Positions 1 through 64,000 of a DNA stretch of 64,000 nt are shown one piece after another (the first letter of the stretch is position 1; each line of letters begins with the position of its first letter). The translations under genes were made by a program, and so were the position numbers. Under the pieces are notes generated by a model that saw only the letters and a program-made list of their open reading frames with translations, did no database searches and had not been told where the DNA came from. Origin of the DNA: Orbicella franksi (taxonomy: Eukaryota); NCBI GenBank assembly GCA_964199315.1, contig OZ116699.1, forward strand, positions 32,674,001 to 32,738,000, given 5' to 3'.

Positions 1-688
1 AGTTTATTTGCAAAGGACTTTACGTTGGACACCAGTGGAGTTTGTATTCTGGTTCTGGTTCTGGTTCCACTTGGTCACCAAAGGACAACCACTGTAAAAT
101 TTGGCATGCATAACTTAACCTGCCATTTATTAGCCTACAGTAGCAAGTCTATCTTAGCACAACTATCTAATGGATTTAAAATTTTGATAGGTGAAAACTT
201 AACCTGACCTGAAATATTGACTGACAAGGTCAACCTACAAGCCAGTTTCTTAATTCTTGTACACGAAATCAAGAAAAAAAAAAAAAACACAAGAGAGCAA
301 AAACTTTGTCTGGTCAAACTGACCAACGAACCGACCAACATTGCCTTTGGACAGACAAATGAATGAAGAAAATTACCCATAATTACAAACTTGATTTTCT
401 CGTAAATTAGGTTTTTTGCCTCCAGTTTCCATCCTGAATAGTGACTATTATTTTGCCTTGTCATATAAAGCATTCCAAAACGTGCAAATATAGTTGCAGG
501 GTATTCTAGATTACTAACGATAATTATTTTGTAGATTACTGTAATATTAAAATTTCAGTCCTTTGGGGAAAGTCGATAAAGGATGTACATTTAAGTATTT
601 TTACACAGATACTTAATTCTATCCTGTTTAAGCAATGTTAAAGTATCTGTAAGATTAATTTCATTTTAAGCTTAAATATGGAAGTCAC

Positions 689-841
689 CTTTTTACTCAT
701 GGCACAGATTCCAATCCTGATTTTAGGTATTCCATCTTCTTCTTCATCATCATCGTCATCATCCGCGACATCAAATCTACTGAAAGGTCTTGGATAGTCA
801 CCCATTTGTTCCAAAAAATCAAGAAGGCTCAAAGACGACAT
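689..841 (-). CDS. PPIP5K: First coding exon of a second (tandem paralog) inositol hexakisphosphate/diphosphoinositol-pentakisphosphate kinase; rest of gene lies outside the window
   Basis: ATG at 841 gives [51 protein letters not shown], then a phase-0 GT donor (GTGACT) at 688. This is the same boundary as exon 1 of the full copy (24028-24183). An AG acceptor lies just above 895 in the 5' UTR. Confidence 0.85.
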
Positions 842-1167
842 GACACTGAGTGACACCTCTCATTTACACACCATCCCCTCATTTTGTAGACAGCTCTGTT
901 GATAAAGGTTGAAATGAGCTCAAGTTTATTTTAGTTGAAGTTGTGACAATTTATTAATCAAGCTTCAAATAAGTGATTCATTTCAAACTTTAAATTACCT
1001 AGCTTAAGAATTGCTTAGTGAGAAAAGCTGATGTCTGTATATAGTAAGGTTGTTGTTTTATTAAATTAAGCTCACTGCACATCTCTAAGCTCGCAATTTT
1101 TGGGAAATACATTGGCCAAAAGAATAAACAGGTTATAAAAATAAAAGTGAAACTAACTTTGACCTAC

Positions 1168-1400
1168 CGACGAACAAAGATCAACACAAAAGAACAAACC
1201 CTGCGAGACAGAGATCAGAACAGGAAAAATTTTTGATAAAAAAATTGCCCTTAAAATGGAGAAACGCCGGAAAGCTATGAGCACCAGATGACGTACTCGT
1301 GTTGGGCGGGTTGTCGGTCGGTTGCTCTTCTTACTAGCGGCCGCTTTCGGTTTGGTCAGCAGCTGAAAACCGACATCGAAAGGTAGCTACGTCATGTACC
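1168..1400 (-). promoter_or_regulatory. Candidate non-coding first exon/promoter of the PPIP5K paralog
   Basis: CpG-rich patch (GGGCGGG, TGACGT, GCGGCCGC) in AT-rich DNA, with a minus-strand donor GTAGGT near 1167 that could splice to the acceptor above 895. Inference only. Confidence 0.35.
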
Positions 1401-1628
1401 AATACTAAAGTGTAGTTAGGATTCCTTGTTTGTTGACGTTTTGATAAATCCAGACCTACATATTTACCTGTTTACCGCTTTTTTACGGTTGTTCCATGCA
1501 TTCTCTTATGTTCTACTGTTCGAATGCGAACCTCTATTAAGTGGCCGCCTGTTAAACTGCCACCCCTAGTAGGCGACCAGTAATCAAAGTCCCGATGAGG
1601 ACTTTTTCATTGTTTACCCAGCTAAGAC

Positions 1629-1946
1629 TAGCCTGCGAACGCAGACGTATTTCCGGCTGTCTCTTGTTTCCGCCGAAAAATAACGTCTGCGAACCCGAGC
1701 CAGGCAACGATTTCTGTGACGTAATGACTTTTGTTTCTCCTTGGCCAATCAGATTCCATGATAGAATGAAACTCGAGTGTTCCTCGCAGCGAATACCTCG
1801 CACAGTAGTTCTGGGGTTATTTGAGCTAAACTGTGATTGGCTTAGAATTTCTACGTCACAGAAATCGTTTTCTGGCTCGGGTTTGCAGACGTTATTTTTT
1901 GGCGGAACCAAGTGACAGCCGGACATACGTCTGCGTTCGCAGGCTA
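1629..1946. mobile_element. MITE with ~95-bp terminal inverted repeats (TAGCCTGCGAACGCAGACG...) and 9-bp TSD
   Basis: Ends are reverse complements. AGCTAAGAC is duplicated at 1620-1628 and 1947-1955. Confidence 0.9.
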
Positions 1947-1955
1947 AGCTAAGAC

Positions 1956-2300
1956 TGGAGAATATCCGAGTGTTATAATCCATGAAATATTTTCGCTCCA
2001 CGCGATTGGTCTAAACACGTCACGTGACTGAATATGCCCCAGGTCACCCCGCTAAAACTGGGGAATATCGTCAATATCCGAGTGATATTCCCCAATTTGT
2101 CCTTATGTATATTTGTCCTTGGACATTATCGCCTATTATCTGTTCCTTAAAGCCCACAGTTTTCCTCGAGCTACGCTCTCGGAAAACTGTTCTCTTATCG
2201 GAACAGATAATGGTTATGTCCGCGGACAAATATCCGAGCATATTTTGCGCCAAATGGAGGCTATTGTTTATATATTCACTGCGCGTGTTGCGACTATATA
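1956..2300. repeat. Interspersed repeat fragment, with a second partial copy at ~4030-4110
   Basis: Shared core GGACATTATCTGTTCCT..AA..C.CACAGTTTTCCTCG.GCTA at both sites, plus an internal inverted segment (GGAACAGATAAT..TGTCC). Confidence 0.6.
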
Positions 2301-2443
2301 ATGGGCTCCATTTGCCGCAAAAAATGCTTGGATAAATTTCGGACGATTTTAATGTCGGACAAAAAAAGTGCCCAAAAACAACATCGTCCGAAATGTTTAA
2401 GCTTGTCCGAAATATTTATAGTACAGTATAGAACTTTGAAGTA

Positions 2444-2811
2444 CAGTCCAACCTCTCTAATGAGGACACCGAACAGACAGGCGAAGTGTCCGCATTAGCC
2501 GAGGTGTCCGTATTGGTGAGGTCACTATGATGACGTCACTTCAAAGTCTCCATAGTATTTTCGATTACACTGTATTGAGGTTGCATTTGTAAATGTAAGT
2601 TTTGGAAACTAAAACTAACACCTGGTCCCCGGAGTAATAACGAGGTAAAATGTGTATGAATTTGCTCCCCAGGGCCGAGATTTAGTGTCCGCTGTCCGTT
2701 TTAGAGAAAGCCCGTATTAAAGAGGTTTTTTAGAGGAAACGTATGAGAATTTTGTCGGCTCACAGGAAACTGTCCGTATTAGAGAGCTGTCCGTATGGAG
2801 AGATTCAACTG
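2444..2811. mobile_element. Tc1/mariner-like MITE
   Basis: TA|CAGTCCAACCTCTCTAAT ... ATGGAGAGATTCAACTG|TA: imperfect TIRs and a TA target duplication. Confidence 0.8.
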
Positions 2812-4277
2812 TAGCTCCAAAGCGCTTAGTTCTTTTTGCCTCGTGTCCATGTGACCTGTTCAGGTAACCAAATTTCACGTGGAAACGAGGTATGTGTGGG
2901 CAAATCGCTAAACTTCTGTGTGAGAAATTCCTGTGTAACCGTTCTTTGCGTTCCTAATAATGTAAGATTCCTCTGAAGGGCGGTTCTGGAAACTCGCGGG
3001 GTTTTTTTGTTTATGAAAGACAAGCATAAAATGCTGAATTGGCGGCAGTTTGTGCCATTGATTTTGGTAGCCACCCTGTGCAGATTCAAGACACCCTATT
3101 TATTCCTTTTTAACGGGGACTGGCATGAAGATCATAAAGACCTTGGAGACGCAATCATTTGTGACAGGCTGTTTTTAGCGTTTTATTTCATGTCCGAGCC
3201 CACGGTTAACACAACTCGCTCGCGATTTAATCAGTTTTGGCAACAATTGACAGTAAAACGTTGAAGTGACGGGCTAAACGTCACGCACAAAAATCTAAAG
3301 ATCACAATGAGCGGATTGAAAACTAACAACTAATGCGCATTTTCTGTGAATAAACAAACAGGTATAAAAAAAAAAAAAAAAAAAATTGCTAATATTATGA
3401 TCAACATCTCACTATGATATATATGGGTAACCAGCATCAGGCCAGATCGTATTAATTCGTAAATTATGATACCGGAAGTGTAAGGCTTGTAGTCTGTATA
3501 GTACGCGCGTCACCCCCCTAGCGTACTTGCGTCAATAGGAGCAAGTGAACGAATCACCCGGATCCAAAAGATTATGATCCTTGCCCAGGAATGAATCGCC
3601 CTGACTGGTTTTCCATTCCTCTGTCAATAAGCGTCAGATCGAGTCGGATCGAATTGTACTCCCTAAAAAAACCTGAAGTGGATGTGCGCTCCTGTTTACT
3701 TTAGCTAGCCTCATTTTACACTTGTTTGGTTCAGCAGTGGATTTCTCCGCTCTACAGCAAGCGCCACGAGACAGGCCAAAAGGGCCTTTTGATCCTTTAC
3801 GGAGCGAATTCTAGTCGAGACATTGCTTGAGGTACGTAACGACCTGATATAATTTGTGTTATTTTCTCGTCTGTAAGATCTTAAGGCTGTTTGTTTCAGT
3901 CTAATTCGTGTTTTGTAGCCGTAAATTTACGTATCTGTCTGAAATTTGTCCGAAATGAGATAAAAATTGTCCGAAAATTAAACGCTACGTTTTTTTTCTT
4001 TTTCTTTTTTTTTGCAAGTAATGTATTTGAACTTGGACATTATCTGTTCCTCAAAACTCACAGTTTTCCTCGGGCTAAGCTCCTGGAAAAATGTCGTTAC
4101 ACGTTCGCGAACAGGAAAGTTTGTTAGCAAGCTGCCGCTTGGCGTTAGTATCGCGGAGACATTCAAACGTGTGTTTGAATGTTTTTATCAGTCGTCAAAT
4201 TCCATTTCGAACTCTCATCTGTCATCTTCTTTTTGAAAAGAAAGCCAAACTATGTTTGTTTATTAAAATTTTGGGTG

Positions 4278-4438
4278 GCCGCTTTATAGGGGTAAGGGCA
4301 ATAGAGAAGATGACCTAAAGATGGCCGGGGCCGCTTGATAATAGTGGTTTTATTTGCAGTATTTTACTGACAACAATTTCGGAATTTTGATAACTGGCCG
4401 CTTTATAAAGGGTAGCCGCTTAATAGAGGTTCGACTGC
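4278..4438. mobile_element. Tc1-like MITE right end; a matching left end lies at ~1526-1620
   Basis: GCCGCTTAATAGAGGTTCGACTG at 4416-4438 is the reverse complement of CGAACCTCTATTAAGTGGC at ~1527. Repeated GGCCGCTT subterminal motifs. Confidence 0.6.
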
Positions 4439-5340
4439 AACTGTCAACATAAGAGTAGCCTTGACTCGCTACCAGATACTAAGGAAAAGCTCAATGAAAT
4501 AAACCATGATTAGACTTTAAAATACTATATTTTTAATTCACTTTTATTTGATTTTACAACAATGTTTCATTTCATATAAATTTGATAAAAATACCTAAAT
4601 TATGTCTTATAAGTTTAAAATCGATAGCCATGGCAACAAAATATATAAACTTATGTATCTCTTTCGTTGAAGCGTTTTAAGATCAAAAATCAATTCTGCC
4701 TTTCGTTCGGTAGTATAATTCATGTCTTACAATGACACAGTAATACTATTGTAAAATAGTCGCCAAGCGTAGCGAACTGTTACATTACTTACATTATATT
4801 TGATTCATTGCATACTGCATCGGAGCACGGTACAGCAAATCACATTGCACTGTAATCCTCTTGAAGTGGCTGCGATAATTTGAACACTAGCTACCTAAGT
4901 TTCTTGTGCGTTACAGCTTTATAATTTGTAACCTCGTCGGTCTTTTTTCCCAGCCTGACTTGCCGGTTAGCAACACTGTAAATGTACAATCTTTTGAATA
5001 CATGGTTGAATGAATAAAACTTTGTTCACACTGTGCAAAATACCGTACTGTACTTTAAAAACGCAAGAAGCCATGGAGGATCTCCCTTTCGAACTTAAAA
5101 AGGTTGGCATAATATTTTCATGATTTGAGACCCGTGATGTGTTTTCTTAAACACTTGTTACATAAATTTAATAAAAAATACCTGATTTACATCTTGCGCA
5201 CTACCAGTTTTATAATTTTAACATCAATAAAGCTCTATAATAACAAAATTTCTAAAAAATACGCTTGTTGCCACTGCGAAAATATTTAAATTTATGTATC
5301 TAACACTTGTCCATGGTGACTGCACGACAGATCACTGTTG

Positions 5341-8300
5341 TCAAGAATGCAGTTTTTCGATTGCCTCTGTTAGCAAGTCTGTAACGTTACCCTCCCGAGA
5401 AATGCTCCTTGATGGCCAAGGCACTGGCGGAAAACGGATTTTGATGTTTTGACCAGTCACTTTGTCAAAGAACTTGTCCATCTTCTTTAGAGGTACAGCA
5501 TTGTGCAATGTACGCAGGGGGTTCAGTGATTCCACTTTGGTCATTTCTTCATAATATTCTGCAACTTAAGATATAACCAAAATTCCCAACAGTTAGCATA
5601 AAAAAGGTAAAACGTAAAAACTTTAAAGCTCACAATTTAGATGGCAAATCTCAGCAGGTGATTTCAGCGAAGGACACGATGGTGAAGGTGTTGCCTTTTC
5701 AGTAAATGCCCATGAACAATTCCGATGAATAAATACATGAAGTAAATGGACAGTGTTAGTATTGTGTTGCATCGTAATTACCCTTTTCAAGAAGGAATCT
5801 GGTGTTACATAAAGGCAATAAATCATCTTTTAGTGCGCGATATCTCTCATAACCTGTCTCTTTCACATCGTAGGTGTAGAGCAAAGTTAATCAGGAATTG
5901 CGGGTCAGTGAGAGGGCAACCAAATGCTTCTATTTATTTTCTAACCGAGGAAGAACAAGACAGTACGTCTTAAAACACGGTCTATGGGGGTTCATGCAGT
6001 ATTTGTAAATAAACCGTTGTTGGTCTTACTGCGTGGCTTGCTACTTTGCTTGGAGCTTCTCGTAACGGAGTGTGGCCTCACAACCCAAGCACTCTGAATG
6101 TCGAAGGAAAACTTTCTAAGAGCACGAATGGCAGATGCAGATCCTACAAAAAACAGCAATACGTGGTTATACCAATATTGAGGGCAACTATAACAATACT
6201 GAAATTACTATCCCGTTGCTCGGCCTATGGACCGATGTGGTGGCTTTTAACCTAGGGCATGCAGTTTCTGCCCATCCCCTCCAGGTGAGAGTGACGAGCG
6301 TCACAGAGCATATTGTATAAACGTTTAGAGCATTTTCAATACGAATTAAGGTTTCCGTCAATCAACAGGGCCCTGTAAGTCCTCCAACCTTCCTCCCCCT
6401 CCTGACCAGTTGAGAGTGGGGAAGCATCAAAGAGCATTTTGCTCCATTTTTGGCGCTTTCACAGAAGAACACGTTGGAAAAACGAACACAAACTGTACCA
6501 TCGATCTAATTTATGGTGAAAGAGTACATACCTAAACGCCCAATTACATAGTGCACTCGTTTTATCCTAAGTTGCTGATGAAATCCAGTCTTAAAAACTG
6601 AACATCAACTAAGTAAGTAGTTACAATTTTAAAAGGGATACTCCAACTGCTGTCGTAATGTAAAAAATAAAGTAGTAACCAGGCCTGTCAGATATCATAG
6701 AGAGTAGTAAACCAATACCACAATCAGGACGGAAAAATGATCAAAATGAAACTGGTTACAAAAGCCCGTGGTTTGCTTTTGCTCCTGATCGGTTGAAGCA
6801 ACAGCGAGTATTTCAGTGATTAGAGCACGTAATGCAACAACAAAGTGCACACAAGAAGTCCCACTAGTAATGTGGAACCCCTTAAACAGCTCTCTGTCAT
6901 GTTGCATCAACAATGCTGAAAACTAAACATCAAAAAATGTGGGGTTCAATTAAGTACAAGTCATCCCCAAAGGCCATGGCATCTATGAAACCCGAGCCAT
7001 CTCAGGAGATTTTATTACCAAGCACTAGAGATTCTAGGGTCCTTTTTGTTGACAATACACCATCAGTGTCCTTACCAGCATTGAATCTTTTCCTGTATGA
7101 AGAAGATGACTCGATAGTCTTCACTTGCTGACCATGCTCAAAGCTCCGTGTGCGAGCAGCTGGAGGTTTCGAGGTTCCTGTCGATAAACCAAGTCATTGA
7201 AGTGAAAGAAGTCAAATGGATACAAAAAATCAGATGCTGTGAGCGAGACAATTCAGCTAGGGATTCAGCACAGAAAAAGAAAAAGAAGAGCCTCTTTCAT
7301 CTGCGAAAACTCTTTGTTGTCAATCAAAAGGAAAACCCCATTGTATGTTATGCAAACTTACGTCAATGTTTCAGTGGTATAGTCTAAACAATGCTGCAAC
7401 AGTAATTGAATTTTATGTGGCTGCAATGTTACAATTTCACATTGCAACCTGGCCGCTTTGAATTTGAAATGGCCACCTCTTTCATCATTTCATCATATCA
7501 TCATATAATAACCCAATGAACAATATACCATGTGTAATACTCTTCTTGAAGTTTCATAGCTTGGCCAATTAGGGATAAGCGGGATGAGTAATGGTCAGTA
7601 CAGGCTATTCAACAAACTGTACTTCCTTTTGGTTTTTGTACCATTCCGTTTACCTTTCAAAGATCCGATAGAAACTGGCAAACACTTGAAGACTCACTAG
7701 ACATAGATGCGTCATATCATATCATGTTCCCTTCGGTAACTGAATATGTAATATTAACATGTACTGCACAACTATTAAGTTAAACAAACCTCCTAGGCTA
7801 TTTAATCACATTACACCATTTTTAAAGAAGTGTTAACCTTTCCCGGGCTTTTGTAGTAACAGCAAATCATACTTGTTTGGTTATTCCATACTGATTTCTC
7901 TCACGTTTCTCTTATATGCATGATAACTGCATGGTTATTGCTCACTGCATACCTTGTGAATTCTTGTCAAGATTAACATTTTCTATCATAGAATGAGACT
8001 TAGCTCGGCCAACTGGTACATGACGTTCTGATGCATCTTCTTCCACAATACAGGTCACTGAACTGACCTTTCCCTCTCCTTTGTCTTTCTGTGCAACCTC
8101 TCGTGTTGCAGTTGCAACATTGTTCGCAAAGTCAGTTTCAGATCTACGTCTACTGAGTTGTCTGCCTTTTTTCCGAATCTGTTGTCCATGACAACTCTTT
8201 AGTTCAGTGTCACTCATGCTGTGCCGCCGTCTGCCTATAAACGTTTCCTCTTCAGGTAATTCGTCAATGGACATACCAGAAGAAAGATAAATGTCCTCTA

Positions 8301-11300
8301 CACTTGCTCCTAGGGCAGAATCAGAATAGTCATCGCTTCCGATTGCAGAACGTGGGAGCTCATTTCCGCTGTAAACAACTTCATCATAAGCTTCAAACTC
8401 ATTACTTTCTGCTGCCTCCTCATCAGCTGATTCTAGGCTCTGAGAGGTTCCAGTGGTCCATTTCACAGCTTTATTCACACAATCCTGATTTTCTTCGGCC
8501 TCATGCTGTCCAGGATTTGTGCTTGTGGTTACAAGAAGATGAGAGGATGCGGTAAGATCACAAAGAGATGTGTCTTCATTGATAACACTATCAGATGTAT
8601 CCTCACTTTGGTGACCACTATCCATCATTGTAGTTTCATCAACTTTGCAGCTCTTACAAGCATGTTCTACATCTTTGTCAGTTGAAGGGAAATTGGCCGC
8701 AGAAGATCTCATCTCCTCTTCACCAGCTTTTCTTGATGGAGAACTACTTGCCAAGAACTCTGGATCATCCAAGGTCTTTGCTCCAGGGCTGAAGTGGAGT
8801 TCCACGTGAAATCGGTGATCAGAAAGAGGATCAGCCTCAGGGTCTTCATACAACATAAGCACCAACTGAGTCATATAGTTAAGCTCAGGAACCTGTTCCA
8901 AGAATTCTACAGCTCTCTCCCACTGCTCATCTGGAACATTCTAGAACGTTTTGAACCAAAAAAAGACTATGATAAAAGTAGTAATAACATCGCACGGATG
9001 TCACCTACTATGTGCATTTACCTGGAAAGACAACAAAGATGTAAAAAAATAGTCTTGAATTAAGGCTACGATTGACGGACACTGAGTTTTAAGAAAGATT
9101 AAATGGCCACACGCGTTGTGCACAGACGAAACTCTTGGTTTTCATGGAAACTAATTTAAAAGTGATAACACTAACACAGATTATGGCTTACTTCAAAAAG
9201 CTTTCCGTGTCTAAGAGCATTCAGCACCGTATGTACGTGACTCTCGCTAGTGAAGTACAGTCGCGTTCGAACTTGACGATGGGGGGCTTCCACACTCTGC
9301 AAGTAGCTATAGAGACAACTATGTGAAGAACTTTCGCAAGATATACAAAGTTAATTAATTCAATATGGCAAAGAAGTAAAGCTAACGTATACAATGCAAA
9401 TGGAGACATTTTGTTTGACCTATCAACTTTTTTCAGTTTTCTTATTATCGCCAAGAACCATATCTTGCTGTCCTGTTTACATGTAAAGATAACCTCTCCT
9501 AGCCTTGAAATTTCCGCGTTTTACTCAATGAAAAATTCTCTATGAAGGTACACTTGTGTTTAAAAATAATAAACTGACAAAATGGAGAGCGAAATGGCCA
9601 ACCCTGTACGCATGAACTACTCAATTCTTGCCTCAGGAGATGTGCCACTGTTTCTTTCCTACTTTTCTCTTTCGCTCTTTTATTCTCATTGTTTTTTGTT
9701 TCTATATGCACAAGTTTGCTCGATCTCTAGAGCGGTGAGTTTTCAACAAGTATAAATTTCATGCTCTGTCTACTTCTTACTCAGGATTTAGACGAGTATG
9801 GATGTCTGACGAATCAGCATGTCGCAAATCTCCTTTGATGTTTCTTAAGAGCCTTGCACATACACTATGAGCAACGCTAAGCTTCTCATCTCTTGTGATT
9901 CCATATTCCTGAAAGATATTTAATCCCACTTGGGTCAAACAGTTGATGACCGTCGATTTGGTTAAACTCTCCCAACAGGACGCTTTCTCACCAATTCACC
10001 TGAAAATATTCATCTGTAATATCCAACATTTCTGTCGACCAAATCATTCCAAAAACGGTTTTTTCTTTGATAGAAAACGAAAAATGCTCTACCAACACAT
10101 ATGACAAAACAAAATTGATTCCATATAGAAAGAACTAACGTTATCACTAGCCTCAACCCAAAACGGTTGGAAAAGTATTTTGTTGGGACACGTCAACCAA
10201 GTTAATTAAAAGCAGTTGTGATTGAAACGGTTAGTGCTACGAGAGCAATTACAACCATAATCTTATCTCTATACCGATCTCTAAGAAGGACCTAAACGTA
10301 TTAACATCTACGCTTACAAGATTAAATAAGCAAGTCGATACAAGACAAAGACGGCTCATACATGTGAGAGAATACTTATCTTAGCAATTTGCCCCAAAAG
10401 TGGGTTCACTTAAGCTCTAATTTGACTAGGAATATTTTCCCCCGTAAAACGAACTCTATGATATTAGTACGAGTGAAAGGTCAACGTTTTCCCATCATTG
10501 TACAGCCATTGGGTTGGGTTTAAGCCGACCCAAGGTTTGTAATAGACGAGTGCGCCCAGATTCCCGATGGACACCATAACTGCAATTTTTTACCTACAGG
10601 TTTTCGACTGATCGACTCACCTGTGGAATAACGATATCTGCAAAGGCCTTGGCACACTTGTACAAATCCAAACTGTTTATCAAGTTCAGCTGACTAAATT
10701 TAATAACAGAGTAAAGAAGACTCAGTCGGTGGTGAAGTAAGAAATGTATCTATCCTTTCGCTGGCTGTGCCTATGAGAAGTGTGAGAAGGAACAGTATTT
10801 TCACTCTCAATTTGAGTCACTCCAATACCACAGGTTTGCATATCTGATAGCCAGAAATGTCAGCCGTCTCTCGCCTGGTGGCGCGCAACGACAAAAGAGC
10901 ACTGCTGGAAATTCCGGCTACATTACCGCTTTCATGAGATTGGCCCTGATCTACTACATTCTACATCAGTCTCCTCACAGATCACTCTCCAAATACCCTG
11001 CTAACCAATCAGCCAAACGACTACACGAGATGTGTTTAATACACCTAAAACTGAGTTCGCATTTCACTGGGCGATACATGTTAGAATTAATTACTTCAAT
11101 TGTTTGAGAATTACGTAAGCGAGGTTTTCTGATCAAGTTCCAACCTGTTATGCTGTACATCATACTTGATGCAGTCGTAGATATCTGGAATAAGACTTAT
11201 ATCAAACTTCCCACTTCTCAGCTTGAAATCCTAAGAGACAACAAAGCGATTTTGGCATGTTACGTTGTTAAACTTAACTGACAGAATAATGTTGAACAAT

Positions 11301-14300
11301 CAGATGTGAAAGCTCTGCAATATGTTCTTACAAAAAAGGGCTGAATTAATTTCTCTCGCAATTCTCCATGCAAAAGTTCGCGACAAAATTGCAATTCTCC
11401 CAATCAGCTATCGTTATTTGCACGAAAAATGCAGCACCAAAATAACGAAACTGAAGGGGTAATTCAAGGTTATCCAGTTAGAGTTGAAACGATAAAAAAA
11501 AACAGCCGTGGACCCACTAAGAACGTTCCAAATGCTCTCAAAAGGAAGTGACGGAAAAAGATTAAAACGCCAGTGAGGCAGATACAAGTGTTTTATGTCC
11601 GCACTTTTACAAACATAAGTAACCTTTTCTAGTTTTGTCCATCTGTACATCATCAGTTCGAGTGTTTCATCCTGGTAAAGAAATGGATCTGTGTCAAACG
11701 AACAAGAGAGAGAAAATGGGTTAATCAACCTGAAAGTTGGGAAACGAACATTTCACGTTCACGATGATCTAATAAAATGCTCTGCTTTGGCAAATCAACC
11801 TGATGATAGACCTGTGTTTGTCCATCTTGCAAGTGTTACAGTTGAAGCAATTTCACTTCTTTTTACTAGAAACGAAGACGCTGCAAAGTAGGTAGCATCC
11901 TACCTCTTGGGTCATACACTTTCTGAGCAATCATCTCTTTCAGATGTCCCGTAAGAGCCTGCATTAGGTTATAGATCTTCTCACACATTTTGTAGGGGTT
12001 CTTTACAAACTTCATGGCATTGATCACTGAGTGACACCTGGTTGGCGCAAGCTAGTTAAAATAAATGACAAAATAATTGGTCTGTTACATGTGATTATCC
12101 GGGTAACAAGGCCGTAGCCATAAACAATTATGACTGAGGTTAAATTCTCTTCTTAGGTATTTAACAGTGTTTACCTTGCCCCCTTCAAAACGAAAACCAA
12201 CAAAAACGAAAAAAATTACTGAGGCAAGTGCCTTGGTTTGCTGCATACCGGGTAAGGCCCTGGGTTATTGATGTTGAGAATGGCAGTTACTGATGACCGA
12301 CCGTTAAAGTCTGTATTAGAGCCTAGTGGCCCATGAGATTGGTATCTAGCTGCGGTTTCTTTAGCATGTGTTTTCCTGAAGCGCTAACAAGTCTATACAC
12401 CTGGGTTGAGGAAGGCACCGTGAAGGTGTATTGTCCAAGAACAAGACACAATGACTCAAGTTAGGGCATGAACTCTGACCGCTTTATAAAGCGTATGCTC
12501 ACTAGCTATCATGCCAGCATGTGCCACTGACGTTTGAACAAACTGATTAATACTACGCAGACTGTCAAAGCCTCAGACTCCAGCACCAATGTTGTTACTC
12601 CTAGCTTCAAAACATGGGGCTAAAGATTATTTTTTCTACTTCTTCTTTACACTTCTCGGTTCCTTGCGGAACATAAGTCCGACCGCATCGCGATTATGCT
12701 TATCAGCTCAACGTGGTAATTGCGCACGGGTGTAACAAAGGGATAGGTGTCTGCTATAATTAAGTATAGCTAACTAATAAATTATAATTAATATATTTAA
12801 TTAACTAATTAATTATAATTATATATTAGCTTTTAATTCATAGTCAGCAAGACCCCGTTGATAACAGTACTTTGTACTGAAGGGTTATCCTGGGTAAATT
12901 ATTATTATTAGAGGCCTGCAACAGTATTTTATCACTGCCATGTCATGGAAATGTAGCATTTGGATTTGGGTTATTACTCTTCCCAGTAGACTGCGACACC
13001 CACAAATGTTTTTGTCGCCTTCAGAGTAACGTTTTTGATGCTTCAATTATGTTGTACAACTGAAACAAACTGTTTGGTTTGACATCCTCTCGCGGCATTA
13101 AAAACGTTACTCTGAAAGCAGAAAAGAGATGGCCATGTGCCTAGTGGAAAGAAGCCTGGGAAGATGAACATGTACTATCGATGGAAATGATGCACAAATT
13201 AAAATATCTTGAATATGAAACATTTTATACAAAAGAGGAAAAACATTCACAACCTTGGCAAAATCTGCTTCCTTGAAATCTTCATTAGAATGAAGCATTT
13301 TATGTAATCTGTGCTTCACCCTGCAAAGGAAAAGTAGCTACTGTACCAGAGAATACTATCACTTGAGCCAACTAGAAGATTATAGCGCAACATCACTGAT
13401 GATCAAACCCGATCCAGCTCTTGTGAGGTGTATTAAGACTAGAAAGTTCGACAGGTCCTTCCTCCATACCTCCATGTCCGTTTGTGACTTATCCATTTCA
13501 CAAATAAAAACAACGATGATAACGACTGAATTGTGCACTAAGGTGTGAATTCCTCATCAGATACAATTACTGTTAACTATTGAAATAAACGAGTACTCGG
13601 TATCACCACGATGAACGATAAAAGACAATTCTGTCTCTCCTGTGCTGTAAAGTTCTGACTCTGCTTTCATAGACTCCCAAGCTAAAGAGCAACAATAATA
13701 ACATTTAATAACGCCAGAGATTCAATTTGAAAGTTTTAGTACTTGACAATGATGGCGTTATCGTTATATCCGCAATTGCAGTCATGCACAGGGACTTACT
13801 TTCCCAGTATCTTTGCGGCATCATCAGGGGTGTCAAGCATCTCTGTAGTATTCTTATCACTACGCACAAGATGTACAAGAACAGGCGCTAGTTCACCTTC
13901 AAGAGCAAGAAAACCCTAAAAGCAACAAATCAATTATGTTAGCAAGACATAGGCCCAAATCTCCAAGCATTGTAAGACTGTAAAAACGTGTCTCCTTTTC
14001 TGATACGAACAATGATTAGATGACTTTTTTACCCTCATCTCTATGGTTGAAATACACCGAAAGTGAAGTTAGACATTAATCATCTTAAGCAGTTCAATGG
14101 GTCAGCTAAAATACTACATGTACTTTAGCAATCTGCCCGAGCCACAGCCTGCATGTGAACGTGCAGGACTTGAGTTCAAGACTTAAGAGCAACAAATAAA
14201 CTGATGCATATATTGAACTTTCACACTATAACATGGTGAGTGATGCTATCACAAAAATTTTAATTTTTCGAAAATCCACTGTATTTCATTACAATACATC

Positions 14301-17300
14301 TCTTAACTAAATGCCCCTTCAGTGCCATAAATTATGTACCTTTGCAAAAGCTGCAGCTGTCATTTGCACTCGTCCCTCATCGGATGCATAAATCTTCAAA
14401 TCATGTCTGTAAGTACTGTGAAGTCGCAACAGACCACAATCCGACAGCTTAGAGTATTGTCCTTGGCCACCAGGATACATACACCTATTTAAGACCAGTA
14501 CATTGTAGATAAAATCGTTGCAAGCTGTGGTAAAATTGTTCTAAGTTGTGATAAAATTGTAGAAGCATATATCTACACTTGTCTGACAAGCTTAAAACCA
14601 GATGTGGCGATTTTAGAAAATACACCATGTGTTCATGTTCCTGGACGAAACAGATGACACTTAAAAAACAATTATAGAAGTTTGCTGAACTTTATTTTAA
14701 CAACCTCATCAAAAACCATTCCAAATTTGACAGACGCGGTGAGCGGTTTGAACACTGGCAGGACACTCCATTAAGGCGTATTTTCTTGAACAGCAAAACT
14801 ATTTTTTTTTATTTCCTATTCTCGCCGAGCGCCTTTGTGTTGCACACAGAGAGCGAAATAAAATGGCACTGCGTTGCAGGCTCCTATTTTAACCGAAGAT
14901 AACTTCGATGAAGGATACATAAGAACGGCAGGAATTATAAACTAAAAGAGCACGGGATCAAAATCTTTGCATTTCGAAGGCTTTACCTCAGTTTCTACTC
15001 AATTAAAATACGCAGTTGTCATAAGAAGACGGAAGAGCAGACTAATAAATTTCGTTAATACCTAAAAGCACGACCCAGCTCTAAAGCCTGCTCCTTTCCC
15101 ATCATGGTTAGTTCTCCACCCCATTTCACAATTAACAGCAAAGAATGTTCCTTGTCAACAGGAACCTCCAGTTTGTCTTCACTTCCTTTCTGATCAGCCT
15201 CCTCAGTCAGGCTTGATTCTTTACTGGTTGCACTTGTTCTTTCTCCGCTTTCCTTTCTTTCCCCCTCATTTTCTCCTTTAATTTCAACATTTCTGTCACT
15301 GTGCTCACTGTCAGTTCCCTCTCGAGGTTTTCCCTTTCCAAGATACTTGAATTGGATTTTTCGGTTAATACCAGAGAAATGACCATACCTTGGAGAGACA
15401 CGAGGAAATAAACTGATGATGTGCATTTAAGCAGCATTTATCACGGTGTGTAAGATCAAAGTTGAAGTCAAGGTTTAGATTCAGTGCTCCGAGTCAAAAA
15501 TACTCCCAGACTACTAGGGTTTTTAAGAGCTTTAATTTTTCTTTTCCAAAACATACGAGAATTGAGAATTTTTCAGGTTGTGAAGTGGCTGGATCTAGTT
15601 GCCTATGCAGGAAAAAAACCTAAGCCGATCTCTTAGAGTCCTTTGCGGGTCACAAGTAATACAGAATTTTCTGAAGAGAGAAAGATATGGTCTTACATTT
15701 CCAACACAGTTCTGAGCTGATGGATCTTGTTAGGCTTTTCAAAAACTGGCTTCCCCTCCTTTATGTCAGTCAGCAAATCTCTGGCGATATTCAACACCTC
15801 TTGCAACTGAGTTGGCTTCTTGAGTTTAAGCTTCTGATCTTCAAAGCCGTGGTACTTCCTAAACAGTTCAATAAATCTGCCAGTAGAAATAAGCAATACG
15901 TTATAGCATTGTGTAAGTAAATACATGGTTAAACACACGTCATACACTTCGAGACAAGAGACCCTGGAACACTTCACAGAAAAGATAATTGCTTCATGTT
16001 CCAACACTATTATTTCATCGGGTAGATTTTCACGAAAAGGGACTTATAATTCCAAAAACCATATCAGTTTGTAAAAAGTTAAAAATTTGAAACATTTTGT
16101 GTTTTCAGGCTTTCAATTTCAATTAAGCGCCAAAAGTGGGTCATCCGCGACCGGCAACTCACTTGTAGTTGGTAGAGTGTCGCCAGGTAGGAAAATAGTT
16201 GTGTTATTTTGAACAAAATGCGTGGTTCCTCGTGAAATTAAGGCGGCTCCCGATCGCACGCGCGCATAGGACGAAAGCTCAAGTAATCTGCGCGCGCTCT
16301 AAGGAAGACTTCAGTGTTTTTCGATATTTTATTACGTCAACATGAGCACAACAAGCAAAACTGACAGTGAAAATTTTCTCGCGTTTCCTTCGGTGAAATT
16401 CCGTAAAACTTGGCAGACTGGTGGTAAATGTTTTACATAAGTCGCAGCTCGTTTTTCAGAGAAATCTATAAGACCAGTTTTTTCGCAGCGGTATAAGCCG
16501 TAAATTTGCAAAATTTGAAAAACCTGCCTTTACAAACCCTACTCTTTTCGTCTTTAAAATTCGTATCCCGCGGGAAGCGTTATGCTGTGAAAATTTGCGA
16601 AGATTTCACCGAAGGAAATTCAAGAAAATCGCAAGTAAAGCCATAAAAAAGTAAAAAACATATTTGTTTGGGCATTTATAATTCAAGACTAAAACCAACA
16701 ATTTTAAGAGAGATAATAGCAAAACACTATTTAATCATTGCTTATTACATGTAATTAGTTTGAGAGGACTGGGTGTAAAAACGAATGCAAAAACGGCATT
16801 CAAAACATAATACTTGCGCGCGTAACGCCATAAATGATTACCTTATGGAGCCACCTTAAGCCCAGACTTCTCGAGTAAAGTAACAGGAGACCAACGCAAC
16901 TTCAGCATTGTCTTTATTTTTGTTTGTTGCGAAGGAAAAGACTATTACCGTGTTGTTCCAGTAGGACGGTTTGGTTTTGACTGGCGTTCCTACTGCGGGC
17001 ACAGTCACCGTATGCAAGGTCACAGCCACCTTAAACTTTTCGAAAATTAAGGTGACTCTCAACCCTACCCAACGGTTTTTTTTTTAAACTTTACCAAAAG
17101 TTGTATCTTCTCATACTTATCAGAATTTGATAATAACAAAAGGTTTCACTACTCCTTGTTCTCGTCATGAACTATATTTAATATGTCTGAGAGCATTCAT
17201 CCAAAGCATCGAAAAGTATTGTCAATGTTGTTTTCACATTGTATGGTGATGATGGATTATTGTTACACCTCTACTTTCAAATAGCCCATGGATTCCCCAT

Positions 17301-20300
17301 GGCTGTTCGTAGGTAACAAAGGAACTACTCTTCGGTTCTGTGTTGATTACACAAACCTTAATGCCGTGAGTAAAACATTTAAAGTTCCCTCTTTATTCCG
17401 CGTATCGATGACACTACGTGTTGATTATAACCATGTTCATCATAAACGCAGCAGGAGCGAAATCTGTTTATTATAATTGACGTGTCGTGAATAACATGGT
17501 TGTCTGCCAAAACTTCCCAAGAGGAATCAGAACATTGGAGGTGGTATTCTCTAAATGATCCAGCTGGAATTCAGTCGGATACTACGTAACTGTGCCCCAT
17601 TGGGGCATTCAGTGTATTGCCCATGTTTTGTGTAGACGACAGAACTGTTTGAAGGAAAGTCCCTCTTACCTTGGATGCCGGACTTCCATTTTCATTTTCT
17701 GTTTTGGAGTTCGGTCACCATGTCTGATGATGCCAACCACACACCTTAGCTCCAGCCTGGTACCTCCCAGAGCTTTAACAGCAGGAATTTCCTCTTGCAC
17801 ATCTAGATTGTATGGTTTGTACAACTGAGGAGCTAGTTCTTGTACAATAAGGCTCATTAACACTTGTGCAGCATCATCATAGTACTTCTTAGAGTTCTTG
17901 ACAAAGCTAAAGCCATTGACATCGCAAATATATGACTTCCCATGGGTGCGGAGCAAGTCACAACCACAAACTGTTTGCTACGAGGAAAAACAAAACGACA
18001 AAGTTGCAAAGAAACTGCGGTTCATTACAAATTGATACTGTGCCAGTGATTATTATACTTCCTGTCACTGAGTTCATTCTGAGATCTTGATAGTACATGA
18101 TATATTATTTCTAGGTTTGCTTATTCTTTCTTCTTGCGAACTGTCTGCTTGAAAATGCAGTTATATTGTGAGAAGAAAGCTAATTAATGACGAGTAAATA
18201 AAACAAGAAGCAGAAGAGAAAGTGAATGGGCACAGTTTCCTAAAAATTAGCAACGAGACCGTAATACTTTAAAGTTTTTTCTTTGACTTAACAGGCATAT
18301 TTTCCTACACGAAAGGTAAATGGGAATCCGAAAGGTAATAACGATTCTTCCAACTTGGTTTGTGGGTTTGTTATCAAAACGTAAAGAAAATTCAGAAACT
18401 ATCATTATAAAAAGGGTTAATAGGAATACAGGGTCAAAAGGAAGTTAATCCCAGAGCCACATTGTCTACCAAAGATTAAACATAAAGTTTGATATGCCTT
18501 ATACCTTGAACAGTTTGCAAACTTTATGGGCCATTTCTTTCTCTTGCTGATCAAGAATAATTGGGTATCGTATCTCCTTCCCTTGGCTGTCCCTTTCAAC
18601 TTTTCCATCCAGTGAAGGAGACTTGCGTGCTTCAGCATGGGCATATTCTGGGCCCACGGTGTACACCTTGAATTGAAATAATGTTAATAATTACAATCAC
18701 AAGTTAAGAAAATCACCTGGAATTAATTGCATACTTTAGTGGGTATATCAACATGCCCGGTATGACGTTGTCATTACACCCCTACACATTACTCTATTGC
18801 CAATTTTCATTTAAGGTTGCCTGGAAGTGAAACTGGTCATTGTGGTTGCTTTCGAAAATGCATCAAAATTAGAAAAGTCCCAAAGAGAGCTTAAAAAGCT
18901 ATAAATATTTTGTGGAAGTTGCGGGGGTGGAATCAGGGATCATCCAAGACGGCTTCTGGCTGTGGCATCATCATAGATCTCCAAAACTCCACGAGGATTC
19001 TGTTTGTTTAGCTGGTTTTTGGAAGTGATCATAACAGTAACCAATCTTTATTTCCAGAAACACCACTTCTTGCTTGAAGCTCTTTTTGAAACTAGTGCAC
19101 AAAAGGATAAAATGTGTGTTCCAACCACCAGCCATCAACATGAATGTCATGATACATCAATTAGTTGTTGCGGTGAAAAGAAATTACAGTCTAAAGGTCA
19201 CATTTAGACCACACAATATCCAGGAATATGCTGACAGAGTACTTCCTTCCATCTTCAGAACACTTTACTTTCCATATGACAGAAAAAGCACTCATTACTG
19301 CATAAATCTACTCAAACGTGACAGGCCAAGACAACGATAACAAGCACTTCAATAGTCATAGCACAACAGGAAGATTATCACCAATCTATTTATGAAAAGA
19401 AGACGCACAAAAGTACTCGGTCTTTTGTAAAAGAGGTGGCTATCACACCGCCACAACCATCTCGGAAGGGATGCAACAACCACCTGACTTGCTGTCATCA
19501 TGAGCATCATTCGTTGTTGTGAAAGACCAGCTTTACGATTGGAATATTTGGTAATTACCGGAAATGAGAGTGATAGAAATGAAACCGTTTTTAAGTACAC
19601 TGAGCAGTCAAACTAGAAATATATCTTTCAGGGCCAAATTGCCACGTTTTAACACTATCAATGGTGCTTCGATTTATTTTAAGGATTAAGTTAAGAGAAA
19701 AAAACAGCCGTGATATAAAATGCTTATCTTCGACGACTACTTCACAGATTACGTTTTGCGCATTGGATTTCAGTTCAAGGTTCTACCTCACGGTTTGCCC
19801 ATCTTGAAAAGCTTAGCCTAAATTTTTCAAGTTCGTTCTTTGAAATCCATGTTAATCTCCTTCATCCTTAACCATTCTTCTTCCTCTATGGTTTATTACT
19901 ATTTCTTTTGATAATACTATTTTCGGGTTTCCTTCAATTAACAGGTCAATTTGGATGTGGCCAAAATAGCTCAAAATACCGTGAATGAGCTCCTTTGAGA
20001 GTTCGTCTCCACATTCACATGCCAAAGGACAGACCAGACAGTGTGGCATACAACTTACAAAAGAATGTCTTCCTTCGCCAGATTACATTGATGCTTGACC
20101 AACAATACCTGATGATTCTGACCTTAGAACATAAGTTGAAATTCATCAGAGGCATGGTTAACAAATGACATGCAGATTTGACTAGATGCAGATTTGACTT
20201 TTCTAAGCCACCAGCACCAACCCTGAAAATTAAAACGCATGCGGATGAGCTCGAGGGCAACCCATCAAGGTTTTATACTACAAAACATGCCCGGCCCCTT

Positions 20301-23300
20301 CATTAAGATGAGTGACGTGTGTGGTGCAAATGCAGGGCAACTTAATTAGCATTTACGTGTAATATGTTTTTAAAGTACTGGGCAAGGCACTAGTGATTTG
20401 GTCTTCCAAAACAATAACATTATTAAGGATGACGTTGCTGCGGGACTGAATGCCAACAAAATGTGAAATGGGCTTTCAAAAAGATCAAGGACTTCTTGCA
20501 GCTTCCCCCTTAATTTCAAGGCATGTTGCTGTGTTTTCTGATCGCTTCACTGACGACAATATTGGTTTCAACATAGGTTTCACACAAGATTGCAAAACAT
20601 ACAAGAGGTACGTCTACTCTATTAAAGCCACGTACTGGAGGATGCAGTCAGGTAAGTTGGGCCACAACTTCCTTGGAACTAATAAACAAAAGCGCTAGGG
20701 TGAATGTTTTTTCAGCACTGTGTCACAATGATATGAAAAGCCATCAGAAAGATTTTGGGTCATTTTCTAGTGCCTTTTGATGGCAACAACAACAAGAGAC
20801 ACAGCATCAATGAATGTCGGAAACGAGATAGAACACGCAGTCTGTTGTTAAGTCGTACATGACTGGGAGCTCCAAAGAAGGGCCTCTGATGATCTTTCCC
20901 TTTTTGTGTGGCTCTTTCCGGTTTAAGTCTTGTCGTTCTGGCCTTCCAGCAGGTATCACGTTCACTTCCTGTTCTTTCGTCACTGAAAAAAACTTGTTCA
21001 ATGATCTTGTTCTTTCTTGTTTCCCTTTCAACAAATTAACTTTGAGACACTTTGCTATATTCATTGAGAAACATTGATATATGATTAAATATCCTATGCT
21101 TACAGTGGTCCTGTTTAACCTTGCTGGCTTTGCAAATCTTCAGAGGTATCTCTTCCTCTGTAGCCTTCTACAAAGAATTGCCCATGCCGGCCAGGAGTGA
21201 CTTAATGAATTTTAAACCAGTGTAATTTGTAACTTTGCAACTTGTAACCTCTTCTCAGCATCATAAATTACACAATTGTGCATCATGCAAAAGACACAAT
21301 GATATACTAATAAGCTAACTTTTGGAGGTATATTGCATCATCAAAAGTCATTATCAAGTAATTGTCTTAAATTGACTACTAAATTGTGACCGATAGATGT
21401 TTGGTAATTAAATAATGGTCAACTCTTGGTTTACCTTCACATCTGTCCCATCAGTAACTACAAAGTCTTCATAGATGTATGACCCTTCTTTCCTCACAGA
21501 GCTTACAGGCGAGTACACACTACTTCTGTCTCCAACCTTTCTGAACAATCTCTGGCTCCCACCACCAGCTGCCGAGGGGAAATAGATATATACATTATGG
21601 TCTTCTGCATCCACTGGCTTCTCAACAAAGGGTTTTTGGAACACCTTATCACCAATCTGCACTGAATCATCTAGTTCAACAAATTTTGTGTCAATGGGAT
21701 TTCCATTCTCATCTCGTAGCAATATTGCATGCCTAGGTGTTTCTATTCCAGCAATCTCCAGGATACTGTACATTGTTGGTCTAAAAAGAAGGAGTGAACA
21801 GTAGTGTTGATCAGTGCATGTCACATTACCATCCACATTCATATGCAAGTTCGTTTGAGCACTTTTATCCTAGCCTGTCAGATGAAATAAGTAAGATGGT
21901 ATCTGATCCAAGTTATTTGTTGGGTGTGTAACATCATATTCAACAAAAGTAACTAAGTATATAAACACACATTATATAAAGACCAAAAAATTATTTACAT
22001 GCCAAAGACAACATCATAATTTTGTGCTAATACAACAGAGAGTGATTCCTTAACATCCTTTCAACTACAGTATTAATAGTACCAGTCTTAAAATTGATGG
22101 GACTGAGTGTCATAATACAAATGTACAAACCTGTGCATTAACGCATACTGCATCTCCAGATCATTCAGAACAAAAGGGTTTGTAAGTTTGGCATACTCAA
22201 TAGCTTTTTCAAGAGGAAATCCATTTGAGTAAAATGAAATCAGGCAGTCACAGATTGGCCATTCTTCCACAGGAACATTCATGATGATGTCTTCAGGAAA
22301 CACAAAGATGTCAGCACAGTCAAACACAGACATCCGATTCAGAATCTCTTGCATTGGTGGAGAATTAGTCTTAAAAAGAAATTTGACAAAAAAATCACTA
22401 TTAACAAATCTTGAGACCATAACTGTTAATAATTTTATAACTTTCAGACACTTAATGATCATTTGTAACTGCAGGCTGTGAACAACTTAGAATGTACAGC
22501 AGCACGCATGTTAAGCTAGACTTACACGACCTATTGATGGCCATATTATCCATTGACTGTAAGTATTTCCTAAAATCTGTAGACAGGGATACAGGGAGGG
22601 AACATTGGATACATTGGATAGGGAGGACATGCATAGTAAGAGGAGAGGAAATCTGAGAGGGCAGGAAGTCAGATTTCCCAGGTCATGGGATCAACCTCAG
22701 AAAAATAGGGAAAAAGACTGAATGTAACTATTTTGCAAAAGGCGTGGGAGCTGCCACTAAGGAAGGGGCAGGAACCCGAGGTAAAAGTAAAGTAAAGTAA
22801 AGTAGAAAACTCAGAAACCCCTGCCCCTCCCACAGATATCTGAAAACTAGTAGTAATCAAAGATTAGAGCGGTGCATTCTCACACATACTTTGAATGTTT
22901 GGTCTACTCTGGTTTTGTTCAAATGGCTCCTTAGAAAACCAAGTTTGATTGAATGACAAATAATGATCTGCACATGAAGTTGAAGCCTACGGGTAAAAGT
23001 GTTTTTTAATTAATTAAGTATTAACTTGTACTGGACAAAATATTTTCCGGGAAAGGCATTTGAACTTTTGGCAACACTAATTAGAGTTCAATTTCAGATT
23101 AGCAACACTTGTAACAAATATTTCTTGAGAAAATAACGTTAATGACCAGACTCTGCAAGACAGCGTGTCGCCAAACGTTTTTAAATTTTGTGTTTGTATA
23201 AATTTGTTTGCATCGCTCAAATTTACATCTTGTTTTCACAAAGGAAAAAGATTAATTAACCATTCTGACTACAAAACATGGCCTTAATTGGCAGGTTAAT

Positions 23301-24183
23301 CAACACGGAAAGTTTGTTTTCTGACAACCAATTATGGCCACAAGGAATTTGTTGAGCTACAAACTGGAAAATTTATTTTCTGACCACAGATCTGACAGTC
23401 ATAATGGCCATTTGCCGAGCTACACGGAAGATTTGTTTTCTTACCACAACTCATGGCCATTTGCTATGGCCGAGGGTGCATGAATATGTGACTGCGTGCA
23501 TGTGCTCATGATCTAATTTGCTCCTGTTGTGGGGGGCCAGGGCCAAATCGGCAAACAAATCTGTCTGAAAATTTCCCAATACAAACTGGATTATGACTGC
23601 GTTACACTATGTGAACGCAATTTATAATATACTGCACATGTACCTGCAAACATTTTCAGAGTCAAAGGCATGAAATTTATAATCCTAGCCTGAGTATCAG
23701 GATTTTCAAAGATTACCCAAACTGAAAGATATCTGAAGTCATCTGCGAATTTCTGAGGATGTTTAAAAAATGTTGCAGAAGGCCTCAGAAATTTCCCTGT
23801 CAATTCCGAGTGGGAGGTACTCCCTTGTATGGGCTATATCAGTATGTGAGGCCCCAAAGGGTTTGGTTTGTTACCCATTATGGTCAGAAATAGGGTATTT
23901 CTTTTATTTGGCCAAGAGCTTGGTCCATAGTCATGAGTACACAAGACATCAAAGTTTTCAACATCAAGGCATGAGACTCACACCTAAGCTAAGGCATATA
24001 GAGATATGATGGCAGGTTTAGATTCACCTTTTTACTCATAGCACAGATGCCAATCCTGATCTTAGGGATTTCATCTTCGTCATCTTCATCTTCATCATAG
24101 TCCTCATCCTCGTCATTATGTCCATTGAAAGGTGTTGGGTAATCACCCACTTGGTCAAACAATTCAAGGTGAGTCAGAGACAT
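5341..24183 (-). CDS. PPIP5K: Inositol hexakisphosphate and diphosphoinositol-pentakisphosphate kinase (PPIP5K/VIP1), ~1365 aa, 20 coding exons
   Basis: Exons 24028-24183, 22131-22369, 21435-21780, 18505-18666, 17670-17977, 15697-15876, 15062-15388, 14340-14484, 13800-13915, 13254-13320, 11904-12051, 11624-11688, 11145-11230, 10621-10693, 9781-9908, 9192-9306, 7953-8940, 7076-7177, 6015-6143, 5341-5558. All GT-AG with matching phases, total 4098 nt. ATP-grasp kinase motifs ([54 protein letters not shown]). Histidine acid phosphatase-like [34 protein letters not shown], and C-terminal PLRTLHNA. The two small exons at 7076-7177 and 6015-6143 are less certain. Confidence 0.95.
12310..12530 (-). 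mobile_element. Degenerate copy of the tRNA-derived SINE family found at 38320 and 44703
   Basis: Recognisable remnants (TATACACCTGGGT.GAG...GGCAC.GTGA, TGTCCAAGAACA, GAGCC.AGTGGCCCAT) collinear with the SINE core. Confidence 0.6.
16242..16855. mobile_element. 614-bp non-autonomous DNA transposon with TTAA target duplication (Kolobok-like); sister copy at 57212-57814
   Basis: TTAA|GGCGGCTCC ... GGAGCCACC|TTAA. The internal sequence is collinear and highly similar to 57212-57814. Confidence 0.9.
17288..17425 (+). pseudogene. Decayed Ty3/Gypsy reverse transcriptase fragment in PPIP5K intron 5
   Basis: [21 protein letters not shown], then after a frameshift RIDDT. Matches the Gypsy RT consensus SPxxxVxKKDGxLRFCVDYRxLNxxT...PLPRIDDxL. 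Confidence 0.7.
23265..23465. repeat. Degenerate ~55-bp tandem repeat (~4 units)
   Basis: Recurrent TTTGTTTTCT.AC...ATGGCC and GAGCTACA motifs. Confidence 0.5.
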
Positions 24184-27100
24184 GACACTGATTGACAGCT
24201 GCTATTTACACAACATTCTCTTCCATTTGTAAATGTAACAGCTATGTAACCATTCTGCAAAAGGAAGACAAATTGCAAATGGGAATGAGTATAATAACAT
24301 GACAAACTGTATCATGATGAAATGGGCCATATGGTTCCCTAAGTAGTCCATATTAAACACCCTTGATCTATGCATAAGACATAACTTACAGTAAAAGCAA
24401 ATACTCTTCTGTCATTCAGAGGTCACATTATGTGCCAAATAGATAGATGGTATTTTCCAAAAATTATGCAATTGACCCAACTACAGATCTATACCTCTTT
24501 AAAATTCACTGACTTGCAAGACACCCTTTGCGAGAGAAAATAACAATATTCTGACAGCTGACTGTAAAACTGTCATGATTACAAGTAACCTACATGTAAT
24601 CTGTTTCTTACTTCCATGCAAAACTTTATTGAGCAATTGACAGGCTAAAAGACTGCAAACATTTGTAACTGATACTTCAGTACATCAAACTAGAGTGGGT
24701 GCAGTGCACACTTATCATCCAGCACTAATATATTGTCATTAGAGCAGTATTATATTGCTGGGTATTCTAATTATAGTGTAATCATGTTGACTACATTATT
24801 GACAGTAGCAATTAAGTCAAGCTGTCTTAATGAGCTGATAGCTGACGACTATCAAGCCTTACAGTACAAGGGCAACAGTACTAGTTTCATGATGGAGTGG
24901 ACAAAAACTAAGAAGCAAGTGGTCAAGTTTTTCTCTTTGAGTGTTATATGCTAAAAGAATAATTACTTGCCCCTGATGGCACATATTAGGTTTGAAAATT
25001 TCAGATTGCATTTCTTGTTGCTCAAAACAAGTAAAGCCCCTTATATGGATCTATCTCTTCACTTGTTGTCTGTTTGTTAGTTTGCTGAGTGAGCTCAAAA
25101 AACGTATGCCAAAAAGGATTTTTAAACACAAACATTTGCAGAAACAGTTTTTACTTAACCATTTTTACAATTAACCTTAGTTAGTATTATTTTTAATCTT
25201 AGTTCTAGGTTTAAACCTTAGCTGTTAAGTCTTACATTTTTAGCTTTCATTAATATACTGTATTTTAGACTTTTAATATATAATTTTTAGACTTTTAGTT
25301 TTTTAGAGGACCCTCCTTAAAACCACCACCAGATGCACGTGATTAGAGGCCTCCTCTTAAAATATTTTAATACTTCATAATAATAATAATAATAAATGGA
25401 AATTTATTATTGATAGTATCTTTTGACATAAAATATACATGAACATTTACATGCATTAGTCATTGCCCCTGTTCAGGTTGTTCAAAGCACGATTAAGCTA
25501 ATCCAGGATTAGAATAAATTTTTATTTCAATTTTTGTAACATTTCAGTGAAGTTTTCTGTTTAAATTTTTTGTCCTTCAGTTTTGGCTTTGAACAACGAC
25601 AAACTCCAACAAACATGGACAGTGAAAACACTTTTATTTAAGAGAAATTAGAACTTTGATTAACTTTTAAACCTGGATTAGCGTTAACTGGCTTTCAAGT
25701 CAGAGCTTATCTTTCATTATTTAGAAAGATAGGTAAAATTTGGAGAGGATTTGTTTCTGTGCCTGCACCAAACACCACTGATCATGATGATCAGGCCCAG
25801 TTATTGGGTGCCATGAGTGCATCCTGTGGGAGGCATGGTGGCCTCACCATATTCGGTTACATTATAGGGGCATGCAATCAATTATTCTTACTAAACGCAG
25901 GAGAATTGTGGTTATGCGCAAATGGAAGATTTAGGATGCACAGTGACGTGGTATGGCGCAAGGAGTTGTGGTTATACGCGAATGGAAGATTTAGGATGTG
26001 CAGAGGAAAATGCGTGACTGGACGATTTAACATGCGCAGTGGACTTCCATGTGCTTTCTTGGTACTGTTTTAGGAAAGCAAGAAGAGGGTGAGTTCTTAA
26101 ATGTGTGAATTGCTCTTTTTTTCACTTCTTGCTGGTTTTTGTACGCTACTTTTATCCTTCAGATCCTTATTAACTTTACTTACAATACTTTGTGATAAAC
26201 AAGTATGTCCAATTCTAATATATATTCAGTTATATTCACTGTTGCTATCATGCAACAGGGATATGAACTTTGAAAGGCTGTTAGGCTGAAGGGTTTTCAA
26301 AAAATCCCATTGCAATCCCCTTAAATCTTCTTCAATTTTGCCCATTCTTGCTTTCTTTTATTTAATGAGTTATTTAAGCCATCCTTCGATGTTTTAAGTG
26401 GTTATTTTCTGTTTCACTTAATTTGGTGGTCAGCTCTCAGTTACTGACTTTGATGATCTTGAAGTGTGTTACAAACATCACTGTTGCTCTAGCTAGGTTG
26501 CATATACCATTTATTACACTGAAAATTGGGTTTTTTGGTTACTTTTATAAGGGAAATGATTGTTTCATTTTATCTTATTTCAGATTGAATCCAATTGAGA
26601 GATTGTTCTATAACATCAAGAATTTGTATTGAAGAGAAATTGCCTAAGTTTGTACTCTACACTCTACCCTGCACTGCACAATATAGCTTAACAAACATTG
26701 CCACTTGGTGAAAGACAGTTAACTGTTTTGCAGGGTACATGATGATGTCACCGCAATGTTAAATTTGTATTATAGATAGTTTATAGTAGACTTAATTTAC
26801 ACCATATTTGAGTTATTTTTTTGTAAAAAAATACCTCTTAGTCGGCGTGTCGGGTATGTTATGGACGGGTCAATGGATATGTGAGTGAGTGAGTGAGAGA
26901 TGTATGTATGTCACACCAATCAGATTGGATCTACTATAAACAGCCAATAAAATTTCTTATTGTAAAGGTAAATCATATATGAGAAGATCTGATTCCGACA
27001 CAGTTAAGAACGGCCATATTTATTCTTATATAAAAGAGGAGGAAGTATTCATATATTTGGCTTAATTACTTCGACATTTTTTCTGGGTTAGGCTGAGGAT

Positions 27101-27446
27101 TTTAGTTTCGAATGAGATGAGCCTTGAGGTTTGAAACAGTTTGTGAGTTAGTAGTATGCAAATGCAACAAGATATTTTATTTTTAGTTACAAAGGTAACT
27201 TGATACTTTTGTTCTTCACGAGGAGTACATGTAAATTCGATTAGAGCTCACAAATCGTTGCTTCTAGTTCTTAGGACATGTTTTAGAGGAGACGAGACTA
27301 TTTAGATTTGAAACAGTTCTAATGTTTACAATAGTAAGTGCAGATGACAATTGTTTTGTTCTTGTTACATGTAAATGTAACGAGATATAATTTATTTTTT
27401 AGTTACAAAGGGTAATTTTACACTCTTGTTTTTCACAAGGGATTAA

Positions 27447-28889
27447 GGTTACAGTATACCTTCAGGTCGGCAATTTTCTTCAAATTTGGATTTTTGGGTC
27501 AAAGTAGTGGTCGAAGAATAAGGCTAAATATAAGCGGAGAAATGGCGGTTTTACATTTTCGCCGGAAGTAAAAATTTACCTCTTGATTGACAGCTCTATG
27601 GTGCGTATGCAATCAACCGAGATGTATTCGCGGGAATTGCCTGTATGGATGTAACGAATTGACTACTCAGTTGATCAGCATTGTTGTTCTGACTACCCAG
27701 CATTTTTGGTATTAGGTGTAACTCTATTAAGTCATAAGTAGACATAGACCACGTTGAAGCCATGGACCAGTTTGAAAAAGCGAAAACAGCGAAGAACGAA
27801 TGAAAATACATCAAGGAGTGAAGAAGCGAAAGTTCGCCACGAGAATGAAGCTATAGCTATCGTATAAGGCGGGAAAAATATTCATGGTAAGAGAAAAGAA
27901 AGGTTCTGTAAAAATTTCGGAACTTGACAGCAATAACAGGGATGTTGACAGAGACTCTTCTGATGAGTACGATATTGACGAATCGCCGGACTCATTGAGA
28001 CCATTTGAAATATTATCCATGCACAGTTGACCACACACAGTTGCTCCCCGCGCTTTCTTTTGTTTGTTTTCCTCGCTCAGCCACTCTAGCGTTCGTATTC
28101 TTTTTAGTCTTCCCCATTTTGCCAGACCACTGAGCTTCAAGAAAAACCGAGCTACAGAAAAATTACCTCTCCGCCTTCGGTTCCTTGAGCGCATTGCGAA
28201 ACACAAGAGTTTTTTAGAGATTCCCGCGTAAATTTCACCAGGAGGTTAACGGTAGTAAACTTCCCCTGCACTGATTGGCTCAGTTATCTGAGAACCCAGT
28301 TGAAGGCGTTTGTGGGCGGAGTTTGTTTGCGAAGCAGAAAATTTTTCTTAGCGCTGTTTTCTCGAATAAATTTTTTCACTTGAAGCAGACACTTTAAAGA
28401 GTTCTAACTCAAAGGGAATTTGTTCAATTGCCCTCAAATTTGGACAGTAGCTAGCTTAACATATAAACTAAAAAAGTGTGTCTGGGAATTGTTAATTTCG
28501 AAATACCTTTTCTTCGAGAGCGATTTTTGTACGATTACTCCACATTTTTTTAATCCTATTTCGAAAATGTTCTGTAACTTTTTACCGCAATTGAATATGC
28601 CAAAATGCAGACACGTTTTTAAAGCGCTTTGGGCCCTGAAGCTGAGGAAAAAATTACATTGGTGAAAAACAAAATTCGCTTTGACTTGTAGCTTTCAAAA
28701 GGTGATTCGGTCGCTCTCATTTAGTGGTCGTGAAAAATTCGACAATTCATTTTATTTCACAATTCTTGGTATAGTTTGATAGCCAGCTCTATAAGCTTTA
28801 ATTTGATATAGGGGTTTAGGTATCTAAAGCTTAAACTGCACGCGCTACATCGCTCTCACGCGAGACACCCCTGAAGGTATACTGTAACC
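27447..28889. mobile_element. 1443-bp non-autonomous Kolobok-like DNA transposon
   Basis: Perfect 20-bp TIRs GGTTACAGTATACCTTCAGG (27447-27466 and 28870-28889) with TTAA on both sides (27443-27446, 28890-28893). GG...CC termini. No intact transposase ORF. Confidence 0.9.
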
Positions 28890-29761
28890 TTAAATTCAAG
28901 TAGCGCTGACGAATCGTCACCACTCTTTCCCACAAGATGTTTGGTATCTTTAGTTACAAATGAAAACTTAACACTTTTGTTTTTCATATGGGAGTAGATT
29001 CAATTAGAGCAGACAAGTTATCGGCTATTGTTCCCAGGATATTAAACAAAAAAGAATCTTTCATTTCTGGACGGTTTTTACGTCTCTGCAGTAGCAGTTT
29101 ATTTTTATTTGATGGGCATTTTATGACATTCTTTTCAGCCCGATATTTTTAAAGGTAAAAAGTATCAAAACTGCTCAAATGTTCTTTGAAGACTGCGTGG
29201 CACCAAGTTAAAGTGCAGTTTAATTAAATCAGACTTTTAATGTGTCAGAGAGGGTTTTTTTCTCTTTCCTTCTATTTTCGGTGAAGTAGTGTTGTTGTGT
29301 TGTGTTGTGTAAAAAGGGTAAACTTACGACTCCTATAAAATGCGAAAAGGTCTCTTAACTTGAGTATTTTTGAGCAAAAATTCCTCTTGGGGGTTGAAAG
29401 GGCTATGTGATTGGTGAGTGAGGGAGTTATGCATGTGCACATGTCACACCAATCACAGTGTGGATTTTATCAAAGAACGAATCAAAGAAAAAAAATAAGA
29501 TGGTATCTACATTAATCTGGAGACGTGTCAGATTACTGTAGTTTGTTCAGTCAAACATTTTATGGCTTACTATTTAGCTATCTTAACATGACCGATGTAA
29601 CATTGTATGTACATCATAAATTCCTAGTTTCTTTCTTGCTGTACATTGCAACCAATAAAACTTTTCAAATTAACCAAATCATTACTATAAACAGCTCCAT
29701 GAATGCTCCTACCTCCGACACTTCACAAAAAAAAAATAACTCTTGCATGCTTTGCATGCCT

Positions 29762-30330
29762 ATGTTTTATAGTTGCTGTTGAAGAGGAATCTGATTTTTA
29801 TAGTCTATATTATATCAACAACAAAATGTTGCTAGTAGAATGTATAAAGTTTGTGATAAAAATAAATAACTCTTTGGCAGGGTACATGATGTCACTGCAA
29901 TGTCAAATTCATAATGATAGTTTATAGTTGATTTTACAACATATTTTATAGTTGCTGTTGAAGACACATCTGATTTTTATAGTCTATATTATTTCAAAAG
30001 TAAAATGTTGCTGTTGGACGTATAAAGTTTGTGATAAAAATTAACTGTTTAGCAGGGTACATCATGTTACTGAAATGTCAAATTCATAATGATAGTTTAT
30101 AGTTGATTTTACAATGTATTTTATAGTTGCTGTTGGAGAGAAATTTGATTTTTATTGTATATAATTATTGTTTCAACAGCAAAATGTTGCTGTTAGAACA
30201 TATAAAGTTTGTGATAAAAAATGTCACTGCAATGTCAAATTCATAATGAGAGTTTATAGTTGATTTCACAACATTGATAGTTGCTGTTCAAGAGGCATCT
30301 GATTTTTCAACAGCGAAATGTTGCTGTCAC
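29762..30330. repeat. ~178-bp tandem repeat, about 3.5 units; related fragment near 26720-26790
   Basis: ATAGTTGCTGTT..AGA...CTGATTTTT...AAAATGTTGCT...ATAAAGTTTGTGATAAAAA...TGCAATGTCAAATTCATAATGA recurs near 29765, 29945, 30120 and 30277. Confidence 0.85.
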
Positions 30331-31602
30331 AGAGTTTATAGTTTACTAAATGTTTATTTTATAGTTTTACTAAAGAGTTTTTTCAGAAGTGTCCATTGCA
30401 CAATGTTGATGCTTAGGGACCGTTCATTTTCAATGTATTAGAGGGGGGCATGCCAATAAATTTGCCTTCAAAGGGGGGATCATGCAAAAAACATTTGCCG
30501 TGAAAGTGCGGCACACAAAATAACTTGTTTACAAAATGTCCATTTTAAAGATATATTAAAGAGAGGAAAGCGTGGGCTGGTGATATTTGACAGGGGGCCG
30601 TGCCAAACAGTTGGCTTTAAAGGGGGACCCATGCAAAAACATTTGCACTGTAATGGGAGAGGGGTTACTAAAATATCCCCTCCTTTATGTACTGAACAGC
30701 ATCAAGTTCAGCTAAATGAGTGTTTTGTAATTGCCATCATCATTATTATTTTTTTTCTTCTTTGGGGGGAGGGGGAGGGGGGTGTAATATCAAATATTTA
30801 TGAACACTAAAAGAGCCAGGGAGAAATTCCGGTGAAGAGAAGGGCTCTTGTATTTTGCACGCACTATCTATTAAATCCCACCAAGCACCCTACCCCATAA
30901 AAATTTAACTTGATTTCCCTTCATAACGATTCACATATGGCTTCTTGTAGAAATCAATTCTTCACCGTTCCAAGCAGATGACATAGTACAGTTCATAAGG
31001 TTACTGTTAGCATATTTAATATCGTCCTCCCCTTCGGCAGCATTATTACCATTTAGGTATACTAGGATCCCATATTAAGTAGCTTATCCACAATGGGGTA
31101 CATTCCCAGCCAAGAGATTCTTATCACCTTGGTTCCAGCAGGTCTCATTTTCGTAACGAAAACATTTGCGGCTTTTGCTTGTCTATTGAACGTTTTTTAG
31201 TTATTTCTCGATATCTTCCCCCATGACTAGTTGAGAATTTCATTGGAAAGCATGTTTAAACTTCCCGCTGCATACATCCATCTGGCGAACCAAAGACGAG
31301 TTGCTCAGGCATTGGAAGAAGCAGGCAACTCTACACTGAGTTGGACCCCGCATTAACGGATGATTGAACACCTTCCCAGGGAAGATGGCTATCAGACAAT
31401 AATTATTTCGCAGAGTCGTATCAGACAGATTGATATTGAAGGATAGAATTTAAGCTTAGAACTCTTTGCATGACCTTGCTGCAAATATGTATCGCGTGAT
31501 GTTTAGCTTCAAATTATGGACAATTGACCTGTGTCCGAACGGTAATTAGAGTCAAATGAAATGAAATGGCTCTGTACGCATAATATAGATCTGCTTACTC
31601 AC

Positions 31603-31912
31603 CTTCTTCTTTGTAACAGAGAAATATCAGTGCATGATTAGGAAAAACGATGTCACCTATCAGCTTGGAATCGTTTGACCTCTTCCAAGTCCAGCACACC
31701 GTATCGTGCGTGGATCTCTCGGGTAAACAACATTTAATAAGAGAATGTTTATAATTGGTTAATTTGTCATCCAATCAAAAAGCGTGTTATATGCAGCAAA
31801 TGACGTCGTTTTTCGTTTTCAATATGGCCGCCATTGCTTCCTGGAGAAAAATACTTTGAAAGTTAGTTGTCGTCAAAATGTTGAATTAGTCAGGCCTCTA
31901 TGATAAGCCGTC
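31603..31912. promoter_or_regulatory. USP8 promoter/5' UTR, probably bidirectional
   Basis: CCAAT (~31771), TGACGTC CRE-like (31801) and GCCGCCATT YY1-like (~31827) motifs upstream of the USP8 ATG. A strong minus-strand donor AAG|GTGAGTAAG lies at 31602. Confidence 0.5.
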
Positions 31913-34900
31913 ATGCCTTCGTCAGACAAGAATAAACTAAAGGACCTGCACTTGGCTTCTTGTTTAGGAGACCTGAACAAACTAGCCGATCCTGGCCTTA
32001 CTGCTGACAGAAATGCTAATCCCTCAGCGTAAGTTGTGTTTTGTTGTCAGTGCTGTAGCAGTTATCAGGCCAGTATATTAACTCTATCATCATTTTTCCG
32101 TGTTCTGTGAAGTCACATTTCCTGCATTTTAAGAATCTTTTAGATTAAAGTAAGTGAGAACTAAAATCACGAGCTACAACAAAAAAGTTGCATTGCTGAC
32201 ATCGAAAACAAAGTAATATGTCCTTACATGAATAATAATTTCCATTTCTCAGGCTAGAAAATAGTACAATCTTCGGTTAGATCACATTAAATAAGTTTAC
32301 AACAGTCTTTAAGCCAACTGCGTGCACCATGTCATGCATGTTTATAGACTTGCCTGCGGTGAAAAATTAGATTAAAGGGCCATTGTCGCGATAAAACGTT
32401 TACAAAAGTAAACTAGGAGAAATATCCCAATGAAAGTGCTTTAATCTTCGCATTAGACTAAAAAGATCCCCAGGACTTGGAATTTGAAATTGCAGCAGAC
32501 CATATCCCATCAGAGTTCCTGCACGCTGACATCAGAGTGTGGAGTCGGAGACACCTAGTTTTCGTCAGCGATCAGCAGTCCAAGTTCCTTGCCCGTTCAA
32601 AGTCTTGGTACATCAATGTCACATTTATTAGATGTGCCGTGGAGTAACTCGTTGGTAAACGAAGATTCAAAACAGACCAAGCATTCGTTAACTTCGAATT
32701 TTCGGAAAAATCTATTGAGAATAAAAGTTTAATAGCTTAGTTTGCCTCTCGAACGAAGTGACTATTCTTTGGAACAAAGTGACTATTTGGTGGAACGAAG
32801 TGACTTTGATGGAACGAAGTGACCATGGAACGAATTGACCGTAAACCTGATTGGGTTTGATTGACACAATTTTTTTAACCAATAGGCATTTTAATACTAT
32901 CATGCAAACCATGAATTTGCCGCAGATCAGCGTGGAGTTTCATGTGCGTTTTGGTAATCTCTTTATCCGCCAGCTTTTGGCCTTTTTTTGTAAAGAATAT
33001 TTATCATCTTTATGTTGTGTGAAGGCCATGTCTGTTGAATACAAGCACATACACTTTACTTTCTTTCAACTTGCATTCACATCTGCAGCTATATAAAGTT
33101 TCCGATATTCATCCTCCCATCTTTTGTTCCTTTTTCTTTTCTATTTTTCTCTCCAACAAGACGGCTACAGGGGGAAAGTAGCTTTCGTCTTTAGCTGGCT
33201 CGAAAATCTCCTCTTGAGGACATTGTATTTCTCGACAGTATTCAACTCAAAACACATTATGCCGTTTAAATCTTTCATACATTACTAAGGAGTTCTTCAA
33301 TATATCGGTATTACCCTTTTCACATGCCTCACAAGGTCGATGGAGAAGGATTTTTCACACAAAATATATCATTGAACTTTGAAAACTTTTCCGTCAGATA
33401 AGAAATCAAATTGCCACACGTCCCTTAGAGTGTCAGTTATGCCCTTTAAGAATGAATCCAAGGATATGACAGTCAACAGTTTAAGGATTTCGTGGTGTAG
33501 CTCATTTAGTTATCTCTTATGCTTATTGTTCAATGAAGAGTTAGTCACAGACAGGGTTATAGCAGGAGCACATTCTGGTACTGTTCTTGATTTGTAAATT
33601 TTTCAGATTACATGGTAGAATGGCTTCATCATGACGATGTATCATACAGTATTTCCTCAAATAATAGCCACCTCTTGATTAGGTGTGAAGTTGTTCAGCC
33701 CCAAAGTTGATTTGCCCCTAACTGTTTAGCCTTCAACCAGAAGTTGACAACACTGTCTATTTCCCTTTTTTTAAGTGTGAATACAACAGTGAATGGTTGG
33801 GGGCTCACCAGCTAGGGGCTAAACAACATGTACAGTGTACATTTCTTGATTAATCCCCACTCAAAATAATTGTCCCCCTTCAAGGGGATTATTTGAAATG
33901 ATCCCCTCCCTCGAGTAATGCCTCTCACCCACTGACTCTCTTTGAATAAATTGCCCCTCACTCCAGTGTTTCTGCCAGAACGCACCATTGCGGCAATCCC
34001 GCATTACAATCAGAGATGGCCCCCAGAAAAATGAAAAAAGGGCCAATTTGACCCTTTCCTTTTACAAGACTCAGGCTTAACACAGGCATAATAATTAAAA
34101 AGCCATCCCAGGGCTCGAAATTGTGATCGATATGGTCGCCAATGCAACTAACATTTCATCCTTGACGACCAAAAATTCTGGTTTAGTCGCCATGATGGTG
34201 GCTAAATTTCTCTGTGTTGATGATTAATAATGGTTATTTTGTCACACATTATGTCCTTCTAGAAAATCGTATTGAAAGATCTTTGCTTCTAAAACATTCA
34301 ACATAAGAAAAGAAGTCAATTCATCCTTTTGCTTTGCTGTATTGATTCTCTCACATCGGAAAACTTCCAAATAGCTGACCTTGTTTGAAATCGCCCTATA
34401 ATGCATTGCAAACCCTTGACCATTGACTACATCATGTATGTATACATTCTCTTGTAATGCAGGGATCCTTCCTACTAGTGTCTGAAACTTAATTGAGTAG
34501 AAACACTTAGGGAAGCACTTACTATTAAATTTTATCATAGATCCTAACAAACTGCTTTATTTTCCTTGGTACCCTGATAGATTTTTTCCTTCTGTAACTT
34601 TCAATTTATTGGCCCCTTTCCTACAAAATTGGCCCCTAAAAAGGATCTTCAGGGGCCACTTTGGCCCTCAAGTAAAATTCTCTGGCTGAAACACTGCCTC
34701 ACCCTTCTATTCCTTACCATGTCCTTTGGTAATCAACCCTTCTCTCCCTACATCTCCCCTTTCATTCTCCTTCCCCCCCCCCCCCAGTAAATTAGGCATT
34801 TACTCCTTGAATATCCAATGGGATAACATTCAAGCTTTGATTTAATCATTACATACAACAGATAGTTTACAAAAGCACAGGTTTTGTGACAGTTTTTTGT

Positions 34901-37900
34901 TGTTGTTATAACATGCTTTTTATGCTTTTTCCTTTATTGCGTTGAGCTTTGCTATGGGTATAGGTGACTCCTTTAAAGCAATATTGAAAGAATCGTCCCC
35001 CTGGCTTAATCACTCCCCTCCTCAAGTAATTATCCCCTTTTGGTGCAAAAAAGGGGTAATACCCCCTGCTATTATTCAAAGAAATATGGTATGTTAAACA
35101 TCTTAAATTTTATTATTCAGTGATCTTTGATTATGCATACATAAGTTAATACTTATTAATAATTACAATAATAACACTTAATTTACATAGTGCCAAAATC
35201 CAAAAGTCCAATGTGCAGCACCAGAAAATATCCATACTCCTCCCACAGAGGGGATTGGAATTTCCTGGGGGGCAGGGGGTTCTCTAAGACCAAAAAATTT
35301 AAAGGACTGTAGCAAGTTTAGTTGGAATTTCCAGAGGGGTGGGAGGGTCTTGGAAAAAATCCCTTCTGTCGGGGAGGTATGGATATTCTCTGAAACTACA
35401 CAATAGTGCTCTAGAAAAAGTAACAAGGAAGATAAGCAATATACAATCATATCACGATAGGAAAATATCTAAAATTAGATAACAAAACAAAAAGGTTAGT
35501 TTTCATTAGTATGCACATTCAAAACAGTATAAAGAAGTTTAGCGTTTAGTGGTTACGTGTACAATTCAATATGCTTATAATCTGACTAAGCACTAATCTT
35601 ATCTTTGTAGATACATCAAGTCAGCCGATAAAGTTTACTTGAAAGCTCAGAGTCATGACCTGGAAGGTGATGAAGAGCATGCGTATGCCATGTACATGCG
35701 CTTTTTTAATATCATCTCCTTGATTAAAAAGACCAAGAAATACTCTGACAACAAGGTGAGTGCACTGGCATTATTTCAGATCTGCTTCTCTAGGGGAATG
35801 CGAGGTTTCAGAAAATATTGATACCCACCACAAGGAAGATGATTGGAGATTCTGAGCTAAAGGAGAGGTTTCAAAAGCAAGAGCTTTTAAAAGGAAAGCA
35901 AGTTGCATGAAGCTAACAAAACTCAAATTTCAAGATTACAGGTGCTAGGGTCTAAACTAATTGTTCTCTAGCCATAAGATCAATCTGAAAGTACTCCTGG
36001 CCAAGAAACACAATGCCCTCAGCCTCCTCACATGCTTAGTTGTACCTCCTCTAAATGCATGTAGATATATGGCAACAGTTGGTTTTGCTACCTGTCAAGT
36101 TCGCTACATGCAGATGTTTGCTACACACAACTTCCAGTTCGTTACCCATTTAATTTGTGTTCACTACTATCGATAAACTTTTAAGCTTCCTGAAATTAAA
36201 CTGTATCAGTGAAAATCAATCCAACCACATGCTTCTAGCTGATGCTTCTAAATAATTATAGAGACCTACATGTAAGATGTAACATGCGTGATGATTATGT
36301 TCTTTTATACACTGCCAAGCCAAACTCCGTTAGCTTAGGTAGCAAACTTGGCCTGTGAGTAGCGAACATGTAGCAAACTTGAGTGTAGCAAACTTGAATG
36401 TAGCAAACTCAAAAGGTAGCAAAACCAGCCTAAATCTAGATTCATCCCAAATACTTCCACAGTGATATTCAACTCTACAGACATTGTAGGGAACTGTAGA
36501 CTGTAGATCATTGAGCAGTAAATGGGAAAATGTGCATTTGTTGGTATTTAGATATGAAACAAAAAAACAGGTAATATTGTTTTAATATGTAACCCCAGTA
36601 AAGGCAGTATCCTATATACCACACTTTTCTTTGCCTACAAGTATGTAATATATATTGTAGAATTTGTAAAATTGGTATTTTCTTAATTGTAGAACTACTT
36701 TGACAATTTAATGGGGAAATCAAAAATCATCAAGTCTATAAACCGAGCAGAAGCACTGCAAAAAAGTCTCGATAAAAGGTTGGTTTCTTTGATTTTTTTC
36801 AATTCTCATGCTGCATGCCTGCACCTTGGTAGAGGAAGGAGGGGGCCAAACCCCACCTTTTTGATCTTGGTAGGCTCTATAAATTGTTTATAGAATGATG
36901 TTGGTGTACCAAACCAATCCTGTGGGAGCTGAACTCTTTTCTTATGTAAACACTTTCTTTTTTTTTACAATAAATTTGTATGGCTGCTGGTCACATGAGT
37001 GACAATGCTCTACGAAACATTCAGTCCAGTGATATTATTTTTCAATCTGGGTGGACCTTCCCTTTAGAACTCCAGGCCCACACATTTTACATACTCGGGC
37101 ACTTTTTATATGGATGCACCACTGCACCAGGGACATTTTGTAGTGCAAAATGACCTGCGAAGGCGTCAGCTAGGTAATTTATAATTCCTCCAGGATTTTT
37201 TATGTAACTATATGGTATCACTTTGTCAAGGGCAAACAATGGATCCAACAGTTAAAATAATGTATCATGATTAAGTTAAGTGAAATGTTGAACTCAAAAC
37301 AGTTAATGAATTGTTCATTTGACTGTGTAAAGGTACATTTGTTCAATCCAAGTACACCCTGTAAAACGTAATTACTGTGATTGTGCTGTTATCTGTGTTG
37401 AGGGCCTACAATATGTTTGTTCAGGTATGAAAAGCTTAGAGCTCAAAAAGAAGCTGACAAAAAAGCACAGGAAGAAGCAAAACGAAAAGAAGAGGAAGAC
37501 AAGAGTAACATGTTTTTTAGTTATTTATTAATAAAAGTATTTATAAAATAATGCAGTAAGAATTATTTATTGGACCTTCTGTTTGTCAGTAGGTAAACAT
37601 TTCACACTGTACTTGTTGTATTGCACGTTAAAATTGTCACATTTCTTTTGCCATTTCAAAATTATTCTGGAGTCATCCATGTACAAATTTATAACAAAAT
37701 GAATTTGAAATGAGTTACAAATAAACTCAATTGGAGGATAATTGTCAATTTCTGCAGAGTAAAACAAGGGACTCCTAAGAAGCAAATTTGACTATGCTAT
37801 CAATGAATTTCAAATCTCAGAAAATGTGTTCTCACTTGTACTCACACACTACATGTGTATGGTACTTGGGTACTTAAAGTTCCCAGTGTCTGAATGCAAC

Positions 37901-40900
37901 TGTATTTTGTGCTGGTGCCTCTAGAGGCATCAGTGCTTGTGTACATCCTGACTCATATTGAGCTGAAGGACCAGTGACATTTTTGAAAATCAGTTTGATA
38001 GGTTTAGACTGTAACATTTATTTTACATTTAAAATCCAGTGTTGACCAAGATTATTCAAAGTATTGCATGAGCTACTGATTGGGTTATGTGTAACAATGT
38101 TTGATGCTTGGACCCTTTTTTAAGCTAAGGGAACTTTGGTAATAGTTTCTTGAATAATAATTATAATAATTGTAGAAACAGAGCACAATTTCAATTCCTT
38201 TTATTTTTTTCTGTAGAAAATTTGGAATCGCTGAAGGCAAAGCATGGCAATGGAACAGACAGGTAAGTTAAAAATTTATAAAAAGTTCATAAATATAAAT
38301 TCAATATTGTATTATATTTGGGAGGCACGGTGGCCTCATGGTTAGTGCACTCGTCTCCAGATCGAGCGGTCCGGGTTTGAGCCCTGGCCGGGGACATTGT
38401 GTTGTGTTCTTGGGCAAGACACTTTACTCTCACAGTGCCTCTCTCCACCCGGGTGTATAAATGGGTACCGACGAATTTAATGCTGGGGGGGGAACCCTAC
38501 GATGGACTAGCGTCCCATCCAGGGGGAAGTTGAAATACTCCTTGTCGCTTCATGCTACTGAAACCGGGATAAGCTCTGGCCTGGTGGGCCACTTGGCTCG
38601 TATGCAGACTTTTACCTATTGTATTATATTGATACAAGACTATTGATGACACCATTCCACCTAGTAAATATTAGGAAACTCAATAAATCTGATGATTTTC
38701 TTTTTTAGAAGTGCTTTTACATAGTAATTATTGTAAATGTTTCAAGTGATCTCCATATTTGTCTGCTGTTGCTACAAGTTAGAGTCTACAAGGACTAGGG
38801 AGTTTGCCCAAATTCCCTGACAGTTTTTAGCTCAGGTGTGTTCCCTGGGTTAATTTAGAAAAGTAAAAACATATAACATGATTTCATGAAAGGGTTTATA
38901 AATCCTCATCAAAATCCCACAGTGCATCCAACGTCAGAGTGTTTTACAAAAAGTTGAACATGAATAAGTCTGTCAATAATTTAATTGATTAACATTTTAT
39001 TATCAGTGGTAGAAAATAATGTGAAATAAATGAACTTGTTCTAACTAAGGCATTATGTTGTTTATGTATTGTTTCAGTGACAGTGGTTTTGACAGCGATA
39101 TTGATTTGCTCTTGAATGGAAATTCTATTAGTTCATCCTCTGATGTTTATCAAAAGCTTAAGGTAGGTAACAATACGAATTTTATTTACTCATAGTTTCT
39201 TGTTTTAATTGTCAACTTCTTGCAAGTAGTTTAAATGAATGCTCATCTTGTTATACGTGTAAATGCCTCTTTTTCAGTCATTAATTGTTTTTTTTTTTTT
39301 TTTGCCACTAAGGTCAGTCATAATTCAATCCTCACACCGAAATCACAAGATAGTGGTAGTGGTAAGTGTTATATAGTATTCGTGACTAGTCTAAAGTAGG
39401 TTATATTTAACTAATCTGACTGACTGACAGAAAGTGGCTTGACTGACTGACTGACTGACTGACTGACTGACTGACTGACTGACTGACTGACTGATAGACT
39501 TAGAGATAGGAAAAAAGAAAACAAACATTGATTTACTTCAAAATTTGCAATCAAAATGACATTTTGCCTCAATCTCTCATACATGTTGTCGTGTGCTTTT
39601 CAATTTTTCATTTCTTAATTTTTCCTGCTAGAAAGTTAAATAATGACAAAGGGTGATATTTTATGATGATCTTTAGAACACCAGCAAATTAAGGTTCAGT
39701 CTTTAACTGAGCATAAACACTTTTAACATTTGTTGATTTGTCATTTGTGTTAGGTACACTAACTAGTGGTCTGGAGTCTCCAAGTTCCATGGCCAAATCA
39801 GCGGCTACAGATGGTTCACTCAGATGTGTAACAGCACAAGATCTGTACAACCTGCTAACACCAGAGAGTGAGTCCAAAATTCTGATCCTAGACTGCCGAC
39901 CTCATTCCATGTTTGTTGAGAATCACATCAGATGTTCATGTTGTGTAAATATACCAGCTGAACTGCTGGATCAAGGGTAAGAATATTATGTCTGTGCAAT
40001 AGTAAACAGTATTTTCACTCATGGTGTGCTACTGAGTAGAGTAGATCTGATCTGATCTCCAATATGGCCTTAAACGCTAGTAAGAAATATATACAAAAAG
40101 TGTGAAAGGGGGTATGCTTTGATATTATCTATGTGTAATAGCCTTCAGGACCTACAAAAGATAATCGATGAAAATTTGTTATGTCATAGTTATGCTATAT
40201 CTGAACTGGTTTATTGCCTGAAATAATGTGTTATCAACTGATATTTTCTGATAATGATACGTTTTCTTTTTTTAGGGTGTCAGTTGGCAGCATAGAAAGA
40301 AGATTGCCTGAGACAACAAGAAAGATTTGGAATAAAAGAGGACAAAAAGATTTTGTTATTTTAATGGATGAGTCAACAAAGATTGCAGACATTACACCTG
40401 AAAGCAGAATTCAAAGGCTCAAAGATGTGATATTTACCTTTGACTCATACAGTTCATTAAAGAATGAACCGCTCTTTCTTGATGGTGGATTCCATAGTTG
40501 GTTGTGGCATTATCCATCTGTTGCTCTGAAAGCAGAATTGCCAAAGGTAGCTTGAGACTAAGAAATATAGAAAAATATTGTACATTCAAAACATCAAAAC
40601 TGCCAAAAAAAACCTAAAGTCATTTATATTTCATAAGTAATTATAGAAATACAGCTGCATTTTGGCTCAATTTTGGCAATCAAGGGTGTACTGTAAAGTC
40701 AATCTATTGCTAATAGATTGAAAGAGAATTTGAGTCTACAAGATGACATTTTAGTGAATGAGAATGTGTCACATTGCCAGCAGCCATTTTGATGGCTATG
40801 ATTGCCATTTGTGTAATGTACTGCAGCCAGTACGTCTTTTCTTTGTAGCAAGGATGTCATCTGTGCCCTTTTACTCTATTAACAAATACCGTTCTTCACT

Positions 40901-43900
40901 CTTAGGTGCAGTCACAACCTAAACCTGTAACTCCCATAGATCTATCATCCCTAGACTACCCTGAACTTCCAGAAGAGAAAATATCATCACCTCAGTTGCC
41001 ATCATCTCCTGAAACTGGTCATCTTAACAGTAGCCTCCAGTATCCAGCCCTCCCAACGGCAGGTCTTCAAAATGTGGATGGCCAACTTCTTAACCCAAAA
41101 GGCAGTATTCAACAAGACAAATCGCTACCATCACCTTCCCCAGCTCCTTTCCAACCTACTCCCAATGTACCATCCTCAGGACCACTTCCAGGAGGGAAAG
41201 CTCCTTCAGAAGGTTTGAGTCCAGTACGCACACCTGGCCCAAACTATAATCAACCAGGAATTCCTCCAGCTGTCTCAGCTTCACTATCTGACAGAAAACT
41301 GTCGCATACTGGTCCTCAAAAATTGGATCCAAGGAACATGCCATCCTCACAACCTGGTGCTCCAATATTGCAATCGTCAGCACCAGGAATGCAGTCTTCA
41401 ATGCAAATTGCTCTACAGGCCATTATTTCAAATCCAGGAGGACCTAGACCACCAGGTTCTCAACCAAATATGACAGCACCACATCCTTCAGGTCAAACAG
41501 GTCTTCAAGCAAACACTCCTAACTCTGGTCCTCAAATGGCACCAAATACCCAACCATCTTTACTAAGTGCAACTGTTCCAAAGCCAGTTTTGCAACCTGG
41601 TGTGCCATTCTCAAGCCCTTCAAGCAAGCCATCTGCTCAACCTGGTATTTCACCACCCCAATCCACTATCTCACAGTCGACTTCATCTTCAAACATGTCA
41701 ACTCCTGGGACTCAGCCTGCTAGTGTGAATTCCACATCTTCAACTAGCCAAGTACACTCAGTGGCTCCACTGCAGGTTACTCAAACAATATCAACTTTAT
41801 CTTCTGCTGGAGGACCACAGCTATCTTCAAAATTATCAGTACCTCCCGAAGGCCCTGGAGTTGCTGTTCCACCTGTTTCTGGCCATATGCCTGGCCAACA
41901 GAGTGTGCAGCCAGGAAACCACCCACAAGTTCCATCAGTGAGTCAAGTGTCTCATGGTGGTACTCAAGTTCCTGGACAGTCCTCCCTTCCAGCAGCACAA
42001 CATCATCAGGTTGCCACTTCACCCATCCCAAGGACAGATTCAAGAAACAATCCAAATGGAAGGGATACAACTATTAATTCAAGTCAAGTTTCCCCTCCAG
42101 GACATGTAGTTAATTCTGATCAGAAGCCAACTCAGGATGTTCCTAGTGGATCCACAAAACAGCCACATGGTGGACAAAAGGTGTCAAAGTCTTCTCAACA
42201 GGCTGCTTCCAACAAGGCAACTGCCTATGTAACTACACCAGGGTTGCCACCTGGCTGGGAGAGAGTTGAAAGTGGAGACAAAGTTTACTACAAAAATCAC
42301 AATACTCATTCAACACATTGGAAACCACCCTCATCGGTGACAACACCTGCTGCACCACAATCTAGTGTGCAAAAGCCAGATCAATCTCAGTCAGGCACAA
42401 AAGTTGTTGCACCACAATCAAGTAGTGTAACAGGACTGCCACCGGGCTGGGAGAAAGTTGAAAGTGAAGGAAAAGTTTACTACAAAGATAACAATACTCA
42501 TACAACACATTGGCATCCACCCTCATCAGGGACAACACCTGCTGCACCACAATCTAGTGTGCAAAAGCAACAGCAGGCCCCTATAAAGAGACAATCTTCG
42601 GTAGAAAGGCCAATGCTGCGCAGATCCAATTCCTCACCAAACCTAAAAAAGCAGAGTGATCAGGGCACTTCTGGTCCTAAGAGACCGGTAATAGATCGCT
42701 TATCAAAACCAGACTCGGGGCAAACAGGAACAGCCAGACCAGTTATAAACCGCAGTGCTAAACCTTTGTCTGCCAACCAGCTTGACAGCTTTAACCCTAG
42801 CTATGGAGGGCTGGGAACCGGATTAACAGGACTCCGTAACCTGGGAAACACTTGTTATATGAACTCTGTTGTACAGTGCTTGAGCAGTGTTTCCCCTTTG
42901 GCTGCTTTTTTTATTTCAGGGGTTTACAGAGAAGATCTCAACAGAAGCAATCGAGATGGAACAAAGGGTAGGTGACAAAAGTTGAAATTCATGTCATGAT
43001 TTAAAATATGAATATAACATGTTTTTTGTTAAAGGACAACCATTATAAGATGGACTTACATACAATCTTTCTAGAAACAAAAATCAGTTCAAAATAGCAG
43101 GGAGTTTGAAAAACTGAGGTCATCTATAGCTGATAGTAAATTACAAAATAAACCAGGGCAAATGCAAGGGAAATGAGTTTGGGTTCAACATTACAGGGAG
43201 ATTGAAATAACCAAGTTGAAAATAATATCAGGTCCAGCTGTATTACACAGCTTTTTAAATAATGATCCTAGTTTGTTATCAACCAGTGCAAGTGCATATG
43301 CCCATTACAAAACAAATTATTTTTCAGGGGAACTAGCAGAGAGCTTTTCAGTACTTGTCAGAGTTCTGCATTCTGGACAATTCAAGTGTGTGTCGCCAGG
43401 AGATTTCAAACGAACAGTTGGAAAGTTTAAATCCCAGTTCTCTGGGTATGACCAACAAGATTCCCAGGAACTGTTAGCTTTCTTGATGGATGGCTTACAA
43501 GAGGATCTCAACAAGGTATTGTTGGTACTGAATAGGTATAATAAGAAGTAAGTTTCATTCTAGGCTATCATTTTAGACACAAATGTCAAATATTAAATGC
43601 CAAACCATTAGTAAGAGCAACGGTCTGCCAATATGGTATTGAAGTAGTATCATACCTAGGAGAGTAGCAATACTCTGTGTTGTACAATGTTACACAAACC
43701 AGAAAGACCCACCCTGCCCACCCGCCTACCTACCTGGTGCTTACATACCTACTACCTTCTTAACTCTCACTTTCCCCACCTACCTACTAATGTTCCCACN
43801 NNNNNNNNNNNNNNNNNNNNNNNNNNNNNNNNNNNNNNNNNNNNNNNNNNNNNNNNNNNNNNNNNNNNNNNNNNNNNNNNNNNNNNNNNNNNNNNNNNNN

Positions 43901-46900
43901 NNNNNNNNNNNNNNNNNNNNNNNNNNNNNNNNNNNNNNACCTAACTGGTTGCATACCTACCTACCTACCTTGCTACCCACCTCCCTACCTCTCTACCTAC
44001 TTACCTAGCTACCTACCTACCTTGCATCCCACGTACCTACCAATCTTCCTACCTCCCTCTTTCCCTACCTGTACACCTACCTATTCTTGAGAGTGAAATA
44101 GTTAGTAAGAAGTACTATTAAAATTTCAATAAATCAACAAATTTTTTTGTCATGTATGTTCCCTGTAGGTGAAGAGCAAGCCATATCTTAAGGCACCTGC
44201 TGATGATCTAGACCCTCAAACAGCTGCCAAGATTGCTTGGGAAAACCACAAGAAGAGGAATGAATCTATTATGGTGGAGTTGTTTGATGTAAGATGACAT
44301 CTATAGCTTTCTCTTCGATCAAAAAAGGAAGACCAGAGTTTAAGTGCACAAGGTTTGCTCTACTGATGTGCAAGTGGCAAGGTGTTCAATTACAACATTT
44401 GGTCTTTCACAAAGGGTTACAATAATAGTAATCTGACAACTGTGATTAAACACATGTGACTGTGCCACAATAACATAAAAAGCGATGTGTGAAAAACCAA
44501 GCAGAGACAAGAGTTGTGTTGTTTAATATAATGATTACACAATTGTTTGGTCATTTTTTTCAGGGTTTGTTCATGTCAACTGTAAAGTGTATGGTCTGTA
44601 GTAAAGAATCCAGGACTTTTGACACTTTTTCCAACCTTACTCTTCCACTGCCAGCCAATGCAAGTCGCTGCACTCTCCAGGTATGTGTATTGATTAATGG
44701 TAAAGGTAGGTAAAGTCTGCATTCGAGCCAACTGGCCCATCAGGCTGGAGCTTATCCCGGTTTCTGTAATATAAAGCGACTAGGAGTATTTCCTCTTCCC
44801 CCTGGATGGGATGCTAGTCTGTTGCAGGGTTACCCCCAGCAATAAATTCGCTGGTACCCATTTATACCTCTGGGTGGAGAGAGGCACTGTGAGAGTAAAG
44901 TGTCTTGCCCAAGAACACAACAAAATGTCCCTGGCCAGGGCTTAATCCTGGACCACTTGATCCGGAGATGAGCACAGTAACCATGAGGCCACCATGCCTC
45001 CACGTATTAATTAATAAATAACAATAATTAAGTTGATTTAGTCAACCATGATATGGAAGATGACAGTATGGATATTTCTAGCTACAATCAATAAATCTTG
45101 TTTCTAACAAGCAGACTGTGTCATCAAAAGACTACGGACGGAGGATTAGAATTTTGCCTTTATAGAATATACCTTAATGGGCTATTAATTTTGAGATTTG
45201 TTGAGATATTTTAGAAGTTATAGTTTATGTACTATTGTTTGGATGTGTAATATTTTTTGGAGTATTAATTGATTACTTATTTCAGGATTGCCTAGCCTTG
45301 TTTACAAAACCTGAGAAAATGTCAGGAGATGATAAATGGTAAGTATTTTAAATATTGACCCAATATCGTGTGCTGTGTCACCCAGCAGCCAATTTGAAAA
45401 CGAAATCTGAATGACTACAATGTATAAGGCACTGTGGTAGCCATCAGTGACAGGTCTAATTTGAATTTTTCATGTCAGGTTTTGTCCAAAGTGCCAACAA
45501 AGAAGGGAAGCCAGTAAAACAATTCAGATCTGGAGGCTGCCAGCCATCCTTGTTGTACATCTCAAACGGTAATCAAAAATGACTTTCCTTACACAAGCTT
45601 TAGTGTGTGCATCTATGAATCTATGATTCTTGAGAGGTACTTTAATTTGGAGGGTCTGTTATTTTCAGATTCAGATTTTTATTTGCACTATTTACAAACC
45701 TTCCACTGATTAAATTAAAACATTAACACAGAAAATGTAGAAATGGAAAAAATGTACAACCAAAACTAAATTGGGAAGTGCTCAGTGACCAAAGCCGCGT
45801 AATTGCTCTCAAGTTGGTCACTGACACGTACAAATAACTGACAAGACATATGTTATCAATAGTTATAAGACTTTCGAAAAGTCTTTTCCAATAATACTTT
45901 CCTTGACTGTTGGTTTCTTGCTTTTGACTTTATTGCTCAAAGATTGCCCTTAAGCAAAGCAAGAGAGTGTTGATTAAGCATAGGATTAAGCAAAGGTCGC
46001 CTTGTGGCAAGTCTTCATAGCAAGTTGTCTGTTGGCTTAGCAAGTACATAACTGTAGTTCATTTCATTACACCTGCTTTCAGTGTTACATGCATAGGCGA
46101 CATCTTTTGACCACATAAACGGCTGAAATACCATTTACCTGCGAAACTAGCAATTTTTCTGGTTATTAGCGGAACAAATGACAAGTATATACAATTACTG
46201 ACCTCAAATGAATGAAGAAGATTGTGGACTCCCAATTTACGGGATAATTCAAACAATTTTAGTGTAGTCGATCAGCTCTCAATAGTGACTTCTGGTAGAA
46301 TTAAGCTGCTACCGCTCACTTAATATTTGAAAGATGTAAACATTCAGAGCAGAGATAGTTGCTATGCATGTAACACTGAAAGCAGGTGTAAGGTCCATGT
46401 AGTAATCTTGTACATTTTTTGTAGATTTCAATATGAAGGGATGTGGCGTCAGAAACTTCAAACAGGCGTCTCCTTTCAAATGTCACAGTTGGACATGTCC
46501 AACTTTGTAGTGGGTCCAAAGTTTACAGCATGTTACAACCTGCATGCCGTTTCCAATCATTATGGAACCATGCATGGCGGACATTACACTGCATTCTGCA
46601 AGAGTGTTTATGATAAGAAGTGGTACAAGTTTGATGATCAGTATGTAACTGAGATGTCACCCAGAGAAGTTGTGGTATGTCTACTAGTGATCTTCTAGGT
46701 TTCATCTTGATAGTGAATATTAAATCATGTTACTCGAGGCTCTTTTTTAGGAAACAAATCTGGGGCACTCATGAGACAAGGAGTTATCCACAAGTGCTTC
46801 ATTTCATCCTTGACTCCCAGTAAAATTATTTCTTGTTCATAAATGAAATAGACCCTTTTCATAAATAGCCGCTGATTATAAATTAATTTGTCAGTATGAC

Positions 46901-47528
46901 AATTAGTCTTATTAACCTTGTTTTTCAGTTTATAATTTAGAAGAATTTTTAATCTAATACAAGGTCATTGTCAAGGCTAATTTAAATGCACACAAAGGAA
47001 TTTTTAATTGCCAGCCATTAATAAAGAGTCTCTTGCCCAAGTGTAGAGGAAGCACATAAATACTTGAATTGAGGAACAATTATTTTTGGCAACCTGCATT
47101 CATTCTGACTGTGGGTAAAATTCAACGGACAGACAGTTGGAATAAGTGCTTTTAATTATATTCCCATAAAACACATTAAACTGGGCATTCTTTGGTTTGG
47201 CATTTCTTTTACAAAGTAGAGTTGATATTTGAATGATTGTTGTGTTGTGTGGTTTCAGAAATTATCCATGTACTCACTCCAAGGAGGGTTATTTGAAATG
47301 ACAATGGGGAGGGTTCAAATAAGGGTGTGGGAAAGACTGGATAAATTTCTGGAACAATATCATATCATTTATCACACCACATCATACCATACCATAATTA
47401 GATCATATCATAATAAATTTATTATTTATGGCAGAAAATATTTGTTTCTTTTGCAGACTTCAGCCGGATATCTGCTGTTTTACACCTCATTTGATTTCCA
47501 ACCCCCAAAGTACTTAATCAAGTCATGA
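31913..47528 (+). CDS. USP8: Ubiquitin carboxyl-terminal hydrolase 8 (USP8/UBPY), ~1350 aa, 17 coding exons
   Basis: Exons 31913-32028, 35611-35755, 36693-36778, 37425-37504, 38217-38262, 39078-39162, 39313-39361, 39754-39976, 40276-40546, 40906-42967, 43328-43515, 44169-44288, 44564-44680, 45286-45338, 45479-45568, 46425-46674, 47457-47528. Phases consistent, total 4053 nt. MIT/USP8-dimer N-terminus ([12 protein letters not shown]), rhodanese domain ([17 protein letters not shown]), RSNSSP 14-3-3 site, Cys box [32 protein letters not shown] zinc ligands, His box [21 protein letters not shown]. Confidence 0.95.
32745..32851. mobile_element. Terminal fragment of a foldback-like element built of GAACGAAGTGAC subrepeats
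   Basis: Five short GAA(C/T)(G/A)AAGTGAC-like units, same style as 54802-54920 and 56470-56588. Confidence 0.6.
33964..34696. mobile_element. hAT-like non-autonomous element, 733 bp
   Basis: TIRs CAGTGTTTCTGCCAGA / TCTGGCTGAAACACTG (15/16 match). 8-bp flanks CCTCACTC and CCTCACCC (7/8 match) fit an hAT TSD. Confidence 0.8.
35212..35402. mobile_element. MITE with ~40-bp imperfect TIRs
   Basis: TGTGCAGCACCAGAAAATATCCATAC...GTATGGATATTCTCTGAAACTACACA. Confidence 0.75.
36078..36429. mobile_element. Foldback-like MITE with GTAGCAAAC subrepeats
   Basis: GTTGGTTTTGCTACCT at the left end and AGGTAGCAAAACCAGC at the right end. TTTGCTAC/GTAGCAAA units are mirrored on both arms. Confidence 0.7.
38320..38617 (+). 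mobile_element. tRNA-derived SINE with conserved central (Deu/Nin-type) domain
   Basis: Pol III A box TGGCCTCATGG and B box GGTTTGAGCCC. Core CTTGGGCAAGACACTTTACTCTCACAGTGCCTCTCTCCACCC.GGTGTATAAATGGGTACC. Tail CAGACTTTTACCT. A second full copy lies in reverse at 44703-45002. Confidence 0.9.
39441..39494. repeat. (GACT)13 microsatellite
   Basis: Direct reading. Confidence 0.95.
43715..44085. repeat. Degenerate (CCTA)n simple repeat spanning a 139-N assembly gap (43800-43938) in USP8 intron 11
   Basis: CCTACCTAC runs on both sides of the N stretch. Confidence 0.9.
44703..45002 (-). mobile_element. tRNA-derived SINE, second full-length copy
   Basis: Reverse complement aligns end to end with 38320-38617. 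Confidence 0.9.
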
Positions 47529-50500
47529 AACTAATCAGTGGAGTTGATGATATATTGTAAATAGTTGCAGCAAATTTACATGTCTTTGACAAAAGAAAAT
47601 TGTATGAATCAAAAATCAATTTAATGAATTAGCACTGTAATTACACTAGATGTTTGGTATGGCCCCCCAAAAATTATGAAGTATAGGCACTGATTTTAAA
47701 ATATTATACCTCAAGGTCACTAAAAAACATTGACTGAGATTATTTACATTATTATGTAGAAAACATGTCATATAATTGTAGATCTAGATGTTACAATGTA
47801 CTGTAGAAGTAACAAATAAGTGATGGAACAACTTACTAGGCTTTTGCGTTGAAAGAAGAAAACAGTGGGACTGTCTGTGAGTAAATCTGTTCCCTGAGTC
47901 AAGTTGAAACTTAAGTCCAATAGCTGAGTCATTGCTGATTGTTCAGCAAATGTTAAGTTTAATCCCAATTCCCCATGGTTTGGAATGTGGCAGATGGTGG
48001 GCTGGAGATAGGTGACTAACTGCATTGAGCCAAATAGCATTATAGTAAGTATAAATAGTGCTCTGGTTAGCCTACAAGCAAGGTATGTTTTTCTGAACAA
48101 GGGCGAGATATTAAATGTTATTGATTTGTAACATGACTTAGACATTTGCTTTGCACTCAGAGGAATGTCTAATGATCAGATTTGTCTCAGCCAGCTGATC
48201 AACTTGATGGTCAGTAAAATACATTTTATTTGGTCAAAATGAGTTTGGCAATTGACAAAATATGAGACAACTAGTTAATTATGACTTGTATTAAACGTAA
48301 GTGTTAATTTTTATTTCAAGCCTGTAGAAAACATAATGTATTACTGGACCTGGGTCAAGTTGTTTGAGTTGTTGTTGTTTAACTTAATCATCAGCTAAAC
48401 AACTAGAACCTAGAAGTTAGCTAAAGAAGGTTATTGTTTCATAAAATGTTTTCCTTCAGAGTTAATGTTTTTGGCCTAAACTGTTTGGGTTTCATAACAC
48501 AACTGATAATCCGTAAATATTGTTTTAATAGTGATCAAGATTGCTGTTGAAGTGTTGAAAATACAACTTTGTGTAAATGCAAGGTTGCAAAACAAAGAGA
48601 TGTAGTGCTGTAGGTCATAGAGGTAGATCTGCAGCACAGAGAGATGACCAGGGTAAAGGAAGAATAATTACAACTGCATAATTATATATTTTTTTAGATT
48701 TGGATCTTTGTATTCAGTTGTACATTACATTTATGCCATGGAAAGGAGAGGCCACAAGTGCAGGTTTTCAGGGGAGTTTTATTTTCTCAATTTGGTTTCA
48801 AACTGAAAATTAATACAAAGGAGAGAACCAAACATATATCAATTGAATACTGTAATTAGAATTGGAATCATTGTTAAATTACTGTTACATTTATAATTTA
48901 CTTCCCTCCTCAGATATTGAGCCCTCTGAAAACAGAGTTTATTGTAATATTTGGTCAAGATGATTTGTTACCTTGTTGGTCTCATTGATCCATTAGATTG
49001 GCTTCATTAATGAATTTTGCTATAGCTTCAGCATTTAGGAGATGGTTTTGATCAAGAAATAAGAGCCCAGTCCTTACTAAGTACCCTGTCTCCCAACTTC
49101 AGTTGGAACCATTTGTAATAGTAATTGGACCAAGTGGAGTGCAATTCAGGGAGTAATCGGGCAAGTAATTTCAATAACGGACAAGAGTGAAGTGCAAGGC
49201 CGATTTTAAATTATGATCACGATTACTCGCTGAATTGTATGACACAAGGTCCACTTACCAATTAATCATATCTATAACAAATTTCAAAATTGAAAAAGTC
49301 TTTGGAGAACTTCTTTTGAGCAAAAAGGTCAGTAGCATTTTCCTAAGTTTCAAAAACACTGGGAAACATTGAGGAAGCCATAAAAGTGCACGTAATTCAC
49401 ATATGAATCATGTAGGTATCCAATTACAGGCATCTAAATACAAATAGTTCTAATTAGATACCTGCAAGAGAACATGATAGGTACAATTGGACACCCACAT
49501 GAATGCACACCAGTTAGGTGACTAATAGCAGGCAGAGATCCAATCATGATTGGAAATTTTGTTATAGATACAATTATAATGGTAATTGTCAAAAGGTTAT
49601 GGATAGGCTAATAATAAGCTAATAATGCTTCATCGTATAGCCAGTGTCTGGTCTGTAGGTCAAGCATTGTCAGAGGAATTTATCAGATGAGATAACACTA
49701 ATTTTTAGAAACATTTTTTGAAGTTTGAGACCAGTGTCAAGGATGGACTCTAACTGGGCAAACAAAGAGAGAAAGGCTGTCAATTACTAAATTGCAATGT
49801 TCAGTCTCGAAGAAAACCTAAAAAAAATATTGCAAAGAAGGGCCTGTGCCAAAGAGGCAAATTGGAAAGGAAGTTAGGAGACCATTAAGTAACTCTTTAG
49901 TTGCAGGAGTAAGAATTAAGTAAATAATATTCAGTTGTATAATAATGTACAATGTAAGTGCAAGTATTGCAGGTTGCTGCATTTAATCTGCATCGTAATA
50001 TCCTAACTTGTAATTTGTAATTTTCCAAACCTTGTGTAACTTTTAGAAGGTCTTGGTCTCAAATGAATGTAAACTATTAAAATTATTAATGTAATAAAGC
50101 AATAATTAAGTTGATTGGATCAAGTGTGTAGTTGTCTTGTATTAAGGTGGCTGACAACAGCTTCCATCACTGATACTTTGATGTATCAATACTACCACTC
50201 TTTATCAGATGATGCTACAATAATGGTATCACACAAATGCCCAGTGATTGGCTCACAGGTTTCCATAGCAACAGTAAAACCTGTTAACATCCGTAACTCT
50301 AGCTTGAATTGTTTACAACTAAAAAAACAAGCTTGATGATCATGACTTCAATCATTTATTGCCGAATTGTAGTGATAACATACATACGTTCAAAAACTTG
50401 TGTAAGGTGTGCAGAGGCACCTTAACTTTTTCAAACTTCACAAAACTTTTATCTTTGATTGTTAACCAAAAAATGGGGATCTCCTTGCTCAGTTTTGAGT

Positions 50501-50587
50501 GACAAGCACTTAAAGTTAATGAAAAATTAATGGTGTTTCAACATGTTGTATTGTTGCTATGGTGACCTCTTCTGCCACAATGATCAG

Positions 50588-50841
50588 GGGTGCTTACCAT
50601 TTACAAAAACCATCCGGTTGAAAATTTCAGGCATAAACATTAAACAATTAAATTGAACATTGCGGGAGAGGGAATCGCTATAAAGTATATCCACATCAGC
50701 TAGAGAGACTTAAAAGAGCAGAAAAATAGCATCAACCCAAATCACAGCCCATATTTTCTGAAGCTTCCCAAACGGAATGGCGCGAACCATTTGATTTTGC
50801 AACTGGAATTTCCGGTTTTCCCATGTAGATGGTAAGTACCC
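50588..50841. mobile_element. MITE (PIF/Harbinger-like termini)
   Basis: GGGTGCTTACCATTTAC ... GTAGATGGTAAGTACCC, 15/17 inverted match. Confidence 0.75.
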
Positions 50842-62165: not shown

Positions 62166-63879
62166 CAGATGGCATTCATATTAGGAATAATAGTACAGTT
62201 TATGAGTGGTGCTTTTCAGTTGTGATAACGAACTGGATTCTTCAACATTTGGATTTCGCCATGTTTACTGATCTCGGGTCGTAATCTGTTTTTCTGGATT
62301 CATGGAAATCCCTTGTGACTGGCTATTTGACATACAATGCAAGGCCGCTGTATCATTTTTAGGTTAATGGACATCCAGTGGTGTTCAAAAAGATGCCATT
62401 ACTGGGAAATCTGTGCTCATAATAATAAAATATTTTAATTCTACTTGTAACAAATTTTATAATAGTTTAAGTCTGCAACAGCTGGCATTTTGTTAGTAAC
62501 GTTTTTTCTCACTGAATAGGAACCTCAAATGTTTATTCAAAGCTTTATTGTGTCATACACAAAATAATTGTCTTTCAACGTGGAGTAAGGTAGAAATTCT
62601 ACATTGGAACTGCAACTAAAGAACAGGACTCTGACAATAATATTCTTACAATTATGAAACTCTTGCCAGTAACAAACAGTTGCATCAACTTGAACTTGAT
62701 TCTAACCAAGAACCAGTACTGAACTGAATAAAATAATATGCTTAGTTTGTTACATCTTTGAAAATAAATATTAAATAATTTCACCTCAGATTACATTGAC
62801 TTTTTTTCTCCAGTGAGCCACAAAAGTTCACTTTCAACAGGCTACTTAGTACTTACACTTCGAGGTAATGCAGCCTACTCCAGCCCAACCTACTCTAACC
62901 AGAATTGGATAGGTAAGGGTAGGAATGTGAGCGCAATTAAGGATTTACACTACACATGGTGTTCCAAAATTCTTTCAAAACTGCACAAGCCTTTAGGTGT
63001 GTGTAACTTGAAAGAATTTTCAAATATCACGAGTAGTGTAAATCCCTCATTACTCAAACTCTCATACGATTACACATTCATTATATGACTAAGAAATTTA
63101 TGAACATGCACAGAGCAATTTGATGTGCAAATTAAAGATTAACAGGAAATTGGCCTGCTCTCAACCAATCACAATGAAGTAATTTTCTCAGTCATATAAT
63201 AAATGCTGTATCAACTGCCTCATCTCTTGGTGCATTTGCACTTCGTAGGTGAAAGGGAGCATGATGCTTGATGGTTAGGTCTCAGTTTTTGGGCAACACT
63301 ATGCACACTATGCTCAAACCAAGGAAAGACACCAAGACGAGGCAGGATTTAGAATACATGACATCTAAGTGCAAGTGGCCTTTTGACTGGCAACACTTCT
63401 CAATTATGGAAATCTTCAACTTGCATATTCAAATTTGAAAATTTTGGCTTGATGTCACACAATGGCATGTGACATCATGATACTAGCAAGTGTTGTTTCA
63501 TAAAAAAAAATTAATATGTGAAAGCACTTTCACAGTACTTTTCATAACTTTGCACACCTTACATGTACTTGATGTGTTGAAAACACAACTTTACATTCTA
63601 ACTATCGAGCAATTTTTTCAGAGGGAAAAACAGATTCAACACATGAGAACAGTAAATCAACTACCAGCATAGCTGTTAGTTGTTAGTCATCAAGGTTAAG
63701 ATAAGTCACAAAATGTTCCTGTTACTCCAGTGAACAAAATTAAGATAAAAATGGAGTTTCAGGGCACATGTCAAAATATTTGTGAATTGTTGTCAATGTC
63801 TGATTTCCATTTAGACTCTTTCTTTGTTTTGTGATTTGAAAGAACTCTGGTTCCAAGGAAGAGAAAGATCAAACAAGTA

Positions 63880-64000
63880 CAGAGGCACCCCACCTTATGG
63901 TCACCCCATTAATACGGCCACCTCGTCATAATGGCCACTTTATTCTGCCGCAAACTAAAGCTCAGTAAATAAGGCCACCCCATTAATACGTCCAGATTTT
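63880..64000. mobile_element. Left end of a Tc1-like MITE, truncated by the window edge
   Basis: TA|CAGAGGCACCCC followed by repeated GGCCACC/GGTCACC..ATTAATACG subterminal motifs. Confidence 0.55.

Follow-up and report, generated by a model that had tools for sequence, protein, structure and literature searches.

Autoinhibition of the deubiquitinase USP8 by a WW-like domain, reinforced by 14-3-3 binding, is the mechanism that is broken in Cushing's disease. This domain (PF20625, WW_USP8; human residues 645-684) belongs to the vertebrate enzyme (PMC8576004, PMC11467669), and autoinhibition of the human enzyme was found to work solely in cis and to be sensitive to linker length (Caba et al., PMC11467669). 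According to Caba 2024 (PMC11467669), only vertebrates have the WW domain and the 14-3-3 motif, and the mechanism is 'of unknown origin'. In the searched literature, neither a WW domain nor a PPxY motif was found described for USP8 of an invertebrate; the single-WW architecture of non-vertebrate USP8 is already visible in automatic annotation. Further points of comparison are the WW domains of NEDD4L, WWP1 and ITCH, which are class I binders of PPxY, and the paired WW domains, one of them atypical, of KIBRA, MAGI, SAV1 and YAP, which act via a very short, ordered linker.

The window analysed here, a stretch of 64,000 nucleotides from Orbicella franksi (contig OZ116699.1), contains a gene that, on homology, is the USP8 (UBPY) orthologue of a stony coral (scleractinian) (Table 1). 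Its domain order runs from MIT/USP8_dimer and rhodanese through a long disordered linker to two WW domains, a 14-3-3 motif, two SH3 motifs and the USP catalytic domain. The upstream exons match residues 1-363 of the coral USP8 P0030 at 68-91% identity (tblastn); PF08969 (USP8_dimer/MIT) is carried by both P0030 and a second coral USP8, P0145, and the rhodanese match in P0030 is sub-threshold. The open reading frame of the WW domains continues in the same frame into the USP Cys box, Pfam UCH is matched on three exon ORFs, and the catalytic Cys and His are aligned in relatives, the closest named proteins being those of Desmophyllum pertusum and Acropora digitifera. The identification as USP8 made in the earlier note is upheld by the presence of the USP8_dimer/MIT and rhodanese region upstream, the USP catalytic domain, and the 14-3-3 and STAM-SH3 motifs, and we hold the architecture and the homology, jointly and as read here, with high confidence. 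RNA contigs fix the boundaries of exons 8 and 9 only, those of the other exons being approximate. In RNA-seq contigs from two studies, exon 8 starts at 40904, where the sequence of the upstream exon is a loose end, and 42966 is spliced to 43327 (GT..AG). A run of N occupies positions 43800-43938 of the window.

Table 1. Features of the coral USP8 locus, in positions of the window.
Feature	Position	Strand	Evidence or remark
USP8/UBPY orthologue, ~15 exons	31913..47528	+	tblastn of coral USP8 P0030, P0145; Pfam UCH on exon ORFs
Large exon 8	40904..42966	+	RNA contigs
S/P/Q-rich low-complexity linker, ~440 aa	40904..42231	+	S 17.5%, P 17.3%, Q 10.5%
Duplication unit, copy 1	42239..42383	+	Repeat search
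WW1	42241..42330	+	Pfam PF00397 33.6 bits; AF2 three-stranded sheet
37-nt linker, encodes 12 residues	42340..42376	+	Identical to 42532-42568
Duplication unit, copy 2	42431..42575	+	+192 nt; repeat search
WW2, copy proximal to catalytic domain	42433..42522	+	Pfam PF00397 32.0 bits; alignment
RSNSSP, mode-I 14-3-3 motif	42622..42639	+	Aligned with vertebrate RSYSSP
SH3-binding motif PVIDRLSKP	42685..42711	+	Sequence; fits Px(V/I)(D/N)RxxKP
SH3-binding motif PVINRSAKP	42739..42765	+	Sequence; fits Px(V/I)(D/N)RxxKP
USP Cys box (13 residues)	42829..42867	+	Catalytic Cys codon 42853-42855; Pfam UCH, alignments
Exon 9 (USP domain)	43327..43517	+	Spliced RNA contigs; Pfam UCH
Last exon	47457..47528	+	C-terminal tail

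Scored alone, each WW domain exceeds the PF00397 gathering threshold of 26.9 bits, and both copies have the spacing W-x21-W-x2-P, the definition of a WW used here being two Trp residues about 20-23 positions apart and a Pro three residues past the second. AF2 predicts a three-stranded sheet for each (strands 15-20, 23-28 and 33-35 in WW1; 79-84, 87-92 and 97-99 in WW2; pLDDT of about 70), separated by a linker of 35 aa that is predicted to be disordered. The two domains are thus canonical WW domains, as had been proposed, with scores above threshold, the fold-defining residues kept and three-stranded sheets predicted. The best matches among solved structures are the WW domains of NEDD4L, WWP1 and ITCH (E = 6e-21 to 6e-15), with which they share the pattern TTPGLPxGWE...YYxNHNT..T.W; YAP joins these three among the nearest solved sequences, and YAP, SAV1, KIBRA and MAGI2 all occur among the PDB matches. 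However, the WW domains of the NEDD4 family sit in a ubiquitin ligase, whereas the coral pair sits in a deubiquitinase. Downstream of the pair, the 14-3-3 motif RRSNSSP (42619-42639) and the two STAM-type SH3 motifs are present where the earlier note had placed them, between the WW domains and the catalytic domain.

The two copies differ at the ligand site. WW1 has the complete class-I ligand face, composed of Tyr (W-11), His (W-7), Thr (W-2) and the second Trp, and its Tyr-pocket His is kept in 13 of 13 aligned tandem relatives and in all 11 distinct WW1 sequences. WW2 has Asn instead of this His in the window, in all 13 distinct WW2 sequences counted and in 12 of the 13 aligned tandem relatives, P0029 keeping His, so the full class-I face is lacking in this copy, unlike in the NEDD4 family, where His is kept. 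Given this Asn in the Tyr pocket of WW2, the two domains are probably not equivalent. In alignments, the single WW of other taxa matches WW2. In class IV WW domains such as that of Pin1, an Arg/Ser-rich loop 1 holds the phosphate of pS/T-P ligands; loop 1 of the coral domains (ESGDK or ESEGK) is short and contains no Arg, which sets them apart from that class. The tandem modules of KIBRA, MAGI, SAV1 and YAP resemble the coral pair in combining two WW domains with unequal ligand sites, but the linker is long and predicted to be disordered in the coral as opposed to short and ordered, and the atypical feature is the change of His to Asn rather than the loss of the second Trp.

A single canonical NEDD4-like WW at the same position of USP8 occurs in sponges (Ephydatia, Oscarella), cnidarians (Acropora, Hydra, Xenia), molluscs (Haliotis, oysters), a brachiopod (Lingula), a nemertean (Tubulanus), a priapulid (Priapulus), echinoderms (Asterias and others), a hemichordate (Glandiceps) and amphioxus (Branchiostoma). 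The idea that a canonical WW is special to this gene therefore had to be abandoned, since non-vertebrate USP8 generally carries a single one, from sponges to amphioxus. Among the 230 examined sequences with a Cys box, the tandem is found only in this coral group; accordingly to this sampling, the tandem is lineage-specific and the single canonical WW is general in non-vertebrate USP8. The USP8 proteins of Acropora digitifera, Hydra vulgaris, Branchiostoma floridae, Crassostrea virginica and Oscarella lobularis have an orthologous architecture and the same ligand-face residues, with one WW where the coral tandem has two, and loop 1 of most bilaterian USP8 WW domains is two residues longer than that of the coral. 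The WW and the catalytic Cys lie at a conserved distance from each other, from sponges to vertebrates, with a median of 104 residues and 110 in the window (n = 207). RSxSSP is common to cnidarians and bilaterians and is absent from the sponges examined. This distribution of WW and RSxSSP, as read from the sequences, contradicts the published restriction of both features to vertebrates (PMC11467669).

The same comparison bears on the origin of the vertebrate WW-like domain, which the earlier note had derived from a bona fide WW. Coral and vertebrate USP8 are collinear from the WW to the Cys box (44% identity over 161 aa, E = 1e-25), hhalign relates the canonical WW to the vertebrate WW-like domain with 96.9% probability (E = 1.5e-10), and the amphioxus WW is above threshold in both PF00397 and PF20625 (30.5 bits against 23.8 for PF20625); all three results bear the derivation out. 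The coral and vertebrate domains are placed alike within USP8, in the shared order WW, RSxSSP, SH3 motif and Cys box at a similar distance from the catalytic Cys, and have in common the GLPxGW start, the first Trp, the His677 equivalent and the terminal PP. However, the coral copies keep the second Trp, Tyr and Thr, and WW1 also His; there are two of them, and neither WW1 nor WW2 of the window matches PF20625 at E values up to 1; autoinhibition by the coral domains is a possibility. Among 78 distinct single-WW USP8 sequences, the ligand face has its aromatic residue in 77, His in 77 and Thr in 76. In 44 of 44 sequences, the WW-like domain of vertebrates reads R/S/V/(M or L) at these three positions and that of the second Trp, by the replacement of Tyr with Arg667, His with Ser671, Thr with Val676 and Trp with Met678. 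These observations support the view that the autoinhibitory domain of vertebrates (PF20625), and with it the human plug, descends from an ordinary canonical WW in which four ligand-face residues were replaced. By its occurrence, the replacement predates the sampled cartilaginous and bony vertebrates; lamprey and hagfish have neither the canonical WW nor the WW-like form. A coupling between the loss of the WW and the loss of the proline equivalent to P955 of the human catalytic domain was considered and found too weak, since hagfish has the proline without a WW and two vertebrates with the WW-like domain have Ser; the residue is Glu in Lepidoptera and His in lamprey.

The reading that we prefer joins the tandem, an ancestral ligand-binding WW and the divergence of the two copies, and as a whole it appears moderately probable. 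The coral WW domains would dock proline-rich partners of the PPxY type beside the catalytic domain, under 14-3-3 and STAM control as in mammals. PPxY-type docking is proposed because the ligand face is kept nearly without exception in non-vertebrate USP8 and because the NEDD4 family supplies the closest WW domains of solved structure; we give it about an even chance, and the conservation argues for some ligand without specifying which. After the duplication the copies diverged, WW1 retaining the ancestral ligand site, while PPxY binding by WW2, with its Asn, is probably altered or weakened and this copy may have taken another role, e.g., as a helper or an intramolecular plug. The coral tandem offers a natural pair, in which one copy has the ancestral site and the other differs at a key position that vertebrates also changed. 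In a bolder version, which is distinctly doubtful, non-vertebrate USP8 would read the same PPxY degrons as the NEDD4 ligases, so that eraser and writer of ubiquitin would converge on one motif; coral WW1 would capture and WW2 would drift to a ligand-blind plug, replaying the vertebrate step from His to Ser, with the PPKY of the C-terminal tail (47502-47513) as a possible ligand in cis. This tail motif is not PPxY in all corals, PPKC, PPTF and PPRH also occurring, and PPxY, LPxY and PPLP motifs are absent from the 440-aa disordered part of the protein.

The strongest competitor, although still rather unlikely, is that the coral WW already plugs the ubiquitin-binding S1 pocket of its own catalytic domain, with 14-3-3 at RSNSSP reinforcing the block, in which case autoinhibition would be ancestral in metazoans and ligand binding secondary or absent. 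It would account for the constant order of WW, RSxSSP, SH3 motif and Cys box in cnidarians and bilaterians and for the similar WW-to-Cys spacing from sponges to vertebrates, and in its favour is also the linker-length dependence in cis of the human enzyme (Caba et al., PMC11467669). Moreover, Lys or Arg stands at the position of human K657 in nearly all aligned WW domains, the WW-bearing phyla conserve the contact residues F1014 and P955 of the catalytic domain, and the proximal copy WW2 has lost His, as vertebrates did. Nevertheless, the equivalent of R667, which is essential for the WW:CD interface in human USP8, is Tyr in invertebrates, the link between P955 loss and WW loss is not strict, and the ligand-face residues that vertebrates discarded are strongly conserved in invertebrates, where a pure plug would not need them. 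Docking of window WW2 (P0001:503-546) to a catalytic domain taken from the closest coral USP8 of full length (P0030:850-1200) gave a score of 0.00 and, run with no controls, is evidence neither way. An AF2 model of coral USP8 from the WW to the C-terminus (P0145:830-1316), whose output holds no contacts, has a WW pLDDT of 86-89, a disordered linker and a value of 57 for the last block of the tail. Plug and ligand binding could also coexist, e.g., if a ligand released the plug. When autoinhibition arose, and which ligand the WW had earlier, can now be tested with the amphioxus, oyster, Hydra and coral proteins.

The duplication itself comprises two copies of a 145-nt unit that are 88% identical, in frame and well past chance, with WW starts at 42241 and 42433, exactly 192 nt (64 codons) apart. 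Tandem Repeats Finder reported no repeat at the duplication, the copies having diverged. The earlier note had called the domains recently duplicated, which is not borne out: the tandem is common to thirteen related coral sequences, orthologous WW copies are more alike than paralogous ones, and grouping the two window copies as sisters is rejected (AU test, p = 0.0016). By this phylogenetic evidence, the duplication of the 64-codon unit (WW plus linker) is placed in an ancestor of the scleractinian group, before this species, its age being relative only. At third codon positions the two copies agree in 26 of 29 cases, which is compatible with either partial gene conversion or a modest age of the duplication. 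It is quite improbable that the second WW arose as a neutral and redundant side product that left function unchanged. Such an origin in a repeat-prone, low-complexity exon would fit the richness of exon 8 in short repeats (a repeat search finds an 'APQSS' module three times) and the variable length of the inter-WW linker, the start-to-start spacing among tandem relatives being either 64 aa or 45-46 aa. However, all fold-defining residues are kept in both copies in 13 relatives, down to 68% identity with the window stretch, the difference between His and Asn is constant but for one relative, where a decaying copy would vary, and both copies are transcribed.

An assembly artefact in which a single WW was written twice would agree with a public short-read contig (L003, protein P0011) that carries one unit only, but it has a vanishingly small chance of being correct, as the copies differ at 12% of bases and both are present in long-contig assemblies of related corals, and the single-unit contig is the likelier artefact because it changes copy exactly within the identical linker, whose 37 nt exceed the 31-mers of the assembler. 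A 214-nt contig unique to the two-copy form (42347-42560) is recovered in independent DNA and RNA runs at a depth similar to that of its flanks, and no joint skipping the 192 nt was seen in these runs. The 192-nt internal duplication with its identical linker, as first noticed in the sequence, is thereby confirmed, with both copies in one expressed exon.

Vertebrate USP8 carries an atypical WW-like autoinhibitory domain (PF20625, human residues 645-684) that the earlier note derived from a bona fide WW domain. Judged from the comparisons below, this derivation is right and can be put in stronger and broader terms than at first, and it is independent of the coral studied here. A single canonical WW domain (PF00397) located ~100 residues N-terminal of the catalytic Cys is the rule in the non-vertebrate USP8 sampled by searching a collection of named proteins, scanning 1.84 billion cluster representatives without a profile, and looking up one cluster. 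It is present in sponges (Ephydatia and Oscarella), cnidarians (Acropora, Hydra, and Xenia), many molluscs, Lingula, Tubulanus, Priapulus, sea stars, sea urchins, a sea cucumber, crinoids, the hemichordate Glandiceps, and three Branchiostoma entries, and PF20625 takes its place in sharks, bony fishes, and tetrapods. Aligned with MAFFT, the stretch between the WW and the Cys box is collinear across phyla, with GLPxGW...(W or M)xPP followed by the 14-3-3 motif RSxSSP, the STAM-type SH3 motif Px(V/I)(D/N)RxxKP, and the Cys box; the window and Latimeria are 44% identical over 161 residues (E = 1e-25). Moreover, the profile of 17 invertebrate WW domains matches that of 12 vertebrate WW-like domains with 96.9% probability (E = 1.5e-10, 36 gap-free columns), and the amphioxus WW passes the thresholds of both Pfam families (PF00397, 45.9 bits; PF20625, 30.5 bits). 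The median distance from the WW end to the catalytic Cys is 104 residues (range 93-167, n = 207), being 110 for the second WW of the window (WW2) and 104 for a primate sequence.

Caba et al. (PMC11467669) described the USP8 WW domain and 14-3-3 motif as vertebrate-exclusive and the mechanism as 'of unknown origin', statements contradicted by this homology together with the occurrence of the WW from sponges to amphioxus. Their named invertebrate example is Drosophila, whose lineage lacks the USP8 WW. The single-WW architecture is already visible in public automatic annotations, and no description of an invertebrate USP8 WW was found in the literature searched. The comparison corrects the published claim of a vertebrate-only domain and leads directly to possible experiments.

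Neither PF00397 nor PF20625 was found in USP8 of Lepidoptera, lamprey, and hagfish, all of which keep RSxSSP. In cyclostomes, both families are missing ahead of the catalytic domain of P0232 (Lampetra), P0233 (Petromyzon), and P0155 (Myxine), the hagfish protein still bearing RSFSSP and an SH3 motif; thus, the transition from canonical to atypical form is not yet placeable on the vertebrate stem. In Lepidoptera (P0148-P0176), the WW is lost and RS(Q/H)SSP is kept ~55-60 residues before the Cys box, so the 14-3-3 motif is independent of the WW. RSxSSP was not found in USP8 of the two sponges.

The closest solved sequences are the WW domains of NEDD4L, WWP1, and ITCH, followed by YAP, all class I PPxY binders. 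Ligand-face positions were counted back from the second Trp and are taken to correspond to YAP Y188, H192, T197, and W199, residues that belong to the binding surface and not to the fold core. Among 78 distinct single-WW USP8 sequences, the aromatic residue and His are each present in 77 and Thr in 76, whereas all 44 vertebrate WW-like sequences carry Arg, Ser, Val, and Met or Leu at these positions. Sponges through to amphioxus thus share the canonical ligand-face residues, most probably because selection for a proline-rich ligand has maintained them. The short, Arg-free loop 1 makes a Pin1-like phospho-Ser/Thr-Pro mode unlikely; PPxY recruitment and a different regulatory logic, as formerly proposed, stand as hypotheses. 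As in vertebrates, the coral WW domains may additionally act as a plug of the catalytic domain, a role that would fit the order and spacing conserved in the WW-to-Cys-box module, although the counterpart of the essential human R667 is a Tyr, which speaks against an identical interface.

In the window, in-frame translation returns both WW peptides of the earlier note, and a repeat search confirms its 192-nt internal duplication, a direct repeat whose linker DNA is identical in both copies (Table). The entire WW-WW stretch lies inside one open frame, in which Pfam detects WW (PF00397, two stretches) and UCH, and each domain scored singly exceeds the gathering threshold of 26.9 bits. From an alignment of the tandem region, AF2 predicts that each WW forms its own three-stranded sheet (pLDDT ~70), with a disordered linker connecting the two. 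Between the WW domains lies a shorter 'APQSS' module, the third of its kind, which is missing in relatives with a WW spacing of 45-46 aa; unusually for a linker, the peptide that follows each WW matches the WW core in its conservation between copies and between species.

Features of the USP8 gene in the window
Feature	Positions	Remarks
USP8 gene	31913-47528	~15 exons
Interspersed repeat, inverted pair	38321-38612; 44712-45001	~290 nt; 86-89% complementary
Exon 8	40904-42966	large exon
Open frame	40906-42972	689 codons, closing in USP Cys box
Translated stretch	42232-42762	both WW peptides
Direct repeat	42239-42383; 42431-42575	145 nt, 88% identical; starts 192 nt (64 codons) apart, in frame
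WW1	42241-42330	33.6 bits (PF00397)
WW2	42433-42522	32.0 bits (PF00397)
'APQSS' modules	42334-42366; 42391-42423; 42526-42558	
Identical linker	42340-42376; 42532-42568	37 nt
RNA and DNA contig	42347-42560	214 nt; inter-WW spacer and WW2
Exon 9	43327-43517	
Run of N	43800-43938	intron 9
Tail exon	47457-47528	
PPKY	47502-47513	in C-terminal tail, which directly follows last strand of USP fold

The proposed recent origin of the duplication does not hold. Two WW domains occur in 13 related coral sequences, and sequences more distant than ~73% identity, Acropora included, have one. WW1 has GWER and D/N-H-N in all 13 tandem relatives; WW2 has GWEK in ~90% and D/N-N-N in 12 of the 13. At the DNA level, the window WW1 is 90-93% identical to WW1 of three relatives vs. 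88% to its own WW2, and WW2 is 91-93% identical to its counterpart in two of three relatives and 86% in the third. An AU test (with only 138 columns, the tree itself does not resolve) rejects the window copies as sisters (p = 0.0016) and is compatible with all WW2 as one clade (p = 0.29). Therefore, the duplication predates the split of these taxa. Identity between the window copies at 26/29 third codon positions and 43/45 linker positions is also compatible with a modest age or with local gene conversion. The scan of cluster representatives placed the tandem only in the window's cluster, with two WW domains in 0/80 further representatives with a Cys box among the best 150 of 5419 matches. On these comparisons, the tandem is a variant specific to this lineage that predates the species, and its copies are informatively asymmetric: WW1 keeps all four ligand-face residues (His in 11/11 distinct sequences), whereas in WW2, which adjoins the 14-3-3 motif and is the copy that the single WW of other taxa aligns to, Asn replaces His in all 13 distinct sequences counted, exactly where vertebrates carry Ser671. 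A division of labour after duplication is thus plausible.

Mapping of two full-length coral USP8 proteins by tblastn places exons for the USP8_dimer/MIT part, rhodanese part, large exon, and catalytic domain. Desmophyllum pertusum and Acropora digitifera have the nearest named USP8 proteins, and public runs containing the stretch bear the label coral metagenome, which identifies the source as a scleractinian coral. The gene is expressed: poly-A RNA-seq contigs from two studies start exactly at the first nucleotide of exon 8 and splice it to exon 9 (GT..AG), a joint absent from a DNA run. The 214-nt contig, possible only with both copies present, places the two-copy form in both RNA and DNA, with depths comparable to those of its flanks. 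A joint skipping the 192 nt was not seen. In L003, a public short-read contig (protein P0011), one 192-nt unit is missing, the sequence jumping from copy 1 to post-copy-2 sequence inside the identical 37-mer (42376/42568). Since this exceeds the assembler's 31-mers, an artefact is more likely; L003 probably reflects graph collapse, so such contigs under-count WW domains, though a rare single-unit allele may lie behind it. In the Desmophyllum annotation (P0030, residues ~780-792), ...PPPGSVHHSPRSQP directly abuts RSNSSP and the WW region is absent, reflecting a real deletion or else an intron called in error.

The tail PPKY is a PPxY motif within the WW-bearing protein itself. The window tail is identical in the tandem relative L009 and Desmophyllum, PPKY also occurs in another full-length coral USP8 (P0145), and other corals have PPKC, PPTF, or PPRH at the site. 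An xPPx tail is present in USP8 of oyster, Tubulanus, Priapulus, amphioxus, sea urchin, and lamprey, and was not found in the jawed vertebrates examined. In Oscarella (P0301, 813-823), a PPxY abuts the WW (PPPSY-LPRGW), and in Priapulus (P0141, 613-616) PPSY lies 9 residues ahead of it; both are possible cis ligands. The inverted pair of interspersed repeats sits in USP8 introns, bracketing exons 5-11, and the repeat's ORF-like translation recurs in the window; such pairs can favour back-splicing.
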